A DNA stretch of 64,000 bases from an uncultured Acidobacteriota bacterium (GCA_963770895.1 CAVYRF010000001.1:1664001-1728000); one strand, 5' to 3'. Numbered from the stretch's first letter, positions 1-64,000 are shown. Numbers and translations are program-made. Notes: generated by a model from the letters alone, not told the origin.

Positions 1-1177
1 GGAGGCTGGAACGCGCCGACTCGACGACGTTCAGGGCGGCCTCGAGCACAGCGATCGCCTCGGTACGCGTGCCGCCGGCGCGCAGGGCCCGCGCCAACTC
101 CAGGCGCGCCATGACCCGGCCCTCCTGGCCTCCCAGGGCTTCAAATTCCTCCACGGACTGACGAAGAATCGGCACGGCCTTGGCGATTTGCCCCTGGCAG
201 CGCAGCACAGCCCCGAGGCCAAGGTGAAGGTACGCGGTATGGAAAGGCGACACACCTCCCTTGCGCTGCGATAGCGCCAGCGAGCGCTCCAGATCCTGCC
301 GCGCCTCGCGGAGGCGGTCGAGGCGGCGGTAAAGCTGAGCCCGTTGTTCCAACGCGATGCACAAGTCGTAATCGGCATTGGCCGCAGTGAGGACCGACAG
401 AGCATCATCGTAAGTTGTGAGGGCGGCGTCCGGCTGGCCGTCGAGGGCGAGCCCCCAGGCCAGGGAAGCCAGGCTCTGGCCAAGAGTGGTGGTGGCTCCG
501 GAGCTCCGGTGCAAGGTGACCGCTCGGCGCAGCTCTTCGGCACCCTCACGCAGGCGACCGAGTTGCAACAGCAGCACTCCCCGATTGTGGAGCGCGGCGG
601 CCTCTCCAGCGAGGTCGCCGAGGCCATGGCGAAGCGCGAAGCATCGGTCGTGAGCGTTGAGCGCCGCGGACGGCAGTCCGCGGGCGGCGAATCCGGCCCC
701 CAGGTTGTTCCACGCGGTCGCCGCCACGGAAGGAAGACCCGCGGACTCCGCCAGCTCAAGGACCTGCCACTCAACCTGCTCGAGGCCGGCGAAGTCCCCG
801 AGCTGGAAGAGGACTTCGCCCAGATCGTTCGAGGTCTCGGCGTGCTCCGGAATGCTGCCGTGTTCGGAGAAGGCCCCCCGCGCCTGCTCCAGGGCTCTTC
901 GGGCCTCCTCCAGACGGCCCTGCCGTCGCAGGTCGAGCCCCAGGCGGCGCCGTGCCCGAGCCTGTTGCAGAGCCGGCGTAGAGCGCGCGTCGCCGGCACG
1001 AGCGGGCCACGTCGTCGGGGCCTCCCGCATCGCCTGGGAGGCCTCGCCTCGATCGCTCGCGGTTACCGGCACGGTCTCAGCTGCCGCTGGTAGCCGAGGA
1101 GTGTGAGCTGGGGAACCGCATCCGACCACGGCGACGGCAAGCCAGCTCACGGACAGCGGACATCGCTTGAGAGTCAC
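1..1177 (-). CDS. TPR-repeat lipoprotein, runs off the window start (probably a TPR-CHAT protein)
   Basis: Not in the ORF track because its stop lies outside the window. Manual translation from GTG at 1177 (overlapping the upstream TGA) gives MTLKRCPLSVSWLAVAVVGC (lipobox-like), then TPR-type helices (AETSNDLGEVLFQLG, ATAWNNLGAGF, AAALHNRGVLLLQLG). The CHAT domain is inferred, not seen. Confidence 0.75.
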   Translation of the reverse strand, partial: MTLKRCPLSVSWLAVAVVGCGSPAHTPRLPAAAETVPVTASDRGEASQAMREAPTTWPARAGDARSTPALQQARARRRLGLDLRRQGRLEEARRALEQARGAFSEHGSIPEHAETSNDLGEVLFQLGDFAGLEQVEWQVLELAESAGLPSVAATAWNNLGAGFAARGLPSAALNAHDRCFALRHGLGDLAGEAAALHNRGVLLLQLGRLREGAEELRRAVTLHRSSGATTTLGQSLASLAWGLALDGQPDAALTTYDDALSVLTAANADYDLCIALEQRAQLYRRLDRLREARQDLERSLALSQRKGGVSPFHTAYLHLGLGAVLRCQGQIAKAVPILRQSVEEFEALGGQEGRVMARLELARALRAGGTRTEAIAVLEAALNVVESARSSL

Positions 1178-1965
1178 CGGTCGAGCTCCACCTCCAACCG
1201 GAAGCTTGCCACCGTCTTGCCGGCGCGGTCTCTGACAAGAAGCTGGTGAGGTCCCTCTGCCAGGTGATCCCGGGGTAGGAACAGCACGAAGACGCCTCCT
1301 TCGCCGGGCATGAGGCCCTGCGACCGGAAGACCTCCGTGTGGCCGCGCCGGATCTCCAGATCGTAGGGCCCGGAGTCCAGCGTGACACCCGGCGCCGCCA
1401 GGGTGAGGACAATTCCTCTGGTGGCGGCAGGAACGACCGTGCGCTCACCGCCGCGCATTACGTCCGTCGCGGTGTCCGAGAGAGCCAGCAGCTCGACGAT
1501 CGGCAGGTTGATTTCGACGGCTCCCCGGGGAGACCCTGGGACGGCGTGGGGGCGCATCTGTCCGACCGCAAGGGCCAGGGCCACTCCTGCAGCGAATGAG
1601 GCCGTGATGGGTAGCCAAGCCCGAGCAAAGGAGCGTCGCGGCTGCGGGGACGGCTCGGCCGCCACCTGGACTCCGGGCAGAATTCCTTCCGCCTGCAGCC
1701 GTGTCCGCATGGCCTGCCAGCGCCGGTCCAGGCCGGCATCGTTCTCGAATGGCGCCTGGCGATCCGCCGGGTCGGGGAAGCGCATCAAGTCGAAGAGCTC
1801 GCTCGCCACGCCGGGGTCCCACGCAGCACGTTCGAGCAGACGCTCGCGCTCGGCTGCGGACAGCTCGCCGGCGTGCAGAGCGATCATCTGGTCGGTTGAC
1901 GGCCGCTCGCCCAACGCTTGCCGGCGCTCGCCAATGATCTCCGCTAGGGTCGTTTTCCAGTCCAT
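1174..1965 (-). CDS. Anti-sigma-factor-like single-TM protein (degenerate zf-HC2 N-terminus)
   Basis: Starts MDWKTT with RBS AAGGAG. LHAGELSAAERERLLER resembles the ZAS region, followed by a TM (WLPITASFAAGVALALAVG) and an extracytoplasmic beta-rich domain. Lies directly downstream of an ECF sigma. Confidence 0.65.
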   Translation of the reverse strand: MDWKTTLAEIIGERRQALGERPSTDQMIALHAGELSAAERERLLERAAWDPGVASELFDLMRFPDPADRQAPFENDAGLDRRWQAMRTRLQAEGILPGVQVAAEPSPQPRRSFARAWLPITASFAAGVALALAVGQMRPHAVPGSPRGAVEINLPIVELLALSDTATDVMRGGERTVVPAATRGIVLTLAAPGVTLDSGPYDLEIRRGHTEVFRSQGLMPGEGGVFVLFLPRDHLAEGPHQLLVRDRAGKTVASFRLEVELDR

Positions 1966-1979
1966 GGCGCGGCTCTCCT

Positions 1980-2642
1980 TCAACGCAGCAGAAGGACCAT
2001 GATGACCGACAGGACGAAGAGCTCGATCAGTGGATCCAGATTCCGCAGGCGCTGGCGGCCCAACTGGACCTGCTTCTTCACGGTGGCGACAGAAACGCCC
2101 TGCGCCTGGGCGATCTCGTCGATCTTGTAGCCGTACGATTGGAAGAGCACGCACTGGCGCATGCGCTGTGGCAGCTCGTCCAGGGCCGCCCCCAGGTACC
2201 GGCGGCGCTCCGCCGCGAGGGTCAGCTCCAGGGGACTCTTGCCCGGGGCGGCGGGTTCGGCCACGGCCGGTCCGGAGTCGTCGTTCGGCGTCAGGATGTC
2301 GTCCAGAGGGAGCGGGTGGACGGCACTTCTCGAGCGCAAGAAGTTCTTCCAAGTGTTGGACATGATGAACAGAATCCAGGTGTCGAACGACGAGTCGAAG
2401 CGAAAGGACCCGATACCCCGAAAGACCCGCAACAGGATCTCCTGCACCAGGTCATCGACCTCCGACTCTGGGCACCGCCGGATCAGCAGGAGCTTCCTGA
2501 GGGCCGGCTCGTACTCGCGGAAGAGTCGTTCGTAGCACTCCGCGAGCCGGTCTCCGCGCTGGATCTGGCGCACCAGGTCAGGCACCCAGGTCCGATTCCT
2601 GCGCTCTCGCGGTGCCTTTGCGGCGGCGGGCTCCGTGCTCAT
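1980..2642 (-). CDS. ECF-type sigma-70 factor with hydrophobic C-terminal tail
   Basis: Region 2 DDLVQEILLRVFRGIGSFRFDSSFDTWI; region 4 LDELPQRMRQC...YKIDEIAQAQGVSVATVKKQV; GGAGG RBS before MSTEP. Confidence 0.9.
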   Translation of the reverse strand: MSTEPAAAKAPRERRNRTWVPDLVRQIQRGDRLAECYERLFREYEPALRKLLLIRRCPESEVDDLVQEILLRVFRGIGSFRFDSSFDTWILFIMSNTWKNFLRSRSAVHPLPLDDILTPNDDSGPAVAEPAAPGKSPLELTLAAERRRYLGAALDELPQRMRQCVLFQSYGYKIDEIAQAQGVSVATVKKQVQLGRQRLRNLDPLIELFVLSVIMVLLLR

Positions 2643-2710
2643 GCCTCCCTCGAATGGCGGACGGATTGCCACCATAGTCTACTCCGTCCTGTCGCCCGCC
2701 GAGGCCACAC

Positions 2711-2741
2711 GGATACTCCCTTTTCCTCGCGGCTGGGTCTA
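2711..2741 (+). promoter_or_regulatory. Putative ECF-type promoter
   Basis: GGATAC ... GGTCTA upstream of the divergent operon, resembling ECF GGAAC/GTCT elements. Confidence 0.3.
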
Positions 2742-2806
2742 TCCAGGAAATCCCGCGTAGTACGCGGGTCGCCACCCGAGACCGGTTGGCGAACCTGGAG
2801 GCTGCC

Positions 2807-2962
2807 ATGCCAAAGAGCACCGACCTTTCCGAGGCCAGCATCGAAATCCTGAAGGAGGGGGTCGCCGAAGACGTCCAGAAACCCGCCGGCCGTTGCGACA
2901 AGCGCGAGGAGCCCGCTCAGCCGCCCGATCCAACCGCCGAGGCGACGCGAAGCGCCGGCTGA
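2807..2962 (+). CDS. Small 51-aa protein MPKSTDLSEASIEILKEGVAEDVQKPAGRCDKREEPAQPPDPTAEATRSAG
   Basis: GGAGG 5 nt before the ATG; below the ORF-track size cutoff. Confidence 0.5.
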   Translation: MPKSTDLSEASIEILKEGVAEDVQKPAGRCDKREEPAQPPDPTAEATRSAG

Positions 2963-3037
2963 AGGAGGCTTCCTCCGACGATCTGCGGCCTTCACCGCGG
3001 CGACCGTCCTCATTGGACCTATAGGGAGATCCATACT

Positions 3038-3823
3038 TTGGACGCCTGCATCAGGATCCTGTTTCTGGCAGCCGATCCCAGCGATCTGACGCGAACCCGC
3101 CTCGCGGCGGAGTATCAGGTGATCAGGAACGAGCTGGAAAAAGGCAAGCTGGCCCGTCGCTTCGAGCTTCACCCAGAGTTCAGTGTCAAGGTTTCCGATA
3201 TGACCAGGGCGGTGTTGAATTTACGTCCGCACATCGTCCAGTTTTCCGGACATGGATCGATGAGCGGCGACTTGTGTTTCGAGGAGCCGGCGGCGACAGC
3301 GAAAAGAGTCAAGCCCGAGAATCTTGCAGGGTTTTTCGCCCTGCTTGCCGGGCGCGTCGATTGCGTGGTGCTCAACGCCTGCTACTCAGATCAGCAAGCG
3401 GCCTTGATCGCAAAGTATATTCCTTTCGTTGTGGGGTGGACCGAAGTGCTGACAGAGAAGGCGGCAATCTGCTTCTCTCGCGGCTTCTATCAGTCGCTCA
3501 GTGCCGGAGAGAAGATCGCGGGTGCCTTCAACGTCGCCAGGGCGCTGCTCCAAGCAGAGGAGCTCCTGGGCCAGGCCGAACCGGTCCTCAAGGTGGGTCC
3601 AGGTGCTGCAGAGCCGCTTGCCGGACCGTGGGGAGACTCTATGGAATCCGACGTACCTGCACCAGGTAGCCAGCCAGCCGACGGGAACAAGGCTGGCACG
3701 CAGACCGGGGTCAATTTTAACGCCAAGCGAGATCTCATAGTTAATGGTGGCGTCCATATTAGACCAGGCACCCCTCCCCGAAGAGCAAGAGAACCCCCGG
3801 GAAGCCGGAAAGGCTACGGGTAA
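3038..3823 (+). CDS. CHAT-domain (caspase-like) protease
   Basis: ILFLAADPSD...L..E N-terminus; His motif HIVQFSGHG; Cys motif VVLNACYS; FSRGFYQSL. Confidence 0.85.
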   Translation: MDACIRILFLAADPSDLTRTRLAAEYQVIRNELEKGKLARRFELHPEFSVKVSDMTRAVLNLRPHIVQFSGHGSMSGDLCFEEPAATAKRVKPENLAGFFALLAGRVDCVVLNACYSDQQAALIAKYIPFVVGWTEVLTEKAAICFSRGFYQSLSAGEKIAGAFNVARALLQAEELLGQAEPVLKVGPGAAEPLAGPWGDSMESDVPAPGSQPADGNKAGTQTGVNFNAKRDLIVNGGVHIRPGTPPRRAREPPGSRKGYG

Positions 3824-4373
3824 AATCTGGATCCTGCTCGTTCTCCTTGCGCTCGTAGTCGTGCTCGCACTGGTGGTTGTGCTCGCCATTGTTGCGGTTT
3901 CTCGCGATGGACCAGACGGAGGGCCTCTTGTGCCAAGAGAAATCACCTTGGGTAGCGACCGCACTAAAAATCACCTCGGCATTGTGGAGGCCCCGCGGGT
4001 CCCGCCCGTTTCAGTAAGCGCCGCGATCCTCCAAGCTGGAGCATCCATCCATCTCCTGGCAGCGTCGCTCCAGTCAGACGGGCAACTCCAGATTCGTGGA
4101 CAGGTGCGCCTCGCGGACCTGGGTGATCAGGAGAACCTGCGGAATTACCGTCGGAACCTTGAGGTGCAAGTGACGCTGGGTGATGGCTCCGCCGGCTCAT
4201 CTTTGATCGACGCCGAGAGTGGCGTTTGGCAGGTGAATCTCAGGCCGGCTCACCCCCTCAAGGCCGGGGAGTCGTTGCAAGTCAAGGTGGAGCTATTCGG
4301 CGAGCGAGGGAAACCGGCGCTTGACCATAGCGATGCGACCATCGACGTCGGTGCGTCGGAACCACCCTTATGA
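3744..4373 (+). CDS. Single-TM protein with extracytoplasmic Ig-like domain (possible frameshifted continuation of the CHAT gene)
   Basis: Strong TM IWILLVLLALVVVLALVVVLAIVAV; 80-nt overlap with the CHAT ORF; ATGA coupling to the next gene. Confidence 0.6.
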   Translation: MVASILDQAPLPEEQENPREAGKATGKIWILLVLLALVVVLALVVVLAIVAVSRDGPDGGPLVPREITLGSDRTKNHLGIVEAPRVPPVSVSAAILQAGASIHLLAASLQSDGQLQIRGQVRLADLGDQENLRNYRRNLEVQVTLGDGSAGSSLIDAESGVWQVNLRPAHPLKAGESLQVKVELFGERGKPALDHSDATIDVGASEPPL

Positions 4374-5548
4374 GCATCGAAGATCTCTCATCGCTGCCGC
4401 CGCAAGCCGTTGTATTGAGTCCACCACCCGGCAACGACGGCTGCCCTGCCGGGACGGATGCCCTGGGAGAGAGTGCGGAGGGCGCAGAGCAGCCGGCGGA
4501 GCTCAAGGTGTCGAGAATCCGAGTCCCGCAGCCTCCCCGCCTCTCGTTGCCGGAATTGGATCACCAGTTCATCGAGACCTGCCTCCATCTGGAAGATTGC
4601 GAGCCCCGGGTGGCTACCCATCATCGCAGCCTGTTCCTTTCGTGGTACGGAGGTGACGTCGAGCAGGCGGTGCAGGCCCGCGACCTGCTCGAACGTCACG
4701 TCGGGAGGTTGGAGGGGAAGATCAAGCTCCTCTCCAGACGGATGCTCAGGACCGATGAGCTATTGAGTGAGGAACAGAAGGCGGCGGCAGGGGCCGACAG
4801 GGCCGCGTGGACCAAGCTCGACGTCGCCACCGCGGCCGGGCTGGGTGTGTTCTCCCTGATCCTCCTGGGCATGGGGATGAACACGCTGGCGACCTATCTG
4901 ATGGACTCCGGTTTCATCATCTTCGTGGAGCGCCCCGCCCTGGCCTACCTGCTCTCCGCGGTCAATGTGGGCCTGGCAGTTCTGCTCAAGGTGGGCTCCT
5001 CCTGGTGCAGAGACGACGCCACCAGGCATCGGTACTTCGTCTGGCTGTGGCGTCTGGGATTGATCAGCGGAGCCCTCTGGCTCATCACGTTCGCCATCAT
5101 CTTTCCTGATATCAAGGCGCGGGGCGTGGACGAAGTCATTGCCAACCTGAGCGAGAAGAGCGCGCTGAAGGAAAGCCTTCTGGAGGATGTGTTCGTCTGC
5201 TCGCAGCTGGTCTGTGAAATCTGCATCTCCGCGGCGCTGTGGATGCACCTTGAGCGGTTGGCCCGCGCCCATGCACCCGCGCTGGTCATGGTGAGCAACC
5301 CGGAGCACCGCGGATACCGGAAGCTCTTGTCGGAGTGCAACGAGAGCCTGCGTGCCGCCGTGGAGAAGAGGGCGGCGCTGGAGGGCTGGCTCAAAGCGCT
5401 CCGCGCCTGCGAGTCCGCCTACGTTTCCAAGGCGATCTCCGCCGCGACGGCTGGGCTGGTCTCCCGCCAGGCCGGGCGTTACGGGTTGGATGGAAAAAAC
5501 GGTGCCGGACGGTTCCACAACGACGTCGGAAGCGAGGACTCACAATGA
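4370..5548 (+). CDS. 4-TM membrane protein flanked by coiled-coil segments
   Basis: Four hydrophobic stretches between helical regions; ATGA overlaps at both ends. Confidence 0.75.
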   Translation: MSIEDLSSLPPQAVVLSPPPGNDGCPAGTDALGESAEGAEQPAELKVSRIRVPQPPRLSLPELDHQFIETCLHLEDCEPRVATHHRSLFLSWYGGDVEQAVQARDLLERHVGRLEGKIKLLSRRMLRTDELLSEEQKAAAGADRAAWTKLDVATAAGLGVFSLILLGMGMNTLATYLMDSGFIIFVERPALAYLLSAVNVGLAVLLKVGSSWCRDDATRHRYFVWLWRLGLISGALWLITFAIIFPDIKARGVDEVIANLSEKSALKESLLEDVFVCSQLVCEICISAALWMHLERLARAHAPALVMVSNPEHRGYRKLLSECNESLRAAVEKRAALEGWLKALRACESAYVSKAISAATAGLVSRQAGRYGLDGKNGAGRFHNDVGSEDSQ

Positions 5549-7245
5549 GCCGGAAAGCATTCAGCTACACGATCAAATCCTGGAGTCTGCGGCTGGGTCA
5601 CCTGGCCTTGGCGTGCCTGCTCGGCACGGCCTGTTGGCATGACTCCTCGGCGGAGTCCGCTCCGCGGCCCGTTCGCAACTACATCGTCGGTGTCTCTCCC
5701 TTCATCCCGCAGGCTCAGGCCGCCGCAGTGCGGAAGGCTCTCTTCCTGATGATGCTGGAGAAGATCCCCATCGGCAGCCATGTGACGGTCTTCGACGCCT
5801 ACCATCTGGTCCGGATCACGGATTTTGCCATTCCCGCAAAGGACGCCTTCACGTACCCGAAGATCAGGACCAAGCAGTTCGCGCCAAACCTGCGGGAGAC
5901 GCAGCGGTTCCTGGATACATCGGTGGTCGGCGACGGAGAGGCGGGCGAAGGGATGATCCGGGTCCCCGAGTTCCTCGACCTGGTCGCCAGCTTGGGACTG
6001 CATGATCAGCCGCCGGCAACAGTGGTGCTGCTCGGAGGGGCGCTGTATTTGGACCCGAACGACGCTCGCTTTTCCATGGCGGGAGGCCTGTATCCCACGG
6101 ATGAACACCTCTGCGTGGCGCGCGCAATGTCCGTCTTCGGCACGACCGACCGGAGGGGCCAGCTCAGGGGTGCGCGAGTACATTATGCCTATCTGGGCCA
6201 CCCCTGGGTCAACGCCGTCCACGAAGAACCGGTGCGGCGTTTCTGGAGCCTTTTCATCGAGGAGCAAGGAGGAGAGTTGGTCACCTTCGTCGGCGATCTG
6301 CCGACGGTGGTCGACCGCATGGCCGATCCGGACGCGCATGCGCCCTGGCGCTACCAGCTCAATTGTACGGAGCCACCCAATCCAAGTCGGCCGTTGAGAA
6401 TCGGCATCCGCTGGACCTGCCACGACTGCGACCTGGACCTCTACTCGCGCCCTGGCGCTGCAGCAGCGGAGCTCTGCTTTCGCAATACGCGGACGCCGGA
6501 GGGTGTCTATATCAAGGATTATACGAGCTCGCCGCCGGCCAATGATTTTGAATGGATTGAGTACCGCGTGCGGGTGGACCTCTCCAAGGTGAAGGCAGCG
6601 GTGAACTTCTATGCCGGCCAATCCGCGGGTGGAGTTTCCGGCGAGGTGCGGGTCCAGAGCGGGGAGCGCACGTATGGCGCTCCGTTTCGGATCGCAGCTT
6701 CGGAAGGCAATCAGGGCGGCGAAAGCGACCACCGAGCCAGCAGCCGCTATTGGACGGTGCTCGACATCGGCGCGCTGGTGGGCCGCGGCAGAGGCCGGCC
6801 GGCTCAACCGGGCATCAGCGCCCAACCGCGGCCGGCGCCCGCGCCGGTCGCTGCACCCCCGACAGAGCCGCCTGCCGCCGCACCGCCCAGCGCGGCAAGT
6901 GCTTCTCGCGGCGTGGGCGCGGCGCGCGGAGTCCGCATCCTGTCACCGCAGAACGGTTCCACGATTCACGCGGGTCAGACGCCGAGTCCGGTACCGCACG
7001 CGGTGGAGGGAGACGTCTATGGATTCGGCCAGGGTGAAATTGAGCGATTCCACCTGGAGGTGGAGGTGTCAATTTTAACCAACGACGTGTTTCCGCAAGG
7101 AATTGCCGAGGTGCACGGCAACGGTACCTGGCGGCTGCCGACCGCCTGGTTTGGCGGCTCCCAACATACCGTCCGGGCGGTGCTCAAGGACGGCAACGGC
7201 AACGAGATCAACTCTCAGGAGATCAGTGTCACAGTGGTTCATTAG
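5545..7245 (+). CDS. Exported lipoprotein: vWA-like alpha/beta domain, YfaP/DUF2135-like domain, Pro/Ala linker, Ig-like domain
   Basis: Signal LALACLLGTAC; IRWTCHDCDLDLY motif; Pro/Ala-rich linker. Confidence 0.65.
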   Translation: MSRKAFSYTIKSWSLRLGHLALACLLGTACWHDSSAESAPRPVRNYIVGVSPFIPQAQAAAVRKALFLMMLEKIPIGSHVTVFDAYHLVRITDFAIPAKDAFTYPKIRTKQFAPNLRETQRFLDTSVVGDGEAGEGMIRVPEFLDLVASLGLHDQPPATVVLLGGALYLDPNDARFSMAGGLYPTDEHLCVARAMSVFGTTDRRGQLRGARVHYAYLGHPWVNAVHEEPVRRFWSLFIEEQGGELVTFVGDLPTVVDRMADPDAHAPWRYQLNCTEPPNPSRPLRIGIRWTCHDCDLDLYSRPGAAAAELCFRNTRTPEGVYIKDYTSSPPANDFEWIEYRVRVDLSKVKAAVNFYAGQSAGGVSGEVRVQSGERTYGAPFRIAASEGNQGGESDHRASSRYWTVLDIGALVGRGRGRPAQPGISAQPRPAPAPVAAPPTEPPAAAPPSAASASRGVGAARGVRILSPQNGSTIHAGQTPSPVPHAVEGDVYGFGQGEIERFHLEVEVSILTNDVFPQGIAEVHGNGTWRLPTAWFGGSQHTVRAVLKDGNGNEINSQEISVTVVH

Positions 7246-7259
7246 CAAAGGAGGATGCA

Positions 7260-7955
7260 ATGCGACAACTCATGGCGTTTGGGATCGGCCTGGTCCTGGT
7301 CGCTTCGTCGGCGGTCTCCAACGCCGGCAATGGCCGCGGCGTCACCGTGGTGTCCGGAACGGTGCGGGACCAGGGAGGCTCGCCCCTCCAAGGCGCGACA
7401 ATTCACGTCAAGGGCGCCAACCTCACCGACGTTCTGACCAATGCGGACGGTTGGTTTCGCCTCGCCATCGCCGACGTTACGGGAGAGATCCCGCTGCGAT
7501 TTGCACGCGCGGGATTTGCCGACAAGATCTTGGCCGTCCAACCGCAAACAGCTGAGATCAAGCTCGATGTCGTGCTGACCAGGAAGAGCTTGGAAGTCAG
7601 CCTGATGGAGTTCGAGCGCGGTCGCAAGATCCGGGGAAGGGTTTCCGGACTTGCTCCCGGAGAAGAAGGTCAGCTCAAAGTGCTGGTCTACGTGTTGACC
7701 AACAAGTGGTACATCCACCCCGAAGCGGTCGCGACTCCAGGGCTCGGCTTCGCCATCATCGACCCCGCTGGGCGATGGGAGATCGGTAGCGTATGGCGTG
7801 GCTATCAGGCCACCAAGCTGGCCATCCTGGTGGTGCCGAAAGAGGCCTGGGCGCCTCCCACCATCGAGCCCGGGGAAGCCCGGCCGGAGGACACTCTGCG
7901 ATCCCGGCTGGTGCCGCTGGCGATCTCGGTCCTCGCAGCTCCCGCCGGAATCTGA
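7260..7955 (+). CDS. Secreted carboxypeptidase-regulatory-like domain protein
   Basis: Signal peptide; VSGTVRDQGGSPLQGATI...TNADGWF; AGGAGG RBS. Confidence 0.75.
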   Translation: MRQLMAFGIGLVLVASSAVSNAGNGRGVTVVSGTVRDQGGSPLQGATIHVKGANLTDVLTNADGWFRLAIADVTGEIPLRFARAGFADKILAVQPQTAEIKLDVVLTRKSLEVSLMEFERGRKIRGRVSGLAPGEEGQLKVLVYVLTNKWYIHPEAVATPGLGFAIIDPAGRWEIGSVWRGYQATKLAILVVPKEAWAPPTIEPGEARPEDTLRSRLVPLAISVLAAPAGI

Positions 7956-8056
7956 GCCCGACACCGGCGCGGCGGCTGAGAGTCGCCGCGGCGCGCGGGC
8001 CGGGCGGCGTGTGCCGCCGGCCCGCGCGTCGTAGAGCGGTGGAGCGGTGGAGCCGG

Positions 8057-9364
8057 CTACGCCGGCGGCGGCACGGCGCCGGCGCGGTGCAGGTAGCGAT
8101 CGCGCAGGCGGAGCTGGCGTGAGTCCTGCGGCATTTCGACGCCGCGGATGAAGACGTGCTGGGCGGCGGTGGTGAGCTCCAGCGGGTCGCCGTCCCAGAC
8201 CACCAGGTCGGCGTCCTTGCCGGGCTCGATCGTGCCGTAGTCGCGCAGTCCCCAGATCGCCGCCGGATTGGCGGTCATCGCGGCCAGGGCGGTATCCCAG
8301 GGGAGGCCGTAGGCGACGGCGTTGCCGGCTTCCTGCCGCAGGTTGCGGGCATTGTCGGAGTCGTTGGTGAACAGAGCGATGGTCACTCCGGCGCGCGCCA
8401 GGCGGGCGGCGTTTTCGAGCGTCGCCCCCAGGGAGTCGAATTCCGGCAGGTTGTCCAGCGGGTTGACCAGCACCGGCACGTGCGCCGCGGCGATCTCGCC
8501 GGCCACCTTCCAGCCTTCGGCGGCGCCGGCCAGGATCAGCTTGAGCTTGAGGTCGCGGGCGAGCCCGAGCAGGGCTTCGATGTCGCTCGCGCGGTTGACG
8601 CCGACCACCAGCGGCTGGCGGCCCCGCGCCACCGGCACCAGCGCATCCAGGTCGGCCTTGGACACCGAGTAGGGACGGCGCTGCGCCTGGTCGTAGGCCT
8701 GGCGGTGCAGGTCGTAATCGGCGGCATCTTCGATGGCGTGGCGCAGCTTGAGCAGGACGGAGACGCGGCTGGGGCCGTCGTCGCCGGGATCGCCGAACAC
8801 GGCGAGCTGGCCGACGGCCGGGATCACCACGGTGCGGTGCGGGCCGGCCAGGTCGATGGCCGCGACCTGGCCCAGGAACAGGTTTTTGGCGTCGCCGGCG
8901 GGACCGCTGATGGCGCGCGTGATGCCTTCGACGCGGTTGACCGGCAACAGCATCGAACCGGCGTTGATCGCCACGCTGACGTCGAACGCCGCCGACAACG
9001 ACGGGTCGTGGTTGGTGGCGTCGTTGGTGCCGGCGCCGAAGCCCACTTCGACCAGGCCCAGGCTGGTGAGCGAATCCATCAGGCCGGGGGTGACGACCTT
9101 GCCGGCGGCGTCGATGCGCCGCGCTCCGGCAGGAATGGCGATGCCGACGCCGACCGCCTGGATGCGGCCGCCGGCGATCAGGACGGTGGCGCCGCGCAGG
9201 GTGCCCGCGGCGCCGGCGGTGTGCACGGTGGCGCCGGTGATCGCCACCGGGTGTTCGCCGGCGGCGCCCGCGCCGCCGGCTTCGTTTTGGGCTGCGGCGC
9301 GGCCCAGGGCAAGGGTGGCGCTGGCGGCGGCGACGGCGAGGATCAACAGGCTGCGGCGTTTCAT
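8057..9364 (-). CDS. Secreted amidohydrolase family protein (metal ligands degenerate)
   Basis: IDAAGKVVTPGLMDS; GTIEPGKDADLVVWDGDPL. Confidence 0.85.
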   Translation of the reverse strand: MKRRSLLILAVAAASATLALGRAAAQNEAGGAGAAGEHPVAITGATVHTAGAAGTLRGATVLIAGGRIQAVGVGIAIPAGARRIDAAGKVVTPGLMDSLTSLGLVEVGFGAGTNDATNHDPSLSAAFDVSVAINAGSMLLPVNRVEGITRAISGPAGDAKNLFLGQVAAIDLAGPHRTVVIPAVGQLAVFGDPGDDGPSRVSVLLKLRHAIEDAADYDLHRQAYDQAQRRPYSVSKADLDALVPVARGRQPLVVGVNRASDIEALLGLARDLKLKLILAGAAEGWKVAGEIAAAHVPVLVNPLDNLPEFDSLGATLENAARLARAGVTIALFTNDSDNARNLRQEAGNAVAYGLPWDTALAAMTANPAAIWGLRDYGTIEPGKDADLVVWDGDPLELTTAAQHVFIRGVEMPQDSRQLRLRDRYLHRAGAVPPPA

Positions 9365-10968
9365 CGGCTGCCTCCGTCGTGCGCACCGGCCGGCGACGCG
9401 GCCGGTCCGATGGGGGAGTGGTCGCGCAGCCCCAGCTCGAAGTCGGTCAGCGGCTGGTGCGCGGCGTCGTTGCGGTCGTACTCCAGGGCGCCGTCGATAT
9501 AAACCTTTTCGGCGCGGCTGTAGACGCTGAACGGGTCGCCGCTCCACATCACCACGTCGGCCATCTTGCCCACCTCCAGCGAGCCGGTCTGTTTGTCGAT
9601 GCCCAGGGAGCGGGCGGGATTGATGGTGAGCCAGCGGATGGCGTCTTCGGCGGTGATCGCCATGCCGGCCCGCCGCCCCGCGGCCATCGCCTTGGCCGCC
9701 TCCTGGTTGAGGCGCTGGGCGCCGGTGGCGGAATCGGAGTGGACGACGGCGCAAGCGCCCGCCTGGTTGACCAGCGCGATGTTTTCGCGGATGCCGTCGA
9801 GCGCTTCCATCTTGAAGCCCCACCAGTCGGCCCACATGTCGGCGCAGATACCGTTCTGTGCCAGCACGTCGGCAATCTTGTAGGCTTCCACCGCGTGATG
9901 GAAGGCGGTGACCTTGTAGCCGAACTCCTTGGCGATATCGATCATTTCCAGCATCTCGTCGGCGCGATAGCAGTGGTTTTGCACCAGGATCGAACCGTCC
10001 AGCACGCCGGCCAGGGTTTCCAGCTGCAGGTCGCGGTCGGGCGGTGCGAGCTTGTCCCCGGTGGGCGACTTGTCCTGGCCCTTTGCGACCTTGTCCCGGT
10101 ACTCCTGCCAGCGCCGGCGATAGTCGGCGGCGCGGATCCAGGCTTCGCGGTAGCCGGCCACGTTGCCCATGCGCGTCGAAGGCGCGCGGCCTTTATCGCC
10201 GTAGACCCGCTTGGGGTTTTCGCCGCAGGCCATCTTGAGGCCGTACGGAGCGCCCGGGAACTTCATCCCGTCGACGCCCTCGGCGCGGACGTTCTTGACG
10301 GTGATGGAGCGGCCGCCGAACAGATTGCCCGAGCCGGGGAGGATCTGCATGGTTGTAACGCCCCCGGCCAACACCAGGGGAAACTGCGGGTCCTGCGGCC
10401 ACACCGAGTGCTCGGCCCATACCTCGGCGGTGTCGGGGTTGGTCAGCTCGTTGCCGTCGGAGTTGGCCGACACCCCCGGTGACGCGTAGACGCCCAGGTG
10501 GGAGTGGGGATCGATGATCCCCGGCGTCACCCAGCGCCCCTTGCCGTCCACCGCCTGAGCGCCGGCGGCGGCGGCGGCGTCGGGCGCACCGGCGCCCAGC
10601 GCGGCGACCTTGCCGTCGCGCAGCAGCACCCAGCCGTTTTCGATGCGCGGACCGGCGGCGGTCAGCACGGTGGCGTTTTCGATCAGCACCGGCGGCGACG
10701 GCCGCCGTCGATAGGTGGACGCGTAGGCCGCGGCGCCCGGTCCCGGCGCCGGGGTGGCGGCAGCGCTGCCGGCGGCGCCGTTGGACGATCCCGCCGTCGC
10801 CGGGGCCGGGGCTTGCGCCGGCATCGGCGGCTGGTTGGTCCTGGCGGCGGCGCCCGGCGCCGCGGCGGTCGAGGCACAGCCGGCCGCCACGCTCGCGATC
10901 GCCAGCGCCAGGGCGAAACCGGCGGCGGACGCGGCGCGCACCGGGCGCAACGATTCCATGCTGCTCAT
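9361..10968 (-). CDS. Amidohydrolase family lipoprotein
   Basis: VTPGIIDPHSHLG; KMACGENPKRVYG; GSLEVGKMADVVMWSGDPF; lipobox VAAGC. Start approximate. Confidence 0.88.
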   Translation of the reverse strand: MSSMESLRPVRAASAAGFALALAIASVAAGCASTAAAPGAAARTNQPPMPAQAPAPATAGSSNGAAGSAAATPAPGPGAAAYASTYRRRPSPPVLIENATVLTAAGPRIENGWVLLRDGKVAALGAGAPDAAAAAGAQAVDGKGRWVTPGIIDPHSHLGVYASPGVSANSDGNELTNPDTAEVWAEHSVWPQDPQFPLVLAGGVTTMQILPGSGNLFGGRSITVKNVRAEGVDGMKFPGAPYGLKMACGENPKRVYGDKGRAPSTRMGNVAGYREAWIRAADYRRRWQEYRDKVAKGQDKSPTGDKLAPPDRDLQLETLAGVLDGSILVQNHCYRADEMLEMIDIAKEFGYKVTAFHHAVEAYKIADVLAQNGICADMWADWWGFKMEALDGIRENIALVNQAGACAVVHSDSATGAQRLNQEAAKAMAAGRRAGMAITAEDAIRWLTINPARSLGIDKQTGSLEVGKMADVVMWSGDPFSVYSRAEKVYIDGALEYDRNDAAHQPLTDFELGLRDHSPIGPAASPAGAHDGGSR

Positions 10969-10997
10969 ACCGCAGATACCTCCGAAAATGTTGTTGC

Positions 10998-11768
10998 TCA
11001 TGAAGCGCGGATCGTACCATGCGCCGGCGGCGTCGCGGGCGCCGGCGCCAATGGTGGCGGCGGTTTGACGGCCGCCAGCTGCATCATGCCGGCGGCGGCC
11101 AGCGCCTGGGCGCACAGATCGGCGACCGGCGCCCACCCCAGCCAGCCAGAAGCGGCGGCCGCGGCCCCGCCGGGCAGCGCGCCGAGCGCCTGCGCCAGGA
11201 GCAGCGCCGCTTCGAGCCCGCTTTGCACCAGCAGCCACACCAACCCCGCGCGCAGCAGCCGCCAGCCGCGGGCACTCCCCGCCGGCGGCCGCCGCAGCAG
11301 GGCCAGGACGACCGCGAAACCCACCGCGAACACCGCCGCCTGAAAGCCCCGCAACGCGCCGAGATCGGTGAAGAAAGGCACCAGCGTGCCCGCCAGCACG
11401 GCGGCGGCAGGGATGCCGGGCACCAGCAGGGCGTTGACCCGCCGGCGCTCGCGCTCGCCGCCGTGCCGCAGCTCGTAGCATCCCGCCGCCAGGGCGGCCA
11501 GGAAGTACCAGCCGGCGGCCAGGTAGAGCACCCAGAAGCCGCGCCTGTCCCACAGCAGCAGGCCGGCCTGGGCCAGCAACAGCCCGGCCCAGGCCCGTGC
11601 CCAGTGCCGCGGCGGGACCGGCCCGCGGCGGCGCCCCAGCCAGCTGAAGAGGGCCAGCAGCGCCAGCGCGCCGCCGGCCTGCGCCAGGACCGCGGCCAGG
11701 GCGAAGGGAGCCAGCGGCGAAGGCAACGGCGGCGGCGCTGCGGGCGGCGGCAGGAGCAGAGTGAGCAA
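10998..11768 (-). CDS. Multi-pass membrane protein
   Basis: About 7 hydrophobic segments; start uncertain. Confidence 0.55.
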   Translation of the reverse strand: MLTLLLPPPAAPPPLPSPLAPFALAAVLAQAGGALALLALFSWLGRRRGPVPPRHWARAWAGLLLAQAGLLLWDRRGFWVLYLAAGWYFLAALAAGCYELRHGGERERRRVNALLVPGIPAAAVLAGTLVPFFTDLGALRGFQAAVFAVGFAVVLALLRRPPAGSARGWRLLRAGLVWLLVQSGLEAALLLAQALGALPGGAAAAASGWLGWAPVADLCAQALAAAGMMQLAAVKPPPPLAPAPATPPAHGTIRAS

Positions 11769-11862
11769 AGCGCAGCCATGCTAGCATTCCGAGCCAGACA
11801 CTGGCGTTGTGCGCCGGCCTGGCGCCTGCTCCCATGGCGACCAATCCTGGAGGCCCCCGGTT

Positions 11863-14385
11863 ATGACCCTGCTTCTCGACGATCAAGGTGCCGCCGAGCC
11901 TGCCGTGGGCGGTGACCAGCCCGCTACGGCCGTGAGCGCCCAGGACGCCGCCTCGCCCGCCCCGGCCTTTGGCCGCGAAAGCGTGCTGGAGGACTACCGG
12001 CTGGCTTGGGAGAGCCGCCAGGCCAGCCTCCTCGGGCGGCGCGAAGTGCTGACCGGCAAGGCCAAGTTCGGCATCTTCGGCGACGGCAAGGAGGTGGCGC
12101 AGGTGGCCCTGGCGAAGGTCTTCCGGCCGGGAGACTTCCGTTCCGGCTACTACCGCGACCAGACCTTGATGATGGCGCTCGGGCAGCTCAGCCTGGAGCA
12201 GTTCTTCGCCCAGCTGTACGCCAACCCTGACGTCGAGCAGGAGCCCTGTTCGGCCGGGCGCTCGATGACCGCGCACTTCGCCACCCGCATGGTGGAAGCG
12301 GACGGCACCTTCCGCGCCCTGTCGCAGCTGCTCAATTCGCCCGCCGACCTGTCGCCGACCGGCAGCCAGATGCCGCGCCTGGTGGGCCTTGCCTACGCCT
12401 CGCGGCTGTTTCGCGAGCTGCCCGAGCTGGCCCACCTGGCCGACCTGTCGGACCGCGGCGGCGAAGTCGCCTTCGGCACCATCGGCAACGCCAGCTGCGC
12501 CGAAGGCGTCTTCTGGGAGGCGATCAATGCCATCGGCGTGCTGCAGGCGCCGGCGGTGCTGTCGATCTGGGACGACGGCTACGGCATCTCGGTGCCCAAC
12601 GAGCTGCAGCTGGTCAAGGACCTTTCCGAGCTGCTCGCCGGCTTCCGGCGGGCGCCTGGAGGCCGCCGCGGCTACGACCTGTATCGCGTCTGCGGCTGGG
12701 ACTACCCGGCGCTGTGCGCCGCCTTCAGCCGGGCTGCCGATACCGCGCGCCGCGAGCACGTGCCGGCGATCGTGCACGTCGTCGAGATGACCCAGCCGCA
12801 GGGCCATTCGACCTCGGGCAGCCACGAGCGCTACAAGTCCAAGCAGCGCCTGGCCTGGGAAGCCGAAGCCGATTGCCTCCGCCGCATGCGGCAGTGGATG
12901 ATCGGCGACGGCCTCGCCACCGCCGCCCAGCTCGACGCGCTCGAAGAGACGGCGACGCGCGAAGTGCGCGACACCCAGCGGCGCGCCTGGGACGCCATCC
13001 GCGCGCCGATGGAAGAGGACAAGGCGGCGCTGCTGGCACTGACCGCCCAGCTGGTGCAGGAAGCCGCGCCGCAGGCACCCCAGATTGCCGCAGAGGTCGA
13101 AGAGATCCGCGCCGAGCTGGGCCGTCAGGCGACCTCGCTGCGCCGCGACCTGGCGGTGGCGGCGCAGGCCGCCCTGGTGGCGGTGGCGGCCGGCTCGCGC
13201 GGCGCCGCGGGCGGCCCGCCGCCGCTGCCGGCGGCGCGGCGCCTCGCCGCCTGGCGGCAGCGTCAGGACCGGCAGCTTACCGAGCTATACGGCTCCGACC
13301 TGTACAGCGAGACGCCGCGGGCGGCGCTACGGGTGCCGGTGGTGCCCGCGGCCTACGGCGCGGACGCGCCGCTGGTGGACGGCCACAAGGTGATGAACGC
13401 CTGCTTCGACGCCGCCCTGGCGCGCGATCCGCGCATCGTCGCCATGGGTGAGGACGTGGGCCAGATCGGCGACGTCAACCAGGGCTTTGCCGGGTTGCAG
13501 GCAAAGTACGGCGTGCTGCGCGTCTCCGACACCGGCATCCGCGAGGCGACGATCATGGGGCAGGCCATCGGCCTGGCGCTGCGCGGCCTGCGGCCGATCG
13601 CGGAGATCCAATACCTGGACTACGTTCTCTACGGCCTGCAAATCCTTTCCGACGACCTGGCGACGCTGCGCTATCGCACCAAGGGGCAGCAGAAGGCGCC
13701 GGTCATCGTGCGCACCCGCGGCCACCGGCTGGAGGGGATCTGGCACGCCGGTTCGCCGATGGCGGGGATCATCAACTTGTTGCGCGGCATCTACATCTGC
13801 GTGCCGCGCAACATGACGCAGGCGGCGGGTTTTTATAATACGCTGCTGTTGGGTGACGACCCCGGCATGGTGATCGAAGTGCTCAACGGCTATCGCTCCA
13901 AGGAGCTGCTGCCGCAAAACATCGGCGACATGACGGTGCCGCTGGGCGTCCCTGAAGTGCTGCGCAGCGGCGGCGACGTCACCGTGGTCACCTACGGCGC
14001 CTGCTGCCGCATCGCGTTGGAAGCAGCGGACCGCCTGGCCCAGGTGGGCATCCAGATCGAAGTCATCGACGTCCAGACGCTGGTGCCCTTCGACGTCCAA
14101 GGATGCATCCTGGATTCGCTGCGCCGCACGCATCGGATTGTGTTCCTGGACGAAGACGTTCCCGGCGGCGCCAGCGCCTTCATGATGCAGCAGGTGCTGG
14201 AAGTGCAGGGCGGCTACGCCTGGCTCGACGCGGAACCGCGCACCCTGGCGGCGACCGATCACCGGCCGGCGTATGGCTCGGACGGCGACTATTGGTCAAA
14301 GCCCAACCGCGAGCAGATCTTCGAAACCGTCTACGAACTGATGCACGAATCCGCTCCAGCCTTGTACCCGCTTTTTTACCGCTGA
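11863..14385 (+). CDS. 2-oxoacid dehydrogenase E1, fused alpha/beta subunits (branched-chain/pyruvate type)
   Basis: [12 protein letters not shown]; SGYYRDQT; [17 protein letters not shown]; transketolase C-terminal domain. Confidence 0.9.
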
Positions 14386-14453
14386 AGCAGGTCGTACGCG
14401 CGGCCAGGGAAGGGCGGGGGCGGCGCCGTGGCTCCGCCCCCGGCCGGTGGACG

Positions 14454-14693
14454 CTATGCCGCTGCCTTGGCTTCCAGGGCGGCGCGCAGCTGCCGCCTGA
14501 GCTCCGCCAATTCGTCGTCGCCGGCCGTCGCCATGGAGCTGTCGAGGGCACAGTGCGGCGCCGGGCTCCAATCCTCAGCCACCGGGCCGCCGGTGACGCC
14601 GGTGGTCAGCTCACATTCCGGCTTCGGGTTCGGCTGTGGTGGGACCTTTGGTGATGAGAGGTCGAGAACCAGATCTCTTGCTGCAAAGGCCAT
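14454..14693 (-). CDS. Small 79-aa protein (MAFAARDLVLDL...LAELRRQLRAAL)
   Basis: AGAGGA RBS before the ATG; occupies the gap between E1 and the kinase gene. Confidence 0.65.
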   Translation of the reverse strand: MAFAARDLVLDLSSPKVPPQPNPKPECELTTGVTGGPVAEDWSPAPHCALDSSMATAGDDELAELRRQLRAALEAKAAA

Positions 14694-14809
14694 TGGCGCC
14701 TCCTCTATGGGATGGACACCGTTATCATATCGCATTCCGTCGGTCGTCAACAGGCCAAGGCCGCGGCCGATCTACTTATAAACTGATAGATACTGACGAA
14801 TGTCGGAAT

Positions 14810-17800
14810 TCATTCAATTGTTCGCAGCCAGATGTCGCCTTCTTCGCTGGTCTGGATGACGTACAGCTGGCGACCGTCCGGACTGATGATCGGAGTCCTG
14901 AAGGTGCTGCCCTGCGGAGCCTTGCGCACTTCGTGGCTGACCCCCGTCGCGGTGTCGAGGATCTCCACGTTGGAGCCGTTCGCCATGTCGGCGTTGGTCA
15001 GGTAGATCAGCCGGCGGCTGTCGACCAGCCAGCGCGGAAACAGGCCGCTTTGCGCAGTCGGTCGATAGGTCTTGCGCTGCAGATCGTAAACCACCAGGCA
15101 ATGCAGCCGGTCGCGCCCGGCCAGGCGCAAGCCGTCCCGCGACCACGAGGTGACGCCGAAGAACCCGGCGCCCGGCACTGGCGGCAGGAACTGCGGCTGC
15201 CGCGCCGCGAGCGGCACCGTCAGATCGACCAGCGCGGCGTTGCCGGCGTCCAGGTTGCAGGCCAGGCGCTTGCCGTCGGGCGCCAGCTGCGGGTCGCTGA
15301 CCACGTGCTGCGAAAAAGCCGTCAGCTGGCGCGGTTCGCTGCCGTCGGCGTCGATGCTCCAAGCTTGATAATTACCGCTGCGATTCGAATAGAACACCAG
15401 CTGAGATCCGTCGGCCGACCATTCGGGGCTGCGGTTTTTGAAGTGATCGTTGGTCAGCTGGCGCAGGCCGCTGCCGTCTGGATGGATGACGAACAGGTCT
15501 TCCTGCGGCGCCGCGGTCGCGTAGGCGATCCACTGCCCGTCCGGCGACGCGCTACAGTGGGCCACCTCGCGCCGCACGTGGGTCGTCCACTCGGGATTCG
15601 CGGCCAGCGCCTCGCCGGTCTGCGGGTCGAGGCGGATCGCTTCCAGGTTCTGCTGGCTGTCGTCCGAGGCATAGACCATACGGTGGTTGTCGCTCGCAAA
15701 GCTCATCAGCCCGGTACCGGTGGGCGTGGTGAGCGGCTCGGCGGCGCCCAGCACTTCGCCTGAGTCCTGGTCGATGCGCACCCGCCAGAGATTGAGCAGG
15801 CCGCTGCGGTTGCTGGAAAAATAAAGGTATTTTCCGTCCGGGGCCCAGGCCGGGCTCCAATTGACATAGCCGTCGTCGGCCGTCACCTGCCTGGGCTGGC
15901 CGCCGTCGGCGGCGATGGTCCAGATGATGCGATGGCCGGTCGCCGGGATGCTGCTCCAGAAGGCGATCCGCTTGCCGTCCGGCGACCAGGCCGGCTGCAC
16001 GCCGTCGCCGTCGAAGATCAGGCGCTTCTGCCCGGTGTTGACGTTGATGCGCCACAGCTTGCTGACCGAAACCCGCCGCAGCGGATTTTCGATCCCTTCG
16101 CTGGCGTAGGCGATCTCGCTGCCGTCGGGAGACCAGGTGGGATTGAAGCCGCTATCGTTCAGGCGCCTCACCGATTCGCCGGTCGACCCCATCAGGTAGA
16201 TGCCGCCGCCGTTGCGCTCGGAACGGAATGCGATCTGCTGGCCGTCCGGCGAGTAGGCCGGCTGGGTGTCGTCGGCGGGAGACCCCTGCGACAGGTTGAC
16301 CGGCTTGTCACCGCCGACGCGTTGGGAGAAGAGCGCAGATCGGCCGTTGACCTTTTTGGCGTATACAAAATAGTGGCCGTCCGGCGCCAGGCTCGGAAAC
16401 GTTTCCTTGCCCTCGAACTCGGTCAACCGCGCGTCGTGCACCCGGCGCGGATCGATCGGCACCGATTCGCGGCTCTGGCGCACGTACCAGGCGCCGCCCA
16501 GGCAGGCGAGCGCCAGGGCGCCGGCCGCAAGGCCGCGGCGCAGCACCTTGCCGCGCCGCGGCGCCGCGGGTTGCTGCTGCGCCAGGGCGGCCAGCGTCAT
16601 GCTGGAGCCGGTCAGCGTGCCGGTTACCGGGCCGTACAGCGCGCGCAGGTCGGTGAGCGCCGCGGCGGCGCTCGGATAGCGCTGCTCGGGGTTTTTCGCC
16701 AGCATCTGGCCGACGACGCGCGCCAGCTCGGGCGGCGCGTCGGGACGCTGTTTCAACAAGGGCTCAGGCTCTTCGTTGAACAGCGCATACAGGATGGTCT
16801 GCTCGTGTTCGCCGCGGAATGGGCGGCGGCCGGTCACCATCTCGTAGAGCACCGCCCCCAGCGACCAGACGTCGGTGCGCGGGTCGACCTCTTCGCCGCG
16901 CGCCTGCTCGGGAGACATGTAGCCGGGCGTGCCGAGGGACGAACCGGTGCGGGTGAGCCCGGCGGCGCCGGCCAGCTTGGCGATGCCGAAGTCCAGGATC
17001 TTGACGATCTCGTCGCTGGTGATCATCAGGTTGGCCGGCTTGATGTCGCGGTGCACGATGCCGTTGCGGTGCGCCTTGACCAGCCCGCGCGCCACCTGCT
17101 GCGCCAGCTCCACGGCGTCGTCGATCGCCAGACGCCCGCGTACCAGGCGCTGCTTGAGGGTTTCGCCCTCGTAGCAGGCCATGGCGAGGAACAGCTGCCC
17201 CTCTTCGGTTTCGCCGACTTCGTGGATGGTGCAGATGTTGGGGTGATCGAGCGCCGAGGCCGCCCGCGCTTCCTGCAGGAAGCGGGTCTTGGAGTCCTCG
17301 TCGCGGGTCATCTCGGGAGGCAGGAACTTGAGCGCCACGACCCGCCCCAGCAGCAGGTCCTGCGCCTTGTAGACGACGCCCATGCCGCCGCCGCCGATGT
17401 GGCCCAGGATGCGGTAGTGGGAGACGATGCGGCCGACCAGCCTGCCCGCGGCGACGGGAAAGGCGCCGGTGCCGGTGCCGGGCGTGGCGCCGCCGGCGCT
17501 GCTGGCGCCGCCGGTGCCGGAGGGCATGCCGGCAGGTATGCCGCCGGAGCGCTCGGCGGTGCCGGGCGGCATGCCCTCCGGCACCGGTGACGGCGGCGGC
17601 AACGAGGGCGCCCCCGGCGTCAGGCTGCCGGAGCGGGCCGGTGTCGACGGCCAGTCGCCGGAGGGCGGCGCCTCGACCAGGGTCTGGTCGAAGGATTCAG
17701 ACAGCGCCGGCTGCGCCACGCGCTCGGCGACGCTCAGCAGGTCGGCGTGCAGCTCGATGGCGCGCTGGTAGCGCTCGCCGGGGCGCTTGGCGAGCGCGCG

Positions 17801-18751
17801 CAGGACGATGCGCTCGAGCGCCTGCGGCACCCCCTGGCGCAGCGACGGGATCGGCCGCGGCGGGCGCTTGACGATGGCGTTGACCATGTCGCGCTCGTCG
17901 TTGCTGCTCCAGGGGAGCCTGCCGGTGACCATCTCGTAGAGCACCACCCCCAGCGCCCACAGGTCGACCCGGTGGTCGGCCTCTTCGGACAGGAAGAGCT
18001 CGGGGGCGACGTAGGCGGTGGTGCCCATGACTTCGCCGGTGCGGGTCAGGCGGGTCTGGTCGGCCAGGCGAGCGATGCCGAAATCGACGATGCGGACGCG
18101 CCCGTCGTCGGCGACCATGACGTTGCCCGGCTTGATGTCGCGATGCACCACGCCCTTGTCGTGGGCGGCGGCGAGGCCGGCGGCGATCTGGGCGCCGATC
18201 GCGAGCGCCTGCGCCACCGGCAGCGGGCCGTGCTCGATCTTGCGCTTGAGCGACTCGCCGTCGCAAAACGCCATGGCGATGAAGAGCCGCCCGTCTTCGG
18301 TCTGGTCGGTTTCGAAGACGGTACAGATGTTGGGATGCTCGAGGCGCGACGCGGTGCGCGCTTCGCGGGTGAAGCGGCGCTTGAAGTCCTCGCTGTTGCT
18401 GCGGTGGGGCGACAGGAACTTGAGCGCCGCGTAGCGCTCCAGGCGCGGGTCCCACGCCTTGAACACCACCCCCATGCCGCCGCCGCCCAGGCGTTCCAGG
18501 ATGCGGTAGTGCGCCACGGTGGTGCCGGCAAGCGGCATCGCCGCCGGGGAGGGCGGAGGCGGGGAGGCTGGCGGTGGCGCTGCCCCCTGTCCAGCAGGCG
18601 GTTGGCCGGCGGCGCCGGCGGGTGAGCCCGGCGCGGATGCGCCCGCGCCCCGCCCGCCACCGGGCTGCACGATACCGCTGTCGGAGATCGCGGAGGCCGC
18701 CTGGTCCCGGCCGTCCGGTCCTTGCTGCATGCCTTTGGGATGCTCGCCCAT
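14810..18751 (-). CDS. Ser/Thr protein kinase with two tandem kinase domains, TM and TolB/PD40 beta-propeller
   Basis: Two sets of GGGGMG, ALKFL, HRDIKPxN and DFG motifs; TM; repeated P.WSPDG motifs. Confidence 0.92.
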   Translation of the reverse strand: MGEHPKGMQQGPDGRDQAASAISDSGIVQPGGGRGAGASAPGSPAGAAGQPPAGQGAAPPPASPPPPSPAAMPLAGTTVAHYRILERLGGGGMGVVFKAWDPRLERYAALKFLSPHRSNSEDFKRRFTREARTASRLEHPNICTVFETDQTEDGRLFIAMAFCDGESLKRKIEHGPLPVAQALAIGAQIAAGLAAAHDKGVVHRDIKPGNVMVADDGRVRIVDFGIARLADQTRLTRTGEVMGTTAYVAPELFLSEEADHRVDLWALGVVLYEMVTGRLPWSSNDERDMVNAIVKRPPRPIPSLRQGVPQALERIVLRALAKRPGERYQRAIELHADLLSVAERVAQPALSESFDQTLVEAPPSGDWPSTPARSGSLTPGAPSLPPPSPVPEGMPPGTAERSGGIPAGMPSGTGGASSAGGATPGTGTGAFPVAAGRLVGRIVSHYRILGHIGGGGMGVVYKAQDLLLGRVVALKFLPPEMTRDEDSKTRFLQEARAASALDHPNICTIHEVGETEEGQLFLAMACYEGETLKQRLVRGRLAIDDAVELAQQVARGLVKAHRNGIVHRDIKPANLMITSDEIVKILDFGIAKLAGAAGLTRTGSSLGTPGYMSPEQARGEEVDPRTDVWSLGAVLYEMVTGRRPFRGEHEQTILYALFNEEPEPLLKQRPDAPPELARVVGQMLAKNPEQRYPSAAAALTDLRALYGPVTGTLTGSSMTLAALAQQQPAAPRRGKVLRRGLAAGALALACLGGAWYVRQSRESVPIDPRRVHDARLTEFEGKETFPSLAPDGHYFVYAKKVNGRSALFSQRVGGDKPVNLSQGSPADDTQPAYSPDGQQIAFRSERNGGGIYLMGSTGESVRRLNDSGFNPTWSPDGSEIAYASEGIENPLRRVSVSKLWRINVNTGQKRLIFDGDGVQPAWSPDGKRIAFWSSIPATGHRIIWTIAADGGQPRQVTADDGYVNWSPAWAPDGKYLYFSSNRSGLLNLWRVRIDQDSGEVLGAAEPLTTPTGTGLMSFASDNHRMVYASDDSQQNLEAIRLDPQTGEALAANPEWTTHVRREVAHCSASPDGQWIAYATAAPQEDLFVIHPDGSGLRQLTNDHFKNRSPEWSADGSQLVFYSNRSGNYQAWSIDADGSEPRQLTAFSQHVVSDPQLAPDGKRLACNLDAGNAALVDLTVPLAARQPQFLPPVPGAGFFGVTSWSRDGLRLAGRDRLHCLVVYDLQRKTYRPTAQSGLFPRWLVDSRRLIYLTNADMANGSNVEILDTATGVSHEVRKAPQGSTFRTPIISPDGRQLYVIQTSEEGDIWLRTIE

Positions 18752-19035
18752 GCGGTTCAGCGACGGATCGATATGGAGGTTCTGCCGACCGCAGGCTTGG
18801 TCACGGGAGGGCGCCGACGAGCGGCCGCAACCAACGACACCTTGCGTGCCCTGCTAGCCCGCCAGGGCGGGGTCGCAGCCGGCGGGTAGAGAAGTCTCCG
18901 TGCGGGCCACCAGTGGCGCAGTTTAACAGAACCGACAGCGCCCCGAACACCCTTGTCCGTCGCATGATAGGCTCCTGTGCCGCTCGGGCGCGGCGCCGCC
19001 GTCACGGCACCGCCATTCCGGCGCCGGGGGAACCT

Positions 19036-19557
19036 ATGAGCGAGCCGAGCTCCTTTGCCGCCACCGGCCTGCGATGCCGGTTGTTTTACGATTCTGCGCA
19101 CGCCGCAGTCGGTGGCGCCGCCGCCGGCGGCGAGTGCGTCGCGATCGACCTGGCCGGTGACGCGGGCGCGGCCGAGCCGTTGCGGCGCCTGGGTCTGCGG
19201 GTGCCGGACGACCTGCCGGTGGCGCTGCTCGCGGCGGCGGACGGGCGCCTGAAGGTGGTCGGTGCACGGCTGACTGCTGGAGAGGTCGAGCGCCTGGCCG
19301 CCGGCCACGCCTGGATGCCGGCCGAAACCGTCGTCTATGCCGCCAGCTGGTGCGGCGACTGCCGGCGGACCAAGCGGCAGCTGCAGGAAGCGGGAGTGCG
19401 CTACGCCGAGGTGGACATCGAGCACGATGCGGCGGCCGAAGCGCTGGTGCTGGCGCGCAGCGGCGGCCGCCGGGTGGTCCCCACCTTGCAGCTGGACGGT
19501 CGCCTGTGGGCCTTCAACCCCGAACCGCCGTTGCTGCGCCGCCTGCTCGCGCCCTGA
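19036..19557 (+). CDS. Glutaredoxin/mycoredoxin-like protein
   Basis: YAASWCGDC; EVDIE; VVPTL. Confidence 0.75.
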   Translation: MSEPSSFAATGLRCRLFYDSAHAAVGGAAAGGECVAIDLAGDAGAAEPLRRLGLRVPDDLPVALLAAADGRLKVVGARLTAGEVERLAAGHAWMPAETVVYAASWCGDCRRTKRQLQEAGVRYAEVDIEHDAAAEALVLARSGGRRVVPTLQLDGRLWAFNPEPPLLRRLLAP

Positions 19558-19681
19558 ATGCAGCCAGCGAGCGCGCCGACCGCGTCTGGCCGCGTCCGGC
19601 GGCGGGAGGGGCGCCCGCGGGGTGCGGCGCGGCGGCGATCCGGGTGCGTGTGGCGTGCCGGAATGTCTTGAGGAGGGAGTC

Positions 19682-20476
19682 ATGAGGATTGCGGTCTGTC
19701 TCAAGCAGGTCCCCAACACCGAGGCGCGGCTGCGCATCAGCCGCGACGGCAAGGGGCTGGACGAAGAGGACCTGCCGTTCATCGTCAACGAGAGCGACGA
19801 ATACGCCCTCGAAGAGGGGCTGCGCCTGGCCGAACAGAGCGGCGGCGAGGTGGTGGCGATCAGCCTCGGCCCGGAGCGGGTGCGCGAGGCGCTGCGCAAG
19901 GCGCTGGCGGTGGGCGCGGCGCGCGCCGTGCACCTGGTGGACCCGGCCTTTGCCGGCGGCGATGCGCTGGCCACCGGCCGCGCCCTGGCGGCGGCCGTGG
20001 GGCGCGAGCCGTTCGACCTGGTGCTCACCGGGTCGCAGTCGGACGACGCCGGCTACGGCGCCACCGGCTCGGTGCTCGCCGGGCACCTGGGCTGGCCGCA
20101 CGTCTGGCTGGTGATGGGGGTCGAGATCGAAGCGGGCGGCAAGAGCGCCAAGGTGACGCGCGAGATGGAAAGCGGCGTCAACGAGATCTCGCGCGTCGCG
20201 CTGCCGGCCGTGCTGCAGATCCAGGCCGGCATCAACCATCCGCGCTACGCCTCGCTCAAGGGCATCATGCAGGCCAAGAAGAAGGAGATCGCCGCCTTGG
20301 GCGCGGCCGACCTGGGGCTCGACCCGGCGACCGTGGGCGCCGCGGGCTCGCGGCTCGAAGTTCTCTCGGTGGCGGCGCCGGCGGCGGGCAAGGAGGTGCA
20401 GATCCTGGGCGGCGATGCCAAGGCCGCCGCCGCCGCGCTGGTCGAAAAGCTGCAAAAGGAAGCGAGGGTGCTCTGA
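19682..20476 (+). CDS. etfB: Electron transfer flavoprotein beta subunit
   Basis: MRIAVCLKQVP; DEYALEEG; PRYASLKGIMQAKKK. Confidence 0.93.
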   Translation: MRIAVCLKQVPNTEARLRISRDGKGLDEEDLPFIVNESDEYALEEGLRLAEQSGGEVVAISLGPERVREALRKALAVGAARAVHLVDPAFAGGDALATGRALAAAVGREPFDLVLTGSQSDDAGYGATGSVLAGHLGWPHVWLVMGVEIEAGGKSAKVTREMESGVNEISRVALPAVLQIQAGINHPRYASLKGIMQAKKKEIAALGAADLGLDPATVGAAGSRLEVLSVAAPAAGKEVQILGGDAKAAAAALVEKLQKEARVL

Positions 20477-21489
20477 TGGCGAAGCGGATCTGGGTGGTGC
20501 CGCAGCTGCGCGAAGGGCAGCTGTCGCGCGGTTCGTGGGAGGCCGTGGCGGCGGCACAGCGTTTAGCCAAGGCGTGTGCGTCGCCGGCGCCGACGGCGCT
20601 GCTGCTCGGCCACGACCTGGGCGGGGCGGCGGCGGAGGCGGCGCGGCGCGATCTGTCGGCGGTGCGCGTCGCCGATCATCCGGCGCTCGCGGCCTACACG
20701 CCGGGCGCCTGGATCGGCGTGCTCAAGGCGGCGCTCGACTCCGGCGCGACCGAGGAGCGCCCCGACTTCGTGGTTTTTCCCCATACCTACCAGACGGTGG
20801 ACTTCGCGCCGCGCCTGGCCCAGGCGGCGGGGGCCGGCCTGGTGCCCGAGGCGACCGGCTTCACCATGACGGAGGACGAGGGCCTGGTCTGGACGCGGCC
20901 CGTTCTGGCCGGCAAGCTCCAGGCGCGGGTGCGCGTGCGCGGTCTTGGCACGGCGCTGGTGTCGGTCCAGTCGGGGTCCTTTCCCGCCGACTCGGTCGAG
21001 ATGGCGGCGGCGGGGGCCTCGGTGCCGGTGCAGCCGCTGGCCGTCGACGCGGCGGCGATCCGGCCGGACCGCGAGGTCCTGGGCTACGAGCAGGTGGCCG
21101 CGCAGCAGGTCGATCTCACCAAGGCGGACATCGTCCTGGCGGTCGGCCGCGGCATCGGCGGCGCCGACAAGATGGGGCCGGCCGAAGAGCTGGCGCGCGA
21201 GCTGGGCGCCGAGATCGGCGCCAGCCGGCCGGTCATCGACAGCGGCTGGCTGCCGCGCGAGCGCCAGATCGGGTCGAGCGGCCAGACCGTCGCGCCGCGG
21301 CTCTATATCGCGGTGGGCATCTCGGGCGCCATCCAGCACCTGGTCGGCATGAAAGGCTCGTCGGTCGTGGTGGCGATCAACAAGGACCCCAGCGCGCCCA
21401 TTTTCAGCATCGCCGACTACGGCGTGGTCGGCGACCTGCACGAGGTGCTGCCGGCCCTGACCGCCGCGGTGCGCGCCGCCAGGGCTTGA
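20476..21489 (+). CDS. etfA: Electron transfer flavoprotein alpha subunit
   Basis: GASRPVID; [29 protein letters not shown]; AINKD. Confidence 0.95.
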
Positions 21490-21580
21490 CCGCCCGCCCC
21501 GGCGCCGCCCCGCTTCGCGGTCGGCCGGCCTCCATAGTATTGTCTCACCTACGCGCGGCGATGCTGCGTGGCCCCCGGCC

Positions 21581-22936
21581 GTGAACGAACCCTCCATGGA
21601 AGACCTCGTGCAGTTGCCAGAGGTCGTGGCTCTGCACCGGCACTTCGACGCCAAGAACCTCAGCCGTCTGCGCTGGCTGCTGGTGATGGTGGCGTCCATG
21701 GCGCTCATCGGCCTGGCGGTGGCCACCGCCACCCGCGTGTCGGCAGGGCGGGTGGCGTTCTACGTCGCCAACCTGGTCGCCGTCGCCGTGTTCATCGCGG
21801 TCTACCGCGAGCGCTTCTTCGAGCGCTACTTCCGCCAGATCCTGGTCGCCTACTTCTTCGTGCAGATGGCGCTGCCCGAAGTCTGGACCGTCCGCTCCGG
21901 CACCGACGGGGTGGTGCAGTTCGGGTCGCTCTTCCCGCTGGTGTTGATGGCGTTTCGCCTGCGCCTGCTGGAGCACCTGGTCCTCTACGGCGTCTTCTGG
22001 GTGTCCAGCGTGCTGCTGCGGATGGCGCCCTACTTCGCCGCCGGGCCGACCGGCGTCCGGGCGCCGAGCGATACCGAAAGCATCGGCCTGTCGGTCGTCA
22101 CCGGTCTCTGCCTGGTCGGCGCGGTCGTCTGGACCCAGGTCGACAAGCGGCGCTTCCTGGCCGGCTGGCGGCGGGAGTACGCGCGTTCGCGCGAGCGCCT
22201 GCGGATGCGCGAAGAGATCGAATACGCGCGCAAGATCCAGCTCAGCATGCTGCCGCAGGCGCCGCCCGACATCCCGTGGCTCGACCTGTCGGCGGCCTCG
22301 CTGCCGGCGACGGAGGTGGGCGGCGACTACTACGACACCTTCCGGCTCGGCCCGACGCAGCTGGTGCTGGTGATCGCCGACGTCTCCGGCCACGGTCTGG
22401 CCTCGGGCCTGCTGCTGTCGGGCGTGCGCAGCTGCCTCTACCTGCTGGAAGACGAGCTGGCATCGCCGGGAGTGCTGGCGCGGCTCGACGGCATGGTCCG
22501 CCGCACCACCGACCGGCGCACCTACGTGACGCTGCTGCTCGCCGTGATCGACCATCAGGCGGGCACCCTCACGGTCACCAGCGCCGGCCATCCGCCGCTG
22601 CTGCACTACCAGGCCGCCACCTCCACCGTCCAAAGCGTCGGCAGCGGCGCGCCCCCCCTGGGCACCTTCTCGGGGGCGCGCTACAGCCGCGACCAGGTGG
22701 CGATCGCCGCCGGCGACCTGCTGGTCGTCTACACCGACGGCGTCACCGAGATGCGCAACGACCAGGACACCGAATACGGCGAGGACCGCCTGCGGCGGGC
22801 GCTCATCCGCGCCGTCGCCGTGCCCCGCGCCACCGGCCGCCAGGTGCGCGACAGCATGCTCTCTGACCTCGCCAACTTCAAGGGCAGCGTCGAGCAGGCC
22901 GACGACATCACCCTGGTCGTAGCGCGCCTGCGCTGA
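21581..22936 (+). CDS. Membrane-bound PP2C/SpoIIE (RsbU-like) phosphatase
   Basis: EVGGDYYD; IADVSGHG; SAGHPP; YTDGVTE; DDITLV; N-terminal TMs. Confidence 0.9.
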   Translation: MNEPSMEDLVQLPEVVALHRHFDAKNLSRLRWLLVMVASMALIGLAVATATRVSAGRVAFYVANLVAVAVFIAVYRERFFERYFRQILVAYFFVQMALPEVWTVRSGTDGVVQFGSLFPLVLMAFRLRLLEHLVLYGVFWVSSVLLRMAPYFAAGPTGVRAPSDTESIGLSVVTGLCLVGAVVWTQVDKRRFLAGWRREYARSRERLRMREEIEYARKIQLSMLPQAPPDIPWLDLSAASLPATEVGGDYYDTFRLGPTQLVLVIADVSGHGLASGLLLSGVRSCLYLLEDELASPGVLARLDGMVRRTTDRRTYVTLLLAVIDHQAGTLTVTSAGHPPLLHYQAATSTVQSVGSGAPPLGTFSGARYSRDQVAIAAGDLLVVYTDGVTEMRNDQDTEYGEDRLRRALIRAVAVPRATGRQVRDSMLSDLANFKGSVEQADDITLVVARLR

Positions 22937-22937
22937 C

Positions 22938-24755
22938 ATGGCGCCGCCTCCCCTCGCGGACCCGCCGCGGCCGGCGGCCCAGACTGCCCCCGCGCCCCGC
23001 CGCGGCGGCGGCGGAGGGGCGGCGAGCGTCGGGGTGGGAATCCTGCTCAGCCGCCTGGCGGGGCTCGCCCGCGAGCAGACGGTGGCGTTTTTCTTCGGCG
23101 TCGGGCCGCACGCCGACGCCTTGACCGCCGCGCTGCGGGTGCCCAACGCGCTGCAAAACCTGCTCGGCGAGGGCGCCCTGTCGGCCGCCTTCATCCCGAT
23201 CTACAGCCGCCTGCTGGAAGAAGGCCGGCGCGAAGAAGCGGGGCGCTTCGCCGGCGCCATCTTCGGCCTGCTGCTGGCGGCGGCCGCGGGCCTGGCGCTC
23301 ACCGGCATCGCCCTGGCGCGGCCGCTGGTGGCGCTGCTCGCCCCCGGTTTTCTGGCGGACGCGGCGGCGGTGGCGGCCGGCCACGCGGCGGTCGACCGCT
23401 ACGCGCTGTCGGTGGCGGCGGTGCGGATTCTCTTCCCCATGACCGGCTGCCTGGTGCTCTCGGTGTGGGCGCTCGGCGTCCTCAACAGCCACCGCCGCTT
23501 CTTCCTGCCGTACTTCGCGCCCGTGCTCTGGAACTCCGCCATGATCGCGGCGCTCCTGATCGCCGGTCACGCCTGGCAGGCCGTGCCTGGGGCCGGTGGG
23601 GCAGCCGGCGGTGTCGGCGCCGGCGCCGGCAGTGCCGGCAGCGCCGGCGTCCACGCCGTGACGGCCGCCGTGCGCGACCACCTGCTGACGGCTTTCTGCT
23701 GGGGAGCGCTCGCCGGCGGCCTGCTGCAATTCCTGGTGCAGCTGCCGGGCGTAGCGCGGGTCATCCGCGGCTTCCGGCTGTCGTTTTCGCCGCGCGTGCC
23801 GGGCGTGCGCGACGCCCTGCGCGCCTGGGGTCCCGTCGTGGCGGGCCGCGGCGTGGTGCAGATCGCGGGCTACGTGGACCTCTTCCTGGCGACCCTCCTT
23901 GCCACCGGCGCCGCCGGCGCCGACCGCTACGCCCAGATGCTCTACATCCTGCCGATCAGCCTCTTCGGCATGTCCATCGCCGCCTCCGAGCTGCCCGAGC
24001 TGTCGCGCCTGCGCGCCGAGGCCGATTCCCCGGCGCTCCTCGCCCGCGTCCGCCGCGCCCTGGGCGCCGTCGCCTTCTTCAACGTGCCGACCGTGGTGGG
24101 CTATCTCCTGTTCGGCTACGTCGTCGTCGGCGCCGTCTATCGCCGCGGCAGCTTCGGCGGCGCCGACAACGGCCTGGTCTACCTGGCGCTCTGCGGCTAC
24201 AGCACCGGCATCCTGGCCACCACCGCCTCGCGCCTGCTGCAAAACACTTTCTACGCCCTGGGCGACACCCGTTCACCCGCCCGCATCGCCGTCCTGCGCG
24301 TGGTCACCGCCGCCCTGGTCGCCCTGCCCCTCATGTTCTGGCTGGACCGCTTCCCGCTGCCGTCGCTCTTCGGGCCGCAGCCGCCGTCGCAGCCCCTCTT
24401 CATGGGAGTGTTGGGCCTGTCCCTGGCCTCCGGCACCGGCGCCTGGATCGAGCTCACCCGCCTGCGCCAAGCCCTGCGCCGCCGCCTCCCGACCTTCGAC
24501 CTCCCCTGGGCCGACAACCTTCGCCTCATCCTGCTGGCCCTGGCCGCCGCCGCGCCCGCCGCCTGCCTGTGGCGATGGTTCGCCCGCCGCCCCGGCCACC
24601 TGACCCTGCCGCAAGCCGCCGCCGTCCTGCTCACCTACGGCCTCTGCTACCTCCTCGCCGCCCGCCTGGCCCACCGCCCCGAGCTGGCCGCCGCCACCAC
24701 CCGCCTGAGCAACCGCTTCCGCCGCCCCCCCCGCGGCCCCGCCGCCCCCCGCTGA
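22938..24755 (+). CDS. murJ: Lipid II flippase MurJ
   Basis: SRLAGLARE; RVPNALQNLLGEGALSAAFIP; FYALGDTRSP. Confidence 0.93.
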   Translation: MAPPPLADPPRPAAQTAPAPRRGGGGGAASVGVGILLSRLAGLAREQTVAFFFGVGPHADALTAALRVPNALQNLLGEGALSAAFIPIYSRLLEEGRREEAGRFAGAIFGLLLAAAAGLALTGIALARPLVALLAPGFLADAAAVAAGHAAVDRYALSVAAVRILFPMTGCLVLSVWALGVLNSHRRFFLPYFAPVLWNSAMIAALLIAGHAWQAVPGAGGAAGGVGAGAGSAGSAGVHAVTAAVRDHLLTAFCWGALAGGLLQFLVQLPGVARVIRGFRLSFSPRVPGVRDALRAWGPVVAGRGVVQIAGYVDLFLATLLATGAAGADRYAQMLYILPISLFGMSIAASELPELSRLRAEADSPALLARVRRALGAVAFFNVPTVVGYLLFGYVVVGAVYRRGSFGGADNGLVYLALCGYSTGILATTASRLLQNTFYALGDTRSPARIAVLRVVTAALVALPLMFWLDRFPLPSLFGPQPPSQPLFMGVLGLSLASGTGAWIELTRLRQALRRRLPTFDLPWADNLRLILLALAAAAPAACLWRWFARRPGHLTLPQAAAVLLTYGLCYLLAARLAHRPELAAATTRLSNRFRRPPRGPAAPR

Positions 24756-24805
24756 TCCACGGCCCCGCGCGCTGCAACGTTGTCGGCCTGGCCGATCGAC
24801 CCTGG

Positions 24806-24834
24806 GGCTGCGTGAGCCTGCGGCTCACGCAGCC
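24806..24834. repeat. Perfect 13-bp-stem palindrome (REP-like or terminator)
   Basis: GGCTGCGTGAGCC-TGC-GGCTCACGCAGCC between convergent genes; a degenerate half copy lies at about 24850. Confidence 0.55.
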
Positions 24835-24974
24835 TCTCGCGCACATCAAGGGCTGCGTGCGCCCTCGGCTTTCGCTCTGTCGATGCCTGTGGGGCGGTGC
24901 AGGGAGATGTGGTGATTGCAGCAAAATTTTGCACGCGGTCCCGCCGGAGCGGGACCGGTGTCCTCAGGCGGGGC

Positions 24975-25439
24975 TCAGCGGGCGAGGGCGATCTGGGGTT
25001 GCAGGTAGTTGGACATGAGGTCTTCGAGATCGCTGGCGGAGGCGCCGCCGGTGAGGCGCGAGACCATTTCGCCATGCTGGAAGACCAGGAGGGTGGGGAG
25101 GGCCTGGACGCCGTAGCGGCGGGCGGCGAAGGGGCTCCAGGTGAAGTTGACGCGCACGACGCGGGCGCGGTTGCCGAGCCTGGCTGCCAGCGCGGCGAGC
25201 GGGGTTTCCATCTCGCGGCAGGGGATGCACCACGAAGACCAGAACGCCACCAGCACCGGCACGTCGGCGTGCAGCACGGTGCGGCCGAAGCTCAGGTCGG
25301 AAGCGCTCAGCACCTTCGCCGCGACAGGGGCGGACAGCTTGGCCGTCGGGCTGGCCGCGTTGGCCGTGCCCACGGACGAGGTCGACAGGATCGCGCAGAG
25401 GCACACGGCCACGATCAAGCAGACGGCTGGGCGGCGCAT
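24975..25439 (-). CDS. Exported thioredoxin
   Basis: Signal peptide; PVLVAFWSSWCIPC; YGVQALPTLLVF. Confidence 0.85.
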   Translation of the reverse strand: MRRPAVCLIVAVCLCAILSTSSVGTANAASPTAKLSAPVAAKVLSASDLSFGRTVLHADVPVLVAFWSSWCIPCREMETPLAALAARLGNRARVVRVNFTWSPFAARRYGVQALPTLLVFQHGEMVSRLTGGASASDLEDLMSNYLQPQIALAR

Positions 25440-25441
25440 GG

Positions 25442-26467
25442 CTACTTTCCTCCCTTGGCAATCGGAGACGGTGTGGAGGCCGCCGCGGCGGCTGCGATCG
25501 AGTCGGCGGCGATACCGGTGAAGCTGTTGGCGTGGCCGGCACAGGAGCCGGTGGCGGCATATTGCGGCGCGTCGCCGGCGGCGCGGCGGATGGCGGCGGT
25601 CGTCTGGAAGGCGGCTTCGACGGAGGCCGAACCGCGGTTTGTGGACACCGCGACGCTGCTCGTGAAGCCTTCCGCCGCATCGCCTGGCGCAGGCTCCGAC
25701 CCGGAGGGGGTGCCGGCGGCATCGGCTGCAGGCGCCATGGCGGCGAGCCACAGCGGCCGCACGAACGGTTCGCAGCGCACCTCGTGGTGCTCGTCGGTGC
25801 TCGACACGGCGACGACGTTACGGCCCAGGGCGACAGCAGCCGTGACGAAGCCGCCCGAGTAGCAGGGATCGGCAATCAGGATGAGCTTGCCAAAAGGCAG
25901 CACGGCGATCCGCTGCAGCAGATCGTTCGCCGAGATCGAGCCGTGCCGCAGTCCCAGCACCGTGTGGCCAAAGGCGCGGTAGGCATGGCCCGTCAGATAG
26001 ACCAGCAGCAAGTCGCCGGGGCGCAGCCGCTCCCGCAGGCTCGACACCGCCTGCCGCAAGCCCTCGTCGCTGGCGTCGCGGCGCCAGATCGGGACGACAC
26101 CCGCCGCGGCGCCGTTGCCGTCCCTGTCTTCGCCGGCGGCATTTGTCACACCCGCCGCCGGCGCCAGCGCGAACGTATCGGCCGGTGCATAGCCCAGGCG
26201 GGGCAGTGCGGTGAGCGCCAGGGCGACGTTCATGTTGTGGGTGAAGGCGTCGTCGCCGTTGATGATCAGTGCAAACTGGCGGGCGACCGGCTGCCGGGCA
26301 GCCCTCCCATTGCCGTCGGTCGCCACGCCCGCAGCCGTCGGTCCGGACGACGCAGCCATGCCGGCAGCTGGCAATCCGAACGTCGCGGCCACCGCCAGCG
26401 CCACGCCAATCGCAAACTCCGGGAATCGCCCGGCGCGGCGACCGCGCTCGGCATTTCTGCGTTTCAT
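25442..26467 (-). CDS. Secreted caspase-fold (C13/C14-like) cysteine peptidase
   Basis: FALIING; LLVYLTGHA (His); LILIADPCYSGGF (Cys); signal peptide; GGAGG RBS. Confidence 0.75.
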   Translation of the reverse strand: MKRRNAERGRRAGRFPEFAIGVALAVAATFGLPAAGMAASSGPTAAGVATDGNGRAARQPVARQFALIINGDDAFTHNMNVALALTALPRLGYAPADTFALAPAAGVTNAAGEDRDGNGAAAGVVPIWRRDASDEGLRQAVSSLRERLRPGDLLLVYLTGHAYRAFGHTVLGLRHGSISANDLLQRIAVLPFGKLILIADPCYSGGFVTAAVALGRNVVAVSSTDEHHEVRCEPFVRPLWLAAMAPAADAAGTPSGSEPAPGDAAEGFTSSVAVSTNRGSASVEAAFQTTAAIRRAAGDAPQYAATGSCAGHANSFTGIAADSIAAAAAASTPSPIAKGGK

Positions 26468-26469
26468 GA

Positions 26470-26522
26470 TTTGCCTCCGTTTTCGACGAAGCCCAGATTA
26501 GGGCTCGCGGCAAGGAGGCAAA
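26470..26522 (-). promoter_or_regulatory. RBS-sequestering leader hairpin
   Basis: On the mRNA strand TTTGCCTCC can pair with GGAGGCAAA (the RBS) and enclose an inner GAGCCC/GGGCTT hairpin. Confidence 0.45.
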
Positions 26523-26742
26523 ATCGGCGGGAAAGCCGACTTCAGATCGGCAAGAGTCGAGTTCGCGTGTAAGACAGAATGCTACAGGGCGTAGGAGTCC
26601 CCGCCAGGGGCCCAGCGATCATCCGGCAGGTTCAGGGCATGACCGCCCTGGAAAATGACTGCCGCCGCCCGGCCAGGGCAGCCAGGTTTCGTGAGGTCCG
26701 GCGCCCCCCGTACGGAGGGGAGGGACGCTGCCGCAACGTTCG

Positions 26743-29196
26743 CTACTTGAACGAGAAGGTCGGCGGCTTGGCCGCTGGGGTCGTCCAGTGGACCTTCAGG
26801 AATTCCCGCACCTCGGCGAGGGCCTCAAAACTTGCGGCTGGGCCCATGGCCGCGTCTTCGAGATCCGTCCAGACGGTGCGTAGCTGCTCGTGGCCGAGGC
26901 CCAACCGGTCAAGTCGGTCGACCGCACTACGGCAGAGGGCCACCGCCTTGTCTGTTGCGCCTCGGCGAATATGGACTTCAAAGAGGTATAGGAGATCGAG
27001 AAATGCCTCGCGGTAAGCTTCTTGATCGAATGCATGCGCGATCAGCGCTTCGAAGAGCTGCACCGCCTCCTTGGTGCGACCCAGGGCCTCCAGCAGTCTT
27101 GCAGCGAGGAAGTCACCGCGTCGCCTGGTGGTCGGCGGCGCATTGGAGCCACGCAGCGGCTCCGCCTGATCAAACACCTGCAACGCCTGGTCGATTTCGC
27201 CCAGGTCGATCAGGCAGTCGGTGCGGATGAACTCGGCCAGGCATCGCAAGGCGGTATCCGTGGACGGAATGATAGGTATTGCCTGCGCCACGACTGTCAA
27301 TGCCCGCCCTGGGTCAGTGTCCAGGAGTGTGTGCGCCATCTGCACCATGGTCCGGGCGACAAGCGGCCAAGCCTGGTTGCTTTCGTAAAGCTGAATGCAG
27401 TCTTCGAGCGCAGCCAAGGCCTCGACGCGGAGCCCTTGATCCGCCGAAAGAGATGCAGCGATCGATTGTGCCCTTGTTCTTAGTAGAGGCTCGCCAGTGC
27501 CCTGGTCCAAGTGCTTCCTGGCTTGTACAAGGGCGGCGGTTGCCTTGCTCCATTCGGATGCGACACGGCGGGCATTTGCAACCTCTGCCCACAGCCGCGC
27601 TTGCAGGTCATGCTTGAGCGAGGCGGGTGCATCCATAGCTGCAATCGCCTGCAAGGCCAAGCTTGCCGTGAATTCGGCGTCATCGCGGGAATCTGCCTGA
27701 CAAACGCCCGCGATGAGCAGGTCCACGAAGGCAGTGGTGTGATACTCGCGAGATTGAATAATTCGCGCACGCTGCTCGCCTCTCGTAGCATGTTGAAGGC
27801 GAGACCAAAGCGCCTTGGCGATAAGTGATTCGACAATCCCCCAAGCCTTGTCGATTTCGAGGCGGTTTACGTGAGAAGGAAGTCGCTCCAGATCTCTTAC
27901 CGGCTTCGGCGCGGAAGGTGAGGCGCGGTTGTCTTGCCCGCTGCAGTTCTCTCGGGCCTCCCTTACCGTCAGTTCGTCCAGGCACCTATTGTGCGCGGCA
28001 GCTACGATCTTTGCCAAGGTCAGTCGGAGCTGTTCGTGAACCGGGACCCCTCTGCGGTCAAGCTCGTCCAGGACGCGTTGTCCCAAACCCGCCGCATGGT
28101 CGATTGATCCGAGCCGCACGTGAAATCCAAAGATATAGAAAAGATCGAGCACCGCATCTTTGATCAGGCCGCGGTCAAGGGCGTCGCTTACTACCGCGTC
28201 AAATAGCACCTCTGCATGTTGAGTATAGCCGATACCTTCGAGAAGGCGCGCCGCAATAAAATTGGAACGCAAATCAGCATTCGGTCGAACGTGCGCTCGC
28301 TGCAGTCGCTCAGACTCGGCAAAGGTGCACAAGGCTTCCTGCAGGCGGCCAAGGACCATCAGGCAGTCGGTGCGGATTCGTTCGGCGTCGGAGCGGAGGC
28401 TGAACTCATCCGATGCGACATAGATTCTTGCTTGGTCCAAGAAGGCCAGTGCCTGCGCCGGCTCATAGTCTGTGACGCAGTTAGCCATTTTGATCAGCAC
28501 CTGGCCCACCAGTGGCCAGTCATTCCGATCGGTATGAATTTTTCGGCACTTGTCCAGCGAAACCATGGCTGGATCCCATCTGCCTTGGTCTCCCAGGAGC
28601 GAGGCCACTATGGAGTGATATCGAGACCTAAGATTTGGGTCGCCCGTACCCGTCGTGCTGAACCCATCGGCCCGAAGCAGCGCTGCTCCGGCGGCCTGCC
28701 ATTCGCCGCGAATTCGGCGCAAGTTTGCGGTTTCAATCCAGATCGCCGCCAGACGATCGTTCTTGAATCCTGCATTTCCTTCGTCCGCGTCCATCCCTTG
28801 CGTCGCGAGCAATGCCAGGTTGCCAACAGATTGGGCTTTTTCCCTTGGCTGAGGTACCCGCAGGACACCCAAAAGAGCGTCGAGAAAGGAAGGCGAATGG
28901 CAGGCGCGGGAAAGGATCACCCTCTCCTTTTGGGCGCCGCGCGTCAGGCGTAGCAACTCACCAAGCTTCGCTCTTGCCAGGAGACGCTCAACCGCGATGC
29001 CTTTTTCAAACGTGGCCAGGTCGATGAGAACCTTTAGAAGCGTCGCACTCTTTGCCGTAAACGGACGTTCCCCCTGGAGACCGAGGGCGAGAGCGCGGCA
29101 GGTGCGGCACACTGCAAGGTGAGCCGCGACCTGCTCGATTTCAGTCCAGCCCCCTTCGCTGGAGCGACATATTTCCTCTTTGGTCAAGTGGTTCAT
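26743..29196 (-). CDS. TPR-like protein with N-terminal HxxxCxxC zinc finger and two internally duplicated ~350-aa modules
   Basis: HLAVCRTCR; paired motifs WIETANLRRIRGEW/WAEVANARRVASEW and WPLVGQVL/WPLVARTM; codon usage visibly less GC-rich than flanking genes. Confidence 0.8.
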   Translation of the reverse strand: MNHLTKEEICRSSEGGWTEIEQVAAHLAVCRTCRALALGLQGERPFTAKSATLLKVLIDLATFEKGIAVERLLARAKLGELLRLTRGAQKERVILSRACHSPSFLDALLGVLRVPQPREKAQSVGNLALLATQGMDADEGNAGFKNDRLAAIWIETANLRRIRGEWQAAGAALLRADGFSTTGTGDPNLRSRYHSIVASLLGDQGRWDPAMVSLDKCRKIHTDRNDWPLVGQVLIKMANCVTDYEPAQALAFLDQARIYVASDEFSLRSDAERIRTDCLMVLGRLQEALCTFAESERLQRAHVRPNADLRSNFIAARLLEGIGYTQHAEVLFDAVVSDALDRGLIKDAVLDLFYIFGFHVRLGSIDHAAGLGQRVLDELDRRGVPVHEQLRLTLAKIVAAAHNRCLDELTVREARENCSGQDNRASPSAPKPVRDLERLPSHVNRLEIDKAWGIVESLIAKALWSRLQHATRGEQRARIIQSREYHTTAFVDLLIAGVCQADSRDDAEFTASLALQAIAAMDAPASLKHDLQARLWAEVANARRVASEWSKATAALVQARKHLDQGTGEPLLRTRAQSIAASLSADQGLRVEALAALEDCIQLYESNQAWPLVARTMVQMAHTLLDTDPGRALTVVAQAIPIIPSTDTALRCLAEFIRTDCLIDLGEIDQALQVFDQAEPLRGSNAPPTTRRRGDFLAARLLEALGRTKEAVQLFEALIAHAFDQEAYREAFLDLLYLFEVHIRRGATDKAVALCRSAVDRLDRLGLGHEQLRTVWTDLEDAAMGPAASFEALAEVREFLKVHWTTPAAKPPTFSFK

Positions 29197-29326
29197 TTAA
29201 GTGATTCCTGCCTGACGATGGCGACGCTGGAACTTTAGCCTATCGCGGAATACGGCCGCCAGTACACTGCGGAAAGACGAGGGGGGCGTTTCTTCCTGGA
29301 GCTCCCCCTCGCGGAGCATGCAAGCC

Positions 29327-29422
29327 TCAGCTGTTGGGGTCGTAGCCGGCTCCGTGGTCCGAAATCAGGGAACGAGGAGACGTGCCGAAGAAAGACAGGA
29401 TACGCAGAACCAGTCGAAGCAT
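29327..29422 (-). CDS. 31-aa peptide MLRLVLRILSFFGTSPRSLISDHGAGYDPNS
   Basis: GGAGGGAG RBS 5 nt before the ATG; co-oriented directly upstream of the TPR gene. Confidence 0.6.
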   Translation of the reverse strand: MLRLVLRILSFFGTSPRSLISDHGAGYDPNS

Positions 29423-29546
29423 GGTTGCTCCCTCCGGGACAGGTGACCGCACGAGCAAGGTGCCGGGCGGAATGGGTGTCCCTATGTCTGGAGTCTCCGC
29501 CTGTCGGGGCCGAAGGACAAGCACATGCTTCGAGACGGGAGCCTCG

Positions 29547-30269
29547 ATGGAGCAAAAAGTGCCGAGAGTGGAAGGATTCAGGGTACCGACTTTAGAGACG
29601 GAGCGCCTGCGGTTGCGGGACCTGCGGGGCAGCGACTTCGAAGACTACGCCCGCATGTATGCGGAACCTGAGGCGGTGCGTTTCCTGGCTACCGGGGAGA
29701 CGTGGGGCCGCGCCAGGGCGTGGCGGCATATGGCGATGGCGGTTGGGCACTGGCAGCTCAATGGAGCCGGGGTGTGGGTGGCGGAAGAGAAGGGGTCTGG
29801 CGCGTTCGTCGGCATGATCGGATTCTGGGAGCCGGAGACCTGGCCTGGCTTCGAGTTGACGTGGCATCTGGCGCCGAAGTTCTGGGGACGCGGGTACGCC
29901 TGCGAAGGGGCGCGGGCGGCCCTTGCGCATGCCTTCCTGGTCTGGCGGCGGGATCGGGTGATGAGCTTGGTGCACCCGCCGAACCTCCGCTCGGTCCGGG
30001 TGGCCGAGCGGATCGGCGAGCGGCTTGACGGCCTTGTCGATCACCTGGGGTCGCCGGTTCTCACCTTTGGGATCGACCGGGAAACCTATCTTCGAGAGGT
30101 TGCCCCGGCGGCGGTGACGGCCCCGCGGGCGGATGAGCGGGCGTATGAACAGGCGGGCGTCTGGCGACTGGATCCGAACCTGGCACTCCGCGGGGCGGTC
30201 GGCGCCCTGCCACCGCAGGACCGCGATGCTGGAGCGTCTTGGGCCCGCGCAAGCAGGAGCGCTGGATAA
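29547..30269 (+). CDS. RimJ/RimL-type GNAT N-acetyltransferase
   Basis: LETERLRLR; FWGRGYACEGA; NLRSVRVAERIG. Confidence 0.85.
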   Translation: MEQKVPRVEGFRVPTLETERLRLRDLRGSDFEDYARMYAEPEAVRFLATGETWGRARAWRHMAMAVGHWQLNGAGVWVAEEKGSGAFVGMIGFWEPETWPGFELTWHLAPKFWGRGYACEGARAALAHAFLVWRRDRVMSLVHPPNLRSVRVAERIGERLDGLVDHLGSPVLTFGIDRETYLREVAPAAVTAPRADERAYEQAGVWRLDPNLALRGAVGALPPQDRDAGASWARASRSAG

Positions 30270-30271
30270 CG

Positions 30272-31198
30272 ATGCCGACACGCGATGAGATGAAGCTGCT
30301 GCTCCGCATGCTGCGCACCATCCACGGTGGCAGCCAGCAGGAGCTGGGTACGGCAGCGTCGATCGATCGCACGACGATCAGCCGCTTCGAATCGGGCGAT
30401 ATGACTCCTTCGCGCGCCCATCTCACGCGGTTGGCGAAGGCGGCCGGCGTGTCGTTGCCGTTTGCCGAGTCGATCCTGCTGATGGTGGTTCGCCTGCTGC
30501 TGAACCCTGCGATGTCGGACCTGGGCCGCGCGCGGCCGGACGCAGAGGGCGACGCCTTGACGGCCATGGAGCGGGCGGTGGTGGAGACGCTGCGTTTGGG
30601 GGTCGCGGGGTTGCGCTCGGACCAGGTGACGCGCGACGCGGCGGATCGATCGGTGCTCCCGACCGCTGACGACAGGCTTGCCGTGCCAGCGCTTTGGGCG
30701 CGCTTCGCTGCGTGCGGGCTGGAAGAGCGGCGACGGCTGGTCGGGACGTGCACGGAGTTCCAGACCTGGGCGTTCAGCGAACGATTGTGCGAGCAGAGCG
30801 CCCAGGCGGCGGCGGAAGGCTCCGCGCAGGCGCTCGGTCTGGCGAGGCTTGCCCTGATGGCTGCCGAACGCGCGCCCGGCCCGGCCGACTGGAAATCGCA
30901 CTTACGGGGGCATGCCTGGGCGTTCGTGGGCAATGCGCTGCGGGCGGCGGGCGACCTGCCGGCTGCCGGTGCGGCCTTGTCCTTGGCGCGGACGCTGTGG
31001 CGGGAGGGCGCTTCCGGGTACGCCGGCCTGCTGGTGGGCTGGCACATGCCCGCTCTGCAGGCGTCCCTTGCCAGAGGTCAGGGCGAGCAGGGCCGCCCGG
31101 CCGGCGGCAGCGGTGCCTTGCTGGGGGGCGGCCGCGCGGCGATTGGCGCCGCGGCCGCCCCTGGGAGACGGGGCTTGGGGGATGTTGCGAAGGGCTAG
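30272..31198 (+). CDS. XRE-HTH + TPR-like regulator, probably 3'-truncated by the direct repeat
   Basis: SQQELGTAASIDRTTISRFESG; HAWAFVGNALRAAGDL; the last ~38 codons are read from the repeat copy. Confidence 0.7.
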   Translation: MPTRDEMKLLLRMLRTIHGGSQQELGTAASIDRTTISRFESGDMTPSRAHLTRLAKAAGVSLPFAESILLMVVRLLLNPAMSDLGRARPDAEGDALTAMERAVVETLRLGVAGLRSDQVTRDAADRSVLPTADDRLAVPALWARFAACGLEERRRLVGTCTEFQTWAFSERLCEQSAQAAAEGSAQALGLARLALMAAERAPGPADWKSHLRGHAWAFVGNALRAAGDLPAAGAALSLARTLWREGASGYAGLLVGWHMPALQASLARGQGEQGRPAGGSGALLGGGRAAIGAAAAPGRRGLGDVAKG

Positions 31199-31260
31199 TG
31201 CCCGCGCGGCAGGTCAGGGACAGGGGAAGGCGTTGGTGTCCTGGACCGCTTGGGCTGCTG
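31083..31260. repeat. Direct repeat copy 1 (178 bp)
   Basis: Near-identical to 32116-32294. Confidence 0.92.
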
Positions 31261-31394
31261 ATGAAGGCTATCCAGGCTCATGTCCTCCCTAGGGGACGAT
31301 TCTCGATTTGCGGCTAAGCCCCGGGGGCCAGCCTGGAAGAGGCGGGGGTGGCAAAACGCCTTGTAGGCACCTGCCGGTGTGCTTGCGGGAGTAC

Positions 31395-31684
31395 GATTGG
31401 CGCGATGAGCGAAGGGCTACCTCAACGGCGTTCAACCCGGCAAGGTATTGCTCGACAGCCCAGGTCTACTTATCCGGGCTTTGGCGCCGCAGCAGCTGCT
31501 GGCGATGAAGCTCTGCGCTTGGCGTGACGACGTGGATGTCGCGGATGCAGCGGTCCTTCTGCATGAGCTCCCTGGTGAGCGAGGAGAGGTTTGGAATCAG
31601 ATTCGGCCCTTCCTCGTCCCCGGCCGTGAGCTCAAGGCAGAGTATGCCTTTGACGATCTATGGGAGTCTGAGCGTGGATCTTAG
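31395..31684 (+). pseudogene. 3' remnant of a DUF6036-like nucleotidyltransferase (toxin)
   Basis: DW..(frameshift)..AKGYL...LLAMKLCAWRDDVDVADA; N-terminal catalytic part absent. Confidence 0.55.
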
Positions 31685-32027
31685 AGACCTGGTAAAGGCT
31701 CTCTTGCAGTTTGAGACGTTGACGGCACGGCAATGGCTCGCAGATGCAACGCGCTCAGGGTTCGTCTGGTCCGATGTTCCCTCCCCTGATGGCCTTGACG
31801 ATACAGAGCGAGCCGTCGCCGCCGGTGTCGCCGAGCTGTTAGCCGCCAGAGCAGGCCAGACGCCACCATCTTGGGCGGCGGCTATCCCGCCGGCACCGAA
31901 GACTCTGTTCCTCGTGCGCTCCGCCGCCACGATGCCGCGCCTTCGTGCCGCATGCGAGCAAGAAGGCCCGGAGCCCTTACGTCGCCGGGGGCTCTTGGCG
32001 CCACCGGGTTTTCTGACCATTGCTTAG
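31674..32027 (+). CDS. Putative antitoxin-like partner of the nucleotidyltransferase
   Basis: AVAAGVAELLAARAGQTPPSW...PEPLRRRGL; overlaps the remnant's stop. Confidence 0.55.
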   Translation: MDLRDLVKALLQFETLTARQWLADATRSGFVWSDVPSPDGLDDTERAVAAGVAELLAARAGQTPPSWAAAIPPAPKTLFLVRSAATMPRLRAACEQEGPEPLRRRGLLAPPGFLTIA

Positions 32028-32115
32028 ATTGCCATGTGACTCGTGGCGGTAGTCTCGACAGTTGAAGATGTTTTTCTCCTGAGTTGCTGCTCGAGGTAAT
32101 TGAACAAAGACGGTA

Positions 32116-32294
32116 GCGAGCAGGGCCGCTCGGCCGGCGGCAGCGGTGCCCGCAGCGGGGCGGCCGCGCGGCGATTGGCGCCGGGCGGCCGCCCCTGGGA
32201 GACGGGGCTTGGGGGATGTTGCGAAGGGCTAGTGCCTGCGCGGCAGGTCAGGGACAGGGGAAGGCGTTGGTGTCCTGGACCGCTTGGGCTGCTG
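32116..32294. repeat. Direct repeat copy 2 (includes the protease 3' end)
   Basis: Near-identical to 31083-31260. Confidence 0.92.
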
Positions 32295-34098
32295 TCAGGT
32301 CGGGGTTCAAGTAGGTCTTGACGTGGCCGGTGTTGGTGTCGGTGACGTTGATGGTGAGGCCGACGTTGGTGGTGGCGGAAAAGAAGACCCAGAAGGTGGA
32401 GCTCACCGGGCAGGCATTGATGATCTTGACCAGCAGCTCGGGGTTGGTGGCGCTGAAGAACCACAGGATGCCGCCTTGGTCGATGCCCAGGCTGGACAGG
32501 GGGATGGAGTTGCCGTTGCCGCTCAAGCCGCCGCCCTGCGAGGTCTTGAAGGAGGCGGTGACCTTGAAGCGGTGGTCGCCGGCGTTGTTGTCGATGCAGA
32601 GGGTGGTGGCGTTGGCGACGCAGGGGGTGGTCTGGCCCGCCGCGGGGCTGAGCCACGCCTGGAGGAAGGGATAGCTGACGTTGAACGCGCCGTCGAACTC
32701 CGAGTTGGCGTAGTCGCAGCCGTTGCTGGGGTCGTGGCCGGTGAAGGCGCAGCCGCCTCCCAGCTGGCCGACGACGTCGCCGTTGGCGAGCAGCAACGGC
32801 GAGCCGGAGCTGCCGCCGAACGTGGCGCCCTGGCTGAGGCTGCCGTAGATGAACTGCGGGCGCGGCGCGCCGTCGCTGCACACCGGGATGCTGCTGCCGG
32901 TCTGCAACGCAGAACGCGAGAACTGCTCGGTCAACGAAAAGCCGTCCGGCGCCGGAAAGGACAGGCGGTTGAGCTGGGTGCCCTGCGTGAGGTCGCTGGC
33001 GTTGGCGTCCCAGCCGAAGTACCAGCGCCCGGGGACCGCGCCGTTGAGCTGCACGAGGGTGAAGTCGGAGCTGTTGTCCGGTGCCTGCGCCGACTTGGTG
33101 GCGAGCAGGGTCGAGCCGCTGACGATGAGGGGCGTCGTCGGCGGGTTGCCGTTGCAGGTGTCGTCGTAGTAGTCGAAGGTCGCTTCCAGGCTGGAGGCGG
33201 CGTCCTGGTCGGCGAAGCAGTGGTTGGCGGTCAGCAGGTAGGGCGTGTCGTTGTTGGCGGTGTTGTTGAGCAGGCCGCCCGAGCACAGGTAGGCGGTGCC
33301 CTGGTCGACGAATTCCAGGGCGGCGACGCCGTGGCGAAAGTTGGCGACGCCGGGGAACTGGCTGTTGGTGATGCAGGTGGCGTCCACCAGGCAGCTGGTG
33401 TTGACGGCGGCGGGGGCGGTGCCGGTGGCGGTCGCGGGGTTGCCGTGGACCAGCTCCATCACCTCGCGCAGCGCGAAGTTGGCGGTGGTGGCGCCGGCCG
33501 GCACGTGCACTTCGAAGCTGACCGATTCACCGGGGACGGTGGGCGTCCACAGGTTGCCGGCGGGCGACAGCAGCTCGAGGCCGAAGGCGTGGCTGACGCC
33601 GTCGCTGCCGGACACCAGCATCTGGGTGCCGGCCGGCAGGTGGACGTTGGCCAGGTGCAGGCGCAGGCGGTAGGACTCCTGGACGCGGATGTGCACGCCC
33701 CAGGCGAGCTGGCCGCCGCCGGCATTGCCGACGATGCCGCCGGCGTACGGGCGCGGCGTGGCACCGGCGGCGACGGTGCCGGCGCGGGCCAGGTCGATGA
33801 CGCCGCCGTTGGGCAGGGCGCGCGGGAAGCCGATGCGATAGGGGAGCTTGCCGGCGGAGTTCCAGGTGGTCAGGGCTTCGATCTGGTCGACGGCGCCGAC
33901 GCTGGCCGGCACCAGGTCCTGGTGGATGGTCTGGGCGAGCGCGCCGGCCAAGGCGAGCGGCGTGGCGGCGGTGGCGCGGGGCGCGGCGTCCGGCGGCGAC
34001 ATATGACCGGCCAGTCGCTGCGCGAAGCCGGGGGTGATCGCAGCCGCGAGGCCCAACCACAGGATGGCGGCAGCGACGGTATGACGGCGGCAGTGCAT
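32248..34098 (-). CDS. Secreted lysyl-endopeptidase-like (trypsin-fold) serine protease with C-terminal AFPCP domain
   Basis: CSGGLLNN; LLTANHC; SDFTLVQL; GGSSGSPL; AAAGGAG RBS. Confidence 0.9.
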   Translation of the reverse strand: MHCRRHTVAAAILWLGLAAAITPGFAQRLAGHMSPPDAAPRATAATPLALAGALAQTIHQDLVPASVGAVDQIEALTTWNSAGKLPYRIGFPRALPNGGVIDLARAGTVAAGATPRPYAGGIVGNAGGGQLAWGVHIRVQESYRLRLHLANVHLPAGTQMLVSGSDGVSHAFGLELLSPAGNLWTPTVPGESVSFEVHVPAGATTANFALREVMELVHGNPATATGTAPAAVNTSCLVDATCITNSQFPGVANFRHGVAALEFVDQGTAYLCSGGLLNNTANNDTPYLLTANHCFADQDAASSLEATFDYYDDTCNGNPPTTPLIVSGSTLLATKSAQAPDNSSDFTLVQLNGAVPGRWYFGWDANASDLTQGTQLNRLSFPAPDGFSLTEQFSRSALQTGSSIPVCSDGAPRPQFIYGSLSQGATFGGSSGSPLLLANGDVVGQLGGGCAFTGHDPSNGCDYANSEFDGAFNVSYPFLQAWLSPAAGQTTPCVANATTLCIDNNAGDHRFKVTASFKTSQGGGLSGNGNSIPLSSLGIDQGGILWFFSATNPELLVKIINACPVSSTFWVFFSATTNVGLTINVTDTNTGHVKTYLNPDLTAAQAVQDTNAFPCP

Positions 34099-34281
34099 GC
34101 AAGCTCCTTTCATTCGCAGATCGGGATCGGGTGGACGACGCGAGGTGACCTGCGGGTGTTCACTCCCTCGGAAGCGTCTCTGGAATCAAGAGTCCATAGA
34201 CCGACCCAAAGTATACGGCTGTCGCGCCCAGGGCGTTGAGTCCGCGGCTCGTTCGCCGGCCCTGTGCTAGCCTGCGGCGTC

Positions 34282-36576
34282 ATGCGCGACGCGATCACCG
34301 CGCGCGGCCCGGCCGCAGGCTGGCGGCTCGCGGCAGCCGGCTGGCTGCTCGGATGCGTTGCGAGCCTGCCCGCCCTGGCCGCGGCCGCGCCAGCTTCGAC
34401 GGCACCCTCCGCTCCCACTTCCGCCCCCGCCCAGGCCCCCGCCGTCACCACCCCCGCCGCTGCCGCCGCCGGCTTCGATCCGGCGGCGCTCGACCGCGGC
34501 GCGGCCGCCTGCGGCGACTTCTACACCTTTGCCTGCGGCGGCTGGATCGCCGGCCATCCCATCCCGCCGGACCAGGCGGCGACGGACCGCTTCCGCGAGG
34601 CCGAGGAGCGCACCGCCGAGCGCCTGCGCCTCCTCCTGGAGGATGCCGCCGCCGGCAAACCGGCGCCCGCGACCGCCTGGCAGCCGCCGGCCCGGGCGCT
34701 CGCCGGCCAGACGGCGCCGGCCGCTCCGCCGGATACCAGGGAGCCGCTGTGGCTGGCGGTGCGCAAGAACCAGGCGTGGGTGGCGGAGCCGCAGGCGCCG
34801 GCGCCGCCGCCTGCTCCCTACCGGCCGATGCCGCAAAGCGAGCGCCGCAAGCTGGGCGACGACTATGCCAGCTGCATGGACGAAGCGGGCATCGAGGCCA
34901 AGGGGCTCTCGCCGTTGCAGCCTTCACTCCAGGACCTGGCGGCGCTGCGTTCGGCGGCCGATCTGCCGGCGGTGGTGGCGCGGCTGCACCTGGCGGGCGT
35001 CGGCGCGCTGTTCCGCTTTGCGTCCGCCCCCGACCCGCAGCACAGCGACAGCACCGTGGCGGTGCTCGACCAGGGCGGCATGGCGCTGCCGCAGCGCGAC
35101 GTCTACGTCGGCGACGACCCCGCCTCAGCCGCCGCCCGCGGCCTGTATGCCGGCCACGTCGAGCGTATGTTTGCGTTGCTCGGCGACCCGCCGGCGCGCG
35201 CCGCCGCCGAGGCGGCGGACGCCGTGGCGGTCGAGACGGCGCTGGCCCGCGGCGCCCTCGACCCGGTCAGCCGGCGCGATCCCGAGCGCCTCGACCACCT
35301 GCTGTCGCGGCCCGAGCTGGAGGCGCTGACGCCGGCTTTCAATTGGAATTCGTACTTCGGCGCGCTCGGCGCGCCGCCCATGGAGTCGCTGCTGGTGACC
35401 GAGCCGGCCTTCCTGCGGGCGATGGCGGCCGCCGTCGCCGCCAGCGGCATCGACCGGCTGCGGTCCTACCTGCGCTGGCAGGTGGTGCACGCCGCGGCGC
35501 CGCTTTTGCCGCGCGCCTTCGCGGCGGAAGACTTCGCCTACTTTCAGCAGGCGCTCCTGGGCGTGCGCCAACCCGCGCCGCGCTGGCGGCGCTGTGTCGC
35601 GGCGACCGGCGACGACCTGGACCAGGACCTGGGCCGCGCCTACGTCGAGCAGGCGCTGACGCCGGCGGTCAAGCAGCGCGTCCTCACCATGGTCGACAGC
35701 CTGCAGCTGGCATTCACCACCGACATCAGCACCCGCACCTGGCTGACGGACCCGACCAAGCGCCGGGCGCTGGTCAAGCTGCGGGCCATGCGCAGCGAGA
35801 TCGCCGACCCCGGCGCCTGGCACGCCGACCCGGCGCTCTCGATCGTGCGCGGCGACGCGCTGGGCAATCGCCGGCGCGCCGCGGCCGCCGCGCTGGCGCG
35901 CCAGGTGGCGCGCATCGGCAATTCGCCCGACCGCGACGAATGGCAGCTGGCGCCCTGGGCGGCCGACGCCCTGTACGATCCGTCGCGCAACGACGTGACG
36001 TTGCCGGCCGGCCTGCTGCAGCCGCCGTTCTTCGACCCGCAGGGCGACGACGCGGCCAACTACGGTGCCCTCGGCAGCATCATCGGCAGCCAGCTGGCGC
36101 ACGGCTTCGACGACGTGGGGCGCCGTTTCGACGCGGACGGCAGCTTGCGCGACTGGTGGCCGCCCGCCGACCTGGCGGAGTTCGACCGCCGCGCGACCTG
36201 CATCGCCGACCAGTACGCCGCCGCGGCGGCGCCGGGCGACCCGCAGACCGACGCGCACCTCACCCTGGGCGACGACCTGGACGGCGCCGCCGGCCTGCGC
36301 ATCGCCTTCCTGGCGTACCGGTCGCAGTCGCGGGGCCACCCGGCGGCGGCGGTCGCGGGCTTCGATCCCGAGCAGCGCTTTTTCCTGGCCTTCGCCCAGA
36401 CCTACTGCAGCGCGAGCGATCCGCAGCAGGCGCGGTGGCTGGCCGAAACCGGCAGCCACGCGCCGGACCGCGTGCGGGTGCTGGGGGCGCTCGCCGACAG
36501 CCCGGAGTTCGCGCACGCCTTCAGCTGCCCGCTGGGTAAGCCGATCGTGGGGCGGGACCCGTGCCGGCTGTGGTAA
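34282..36576 (+). CDS. M13 (neprilysin/PepO-like) metallopeptidase homolog, catalytic motifs degenerate
   Basis: CGDFYTFACGGW; PAGLLQPPFFD; NYGALG; SQLAHGFDD. Confidence 0.88.
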   Translation: MRDAITARGPAAGWRLAAAGWLLGCVASLPALAAAAPASTAPSAPTSAPAQAPAVTTPAAAAAGFDPAALDRGAAACGDFYTFACGGWIAGHPIPPDQAATDRFREAEERTAERLRLLLEDAAAGKPAPATAWQPPARALAGQTAPAAPPDTREPLWLAVRKNQAWVAEPQAPAPPPAPYRPMPQSERRKLGDDYASCMDEAGIEAKGLSPLQPSLQDLAALRSAADLPAVVARLHLAGVGALFRFASAPDPQHSDSTVAVLDQGGMALPQRDVYVGDDPASAAARGLYAGHVERMFALLGDPPARAAAEAADAVAVETALARGALDPVSRRDPERLDHLLSRPELEALTPAFNWNSYFGALGAPPMESLLVTEPAFLRAMAAAVAASGIDRLRSYLRWQVVHAAAPLLPRAFAAEDFAYFQQALLGVRQPAPRWRRCVAATGDDLDQDLGRAYVEQALTPAVKQRVLTMVDSLQLAFTTDISTRTWLTDPTKRRALVKLRAMRSEIADPGAWHADPALSIVRGDALGNRRRAAAAALARQVARIGNSPDRDEWQLAPWAADALYDPSRNDVTLPAGLLQPPFFDPQGDDAANYGALGSIIGSQLAHGFDDVGRRFDADGSLRDWWPPADLAEFDRRATCIADQYAAAAAPGDPQTDAHLTLGDDLDGAAGLRIAFLAYRSQSRGHPAAAVAGFDPEQRFFLAFAQTYCSASDPQQARWLAETGSHAPDRVRVLGALADSPEFAHAFSCPLGKPIVGRDPCRLW

Positions 36577-37084
36577 CGCCGCGATCGGGCAGGACGAAGG
36601 TCCGCCTCGCCAGCTCCGAGTCCAGCGTCTCGTCGCGGTAGTACGCCGCCAGGATCGACGGCCGCCAGCTGAACAGGTCGGGGTTGGCGGCGGCGAACGC
36701 CTCCCAGCCAGCGGCGCCGCTCGGCTCCCCTCCGGCCGCGGCCCCCGACGACCGCTGCCGGCGCTCGTGAATGAGCAGCAGGTACGCCCAGGTGATCGTC
36801 TCGTGGTACAGGCGGGGTTTGCCGTAGGCCGCCGCGAGCCGCCGCAGCGCCGCCGCGAAATGCTCGATCGCGGCCAGCGGCGCATGGCGTTCCAGGTACA
36901 GCCACGCGACCCGCACGTGCTGACGGTGGGTCAGACGGCGTTCCGGCAGCGTGCCGTCCTCGAACTGGTCGAAGAGCACCGCCGCGTCCAGCTCGTCGAC
37001 CGGCGGTGCCGCTGGTCGCGACGATGTCTCCTGCGGGTGCAGGTGCAGGTGCGGGTGCGGATCCGGCGCAGCCTTGGCGCTCAT
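36521..37084 (-). CDS. Hypothetical protein
   Basis: THRQHVRVAW; YHETITWAYL; coupled (ATGA) to the upstream gene. Confidence 0.7.
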   Translation of the reverse strand: MSAKAAPDPHPHLHLHPQETSSRPAAPPVDELDAAVLFDQFEDGTLPERRLTHRQHVRVAWLYLERHAPLAAIEHFAAALRRLAAAYGKPRLYHETITWAYLLLIHERRQRSSGAAAGGEPSGAAGWEAFAAANPDLFSWRPSILAAYYRDETLDSELARRTFVLPDRGVTTAGTGPAPRSAYPAGS

Positions 37085-37431
37085 GGCGCCTCCTGCTTTT
37101 CGATCAGCCGGTGACTGCTGCGTGCATCCAGGTCCAGCCCATAGATGCGCTTGAGCTCGGCGATGCGGGCCAGTGACGCCGCTTCGAAGGGCACGCGCCC
37201 GTCAAAGGCGTGCAGCACGATCCCCTCCAGCAGGTCGCCAAGGCTCATGTCGTACAGCTCGGCCAGCGCCTTGAGCACCTTGACCAGGCGCTTTTCCATC
37301 CGCACCCCGGTCTGTACCCGCTCGATCACCAGGTTGCCAGCGGGGCTGGCGGCATCGACGGCGCTGGCGGTGCCGGTGGCTCCGGCGGTCCCGGCGGGCG
37401 GCGCCGCCGGGTCTGATTCGGTTCTGTTCAT
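37081..37431 (-). CDS. Small ribbon-helix-helix-like conserved protein
   Basis: RVQTGVRMEKRLVKVLKALAELYDMSLGDLLEGIV; GGAG RBS. Confidence 0.7.
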   Translation of the reverse strand: MNRTESDPAAPPAGTAGATGTASAVDAASPAGNLVIERVQTGVRMEKRLVKVLKALAELYDMSLGDLLEGIVLHAFDGRVPFEAASLARIAELKRIYGLDLDARSSHRLIEKQEAP

Positions 37432-37567
37432 AAGGTCTCCCCCATTGTTACCATAGTACCACGGTAACAAGAGGGGCGATCCCTTTCGAGGCTTCCTGCC
37501 GCGAAGCCGCGGTTGGCACCGCCCCGTCGAGGGCGATGACCCGCGCGCCGCGCGGCCGATGGAGGCG

Positions 37568-38872
37568 CTAGGCGCTGCCGGGGTCGGCCATCGCCGCCGG
37601 CATCCCGGCGGACGGTGGTGGCGGCGCCGGCGGGACGGCGCGCGCCAGGCGGGTGGCGTCCAGCAGGTCGAGGAGATAGGTGGCGGGCACCAGCAGCATG
37701 GCGCTGACCGCCAGACCCGCCAGCACGCCGCTCGGCAGGTCGAGGTCGTTGTCGATCCGCGCCAGGCCGATGAGCAGCACCAGCGCGGCGTCCAGCAGGG
37801 CGGCGGGCCATCGCCATGCGGGCCGGTTGCGCGACAGCAGCAGCGCCGTGGCGCCGTAGCCGGTGGCGGCGACCAGTGCGTTGCCGCTCAGCAAACCGGA
37901 GAACAGGCCGATGGCGCCGGTCCACCAAGCCATCGAGCGGTTGAGATCGACGCTCAGCAGCAGGCTCGCGCAGTAGGTCGCGATCAGCACCAGGGCTTCG
38001 CCGCGCCGCCGCCGCCACAGGCACCAGGCGGTGACGCCCAGGACCACGGCCAGCAGGATTGGCGCCGAGCCCAGGACGGCGAACAGCTGCAGCCCGCTGT
38101 GGATGGCGGGGGAGAGCCAGCTGTCCATCCAGCCGGTGACCTGGCCGTCGAAATGGGTATAGCGCCGCGACACCACCCGGCCGGCCAGGCGGGCCAGGCT
38201 GCCGAGCACGGTCAGCTCGACGATCAGTACCCACAGCTGGCGCTGGCTGAAGCGTCCGGGCAGCGACTCGCGGAACCACAGCAGGACGCGGTCGCGATGG
38301 CGCCCGGCGATGCGCAGCAGGATGAGGCTCGCGGCCAGGACCAGCACCGACAGGCCGACGCGGCCGATGAAGTGCTCGGCCCGCCCCCAGCTTTCGCCGA
38401 AGGCATAGCCCAGCAGGCCGATGCTGGTTGCCCACAGCAGGCAGGCGGTGGCGTTGAAGGCGGCGAAGCGCGGCCAGCGCAGACCGCTGATGCCGGCAAA
38501 CAGCGGCGCGAACGCCCGCACCCCCGACAGGAAGCGGGCGACCAGGATGGTCTTGGTGCCGTGGCGGGCGAAGAATCCTTCGACCGCCAGCAGCCGCGGC
38601 GCGGTCAGCCCGACCCAGCGGCCGTGCCGCTCGACAAACCCGCGGCCGCCTCGCCGGCCGATCCAGTAGCCGGTGTTGTCGCCCGCGACGGCGGCCAGGA
38701 ACGCCGTGACCAGCAGCCAACCCAGCGACAGCGATCCCTGGCGGGCGAAGAAACCGCCGGCCAGCAGGACCGTCTCGCCGGGCAGCGGCAGGCCGCAGCC
38801 TTCGAAGTAGATCCCGATCACCACCACGGCATAGCCGTAGCTTGCGAACGCCGCCGCCAGCCAGTGCCCCAT
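37568..38872 (-). CDS. DedA/VTT family membrane protein with PAP2-like C-terminal region
   Basis: EGCGLPLPGETVLL; GDNTGYWIGR; ARFLSGVR. Confidence 0.85.
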   Translation of the reverse strand: MGHWLAAAFASYGYAVVVIGIYFEGCGLPLPGETVLLAGGFFARQGSLSLGWLLVTAFLAAVAGDNTGYWIGRRGGRGFVERHGRWVGLTAPRLLAVEGFFARHGTKTILVARFLSGVRAFAPLFAGISGLRWPRFAAFNATACLLWATSIGLLGYAFGESWGRAEHFIGRVGLSVLVLAASLILLRIAGRHRDRVLLWFRESLPGRFSQRQLWVLIVELTVLGSLARLAGRVVSRRYTHFDGQVTGWMDSWLSPAIHSGLQLFAVLGSAPILLAVVLGVTAWCLWRRRRGEALVLIATYCASLLLSVDLNRSMAWWTGAIGLFSGLLSGNALVAATGYGATALLLSRNRPAWRWPAALLDAALVLLIGLARIDNDLDLPSGVLAGLAVSAMLLVPATYLLDLLDATRLARAVPPAPPPPSAGMPAAMADPGSA

Positions 38873-39071
38873 GCCGCCCAGGCTACCACGCGCCGGCCGC
38901 CTCCCGGAGACCCGCCGGGAGGGGAGGGTAGGGTTGCAGATTGGCGCGAGTTGGGCCATAATGTGTTCTGTGCCGGCCCAAAAGGATCTCCCTTTTGCCA
39001 TCGTAGATGGGGCGGATGGTCCGCGACCTGACGACGGCGTTCGGCTGGCCTAGAGAGAGGGCTGAAGCGAC

Positions 39072-39305
39072 ATGATGAAAAGCCTCGCGCAGTGCGATTG
39101 CGGCGGCCAACCGACAGCCAGAAGCCTGTCCTACCTGCGAGGACGGTGGTTTTGGGTGCAGTGCAGCCGTTGCCAGGCGCGCTCCAGCGACCGCACCACG
39201 CTCGACGAGGCGGTGACGGATTGGAATCAGCGCGGTAAGAGCAGCAAGAACACCGAGCGCGAACCGCGGGCGCCCCGCGCCAGCCGCGCCCGCCGCCAGG
39301 GGTAA
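39072..39305 (+). CDS. Lar (restriction-alleviation)-like zinc-ribbon protein
   Basis: CDCGG...VQCSRC...EAVTDWNQR. Confidence 0.6.
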   Translation: MMKSLAQCDCGGQPTARSLSYLRGRWFWVQCSRCQARSSDRTTLDEAVTDWNQRGKSSKNTEREPRAPRASRARRQG

Positions 39306-39315
39306 CTCCGGCGGC

Positions 39316-39480
39316 TAGTGTCCCGTCTCAGAAGTTCGCGGCATAAGTCGGCGAGTCATCCGCGCTCCTGGCCAGGCGCGCCGACGCAGGCATAGTCGAA
39401 CCTATGTCGAGGAGGCGCAACGCCGCCAGGGGCGTGGAGGGCCGTCGAATTATGATGGGAACTTCTGAGACGGGACACTA
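39316..39480. mobile_element. 165-bp TA-flanked inverted-repeat element (MITE/ERIC-like)
   Basis: Perfect 22-bp terminal IR TAGTGTCCCGTCTCAGAAGTTC; the interior is also self-complementary. Confidence 0.85.
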
Positions 39481-39535
39481 AGCGGCAGGCCGGAGCACGC
39501 CGGAGCGCTTGGCCCCGGCGTGCCTGACGTGAAGC

Positions 39536-40624
39536 CTACGGGCAGGGGAATGCCGCGACGTCGGTCACCGCCGGCGCCGGCGGTCCTGGATAGTTGAAGT
39601 AGCGCTTGGTTTCGCCGGACTGCACGTTGGTGACATCCAACTCATAGTAGAGGTTGGTGGTGGCGGCGCTGAACACCCACCACTGGTTGTCCACCGCGCA
39701 GCCGTTGAGGACCTTGACCAGGATCTCCCAGTCGTCCGCGTTAAAGAACCAGAATACGCCGGAGCCGGGGTTGCTGCTGGGAACGATGGTGGCGGCGCTC
39801 TGCGCGGTGCCCTGGGCGCCGACCCGGACCGAGGCGTTGACCGCGAACTTGCCGTTGAGGCAGAAGGTGCCGCCGCCCGAGCTGCCGCAGGTGGATTCGG
39901 CGGGCGGCCCCAGGATGGGCGGGATCTTGCCCTGGAAGGTGCCGTTGTGGCCGCCGACGGCGTCGGTGGCGACGAACATCGGCCAGACCGCCACCAGGCC
40001 GGCTTGCGCGGTGCGCACCGGCACGTTGATCGAAGCCTGGATCTCCGCCTGGGTGCGGGCTACGTTCCACAGCCGCACCTCGTTGATCGAGCCGTTGGGG
40101 CTGTAGGCCCAGCTGGCGTCGCCGCCGATCTCGACCGGCGCGCTGCTCAAGGAAAGCGGGCCGGTTTCGGAGAACGTGCCCACCAGCTCGCCGTTGATGT
40201 AGTGCTTGCGCGTCGAGCCGTCGGAGGTCACGGCGACGTGCGTCCACGCGCCGTCGGCCGGCAGCACGCCGGCGTCATGGTCGGAGCCGGCGCCGGTCGT
40301 ATACGAGCGCAGCAGGTTGCCGCAGACGCCCACCCAGTAAGCTTTCGTATAGTCCTTGCCGATGATGCTGCGGCAGCTCTCGGCGGCGAAGGGCAAGTTG
40401 ATCTGCACCCACGCCTCCAGCGTGATGCCGCTGGTCGGGTTGAGCGCCGCGTCGGCGGGAATCTCCAGGAAGCCGTTGTTGGCGTCGAGGGTGCCGTCGC
40501 CGATGAACTCGGTCCACAGGCCGAAGGGCTGGGCCGCCAGCGCGGCTGGAAAACACGACAGGACGACGAGCGCGGCGAGCCGCGGACGGCGCGTCGCTCG
40601 CCTGAAAAAGGCGCAGAGGTTCAT
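39536..40624 (-). CDS. Secreted LamG/concanavalin-like domain protein with C-terminal AFPCP domain
   Basis: ITLEAWV; WTHVAVT; YING; GSINEVRLWNVART. Confidence 0.85.
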   Translation of the reverse strand: MNLCAFFRRATRRPRLAALVVLSCFPAALAAQPFGLWTEFIGDGTLDANNGFLEIPADAALNPTSGITLEAWVQINLPFAAESCRSIIGKDYTKAYWVGVCGNLLRSYTTGAGSDHDAGVLPADGAWTHVAVTSDGSTRKHYINGELVGTFSETGPLSLSSAPVEIGGDASWAYSPNGSINEVRLWNVARTQAEIQASINVPVRTAQAGLVAVWPMFVATDAVGGHNGTFQGKIPPILGPPAESTCGSSGGGTFCLNGKFAVNASVRVGAQGTAQSAATIVPSSNPGSGVFWFFNADDWEILVKVLNGCAVDNQWWVFSAATTNLYYELDVTNVQSGETKRYFNYPGPPAPAVTDVAAFPCP

Positions 40625-40814
40625 GATCCATCTCCTCCAAGGTTTTTGGACGTTGGGGCGAAATATCGCTGTCTCACGATATCTCACCCGGTCCGATTTG
40701 TACCAATGGATCAGGCGCGCGACCCGCCCCGCGCGTTACGCCGTACACCTGTGCACCGTGAAGGAGCGCCGGGCGCCGGGTGCGGCGCCGCCGAGCGACC
40801 TGTGACCCGCGGCC

Positions 40815-41681
40815 TCAGACCGGGCCGGTCAGCTGCTCGGAGATCTCCCACAGGCGCGCCGCCGCGGCGTCGTCCTGCGCCTCGCGCGAGGGCGTGGCTT
40901 CGTGCGTGCCGTGGAAGTAGCGGCCGCTGACCGCGGCCGCCGCCGGCGAAGAGGCGAGATAGACCGGGCCTTCGGCGCCCTTTTCGGGCGTGCCGCCGAA
41001 CAGGTGAAAGAAGGCGCGCACCGGCAGGCTCATCCGGCGGTCGAGCTCGGTATGGACCAGGCCGGGATGGACGCAGTTGGCGACAGTGCCGCTGCCGGCC
41101 AGCCGCCGCGCCAGCTCGCGCGTGAACAGGATGTTGGCCAGCTTGGACTGGCTGTAGGCACGCATCGCGGTGTAGCCGTCTTTGAGCTGCAGGTCGTCCC
41201 AGCTCATGTGCGCGCGCCGGTGTGCCGCCGAGGACAGGGTGACGACGCGCGCCGGGCCGCTGTCGCGCATGCTGGGGAGCAGCAGGCGGGTGAGCAGGAA
41301 CGGCCCCAGGTGGTTGACGGCGAAGGTCGCCTCGTTGCCCTCGACCGTCGTCTGGCGCTCGGGGTTGACCACGCCGGCGTTGTTGATCAGCACGTGGACG
41401 TTCGGGTGGTTCTTGAGCAGCTGGCTGACGCCGCTGCGGATCGAGGCCATCACCGCCAGGTCCATGAACACCACGTCCGGCATCCTGCCGCCCGCCGCGC
41501 CGCCGACTTCGACCAGCGCGTAGCGCACGCGGTCGACGCTATGGGACAGAATGACGAGGTTGGCGCCGCGGCGCGCCAGCTCCATCGCCGTCGCCATGCC
41601 GATGCCGCTGGTGGCGCCTGAGATGACCACGGTACGCCCCGCCATGTCGCCCGTCGCCGCCGGTCGCTCCGCTTCGGTCAT
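40815..41681 (-). CDS. SDR oxidoreductase (retinol dehydrogenase-like)
   Basis: SGATSGIG; NNAG; YSQSK; VHPG. Confidence 0.92.
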   Translation of the reverse strand: MTEAERPAATGDMAGRTVVISGATSGIGMATAMELARRGANLVILSHSVDRVRYALVEVGGAAGGRMPDVVFMDLAVMASIRSGVSQLLKNHPNVHVLINNAGVVNPERQTTVEGNEATFAVNHLGPFLLTRLLLPSMRDSGPARVVTLSSAAHRRAHMSWDDLQLKDGYTAMRAYSQSKLANILFTRELARRLAGSGTVANCVHPGLVHTELDRRMSLPVRAFFHLFGGTPEKGAEGPVYLASSPAAAAVSGRYFHGTHEATPSREAQDDAAAARLWEISEQLTGPV

Positions 41682-42039
41682 GTCAGCGTTCTCCTGTCTC
41701 CCGGATCGCTTGGGCGCGATCGAGCGGCGGCAAGTCTAGCGGAAGAGACGCGCTACGAGGGCGGCATTCCTTGAGGTCCGGGCGGGACGCGCCGCGAGCA
41801 GCGGGCCGCCCGGCGGCACCGCCGGCACGCCCGCTGCGCACCCGTCCACCGCAGGTTGCGGCAGCGTCATCCAGCTGGGCCGTAAGCCGCGCCGCAGCCA
41901 GCCCGGTTGGCGGCCGAGGAACGCAACTGGTTGAATGGAAATGACTTGGCTAGGTACCGCGATCCGGCACGCGGGTTGCAAAATGGCATGGGAGAGGGAG
42001 CGACGACGGCTCCCACGGCGACCGAAGGAGGTTTCCATC

Positions 42040-42621
42040 ATGAGAGCACCCAGCAAACCCATACTCGGCTTAACCCTGGTCCTGACCCTGGCGCTGAGCG
42101 GCGGCGGCATGGCTGTCGCGGCGTCGAGCACCACGGAAGCCCGCCCCGACGAGTTCCAGGGCAACCTGGTCAACACCCTGCGCGGCGTGCGCCACGACCA
42201 GACGTTCACCCTGTCGGTCGACCGCTACGCGACTCCCGACGAGCTGAATCGCCTGGCCGACACGGTTTCCAGCAAGGGCGCGTTCACCGCCCGCGACCAG
42301 CTGTGGAAGGACACCTCGGGCTACCTGAGCATCGGCGGCGGGCTGGGCTATCCCGTCTCCGCCGTCACCTCGCAGGAGACGCCGACCGGGCGCATGATTC
42401 GCGTCATCGTCAACCGCCCGATGTCGCTGTTCGAGACGCAGTACTACACCCACACCTCCAAGTATCCCTTCACCGTCGTCGAGCTGAACCTGGACCGCAA
42501 CGGCCACGGTGACGGGCGCCTGATCGCCGCCGCCAAGCTGCAGGTCCACAACGGCGAGCTGGCCTTCGAAAGCTTCGGCGTGCAGCCCCTGGTGCTGATG
42601 GACGTGCAGGAGCACCGCTAG
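42040..42621 (+). CDS. Secreted hypothetical protein
   Basis: AAGGAGG RBS; signal peptide; strong GC3 coding bias. Confidence 0.75.
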   Translation: MRAPSKPILGLTLVLTLALSGGGMAVAASSTTEARPDEFQGNLVNTLRGVRHDQTFTLSVDRYATPDELNRLADTVSSKGAFTARDQLWKDTSGYLSIGGGLGYPVSAVTSQETPTGRMIRVIVNRPMSLFETQYYTHTSKYPFTVVELNLDRNGHGDGRLIAAAKLQVHNGELAFESFGVQPLVLMDVQEHR

Positions 42622-42743
42622 TGCCTCGTGGCACTAGGCCGTAACCCCGGCCCCCCCGGACCGCGGATATGATGGCCCGCCGGAGGCGCCCTGCCGGCGC
42701 CGCCGGCCGGCCGGCTCGCTCGCGAGCCAGGGGGAGCCCTCAG

Positions 42744-44417
42744 ATGGAAGCAGCAGGCAGCGCACCGCCGCATTCGGAAGCACTGGCGCCGCTCACCGAG
42801 CGGGCCGCCTGGAAGGATCTGCAGCAGCACGCGGCGGCGATGCGCGACGTCAACCTGCGCCAGCTCTTCGCCGCCGACGCGCAGCGCGGCGAGCGCCTGG
42901 CGCTCGAGGCCGCCGACATCTACCTCGACTATTCCAAGAACCGCATCACCGACCAGACCCTGCAGCTGCTGCTGCGGCTGGCCGACCAGTCGGGCCTGCG
43001 CCGGCGCATCGACGCCATGTTCGCCGGCGAGAAGATCAACGTCACCGAGCGGCGGGCGGTGCTGCACGTCGCCCTGCGCGCCCCGCGCGACGCCGACATC
43101 CGCGTGGACGGCGAAAACGTGGTGCCGGGCGTGCACCAGGTGCTCGACCGGATGGGCGACTTCGCCGCGCGGGTGCGCGACGGCCGCTTCACCGGCCACA
43201 CCGGCAAGCGCCTGCGCGCCGTGGTCAACATCGGCATCGGCGGCTCCGACCTGGGGCCGGTGATGGCGTACGAAGCGCTCAAGCATTACAGCCAGCGCGA
43301 CATGACGTTCCGTTTCGTGTCCAACGTCGACGGCACCGATTTCGTCGAAGCCACCCGCGACCTCGATCCCGAAGAGACGCTGTTCATCATCTCGTCGAAG
43401 ACCTTCACCACCCTGGAAACGATGACCAACGCGCAGACCGCCCGCGAGTGGGCGCTGGCGCGGCTGGGCGACGAAAAGGCGGTGGCGCGGCATTTCGTCG
43501 CGGTTTCGACCAACGCCTCCGGAGTGGCCAAGTTCGGCATCGACACCGACAACATGTTTGGATTCTGGGACTGGGTGGGCGGCCGTTATTCGATGGATTC
43601 GGCGATCGGCCTGTCCACCATGATCGCCGTCGGGCCGCAGGGCTTCCGCGCCATGCTCGACGGCTTCCACCAGATGGACGAGCACTTTCGCACCGCGCCG
43701 TTCGAGCGCAACATGCCCGTCCTGATGGGGTTGCTCAGCGTCTGGTACGGCAGCCTGTGCGGCGCGCAGACGGTGGCGGTGCTGCCCTACGATCAGTACT
43801 TGAAGCGCTTTCCGGCCTACCTGCAACAGCTCACCATGGAGAGCAACGGCAAGCGCGTCACCTGGGACGGCGCCGCGGTCTCCTACGAGACCGGCGCCAT
43901 CTTCTGGGGCGAACCGGGCACCAACGGCCAGCACTCGTTCTACCAGCTGATCCACCAGGGCACCAAGGTGATCCCCTGCGACTTCATCGCCTTCGGCCGT
44001 TCGCTCAACCCGGTCGGCCGCCATCACGACCTGCTGCTGGCCAACGTCCTGGCGCAGACCGAGGCCCTGGCCTTCGGCAAGACGGCGACCGAGGTGGCCG
44101 CCGAGGGGACGCCGGACTGGCTGGTGCCGCACCGGACGTTCCCCGGCAACCGGCCGTCGAACACGCTGCTGCTCCCGGAGCTGACGCCCGCGGCGCTGGG
44201 CAAGCTGGTCGCCCTGTACGAGCACAGCGTGTTCACCCAGGGCACCATCTGGGGGGTCGACTCCTTCGATCAGTTCGGGGTCGAGCTGGGCAAGGTGCTG
44301 GCCGGCAGGATCATTCCCGAGATCGCGGCGCCCCCGGACGCGGCGCCGGCGCACGACAGCTCCACCAACGCCCTGCTCCAGCGGGTGCGGCGCCTGCGCG
44401 CCGGCGGCGGGCTGTAA
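42744..44417 (+). CDS. pgi: Glucose-6-phosphate isomerase
   Basis: [11 protein letters not shown]; SSKTFTT; WVGGRYS; [10 protein letters not shown]; [10 protein letters not shown]. Confidence 0.97.
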
Positions 44418-44520
44418 CCGATCGCGCGGCCATGGCGTCTTGCCTACACGGTGGCGCGGTCGCGGCCGTGCCGCCGTTTGGACTCATCCGCTTCGCCCTC
44501 ACGGAGGCAGCGTGTCAAGA

Positions 44521-46304
44521 GTGAAGACAGTCGTCGCGGCGATCCTGGTGATCGCGGCGGCCGTGGGCGGTTTTCTGTGGTGGCGGTCGCGCAGCCACCG
44601 GGCGCAATACGTGACCGCGGCGGTGACGCGCGGCACCATCCAGCGCAACATCGCCATGACCGGCGCCCTCAACCCGGTGGTGACGGTGCAGGTCGGCTCC
44701 TACGTGTCCGGCACCGTCAAGTCGCTGGGCTGCGACTTCAACACCGAGGTGGTGGTGGGCACGGTGTGCGCCACGATCGATCCGGTACCGTTCCAGCTGA
44801 TCGTCGACCAGGACAAGGCCGAAGTGGACACCGGCGTGGCGCAGGTCAGGAAGGACCGCGCCGCGCTGCTCTATGCCAAGACCGAATTCGAGCGCGATTC
44901 CAAGCTGCTGACCGAGGGCACGGTGTCGCAGGACACAGTGGACAACGACAAGAGCGTTCTCGACCAGGCGGTGGCGCAGGTCGGGCTTGACGAGGCGTCG
45001 ATCGCGGACAAGCAGGCGACGCTCAAGGCCGCCCAGGTGAACCTGGCCTACACCAACATCGTGTCGCCGGTCATCGGCACGGTGATCACGCGTTCGATCG
45101 ACGTCGGCCAGACGGTGGCGGCCAGCCTGCAGACGCCGACGCTCTTCCTCATCGGCAAGGATCTGACCAAGATGCAGGTGGACACCAACGTCGCCGAAGC
45201 GGACGTCGGCGACGTGCGCGTGGGGCAGGTCGGATATTTCAGCGTCCAGGCGTATCCGGGCAAGGTCTTCAGGGGCGCCGTGACGCAGATCCGGCGCGGG
45301 CCGATCACCGTCCAGAACGTCGTCACCTACGACGTCGTGATCGCCGTCGCCAACCCGCAGCGCCTGCTGTTTCCCGGCATGACGGCCGACACCCACATCG
45401 TCATCGACGAGCACGACAACGTGCTGCGGGTGCCGCTGCCGGCGGTGCGCTTCAATCCCGAAGGGATCGGCCACCGCCGCGGCGATCACGCGGGCGGCGC
45501 CCAGGATGCCGCCGGCGCGAGCGGTGCACCCGGCGCGGCGGCCGGCGGCGACGCCACGGCGTCCGCCGGTCCCGGCGGCGCCGGCGGCCCAGGCGAAGCG
45601 TCGGGCGGCGGCGAAGCCATGGGCACGGCGGGACCGCTGCCCGGAGCGCCGGGCGCGGGGTCCGGCCCCACCCGGACCGGCCAGGGGCGGCCGGGGGGAT
45701 GGGGACAGCATCGCCACCAGCGTGACGCCCAGGGCGGCGGCAGCGGCGGCGATGGTGGCAATGGCGCCACTGGCGCCGGTGGTGGCGGCAGCGGCGAAGC
45801 CGGCGCCGGCGGCCAGGGCAGCGGCGAGCAGCGCCCGCATCACCACCACCGTCCCGATGGCGCGGGTGGCGCCGGCGGTCCGGGCGGAACCGGTCCGGGC
45901 GGCGCCGGCGGTAACGGTGCCACCGGTGGCACCGGCGCTCAGCCGCAGACGGCGGTGGGCGGCGGCGGCGCAACGGCGGGACAGGGGACGGGCGCCGGCC
46001 AGGGCGGCGGCCCACGCCAGGGAGCCGGCCACGGCATGGGGCGGCAGGGCGGCCAGCGGCGCAGCCGGGTGTGGGTGCTGCAGGCGGACGGCACGCTGCG
46101 GCCGATCGACGTGGTGACCGGCCTCGACGACGGCCAGCTGATCGAGGTGTACTCCAAGGACCTGCACCCCGGCGACAAGGTGGTGATCAACGAGGCCAGC
46201 CAGGACGAACACCGGCGCGCTCCGGGCCAGGGCCAAGGTCAGGGCCAGGGACAGGGCGGTCAGAACCAGATGTTCCGCCAGGGAGCGGGCGGGCCGCCGC
46301 GGTT

Positions 46305-46308
<4 letters not shown>
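44521..46308 (+). CDS. MacA-like efflux periplasmic adaptor with long Gly-rich insertion
   Basis: VQVGSYVSG; GQTVAASLQTPTLF; VAEADVG; PGMTA. Confidence 0.88.
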
Positions 46309-48474
<2,166 letters not shown>

Positions 48475-48482
<8 letters not shown>

Positions 48483-50067
48483 GACAAACGCTGCCGCGCG
48501 CTTTGCGCTGGGCGCCCTGGCAGTCGGCCTGCCGCTCGCCCTGACCACCGGGTGCCTGGTGGGGCCCAATTTCACGCGGCCGGCCGAGCCCGGCGTGCAG
48601 AGCTACCTGCCGGCGGAATCGGCGGCGCCGCCGGGGACGCCGGTCGCCGGCCCGCAGACGCCCGAAAGCGCCGCCGTCGCGGCGCAGCACATCGCCCTGG
48701 GCGAGCAGATCCCGGCGCAGTGGTGGGGGCTCTTCCACAGCACGCGGCTGGACGCCACCTTGCGCCAGGCGATCGCCGCCAACTACACCCTGGTGTCGGC
48801 CAAGGCGACCCTGGCGGTGGCCGAAGAGGCGATCGTCGCGGCGCGCGGGGCGCTGCTGCCGCAGGCCAGCCTGGCGGCGGCCGGCCGGCGCGGCACCGGC
48901 ACCTTCAACACGGTGTCCAACCTCTTTTCGGTCGGTCCCAGCGCCAGCTATTCCATCGACGCCTTCGGCGGCACGCGGCGCCACGTCGAACAGGAGGCGG
49001 CGCTGGCCGACAACCAGCGCTACCAGCTGGCGGCGGCGTGGCTCACCCTCACCGGCAACACCGTCACCGAAGCGATCGCCGTGGCCTCGGCGCGCCTGCA
49101 GATCGCCACGGTGGAAGACCTGATCAAGAACGATCAAAAGAACCTCGACCTGACGCAGCGCGAATTCGACGCCGGCAAGGTGGCCAGGAGCGACGTGCTG
49201 ACCGCCGCCGCGCAGCTGGAAAACGACCGTACCCAGCTGCCGCCCCTGCACCAGCAGCTGAGCGTCGCCCGCCACGCCATGGCGGTGCTGGTCGGCAGGC
49301 CCGCGGGCGAATGGGCGCCGCCGGACTTCGACCTGGACGAGCTGACGCTGCCCGACAGCCTGCCGATCTCGCTGCCGTCCGAGCTGGTGCGCCAGCGCCC
49401 GGACATCCTGGCGGCGGAGGCCAACCTGCACGCCGACAGCGCGGCGATCGGCGTCGCCACGGCGCAGCTCTATCCGTCGATCACCCTTTCTGCCTCGCTG
49501 GTACAGCAGGCGCTGTCGCTCGCCACCCTGTTCAACGCGGCCAGCCGCACCTGGTCGGTGGGGGGCGCCGTCGACGCACCGCTCTACACCGGCGGCACCC
49601 TGCAGGCGCAGAAGCGCGCCGCGATCGACGTCTTCAACGCCCAGCTCGCCACCTACGAGCAGACCGTGCTGACCGCTTTCGACCAGGTGGCCGACGCCCT
49701 GTCGGCGCTCCAGCACGACGCCGAGCTGGTGGCCGTGTCGCGGCGCGCCGTCGACATCGCCAGCGCCTCGCTGCAGCTCCAGCGGTCCAGCTACGCCGCC
49801 GGCAAGACCAGCGCCCTGCAGCTCATCGCCGCTGAAGACACCTATTCGCAAGCCCGTCTGGGCTACGTGCGCGCCCTGGGCCAGCGCATGACCGACTCCG
49901 CCCAGCTGCTGATCGCCGCCGGCGGCGGCTGGTGGAACGACGCCGACCTGGCAGCCCAGGGCCGCTTCGCCGCCACCGCCAACCCGCCCGCCGCCGGAGC
50001 CGCCGCGGCGCCGGCTGGCTCCGCGGCACCGGCGCAGCCAGGCGCTCCCGCGCCGCCACCGACCTAG
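48475..50067 (+). CDS. NodT/TolC-family outer-membrane efflux lipoprotein
   Basis: LTTGCLVGPNF; LPSELVRQRPDILAAE; GGGWW. Confidence 0.9.
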
Positions 50068-51464
50068 CGATTTCCGGTCAACGCCTCCGTCAGGACGCGG
50101 CCTTCGACCTGGGGTCCCAGGTCGAGCCCCAGGATGCTGGCGATCGTCGGCGCCACGTCGAGCAGGCGCACCGCCGGGATGCGGGCGCCGGCGCGGATGC
50201 CCGGCCCGCGCAGTACCAGGCAGGCGAACAGCTCCGGCCGGTCCGGCGCGTGGCCGTGGGTGCCGCGCAGGGTGGTGGGGGAGACCACGGCACCCGTAAG
50301 GCCATCCGCAAAGGCAAACCCCGGCTGAGCGTCGAGCACCGCGTAGGCGCCGGGATAGCCGTGCAGGCGCTCCAGGTCGGCCCCGCGGTAGATGCGATGC
50401 ACGCCGTACTCGGGCAGGGCGCGCAGCAGGTCCAGCGCCCGGTCCACCGTGGCGGCGGTCGCCGGCGGCGCCGCCGGATTGAGATAGATCGCCGCCGCGC
50501 CGCCCTCGCTCCAGGGGTAGGCCGCCCAGGCGCTCAGCCGGCCCTGATCGCCGACGCTGAGCAGGCCGAAGGCGGCGAACAGCACCCCCAGGCGCACCTG
50601 CCGCTCGACCGGCAGAAAGCCGTGATCGGAAGTCAGGACGACGGTCGTTGTGCCGGCCAGTCCCGCGTCCTGGATCGCGGCCAGCAGCGTGCCCACGTGG
50701 CGGTCGTCCATCTCCAGCGCCGCCAGCGCTTCGCGGCTGTACGGCCCATACCGGTGCGACGAGGTGTCCAGGGCGATCAGGTGCACCGCCAGCAGCTGCG
50801 GCCGGTGTTGCAGGAACGCGACGCCCAGCCGGGTGCGCAGCGCGTCCAGCTCGGTATCGTCGCCGGCCCCCAGGATCGCCTCGGGCGTGCCGATCAGCGT
50901 CCGCGCCTCGGGCGAGGAGAAGCGCAGCATCAGCCGTGCGTCCTTGATCGTCCCGGCATCAAAATCCGGAAAGTTGAAATCGATCGGCCCGCCGGCGCTC
51001 ACCGGCCACCACACCGCCCCGCTGGTGCCGCCCTTGGCGCGCACCGCGTCGAACAGCGTCGGCACCTGGATGTCGTCGTAAAACATGTGCGACCCCTGGC
51101 CGCGCATCTGCCCCGGATCGAGCGGGTCCACGATGCCGTTGCCGGTGATGCCGTGCCGGGTGGGATACACCCCGGTGATCATCGTGGTATGCGCCGGATA
51201 AGTGACCGAAGGCATCACCGAAACCGCCGCCTCGGCCGTGGTCCCCTCGCGCTGCAACCGCCGCAGGTTGGGAATCGCCAGCCCCAGCTCGTCCGCCCGC
51301 GCCAGGTACCGCGCCGCCATCGCATCGATCGAGATCAGCACCACCCGCTGCCGGCCGTGCCAAGCCGCCGGCGCGCCGCGGGGAGCCGCATCCTGCGCCC
51401 CGGCCAGTACGGCGCCCAACAGGCAGCAGAGCACTACCAAGGACCACCGAGCAGTTCGGTTCAT
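50064..51464 (-). CDS. Nucleotide pyrophosphatase/phosphodiesterase (alkaline phosphatase superfamily)
   Basis: LISID; PSVTYPAHTTMITG; TSDHGF; GTHG. Confidence 0.9.
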   Translation of the reverse strand: MNRTARWSLVVLCCLLGAVLAGAQDAAPRGAPAAWHGRQRVVLISIDAMAARYLARADELGLAIPNLRRLQREGTTAEAAVSVMPSVTYPAHTTMITGVYPTRHGITGNGIVDPLDPGQMRGQGSHMFYDDIQVPTLFDAVRAKGGTSGAVWWPVSAGGPIDFNFPDFDAGTIKDARLMLRFSSPEARTLIGTPEAILGAGDDTELDALRTRLGVAFLQHRPQLLAVHLIALDTSSHRYGPYSREALAALEMDDRHVGTLLAAIQDAGLAGTTTVVLTSDHGFLPVERQVRLGVLFAAFGLLSVGDQGRLSAWAAYPWSEGGAAAIYLNPAAPPATAATVDRALDLLRALPEYGVHRIYRGADLERLHGYPGAYAVLDAQPGFAFADGLTGAVVSPTTLRGTHGHAPDRPELFACLVLRGPGIRAGARIPAVRLLDVAPTIASILGLDLGPQVEGRVLTEALTGNR

Positions 51465-51638
51465 GCCGCGATGATCTCACGCCAAAGCATCCCACTGCGG
51501 GCCACAGCACCGCTCACGACAAGCCGATCACCCGCCCGCTCCCCGACCCCGGATTCCCGCCTGTCCTAGCCGATCGCTCCGCCTGATGGGGCGGGTTGAC
51601 AATCTGTATCAAATTGGTTCAGTATAGGTTTCGGAAGT

Positions 51639-51653
51639 TGAGACTAAGTCTCA
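51639..51653. promoter_or_regulatory. Fur-family-like operator palindrome
   Basis: TGAGACTAAGTCTCA in the AT-rich leader of a TonB receptor; TTGACA at 51596. Confidence 0.55.
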
Positions 51654-51811
51654 TTAAGTGGAAATCGATTGCAACTGCGCCTTCCAGGGGGGAGGCGTCG
51701 TATCGCGCGAGGCGGCGGTCCGGCCGAGACTTGGGGAAGGCTCCACGGATCTGCCGCCTGAGTGTGGACCCGCCGCGGCTTGTGCCCGGCACTTACTACG
51801 GGGCGGTTTGC

Positions 51812-54154
51812 ATGACCTACAGGCAGCTGCTGGTGCGCATTGGCCTGATCCTTTCCATGGTAACGACCGCCGTCCCGGCGCTGGCCCAATCGGCCGCGCT
51901 CAAGGGCGCCATCACCGACGCTGCCGGGCAGGTGGTGGCCGGCGCGGAGATCGAGCTTCGCACCGCCAAGGGCGACCTGGCGGCCCACACCACGACCGAC
52001 CGCCGCGGCGCGTTCGCGATCGATCACGCGGCGCCGGGGACCTACACCCTGACGGTGTTCAAGAACGGCTTTCGCCCGGTAACGCAGACGATCGTCCTGT
52101 CGCACGCCGGCGCCAACCCGCTCGCCATCGTGCTGTCGCCGGGCTACGCGGAAACTCTGACCGTGCAGGCGCCGCCGTTCGCCGGGCCGGGGGTGGCGCC
52201 GAGCGGCTCCAACGACTTCACCGTCGGCGCGCCCGAAATCGCCAGCCTGCCCGCCGGCGCCAACACGGCGCTGAGCGACGTCATCGCCCGCATGCCCGGA
52301 GTGGCGATCGACCAGAACCAGCAGATCCACATCCGCAACACCGAGGGGCCGCAGTTCCAATACCAGCTCAACGGCGTCCTGGTGCCGCTGGACATCAACA
52401 CCAACCCGCCGTTCCTGACCATGATCAATCCGATGTTCATCGAGCGCGTCGACCTGCTCGACGGCATCCTGCCGTCGCGCTACAGCTACGCCACCGGCGG
52501 CGTCGTGGACATCACGACCAAGGATGGTTGCAGCCAGCCCGGCGGCAGCCTGACGATCCTGGGCGGCCAGCGCGACACCATCACGCCGAGCATTCAGTAC
52601 GGCGGTTGCAGCGGCAAGCTGAGCTATTACGTCAGCTCGCTCTACAGCCAGGGCAACACCGCCTTCAGCTCGGCAACCCCCGGACCGACGCCCATCCACG
52701 ACTCAACCAACCAGGGACAGGGCTTCGGCTATTTCTCCTATCAGCTGAGCCCGGACACCAGGGTGAGCGTCGTCGCTTCCGCCGCCGCCAGCGACAACCA
52801 GCTGCCCAACGTCCCCAACCTGCCGCAAGCCTTCACCCTCGCGGGGGCGTCCAACCTGCAGTCGGCGAACATCAATTCGTATCTCAATTTTCGCGACTAC
52901 CTGCTGTCGATCGCCCTGCGCGGCGCGCTCAGCCCCGACCTCACCTATCAGCTGGCGTATTCGATCCATTCGATCACCCAGAGCTTCAAGCCCGACGCCG
53001 CCGGCGAGCTGGTGTTCCAGGGCGTCGCCTCGACCGCCACGCACAACGATAACGACAACACCCTGCAGGGCGATCTGACCTATCACCTGGGCGCCCACAG
53101 CCTGAGCACCGGCTTCTACCTGGGCGCCTACCGGGTCGCCGCCGACGACTCCTCGCTGGTCTTTCCGGTCGATTCCGATGGCAATCAGACCAGCGACGTG
53201 CCGGTGCACCTGACCGATCAGGCGCACGCCACAAACGTCGTGTCGGGCATCTATATCAACGACCTGTGGCAGATCACCGACCGGTTGCGCGTCAACGCCG
53301 GCCTGCGCTGGGACGACCTGACCGGCTTCACCGATCACAATCAGTTCGATCCGACGGTGAACCTGTCGTACCTGCTGACTCCCGCCACCACCCTGCACAC
53401 CGGCTTTGCCCGCACCATGCAGGTGCCGAGCTTTCTGGGCATCCCGCCCAATGCCTCGACGGTCTTCGCCGGTACCACCGCCGGCGGGCCGCCGGGAGTC
53501 TCCAGTCCCCTCACCGAGGACGACTACGAGTGGGACGCCGGCATCGTCCACCGCCTGACGCCGCAGATCACCATCTCGGAAGACAACTTCTATCAGAACA
53601 CCCACCATTACCTGGACACCGGCCAGTTCGGCGTCGTCCCCATCTTCGCCCCGTTCAACTACGACCACGGCTACATCTGGGGCAGCGAGATCGCCTTCGG
53701 CTACAAGCAAGAGCACTTTTCGCTCTACACCAACGTCACCATCGGCAGGAACCGGCAGATCGGCGTCGACACCGGCCAGTTCAACTTCGACCCCGACGAG
53801 CTGGAATACATCGAAACCCATCACATCCCCCTGGATCACCAGCCCCTGGTCGGCATCGCCTCGGGAGCCACCTACGACTGGCGCCAGTACAGCTTCGGCG
53901 TCGACACCATCTACAGCAGCGGCCTGGTCGGCGGCTTTGCCGACCAGGAGCAGCTACCCCCGGTCTTTCAGGTCAACGTCAACGCCCAGCGCTCCTTCCA
54001 GGTCCCCGGCCTGGGCCGCATCACCGATCGCTTCATCCTCCTCAACATCTTCGACCGCATCAACCTCATCCGCCCCGCCGAAGGCATCGGCATCTTCCAA
54101 TCCGCCTACGGCCCCCGCTTCACCATCCTCAACATGATCACCATCCCGCTCTAA
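51812..54154 (+). CDS. TonB-dependent receptor with N-terminal carboxypeptidase-regulatory-like domain
   Basis: Signal peptide; plug motifs PGV...IERVDLL...GGVVDITTK; barrel motif NAGLRWD. Confidence 0.9.
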   Translation: MTYRQLLVRIGLILSMVTTAVPALAQSAALKGAITDAAGQVVAGAEIELRTAKGDLAAHTTTDRRGAFAIDHAAPGTYTLTVFKNGFRPVTQTIVLSHAGANPLAIVLSPGYAETLTVQAPPFAGPGVAPSGSNDFTVGAPEIASLPAGANTALSDVIARMPGVAIDQNQQIHIRNTEGPQFQYQLNGVLVPLDINTNPPFLTMINPMFIERVDLLDGILPSRYSYATGGVVDITTKDGCSQPGGSLTILGGQRDTITPSIQYGGCSGKLSYYVSSLYSQGNTAFSSATPGPTPIHDSTNQGQGFGYFSYQLSPDTRVSVVASAAASDNQLPNVPNLPQAFTLAGASNLQSANINSYLNFRDYLLSIALRGALSPDLTYQLAYSIHSITQSFKPDAAGELVFQGVASTATHNDNDNTLQGDLTYHLGAHSLSTGFYLGAYRVAADDSSLVFPVDSDGNQTSDVPVHLTDQAHATNVVSGIYINDLWQITDRLRVNAGLRWDDLTGFTDHNQFDPTVNLSYLLTPATTLHTGFARTMQVPSFLGIPPNASTVFAGTTAGGPPGVSSPLTEDDYEWDAGIVHRLTPQITISEDNFYQNTHHYLDTGQFGVVPIFAPFNYDHGYIWGSEIAFGYKQEHFSLYTNVTIGRNRQIGVDTGQFNFDPDELEYIETHHIPLDHQPLVGIASGATYDWRQYSFGVDTIYSSGLVGGFADQEQLPPVFQVNVNAQRSFQVPGLGRITDRFILLNIFDRINLIRPAEGIGIFQSAYGPRFTILNMITIPL

Positions 54155-54269
54155 GCCCTCCGCCACACGCCAAGCCCCCGCGCCCCCCGCCCGACCTGAT
54201 CCGGGCGGCGGCGGCCAGGGCGGGCCGAATCGGTCGCGCGCCTGAGCGTCAGGTGGGGGCGGATGGGAT

Positions 54270-54926
54270 TTAGAAGCGGGTGAGGTCGGCGGCTTCGAGG
54301 ATGGGTTTGGGGGCGCCTTGGCGGGCGACGGTGAGCATGGCGCGGCCGAGCTGTTCGGTGGTGGTGACGTGGCGCGGGGCGGCGGCTTGCAGCAGGCCGA
54401 GGATTGGGTACAGCAGGGTGTAGAAGATGCGGTAGGCCGGGGTCCTGGAGCGGGCGCCGTGAAGGGGGCGGATGAAGCCGGGGCGGAACATGCAGGCCTT
54501 GAGGGGCAGGCGCTGCAGGTCGTTTTCGGTCTTGCCCTTGACGCGCGCCCACATGACCCTGCCGTGTTCGGTGCTGTCGGTGCCGGCACCCGACACGTAG
54601 ATGAAGGTCATGCCGGGGTTGAGCCTGGCAAGGACGCGCGCGGCGGCCAGGGTGATGTCGTAGGTGACCTTGCGATACGCCTCTTCCGACAGGCCGGCTG
54701 CCGAGACGCCGAGGCAGAAAAAGCAGGCGTCCTGGTGTGCCAGGTCGGCTTCGACCTGCGAGTAGTCGGTCAGATCGGCAAGCTGGCGCTGGCGCAGCTT
54801 CGGGTGCTGCTGGTCGCTGGCGGTGCGGCCCACGGTGAGCACGCTCCGCACCTGGGAATCGAGCAGGCATTCGCGCAGGACCCCCTGTCCCACCATGCCG
54901 CTGGCGCCGAAGAGGACGACCCTCAT
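54270..54926 (-). CDS. NAD(P)-binding epimerase/atypical SDR (YraR-like)
   Basis: FGASGMVG; ACFFCLG; RVKGKTE. Confidence 0.85.
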   Translation of the reverse strand: MRVVLFGASGMVGQGVLRECLLDSQVRSVLTVGRTASDQQHPKLRQRQLADLTDYSQVEADLAHQDACFFCLGVSAAGLSEEAYRKVTYDITLAAARVLARLNPGMTFIYVSGAGTDSTEHGRVMWARVKGKTENDLQRLPLKACMFRPGFIRPLHGARSRTPAYRIFYTLLYPILGLLQAAAPRHVTTTEQLGRAMLTVARQGAPKPILEAADLTRF

Positions 54927-55022
54927 GGGATCCTCCGCCGCCGGTACGGATAAGATGTGGCCGCGGAAAGCGGTCTGCGGCGCTGCGGGGTACGGCGCCT
55001 GCTGCAGAGGGGGGAATGCGTC

Positions 55023-55397
55023 ATGTCCATGATCTCCGGTGCCCACTTCATTGTACCGAGTCGCGACGTCGAAGCGGACAGAGCGTTTTTTCGCGACGTT
55101 TTGGGCTTTGTGAGCGTCGACGCCGGACACGGCTGGCTGATCTTCGCGCTGCCGCCCGCCGAAGCCGCCTTCCATCCCGCGGCGGCCGACGGCCGCGACC
55201 TCGACCGCGCCTGCCTGTATCTGATGTGCGACGACCTCGCGGCGGTGATCGCCAAGCTGCAAGAGTATGGCGTTGCCTGCGAAGCGGTGACCCAGGAGCG
55301 CTGGGGGAGCGTCACCAACATCGTTCTGCCCAGCGGCGCCAGGCTCGGTCTCTACCAGCCGCGGCATCCCACCGCCCTCGACCTGAACCGGCCCTGA
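55023..55397 (+). CDS. VOC/glyoxalase family protein
   Basis: DRAFFRDVLG; LYLMCDD; WG...LPSG..LGLYQP. Confidence 0.85.
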   Translation: MSMISGAHFIVPSRDVEADRAFFRDVLGFVSVDAGHGWLIFALPPAEAAFHPAAADGRDLDRACLYLMCDDLAAVIAKLQEYGVACEAVTQERWGSVTNIVLPSGARLGLYQPRHPTALDLNRP

Positions 55398-55443
55398 GCG
55401 ATCCGCACGCTGCCATGCATCCTGACGCTGCCATGTATCCTGA

Positions 55444-55482
55444 TGGCCTGTCCTGGAGAATTCGAAAAACGCCTGGCTTGCC
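55444..55482. repeat. Truncated end of the 165-bp hairpin element
   Basis: TGGCCTGTCCTGGAGAATTCGAAA is the reverse complement of the right arm of the 62138 copy. Confidence 0.7.
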
Positions 55483-55504
55483 CTCGCGGGCGGGGGCTGC
55501 GTTG

Positions 55505-55605
55505 CGCCCTGCCGGGAGTGCCGGGCCAGGCGACAGCCCCGGCCGCCCTGCCGGGAGTGCCGGGCCAGGCGACAGCCCCGGCCGCCTTGGCGGGAGTGCC
55601 GGGCG
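55505..55605. repeat. 39-bp tandem repeat (~2.5 units)
   Basis: GCCCTGCCGGGAGTGCCGGGCCAGGCGACAGCCCCGGCC repeated; a separate 18-bp duplication lies at about 55407-55443. Confidence 0.8.
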
Positions 55606-55628
55606 GCACGTAGCCGGGTACGGCGCTG

Positions 55629-56453
55629 TTGGCCGCCGGCCGGCCCGCGGCGAGCGGGGAAGAGGCGCCCTTGGAGATTCGTGAGTTCGCGCTGGGAGTG
55701 CTGCTGGCGGAGGACCTTGAGGTCAAGCTGGCGAGCCGTGCCGGCGAGCTGACGGACGCGGCGCCGGGGCCGGCCTGGCGGGCGGCCGGGCCGGGGCGGC
55801 CGGCGGAGCTGCGGATGGTTGCGGGGCGGCGCGCCAAGGCGCCGGGCATCCAGGGGATGGCGGACGCGGCGCAGCGGCCCCGCATCCTGCATGCGCTGGC
55901 CAGCCACGAACTGCAGGCGGCCGAGCTGTTCGCGTGGGCGCTGCTGGCGTTCCCGCAGGCGCCGGGCGAGTTCCGGCGCGGACTGCTGGCGATCCTCGAC
56001 GACGAGCAGCGCCATACGCGGATGTACCTGGCGCGGCTCGCGGCGCAGGGCGCTCGCTTCGGCGACTTTCCGGTCAACGGCTATTTCTGGAAGAAGGTGC
56101 CGGCGATCACCTCGCCGCTGCGTTTCCTGTGCGCCATGTCGCTGACGTTCGAAAACGCCAACCTGGATCACACGGTCGAGTACGCCGCGGCGGCGCGCCG
56201 CGCGGGCGACGAAAAGACCGCGGCGGTGATCGATCGCGTGCACCGCGACGAGATCGAGCACGTGCGTTTCGGCTGGACCTGGCTGCTGCGCTTCAAGGCC
56301 GATCGGCAGTCGCCGTGGGACGCCTTCGCCGCCAACCTCGACTTTCCGCTGCGCCCGGCGCGCGCCCGCGGCAAAGTCTTCCACCGCCGCGGCCGGGAAG
56401 CCGCCGGTCTGGATCGCGACTTCATCGAGCGCCTGGAAGCCAGCCGCCCATGA
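55629..56453 (+). CDS. DUF455-like ferritin-fold protein
   Basis: HALASHELQAAELF; DEQRH; FENANLD; DEIEHVRFG. Start uncertain. Confidence 0.82.
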   Translation: MAAGRPAASGEEAPLEIREFALGVLLAEDLEVKLASRAGELTDAAPGPAWRAAGPGRPAELRMVAGRRAKAPGIQGMADAAQRPRILHALASHELQAAELFAWALLAFPQAPGEFRRGLLAILDDEQRHTRMYLARLAAQGARFGDFPVNGYFWKKVPAITSPLRFLCAMSLTFENANLDHTVEYAAAARRAGDEKTAAVIDRVHRDEIEHVRFGWTWLLRFKADRQSPWDAFAANLDFPLRPARARGKVFHRRGREAAGLDRDFIERLEASRP

Positions 56454-58147
56454 CGCCCGGCGGGGAGCCGCCGCGCCTCCTGCTCGGCAACCTGGACTGC
56501 GAAGACGACCTGGCGCAGCAGCATGCCGCCACGCCCGGCGCCCGCCCGCCGCGCCGCCATCCCTGGACCCGCCGCGCCCTCGCCAGGGCCGCCGGCGCCG
56601 CCACCCTCCTGCGCGTCTTCGCCGCGCCCGGCGACCGCTTGTGGCTCCTCGCCCCGATCGAGCCGGACTGCCTTGCCGACGTGCCGGGCCTGGCGCGCCC
56701 GCAGCTCCTGTGCGGCCCCTTGCCGGCGCAGGAACCCGCCGCCTGCGTTCTCGCCTGGTGCGAAACGCGGCCCGTCGCCGCGCTGCGCGCCGGCGGCGAT
56801 CTGCCGGTCGCCATCGATCGATCGGACTCCGCTTCCGCGCCGGACGATGAGAATGGAGTGGGAGCTGGCAGCGCCGCCGGGTGCGAAACACGGACCACGG
56901 CCGCGCTGCGCGCCGGCGGCGAGCTGCTGGTCGCCGTCGATTCGCCGGCGTGTCATGCCGCGGCGGCGAAGGCGGTCGGGGAGGCTGGGCTGCCGATGTG
57001 CTTGGATGCAGGGGTGAGCGCTGCCCGCGCGGCCGGTGCCGCGGCGCGCGGGCTGGTGACGCCGGATTCAGCTTTGCTGGTGCGGCCGTCAGCGACGGCA
57101 GCCCAGCCGGCCGGGCGGGCACGTGATGCGTCGCGCACACTTGCAGCAGACCCGCCGGCCGGCTTGCCGCTTTGCGAGATCGTGTGGCGGCTGCCGGCGG
57201 CGCCCGCGGCGGTGGTGGCTGCCGTCAACCATCGATCCTTTTGCCTTGCGGTGCAGCGGCAGGTCGGCTGCGCGCTATCGGGCGCCTGCATGGTGGGCTC
57301 GATGGCGGAGCTGGAGGCGCATCTTGGCGCTGGTAGCCAGGGGGGCTGGGCGGTTGGAGGTTACGGCGGCGGGGACGAGGGCGATCGCGGCGGCTGGGGG
57401 GACGGTGATTGTAGCGATTGGGTGGTGAAAGCGCCGCTGTCCGCGGCGGGCCGCGCGCGTGTGATCGTGCGCCGGGCGCAGGAGCCCGGCGGCCTGCGGC
57501 GGCCGGAGGTGCGGCGCAGCGTCGAACGTCTCTTTGCGCGGCACGGCGCGCTGCTGTTCGAGCCGTGGCTGGCGCGCTGCGCCGACTTTGGCGCCGCCGG
57601 CCTGCTGATGGCGACGGGGGTGCGCTGGGTGGGCTTCCACCGCCAGCAGGTCGACGCGCGCGGCCGATTTGCCGGCATCGACGTCCGCGTCGCCGGCGAC
57701 CGGGACGTTGCCGGCCGCGATCCGGCCGACGCCCTGCCCGGCTCTGATGCCGACCTTTCGAGCGGCGACATGGCACGCTGGCGCATGGTCCTGGACGCCG
57801 CCGCCGGCGCCCTGCATCGCGCCGGCTACCGCGGGCCGTTCGGCATCGATGCCTGGCAGTACCAGGATGCCGCGGGCGCCCGCCATCTCCACCCCCTGGG
57901 TGAGATCAACGCCCGCGCCACGTTCGGCCTGGTCGCCCACGCCCTGGTCGAGCGCCTGCGCCAGCCCCTGCGCCTGGCCGACGGAGATCGCCTCCGCCTC
58001 ATCCTGGGTGACGCCCCGCCAGGCGCCACCCCCACCGCCGCCGCCGCTGGCTCCGGCGCCGGCGCCGTCCAGGTCGTGCCTCTGCTGCACGCCGCCGGCC
58101 CGTCCGGACCGGCCGCCTGGCTGGAGATCGCGCGCTGCCATCAGTGA
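56450..58147 (+). CDS. ATP-grasp-fold protein
   Basis: WVVKAP; LFEPW; GYRGPFGIDA; EINAR; ATGA coupling to the DUF455 gene. Confidence 0.7.
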   Translation: MTPGGEPPRLLLGNLDCEDDLAQQHAATPGARPPRRHPWTRRALARAAGAATLLRVFAAPGDRLWLLAPIEPDCLADVPGLARPQLLCGPLPAQEPAACVLAWCETRPVAALRAGGDLPVAIDRSDSASAPDDENGVGAGSAAGCETRTTAALRAGGELLVAVDSPACHAAAAKAVGEAGLPMCLDAGVSAARAAGAAARGLVTPDSALLVRPSATAAQPAGRARDASRTLAADPPAGLPLCEIVWRLPAAPAAVVAAVNHRSFCLAVQRQVGCALSGACMVGSMAELEAHLGAGSQGGWAVGGYGGGDEGDRGGWGDGDCSDWVVKAPLSAAGRARVIVRRAQEPGGLRRPEVRRSVERLFARHGALLFEPWLARCADFGAAGLLMATGVRWVGFHRQQVDARGRFAGIDVRVAGDRDVAGRDPADALPGSDADLSSGDMARWRMVLDAAAGALHRAGYRGPFGIDAWQYQDAAGARHLHPLGEINARATFGLVAHALVERLRQPLRLADGDRLRLILGDAPPGATPTAAAAGSGAGAVQVVPLLHAAGPSGPAAWLEIARCHQ

Positions 58148-58224
58148 GCCGGCGCCGGCATCAGTAAGCCTGCGCCGCCGGCCGTAAGCCTGCGCCGCCG
58201 GCGGTGCGCCTGCCGCGGCGGCGT

Positions 58225-58737
58225 TCAGGCCTGGGCGTCCGCCGAGGGTCCGTAGATGGCGGGGACGGGGGCGTCGTTGAGGCGCAGGTAGACGGTGAGC
58301 TGGCCGCGGTGGTGGGCAAGGTGGCCGAAGAGGCCGTCGGCGATGGCGACGTGGCGGATCTGTTCGCTGACCACGTGGCCGCCGTAGAGCATGCGCCAGG
58401 GCTGCATCAGGCGCTCGTCGGTGGTGTTTTGCAGCGCGCGGCGGGCCAGGGCCGCGGAGTCGTCGAGCAGGCGGACCAGGGCTTCGCTGGAGGGCTGGGC
58501 GGTGGGGGTAAACGGCGATTGGCCGCCGCCCGGCGGCTTGATGTCGTGCTGGTCGTGCTCGACCATCATGGAGACCCAGGCAGGCATGATGGCGACCAGG
58601 GCGGCCAGGTAGCCGAGCTGCATGGACCTGGGGTGCGGGCGCCAGTCGTTGCGGCCTGCGGGTACCTGGATCAGCGCGCGGCGAGTCGGGGGGACCTCCC
58701 GCTCCAGCTGGGCGAGAAAGAATTCGGTCATCTTCAT
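58225..58737 (-). CDS. DinB family protein
   Basis: WRPHPRSM; HLAHHRGQLTVYLR; PAIYGPS. Confidence 0.9.
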   Translation of the reverse strand: MKMTEFFLAQLEREVPPTRRALIQVPAGRNDWRPHPRSMQLGYLAALVAIMPAWVSMMVEHDQHDIKPPGGGQSPFTPTAQPSSEALVRLLDDSAALARRALQNTTDERLMQPWRMLYGGHVVSEQIRHVAIADGLFGHLAHHRGQLTVYLRLNDAPVPAIYGPSADAQA

Positions 58738-58806
58738 GGCGTCTCCTTGCGTCGGCCTGGGCGTGGGGCTCGCTTGCCCCAGCGGGAGGAGAATAGCCGC
58801 CTATAT

Positions 58807-58823
58807 ATGACATCTTGTGGCAT
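58807..58823. promoter_or_regulatory. Imperfect palindrome, putative WYL-regulator operator
   Basis: ATGACA-N5-TGGCAT between the divergent dinB-family and WYL genes. Confidence 0.4.
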
Positions 58824-58846
58824 GATTCGCATGCGAGATTGGCGAC

Positions 58847-59833
58847 ATGCGGGCCGACCGGCTGCTTTCGGCGTTGTTGCTGCTGCAGGCCCATGGGCGC
58901 CTGAGCGGGCGCCAGCTCGCGGCGCGCCTGGAGGTGTCGCAGCGCACGGTGCACCGCGACATGGAAGCCCTGGGCGCCGCCGGCGTGCCGGTCTATGCCC
59001 TGCGCGGGGCGCGCGGCGGTTGGCAGCTGGAGGAGGGTTGGCGGACGCGGGTGCCAGGGCTCGACGAAGCCGAGCTGCGCGGGCTGTTGATGGCGCAGCC
59101 GCGCCTGGCGGGCGACCCGCGGCTGATTGCCGCCGCCGAAAGCGCGCTCGGCAAGTTGATGGCGGCGCTGCCGGCGACGATGCGCGACAAGGCGGCGTCG
59201 ATCCGCCAGCGGCTGCACGTGGACCCCACCGGCTGGCAGGGCATGACCGAGGACCTGTCGATGCTTCCGATCGTCCAGGACGCGGTGGCGCGGGACCGCA
59301 AGCTGGCGTTCCGCTACCCGCGCTCCGGCGGCGGCCGCGGCGAACGCACGGTCGATCCTCTCGGCCTGGTGGCAAAGGGTTTCGCGTGGTACCTGGTGGC
59401 GCACACGGCCGCCGGCATGCGCACGTTCCGGGTGTCTCGCATGGCGCAGGTGCGCCTCCTGGATGCGGCCGCCGATCGCCCCGCCGGCTTCGACCTGGCT
59501 TCCCATTGGCAGTCATCGGTGGCGCAGCTGGAGCAGGGACAGCCCCACTATTGCGCCACGTTCCGGCTGGCGCCGGACGCCGCCAGGACGATCGGCGGGT
59601 GGCGCACCGCCACCCGCGTGGCAGCCACGGATCACGACGGATGGGCCACCTTCGAAGTGTCGTTTGCCAACGCCGACGAAGCCTGCTTCGTCGCCCTCGG
59701 CCTGGGCACGCGGGTCGACATCGTGGCGCCCGCGGCGTTGCGCGCGCAGGTGATCGCCGAAGGCACTGCGGCCCTGGCGCGGCACCAGCGTCCGGCGGTG
59801 GCCGGCCCCGCCGCGGCACGGCGCCAGGTTTAG
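58847..59833 (+). CDS. YafY-like HTH-WYL transcriptional regulator
   Basis: LEVSQRTVHRD; VDPLGLV; WYLVA; RTFRVSR. Confidence 0.92.
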   Translation: MRADRLLSALLLLQAHGRLSGRQLAARLEVSQRTVHRDMEALGAAGVPVYALRGARGGWQLEEGWRTRVPGLDEAELRGLLMAQPRLAGDPRLIAAAESALGKLMAALPATMRDKAASIRQRLHVDPTGWQGMTEDLSMLPIVQDAVARDRKLAFRYPRSGGGRGERTVDPLGLVAKGFAWYLVAHTAAGMRTFRVSRMAQVRLLDAAADRPAGFDLASHWQSSVAQLEQGQPHYCATFRLAPDAARTIGGWRTATRVAATDHDGWATFEVSFANADEACFVALGLGTRVDIVAPAALRAQVIAEGTAALARHQRPAVAGPAAARRQV

Positions 59834-59941
59834 CGGCGAAAGAAAAACGAACACGGGGCGACGGTGCGCCCAGGACCATCCCGGCGCCCGCACGCTACAT
59901 TGCGCCAGATCCTGCAACGGACGACCAGGGAGAACGACACC

Positions 59942-60517
59942 ATGACGACCACGCCACTACGCAGAGGAACCTCAAGGGTGGGGGCGGCCGTCGCCGCCGC
60001 CTGTGCCGTGCTGGGCTGGCTTACCGTGGACGCGACCGCGGCGCTTGCCCAGGCTGCATCGTGCCAGCCGGTGTTCGCAGCGGCAGCCAGGCAGGTCGCC
60101 CTGCCGCTGCACATGTACATGACGCAGACCGGCGGCGCCACGCCCGGCAAGACGATCCGCTCCGAGACCATCCATGCCGGCGGTGCGATCTACGTTCAGG
60201 TCAACGGCACCTGGAGCCGCAGCCACATGACCGTCCAGGAGTTGCAGCAGCAGGAAGCGGAGAACCAGCGCAACGCCAAGGGGACGACCTGCCGGTACCT
60301 GCGCGACGAGGCGGTGAACGGCCAGGCGGCCGCGGTGTATAGCGAGCGCACCGCGGATGCCGATTCCAAGACCGACGCCACCGTCTGGATCTCGAAGAGC
60401 CAGGGCGTGCCGCTGCGCGTTGACATGGACATGGACGTCGGCGGGCCGGGCGGCAAGAGCCATTACACGACGCGCTACGAGTATGGCGCCGTACAGCCGC
60501 CGCCCGGCGTCCGCTGA
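59942..60517 (+). CDS. Secreted hypothetical protein (LolA/LppX-like beta fold possible)
   Basis: Signal peptide; GGAG RBS; VWISKSQGVPLR. Confidence 0.7.
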   Translation: MTTTPLRRGTSRVGAAVAAACAVLGWLTVDATAALAQAASCQPVFAAAARQVALPLHMYMTQTGGATPGKTIRSETIHAGGAIYVQVNGTWSRSHMTVQELQQQEAENQRNAKGTTCRYLRDEAVNGQAAAVYSERTADADSKTDATVWISKSQGVPLRVDMDMDVGGPGGKSHYTTRYEYGAVQPPPGVR

Positions 60518-60559
60518 TCCTCGACGCCACGGCGACCGCGGACAGCGCGGCGGGGCCGG

Positions 60560-62137
60560 CTACCGCAGGTAGCCGAGCGACCGCAGCTCTTCGATGACCT
60601 TGGCGTCGGCGCCGGACTTGCGCGCCGCGCCGGGGTGCGCGGGGCCCCAGGTGCGGATGGTGCGCAGGGGGTGGCGCTGGCGGAACTCGGGCCGGTAGAG
60701 CTGGGTCCAGGCGCGGCCGACAAAGTTTTCTGCCACCGGCAGGCCGAGCCCGTACAGGACGGTCGGCGTGATGTCGTGGACGCTGATGCCCTTGACGTCG
60801 GCGCCCGGCGCCAGGTTGGGCCCGGCGGCGATCAGGATGCCGTCGTTGCTCGAATCGTGGGTGCCGGACAGCTCGCTGACGTCGGTCACGACGTCGGCGA
60901 CCTGCTTGCCGTCGACCAGCACGCGGGTGGTGGTGCCGACCGACGACAGCAGCGCCACGAAGTCGCCGCCGGCCTGCTGCTCGCGGCCGCGCACGTCGCG
61001 CACGATGAAGACCGGCTCGCCGCCGGCGAAGGTCACCCGCCGCAGGTCGGCTTCGAAGCGGGTGCGGGCGGCGTCGCACTGCTCCTGCGTCAGGGTGCCG
61101 CCCGGCTCGCGGCCGGCGAGCGCGCAGCGCACCAGCTTCTTGCGCTGATAGGTCGGGCTGGCGTAGGTGTACAGCTGGGTGCGGCGCATGGCGACGCCCG
61201 CGGCGTTGCGCTTCTGGTAGCCCAACCGCACCAGCAGCGCATCCAGGTCGGAGTCGGTGTGCAGCTCGGTGGTGCGGGCGGCGCGAAAGCCGTGGTCGGA
61301 GATGACCAGCACGTCGAGCGGCGTGCGCGCCGCGCTCAGCACCTCGCCGATCGCCGCGTCGATGGCGCGATAGATGCGCTGCACCGGGCTGTCGCCGTGC
61401 GGCGAGGGGCCGGGTTCGACCGCTTCGAATTCCTTCCAATGGTGATGGCTCACGATGTCGGCGCTGCGGAAGTAGAGCAGCACCAGGTCGGGGTCCTGGG
61501 CGACCAGGCGCCGCGCCGCGGCGGCCATCACCGCGTCGCGCAGCTCGGGTTCCTCGCTGGCCGCAAAGTAGGGCCGTGTGCGCGCCCAGCGCAGGTCCTC
61601 GGCCAGCTTGGGAAGGTAGGCTGCCGGGGAAACGCGGGAGTCGATGTCGAACAGGACGCGATCGGTGACCACGACGCCGTTGATGTCCTCGGCGGGCCAC
61701 GATCCCCACCAGCCCAGCACCGAGACGTGCCGGTGGGCGCTGGTGAGCATCGTCCAGAGCGCCGGCACGCGCCGGATCGTCGAGGAGATCGGCACGTTGC
61801 CGTGCTCGCTGGGCACGACGAAATCGGTGATGCCGTGCTCGGCGGGAGTGACGCCGGTGGCGATCGTCGTCCAGATCACCGGCGACGCGTTGTAGGCAGT
61901 GTGCAGCGTGGCGCTGGTGCCGCGCCCGGCAAGCCGCCGCAGGTTGGGCAGCTCGCCGTCCTGCCACATGGTCCGCACCACCCGCCACTCCGCGCCGTCG
62001 ATGCCGACGACGAGGATCGGCGCAACCTGGGCCGGGTTGTCGCGTCGCAACCACCAGGTGGTGATGCCTGCCGCGAGGACCCCGCAGACCAAAAGCACCA
62101 GCCAGAGCCGTCGCGCCGCGCGAGATGAGATGCGCAC
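60560..62137 (-). CDS. Alkaline phosphatase superfamily (type I phosphodiesterase) protein
   Basis: VVGIDGAEW; SPVIWTTIATG; ISDHGF; DITPTVL; LRSLGYL. Confidence 0.88.
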   Translation of the reverse strand: MRISSRAARRLWLVLLVCGVLAAGITTWWLRRDNPAQVAPILVVGIDGAEWRVVRTMWQDGELPNLRRLAGRGTSATLHTAYNASPVIWTTIATGVTPAEHGITDFVVPSEHGNVPISSTIRRVPALWTMLTSAHRHVSVLGWWGSWPAEDINGVVVTDRVLFDIDSRVSPAAYLPKLAEDLRWARTRPYFAASEEPELRDAVMAAAARRLVAQDPDLVLLYFRSADIVSHHHWKEFEAVEPGPSPHGDSPVQRIYRAIDAAIGEVLSAARTPLDVLVISDHGFRAARTTELHTDSDLDALLVRLGYQKRNAAGVAMRRTQLYTYASPTYQRKKLVRCALAGREPGGTLTQEQCDAARTRFEADLRRVTFAGGEPVFIVRDVRGREQQAGGDFVALLSSVGTTTRVLVDGKQVADVVTDVSELSGTHDSSNDGILIAAGPNLAPGADVKGISVHDITPTVLYGLGLPVAENFVGRAWTQLYRPEFRQRHPLRTIRTWGPAHPGAARKSGADAKVIEELRSLGYLR

Positions 62138-62302
62138 TAGTGGCCTGTCCTGTTCGAATCGAAAGCGCCTGGCTGGCCTGCAACGGCAGGTGCGGCGTTG
62201 CGCGTCCTCGACATAGTTCCGACTATGCCTGCGGACGCGCGCCTGGCCCCTGCCGTCGCAGTCTGCGCCATCCGCTTTCGAATTCTCCAGGACAGGCCAC
62301 TA
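62138..62302. mobile_element. 165-bp TA-flanked inverted-repeat element, second copy (opposite orientation)
   Basis: Terminal IR (C)TAGTGGCCTGTCCTG; 57-bp core shared with the 39316 copy. Confidence 0.85.
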
Positions 62303-62549
62303 GCGGCCAAGTTTATCCCAGGCTGCAACCGAACGCGCCACGCCTCCCAAGCACCAGCCCGGGCGGGCTGCAGCAGCCCTGATCGATCGTCCAGCGTGCG
62401 CAATTTGGTGAAAAGTCCACCTTTTGTGGATACGGTATTCAGCGATAGCGGTAGCAAGGCGCAAGATGTGTGCCGCGGGGTGCCGGGAGACAGCCGGAAG
62501 CCGGTGGCTCGTGGGTGCCCGGAGACGGGCGCTTGGTAGAATCGTGAAA

Positions 62550-63191
62550 ATGCTGTCCGCTCTCGGCTATTGGATTGAAGACCTGTGGGACGAAAAGCTC
62601 CCGGCGCCGCAAGAGCTGGTTGCCCCGAAACCGCACGCAGACTCGGCCGCGCTGGTGAGCTATCTCGATGCCGGCGTGCCTTGCGAGCAGTATCGTGGAA
62701 AGTCCTGGTGTCGATTCGGATGTTACGGAGCGGACCTGGATATGGGCAGCCGCGACCTCATCGACGGGGTTTGGGTCTGGCCGCAAGGGCTCTCTCACTA
62801 CGTGTCGGTGCACGGCGTGATGCTCCCCGACCCATTCATCGCGCGAGCGCTCTCCGCAGCCCGCATCCAGGCTCCCCAGGTGAAACAAGAGCAAGACTTT
62901 GGGTTTTGGCATACCTGGTCCTCGGAGCACAGGTCGCCCCTTCTCCTGAAGCGCCTGCGGGAGGCGCGACAGGTTGCGGAGGTGCGTGTCGAAGAGGATT
63001 TGCGCCGACGCGCCCAGGCGATGGAGCAGGAAAAGGGCCTGGCGAAGGACCGTTGCCGCTGGCAAGGCTGCGTCCAACTCGCGATCGCCGGCGCCAACCT
63101 TTGCGCCTGGCACGCCCTCAAGCAGTGGCACAATCCTCGACTCGGCCCGGTGGGCCCGCTCTTCCTCGAAGCCCTCAGGGGCGCATTGTAG
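62550..63191 (+). CDS. Hypothetical Cys/His-motif protein
   Basis: YRGKSWCRFGC; WVWPQGLSHYV; C-terminal CRWQGC...CAWH. Confidence 0.65.
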   Translation: MLSALGYWIEDLWDEKLPAPQELVAPKPHADSAALVSYLDAGVPCEQYRGKSWCRFGCYGADLDMGSRDLIDGVWVWPQGLSHYVSVHGVMLPDPFIARALSAARIQAPQVKQEQDFGFWHTWSSEHRSPLLLKRLREARQVAEVRVEEDLRRRAQAMEQEKGLAKDRCRWQGCVQLAIAGANLCAWHALKQWHNPRLGPVGPLFLEALRGAL

Positions 63192-63246
63192 GAGCGTCCC
63201 GCCGGCGTCCACCCGGACGCCGTACCAGGCCGGGCATCGGTTCAGC

Positions 63247-63735
63247 TCAGCGGCGCGGGGGTGCGTCAGCTGGGGTGTGGTCGGGGGCTGGGTTGGTGGG
63301 GGACGGGGAGGGGGCGGGTGCGACCAGGAAGTTGCCGATGGTGCCGTCTTCGCCGAAGGTCCATTCGAGCAGGACCGGGCTGCTGGTTTTGCTGAAGCTG
63401 GCGCGGCGGCGATAGATCGCGTAGCCAGGCCCGGCGGTGGAGGTTTCGGCGAGCACCGACTGTTCGGTTCCCAGCCTGTCCGTGAGGTCGTTGCGGAAGT
63501 GGGTCAGCAGGGCGGGGGAGGGGTAGCGGTTGCGCATCGCCGGACCGAAGCGAGCCCAAAGGCGGTGGAAGTCGCCGTCGTAGAACCACTGGGTGTAGAC
63601 GCGTCCGCGCTGGATCGGCGGCGGCACCCGCTGGGATGGCGCCGGCTGGCGCGCCACACCGGCGGACGCCAGACACGCTGCGAGGGCTGCGCCGGCGAAG
63701 ATCCGACGGACGATGGGGCGGCGCACGGTCTTCAC
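63247..63735 (-). CDS. Secreted hypothetical protein (DUF3887-like)
   Basis: Signal peptide; GGAGG RBS; FYDGDF..LWARF. Confidence 0.6.
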   Translation of the reverse strand: MKTVRRPIVRRIFAGAALAACLASAGVARQPAPSQRVPPPIQRGRVYTQWFYDGDFHRLWARFGPAMRNRYPSPALLTHFRNDLTDRLGTEQSVLAETSTAGPGYAIYRRRASFSKTSSPVLLEWTFGEDGTIGNFLVAPAPSPSPTNPAPDHTPADAPPRR

Positions 63736-63941
63736 AGGCACGGAACCTCCATCGCCATGGTGACCGGCGGCATCAGGGTCGCGCACCGGAATCGGGGAGC
63801 GAAGCCGACGACCGTCATTTGCTTGATTGTACGCCAGGAGCTTTGCGAAAGGCCCGCGGCCGGCATCCTCCCCCTCCAACGGTCTTTCGACCGCAAGGAT
63901 GCCGGCCGCTTGCCGTCCAGCCCAAAAGGACGCTGCGCGGC

Positions 63942-64000
63942 TTACTTGCCAGCCTGCGGCGGCGCCTCTTCCTTCAGCATGCCGGTGATCAGCTTGCGCA
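63942..64000 (-). CDS. 3' end of a gene entering from beyond the window
   Basis: Reads ...RKLITGMLKEEAPPQAGK* with GC3 bias. Confidence 0.5.
   Translation of the reverse strand, partial: RKLITGMLKEEAPPQAGK

Follow-up and report, generated by a model that had tools for sequence, protein, structure and literature searches.

Arrangement of the locus

The window, a 64,000-nt stretch of DNA from an uncultured Acidobacteriota bacterium, contains a 31-aa open reading frame (mini-ORF) upstream of a gene for an 817-aa TPR-type protein, here called the sensor. A GNAT N-acetyltransferase and an XRE-HTH protein are encoded divergently. The features of the region are as follows:

26743-29196, minus strand: sensor gene, 817 aa, with H3...H26-x3-C30-x2-C33 followed by two homologous TPR-type modules
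26743..27864, minus strand: sensor module 2 (residues 445-817 plus stop codon), TPR without zinc finger
27937..29196, minus strand: sensor module 1 (residues 1-420), with predicted anti-sigma domain, one long helix and roughly 7-8 TPR-like helix pairs
29062..29196, minus strand: helices of the predicted ZAS-type anti-sigma domain, residues 1-45 (H3, H26, C30, C33), from alignment
29197..29270, minus strand: conserved stretch preceding the sensor gene, ..AGTGTAC..GTATTCCGCGATAGGCTAAAG.., from the 13-locus alignment
29277..29312, minus strand: G+C-rich hairpin 15 nt after the mini-ORF stop, then CGTCTTTCC; position kept in 13 loci
29327..29422, minus strand: mini-ORF, putative 31-aa propeptide gene, ATG at 29422, TGA at 29329-29327; product MLRLVLRILSFFGTSPRSLISDHGAGYDPNS
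29428..29435, minus strand: ribosome-binding site GGAGGGAG, 5 nt before the mini-ORF ATG
29436..29546, no strand assigned: conserved divergent intergenic region from the GNAT start to the mini-ORF, from the alignment of 13 loci
29547..30269, plus strand: divergent GNAT N-acetyltransferase gene (Acetyltransf_3; Pfam PF13302, E 5.1e-30)
30239..31198, plus strand: XRE-HTH protein with the first half of a sensor module, co-oriented with the GNAT gene; probable start ATG 30272

The original prediction described a 31-aa ORF with a strong ribosome-binding site, 130 nt upstream of a zinc-finger/double-TPR gene, and each of these elements was found, the gap ending at the sensor ATG (29196). The encoded peptide comprises a hydrophobic N-terminus, a short linker and a conserved core, D-x-G-x-G-Y-D-P-N-S. 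Counterparts of the mini-ORF occur in 13 of 13 related loci examined, and a GAAGGGAG-type ribosome-binding block is kept in all 13 aligned loci. Residues M1, L2, R3, G24, D28 and P29 are invariant in the aligned peptides (12 orthologs or paralogs). The D-x-G-x-x-x-D-P-[ND]-[GS] tail of the original prediction proved to be real in this lineage when orthologs were aligned. Differences among seven 31-aa orthologs number 230, 139 and 309 at codon positions 1, 2 and 3, respectively, and the amino acids of the core are kept across orthologs while the nucleotides vary. On sequence comparison, we conclude that the mini-ORF is a real, conserved gene. Genomes of high G+C content are rich in spurious ORFs, and 96 are listed in 7.5 kb here; a chance ORF in G+C-rich intergenic DNA is nonetheless ruled out by the conserved sequence, codon pattern, ribosome-binding site, position and strand. 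In the window peptide, Arg7 breaks the hydrophobic stretch, which carries no charge in 11 of the 12 other aligned orthologs, and the last residue is S (DPNS) in place of G. This copy may therefore be poorly exported or diverging.

The divergent intergenic region contains the conserved blocks ...GCTTGTCC, GGCGGAGACTCC, GGGACACC and CACCTGTCCC in the 13-locus alignment, and is a probable promoter or operator plus 5' UTR stem (GGGACA/TGTCCC). The stem is supported by the RNAalifold consensus of the aligned loci; for the window sequence alone, the UTR fold does no better than shuffled sequence (z -0.95), and a search for a sigma-70 consensus in this region was negative. Upstream of the sensor gene, a CAATGTACAGAGGC-CGTATTTCGAGTTAC-CTAAAAC block is kept in most loci of the 13-locus alignment, though not in L001. 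This stretch would probably serve as the sensor gene's own promoter region. The GNAT gene, found in divergent orientation in 8 of 11 loci of this peptide-sensor subfamily, is a candidate regulated target or peptide-modifying enzyme; NCBIfam gave it a weak BlmB/TlmB likeness, far under the cut-off.

The hairpin between the peptide and sensor genes is a probable terminator or attenuator. A strong hairpin is found at the equivalent place in 13 of 13 loci with differing sequences, and T-rich sequence follows it in L039-L041. For the window alone it is not better than shuffles (z -1.0), and a simple terminator scan found none at this site. Such a structure, directly between a stop codon and the sensor gene in every locus, is what would be expected if the mini-ORF were a cis-acting leader peptide that controls read-through into the sensor gene and whose product is functionless. 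We consider this highly improbable given the conservation of the amino-acid core described above, the presence of a sigma gene between the peptide gene and the sensor in some loci, and the nature of the relatives of the mini-ORF family, which span 45-137 aa and combine signal-like N-termini with repeated cassettes.

The expected XRE-HTH plus TPR protein of similar type, placed about 1 kb away in the original prediction, is present, with 816 nt between its start and that of the mini-ORF. An HTH_3 match (1.2e-9) was found in it, and it has a sensor module in common with the 817-aa protein (jackhmmer E 3.3e-40). Its homology to full-length paralogs stops at 31081 (about residue 285 of roughly 500), where a 210-nt direct repeat begins, and by this alignment the window copy is a truncated remnant. 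No peptide gene of the XRE-linked kind was found beside it.

Domains and fold of the sensor

The four zinc-finger residues (H3, H26, C30, C33) are found without exception in all 23 aligned sensor N-termini, and the motif H-x3-C-x2-C lies within the first 90 residues of 127 of the 145 best library representatives. Profile searches matched the anti-sigma factors ChrR (2q1z_B, E 1.8e-5, residues 4-84), DdvA (8.8e-4), 3hug_B (2.3e-3) and RsiW (0.01). The NCBIfam antisigmaE model reached only E 0.075, and Pfam zf-HC2 stayed short of E 0.05 in all 17 sensors scanned and of E 0.01 in the window protein. Based on the profile matches, we assign the effector domain as a ChrR-like zinc anti-sigma domain.

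The likeness to the ChrR-sigmaE pair of Rhodobacter extends to the architecture, a soluble two-domain protein with an N-terminal anti-sigma domain and a C-terminal sensor domain; no membrane segment was found in the window sensor (maximum KD19 1.27). The sensor H...H-x3-C-x2-C pattern aligns to ChrR H6, H31, C35 and C38, which we take to be the zinc ligands of ChrR. Some sensor family members are also encoded beside an ECF sigma gene. At C2:5718553-5719092 such a gene lies in the order peptide, sigma, sensor; at L029 it is directly upstream of the sensor, and at L019 it is divergent. In contrast to ChrR, however, most sensor copies, the window's included, have no adjacent sigma gene: of the 17 zinc-finger sensors in this genome, 14 have none within 3 kb, and no PF04542 gene lies beside the window sensor, the nearest match being 27 kb away. 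The C-terminal domain is a cupin in ChrR and a TPR superhelix here, and the signal is singlet oxygen or redox there, as opposed to the gene-encoded peptide proposed here.

In the window sensor, two sensor modules are fused in tandem. The AlphaFold2 model of module 1 has a pLDDT of 92 and a pTM of 0.87, and the full-length model a pLDDT of 86.7 and a pTM of 0.83, with a disordered linker (residues 421-444, below 50). Conservation analysis identified D147, N158, R161 and G183 as near-invariant in module 1, and module 2 bears the same W-x-E-x-A-N-x-R-R motif (N541, R544), so that the alignment places a near-invariant Asn-x-x-Arg in a TPR helix of both modules. In RapF, an Asn and an Arg are described as anchoring the peptide backbone and C-terminus, with the backbone contacted by a strictly conserved TPR-domain Asn, N227 (excerpted text of PMC3601957).

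Fold searches with the sensor model returned Rap, NprR and AimR, which are peptide receptors of Bacillota, among the closest solved structures, receptors of this type accounting for 6 of the top 10 of 48,161 representatives; Hop, Sti1 and LGN are also among the solved TPR neighbors. In profile comparison with solved chains, RapJ was matched at E 8.5e-8 over 180 residues and RapF at 1e-4, with designed PPR and TPR proteins scoring higher. TPR models in Pfam match the sensor, and the Rap-, NprR- and PlcR-specific models in Pfam or NCBIfam gave no match. Compared with MalT domain III (PF17874, TPR_MalT) and the eukaryotic peptide-binding TPR superhelices LGN/Pins and APPBP2, the sensor is without a STAND ATPase domain, and those systems are without the peptide-gene context found here. 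The sensor family is large: a library of 1.84 billion representatives yields 3,811 clusters with E values no higher than 1e-30, annotated only as 'TPR repeat protein' or 'hypothetical'.

Recurrence of the peptide-sensor pairing

We surveyed 40 homologous sensor genes for ORFs that end in a hydrophobic residue followed by D-P-N/D-G within 1300 nt upstream. Such ORFs lie on the same strand at 30 of the 40 loci and on the opposite strand at none of 40, and they occur in 11 of 3000 random 1300-nt windows. Enrichment beside TPR paralogs, the check on which the original prediction had been staked, is thus very strong, and the alternative of no enrichment falls away. Among the 10 loci without a motif ORF by the strict rule, two have the near-variants DPNS and DPNN. 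Within this genome, 9 of 17 zinc-finger sensors have a motif ORF. Only four 'DP[ND][GS]-stop' endings exist in six frames of the 8.16-Mb genome, three of them directly upstream of zinc-finger/TPR genes. A 31-aa ORF ending GGGYDPNG likewise accompanies the paralogous sensor gene at C2:4635646-4638078 (49% identity). The cassette has expanded in one order of Acidobacteriota, probably Thermoanaerobaculia.

A crude rule, requiring a basic n-region and then 11 or more uncharged hydrophobic residues in a row, picks out 23 of the 33 listed motif ORFs; an RBS-like site precedes 28 of the 33. Several precursors hold 2-5 tandem cassettes, for example (RGAALDPNG)x3 or SQWDPNG repeats. Tandemly duplicated Phr propeptides are described as yielding several pheromones (excerpted text of PMC11343458). 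The residue before DP and the last residue vary among the paralogs of a single genome, as in G005 with N-DPNG, L-DPNG, Y-DPDG and Y-DPNN. In sister proteins the sensor module follows an XRE helix-turn-helix, and these are paired with multi-copy DPNG precursors carrying C-x(2-3)-DP[NDS]G-x(1-4)-C loops, whose flanking cysteines suggest disulfide-cyclized units.

Signal-like N-termini and repeats would also suit small proteins that are themselves the secreted cargo, with a function of their own (antimicrobial, metal- or calcium-binding, or matrix components), regulated by the anti-sigma/TPR protein in response to some other signal. On motif inspection, the Gly/Asp-rich D-x-G-x-G-x-D-P-N-G core resembles metal-binding turns, and the peptide gene has its own probable promoter region and hairpin. 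We regard this explanation as unlikely, though worth keeping in view. No conserved modifying, immunity or export genes were found at the pairs, apart from the GNAT gene in 8 of 11 loci of one subfamily, and each peptide variant is tightly paired one-to-one with its own sensor paralog across about 30 loci and two effector domains, the pattern of ligand-receptor pairs.

A candidate peptide-sensing system

RRNPP systems are marked by a small propeptide gene (10-100 aa) adjoining its receptor, and the present cassette resembles them in the adjacent propeptide gene, putatively signal-like N-terminus, C-terminal core and cytoplasmic TPR receptor (excerpted text of PMC10075063). In these systems the propeptide begins with a secretion signal and its final residues form the mature peptide, and the intracellular receptor has its TPR-type peptide-binding domain at the C-terminus. 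The N-terminal effector of these receptors is described as an HTH DNA-binding domain or the Rap 3-helix bundle (excerpted text of PMC3601957), whereas the window receptor has a predicted ChrR-like zinc anti-sigma domain and an HTH occurs only in the sister XRE-type proteins. The RRNPP-like layout of the original prediction therefore stands as regards the adjacent propeptide, the TPR receptor and the Rap/NprR/AimR fold neighbors. It does not stand as regards an HTH-TPR partner, because the adjoining protein carries the anti-sigma domain and the window XRE-TPR protein is only a remnant. Membership in the RRNPP family is not established, since both the effector domain and the phylum differ.

Further differences appear for individual systems. 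In Rap-Phr of Bacillus, phages and plasmids, the effector is a 3-helix bundle and not a zinc anti-sigma domain, and the peptide gene lies downstream of the receptor and not upstream; the host here is a diderm of the Acidobacteriota, the window receptor has two modules and no Rap-specific Pfam or NCBIfam matches, and Phr peptides show no counterpart of the D-P-N/D-G core. NprR-NprX, PlcR-PapR, AimR-AimP and Rgg-SHP, with leaderless or short hydrophobic propeptides, differ in phylum, and the window copy of the XRE type is truncated. RRNPP peptides are linear and unmodified, in contrast to the putatively cyclized loops of the XRE-linked precursors.

We propose that the exported propeptide is the ligand that gates a soluble anti-sigma factor by RRNPP-like logic, and assign this reading a probability of about 0.5. 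The comparisons above establish the genes, how they are conserved and linked, their domains and the fold; we infer export, processing, uptake and binding, as well as the sigma partner and the regulated genes, as follows. The mini-ORF would be the propeptide gene of a two-gene cassette, peptide then sensor, and its product would consist of a short signal-like hydrophobic N-terminus, a linker and the C-terminal core D-x-G-x-G-(hydrophobic)-D-P-N/D-G. The peptide would be exported, trimmed to a short form ending at or near the DPNG turn, and re-imported. Once back inside the cell, the short peptide may be bound by the cytoplasmic sensor, in the groove of its TPR superhelix. Because the output domain of the sensor is a predicted ChrR-like zinc anti-sigma domain, binding would alter its hold on an ECF sigma factor and thereby change transcription; candidate targets are the divergently placed GNAT operon and the gene of the peptide.

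The same linkage, fold and C-terminal motif could also be read as a switch within the cell, in which the TPR sensor, in the manner of a chaperone, clamps the C-terminal tail of the unexported precursor and is freed upon export. Such a switch would report export capacity or envelope state, not cell density. Re-import across two membranes would be unneeded, the sensor is cytoplasmic, and many of the solved TPR neighbors (Hop, Sti1, LGN) bind C-terminal or extended partner peptides. We put the chance of this arrangement at around one in five. Against it, tandem multi-cassette precursors suggest that several short products are released, more than a one-to-one clamp would require; a cassette inside the precursor has no free C-terminus until it is processed; and the cysteine-flanked loops of the XRE-linked precursors suggest disulfides formed outside the cytoplasm.

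Acidobacteriota are an abundant, hard-to-culture soil phylum, in which, to our knowledge, no peptide signaling has been described. Our literature search found no description of this cassette, and the large RRNPP survey tool is described as applied to Firmicutes and viruses only (excerpted text of PMC10075063). Since the mini-ORF/sensor pairing recurs across one order of soil Acidobacteria, our analysis suggests a previously undescribed peptide-sensing system that resembles Gram-positive peptide quorum sensing. The comparisons show a conserved pairing of propeptide and TPR-sensor genes whose genomic logic is that of RRNPP systems. The anti-sigma coupling would be a new route to control ECF sigma factors. 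More speculatively, and with odds short of even, the whole order may use gene-encoded (hydrophobic)-D-P-N/D-G peptides as a multi-channel language, read within the cell by Rap/NprR-like TPR sensors wired to soluble zinc anti-sigma or XRE DNA-binding domains. If so, peptide quorum sensing with a cytoplasmic receptor would have its first case outside Bacillota, and in a diderm host, and an anti-sigma factor would for the first time be gated directly by a ribosomal peptide; given the thousands of metagenome sensor clusters, this would be a major unrecognized regulatory system of soil bacteria. As the core peptides are short, conserved and easily synthesized, the hypothesis is directly testable. 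A point against the proposal is that in a diderm cell the peptide would have to cross two membranes in both directions; in favor of uptake, the genome encodes two OppA-type binding proteins.

A 31-codon gene ahead of the sensor

The original prediction was of a 31-amino-acid ORF with a ribosome-binding site, separated by 130 nt from a gene for a zinc-finger/double-TPR protein (here called the sensor), and each of these elements was confirmed in the window.

Features of the window locus
29422 (ATG) to TGA 29329-29327, minus strand: mini-ORF, 31 codons, product MLRLVLRILSFFGTSPRSLISDHGAGYDPNS
29435-29428, minus strand: ribosome-binding site of the mini-ORF, GGAGGGAG, 5 nt ahead of the ATG
Start 29196, end 26743, minus strand: sensor gene, 817 codons, beginning 130 nt downstream of the mini-ORF
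29547-30269, plus strand: GNAT gene (PF13302, E 5e-30), divergent from the mini-ORF
30239-31198, plus strand: gene for an XRE-HTH protein (HTH_3, E 1.2e-9), after the GNAT gene; the XRE-TPR gene

The sensor N-terminus carries H26-x3-C30-x2-C33, and weak TPR matches fall in two separate regions of the protein. The window has a G+C content of ~70%, with 96 ORFs listed in 7.5 kb; given this composition, the presence of an ORF alone carries little weight.

In the genome (8.16 Mb, 3 contigs) we identified a sensor paralogue, 49% identical, at C2:4635646-4638078. It is preceded ~130 nt upstream by a 31-codon ORF, MLRLLYLLMSVFGVSSTPPDPDYGGGYDPNG, whose ribosome-binding site, upstream DNA blocks and downstream hairpin are the same as those of the window's mini-ORF. 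Only four six-frame endings of the form DP[ND][GS]-stop occur in the whole genome, and three of them immediately precede zinc-finger/TPR genes; of these, the third belongs to a 110-aa protein that has a signal-like N-terminus and the tail AWIDPNG.

In the closest subfamily, every one of 13 loci (the window and the homologous sensor loci L001, L005 and L032-L041, from 8 genomes) has a mini-ORF of 30-78 codons. The encoded peptides start with M-L-R-(L/F/V), continue with some ten hydrophobic residues and end in D-x-G-x-G-x-D-P-(N/D)-(G/S/N). Across seven 31-codon copies, codon positions 1, 2 and 3 take 230, 139 and 309 differences, and the gaps in the alignment 5' of the ATG have lengths not divisible by three. 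Neither Pfam nor NCBIfam gave a family for the peptides. We judge from these comparisons that the mini-ORF is a gene. Among the public sequencing runs listed as containing the sequence, none is RNA, and the four best are soil metagenome DNA from one study. One related genome, G005, has at least four double-module sensors (L005, L035, L036 and L037), each with its own 31-aa peptide. The peptide cores differ (AGNDPNG, GGLDPNG, SGYDPDG and AGYDPNN), a pattern that would be expected if paralogous pairs are kept from cross-talk.

The 124-nt spacer between the GNAT gene and the mini-ORF contains four conserved blocks, and another conserved block lies ahead of the sensor gene. A G+C-rich hairpin follows the mini-ORF stop at 13 of 13 loci, with different sequences; in the window alone, the hairpin and the 5' UTR fold no better than shuffles (z about -1), and a simple consensus scan of 29100-29650 found no promoter and no terminator. 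The divergent GNAT gene was identified at 8 of 11 loci examined and not at L033, L034 or L040, the L033 contig stopping ~980 nt upstream of the sensor. A second sensor gene follows the GNAT gene in the window, L035, L036 and L038.

Downstream of the sensor, the window encodes a 341-aa protein (25442-26467, minus strand) with a signal-like N-terminus, a weak match to NCBIfam caspase_w_EACC1 (E 8e-5) and, by eye, H...G and D-P-C-Y-S-G motifs. It is followed by a thioredoxin-domain protein (24975-25751, minus strand; TIGR01068, E 7e-19). We rejected both genes as parts of the system because they are not kept beside the sensor at the other 10 loci. The window also encodes a 621-aa trypsin-like peptidase (32248-34113, minus strand; Trypsin_2, E 2.4e-7) with a signal-like N-terminus; its relatives include an ORF at approximately 39536-40000 of the window and one beside the orthologous locus L035.

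Peptide-sensor pairing across related genomes

Sensor homologues were found in 36 of the 41 related genomes searched. Each of these has between 4 and 20, mostly single-module proteins of ~450 aa. For the sensor family, source annotation reads only 'TPR repeat protein' or 'hypothetical protein'. A first strict scan of 31 loci recovered 14 tail-motif ORFs at 13 of them; every one lay upstream of the sensor, on the same strand. Longer precursors of 45-137 aa were identified by reading the upstream regions. Their elements are a signal-like N-terminus, an amphipathic Trp-containing helix, a linker of Pro, Ala, Gly and Ser, and between one and five units that close with (hydrophobic)-DP(N/D)G; some carry a few extra residues or flanking cysteines. 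At two loci, L056 (G025:C6) and L011 (G022:C265), the tandem units are perfect or near-perfect, (RGAALDPNG)x3 and (APDPQAGDKAGSQWDPNG)x2-3; these sequences suggest recent cassette amplification.

The formal count covers 40 non-duplicate loci. Excluded from it are the window's own locus (L002), distant loci at class level (L042-L046), short fragments (L006, L012, L014, L023) and duplicates (L003, L004, L007, L039-L041). A locus was scored as positive when an ORF closed by a stop codon, 25 aa or longer and with DP[ND]G among its final 30 residues, lay no more than 1300 nt upstream on the same strand. Such an ORF is present at 30 of the 40 loci (L021 being doubtful), as compared with 0 of 40 on the opposite strand of the same DNA and 11 of 3000 windows of 1300 nt drawn at random from this genome. 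Because the loci are related, they do not count as independent events. The expectation that DP[ND]-tailed mini-ORFs lie near TPR paralogues in this lineage was therefore borne out, given their enrichment over random windows. The near-variants DPNS and DPNN occur in two of the ten misses. The counted loci span several families of one order; at the five distant loci of the same class (L042-L046), no DPNG-type ORF was found upstream. In the window's genome, an ORF of this kind accompanies 9 of the 17 zinc-finger sensors. A pattern-based locus search of genome contigs returned only one locus.

Covariation between peptide core and sensor was examined in 9 double-module sequences, where only four columns split the N-DPNG group from the rest, and those four fit plain clade membership.

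When 201 genomes of the phylum were evenly sampled (8 candidates scored per genome), only seven gave a match at E <=1e-20: the genome itself, three of the same order and three of the same class. The nearest Atlas clusters belong to Acidobacteriota in all cases with a known phylum. Searched against 1.84 billion representatives, the module profile matched 44,222, 11,096 and 3,811 clusters at E <=1e-3, 1e-10 and 1e-30, respectively. The best 145 representatives include 127 with the zinc motif within the N-terminal 90 residues and 13 with a length of 780 aa or more.

Sensor domains, fold and neighbouring sigma factors

A jackhmmer search with module 2, the second TPR module of the sensor, recovered ~60 family members from this genome with E-values below 1e-28. 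The family includes both zinc-finger and XRE-HTH proteins, and the proposed likeness between their motifs AWAFVGNALR and LWAEVANARR is therefore real homology; the Asn of the motif is invariant or nearly so family-wide. In a quick tree of 46 modules, every XRE-labelled row falls in one clade of 24 (SH-aLRT 99), from which zinc-finger rows are absent.

The N-terminal 45 residues have H3, H26, C30 and C33 invariant in 23 of 23 sequences. A profile of this region matches the ChrR anti-sigma domain (E 1.8e-5, residues 4-84, aligned to H6, H31, C35 and C38) as well as the anti-sigma domains of DdvA, 3hug_B and RsiW; the Pfam zf-HC2 model does not reach the sensors. No membrane segment was found in the sensor. 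AlphaFold2 modelled residues 1-439 (122-row alignment) with pLDDT 92 and pTM 0.87, as a set of short helices at the N-terminus, one long helix and seven to eight pairs of helices. The full-length model (pLDDT 86.7, pTM 0.83) has two modules with a disordered linker, 421-444, between them.

Foldseek gave modest matches (E 3.5e-5 to 1e-3) to Pins/LGN, phage Rap, MalT domain III, RapF-PhrF and NprR. Among 48,161 representatives compared independently of Foldseek, RRNPPA receptors occupied six of the top ten places and PlcR ranked 18, with a small lead over unrelated peptide-binding TPR proteins. The predicted structures show the same kind of fold as in RRNPPA receptors; common descent is not proven. 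A prediction of the complex between the 817-aa sensor and the 31-aa peptide, run without controls, scored 0.00 against a mark of 0.32 and weighs neither way.

The genome has ~40 PF04542 matches, of which three adjoin zinc-finger sensors and none adjoins the window's sensor.

Sigma genes adjoining zinc-finger sensors
C2:5718553-5719092: gene order peptide, sigma, sensor
C2:2999414-2999986: divergent from a peptide-sensor pair
C1:577947-578792: beside a zinc-finger sensor

Two loci of other genomes also have an ECF sigma gene (r2 + r4_2, Pfam), directly upstream of the sensor at L029 and divergent at L019. Elsewhere in the window, an ECF sigma gene (2325-2525, minus strand; PF04542, E 4.6e-13) is just upstream of a gene for a ~1050-aa protein (1-1444, minus strand) with a distant match to the same TPR module (jackhmmer E 7e-31). 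Like pairs of a sigma gene and a large TPR protein occur at C1:862495-867100 and C2:1187100-1191159.

A candidate propeptide-receptor system and its XRE-type relatives

The reading that best fits the evidence is that the mini-ORF and sensor encode a propeptide and its receptor, to which we give a probability of about one half. It rests on the one-to-one linkage, the conserved C-terminal core and the signal-like N-termini; on the tandem cassettes and the variation, among paralogues within a genome, of the residues on either side of the invariant D-P; and on a Rap/NprR-like TPR superhelix in the cytoplasm, in which an Asn-x-x-Arg is nearly invariant. Tandem cassettes give several pheromones in Rap-Phr systems (PMC11343458), and in RapF the peptide backbone and carboxylate are held by an Asn and an Arg (PMC3601957). 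The peptide would be exported, processed, taken up again and bound by the cytoplasmic sensor, whose zinc anti-sigma domain might then release or capture an ECF sigma factor. The genome encodes two OppA-type binding proteins, so peptide uptake is at least possible.

The proposal of RRNPP-like peptide signalling holds for the linkage, the C-terminal core and the Rap/NprR kind of fold; common descent with RRNPPA is unproven, and the output domain is an anti-sigma domain. An RRNPP-like logic, in which the anti-sigma output and the diderm phylum are what is new, is partly supported. RRNPP systems are described for Bacillota and their mobile elements (PMC9765709, PMC12700828), and the RRNPP_detector survey was confined to 7,974 Firmicutes genomes and 47,982 viruses (PMC10075063). 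In the retrieved part of a review on ECF regulation, the sole mention of TPR domains is as extensions at the C-terminus of ECF42 sigma factors (PMC8103513). A literature search on RRNPP, anti-sigma/TPR proteins and peptide signalling in Acidobacteriota and diderms, covering few subscription journals and no supplements, found nothing on the cassette.

The likeness of the window's XRE-TPR gene to full-length paralogues (56% and 51% identity) ends at 31081, at approximately residue 285 of ~500; the sensor part of this copy therefore lacks its C-terminal half. Exactly where the homology ends, a direct repeat of 210 nt begins (31083-31295 and 32116-32294, 96-100% identity), with only two copies in the genome, enclosing 820 nt (31296-32115). 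Since the first copy starts where homology is lost, the gene was cut by insertion or duplication-deletion. The small ORFs between the repeat copies, 31448-31684 and 31524-32027, have no Pfam or NCBIfam match.

Elsewhere in the genome, seven of nine XRE-type clusters have a precursor gene.

XRE-cluster precursor genes
C2:494921-495448
C2:1901451-1901996
C2:3839044-3839592
C2:4269678-4270250
C2:2881179-2881553
C1:2039148-2039669

These precursors contain two to four units of the form C-x(2-3)-DP[NDS]G-x(1-4)-C, preceded by a signal-like N-terminus and a Trp-rich helix. Their core motif is that of the window peptide, but flanked by cysteines.
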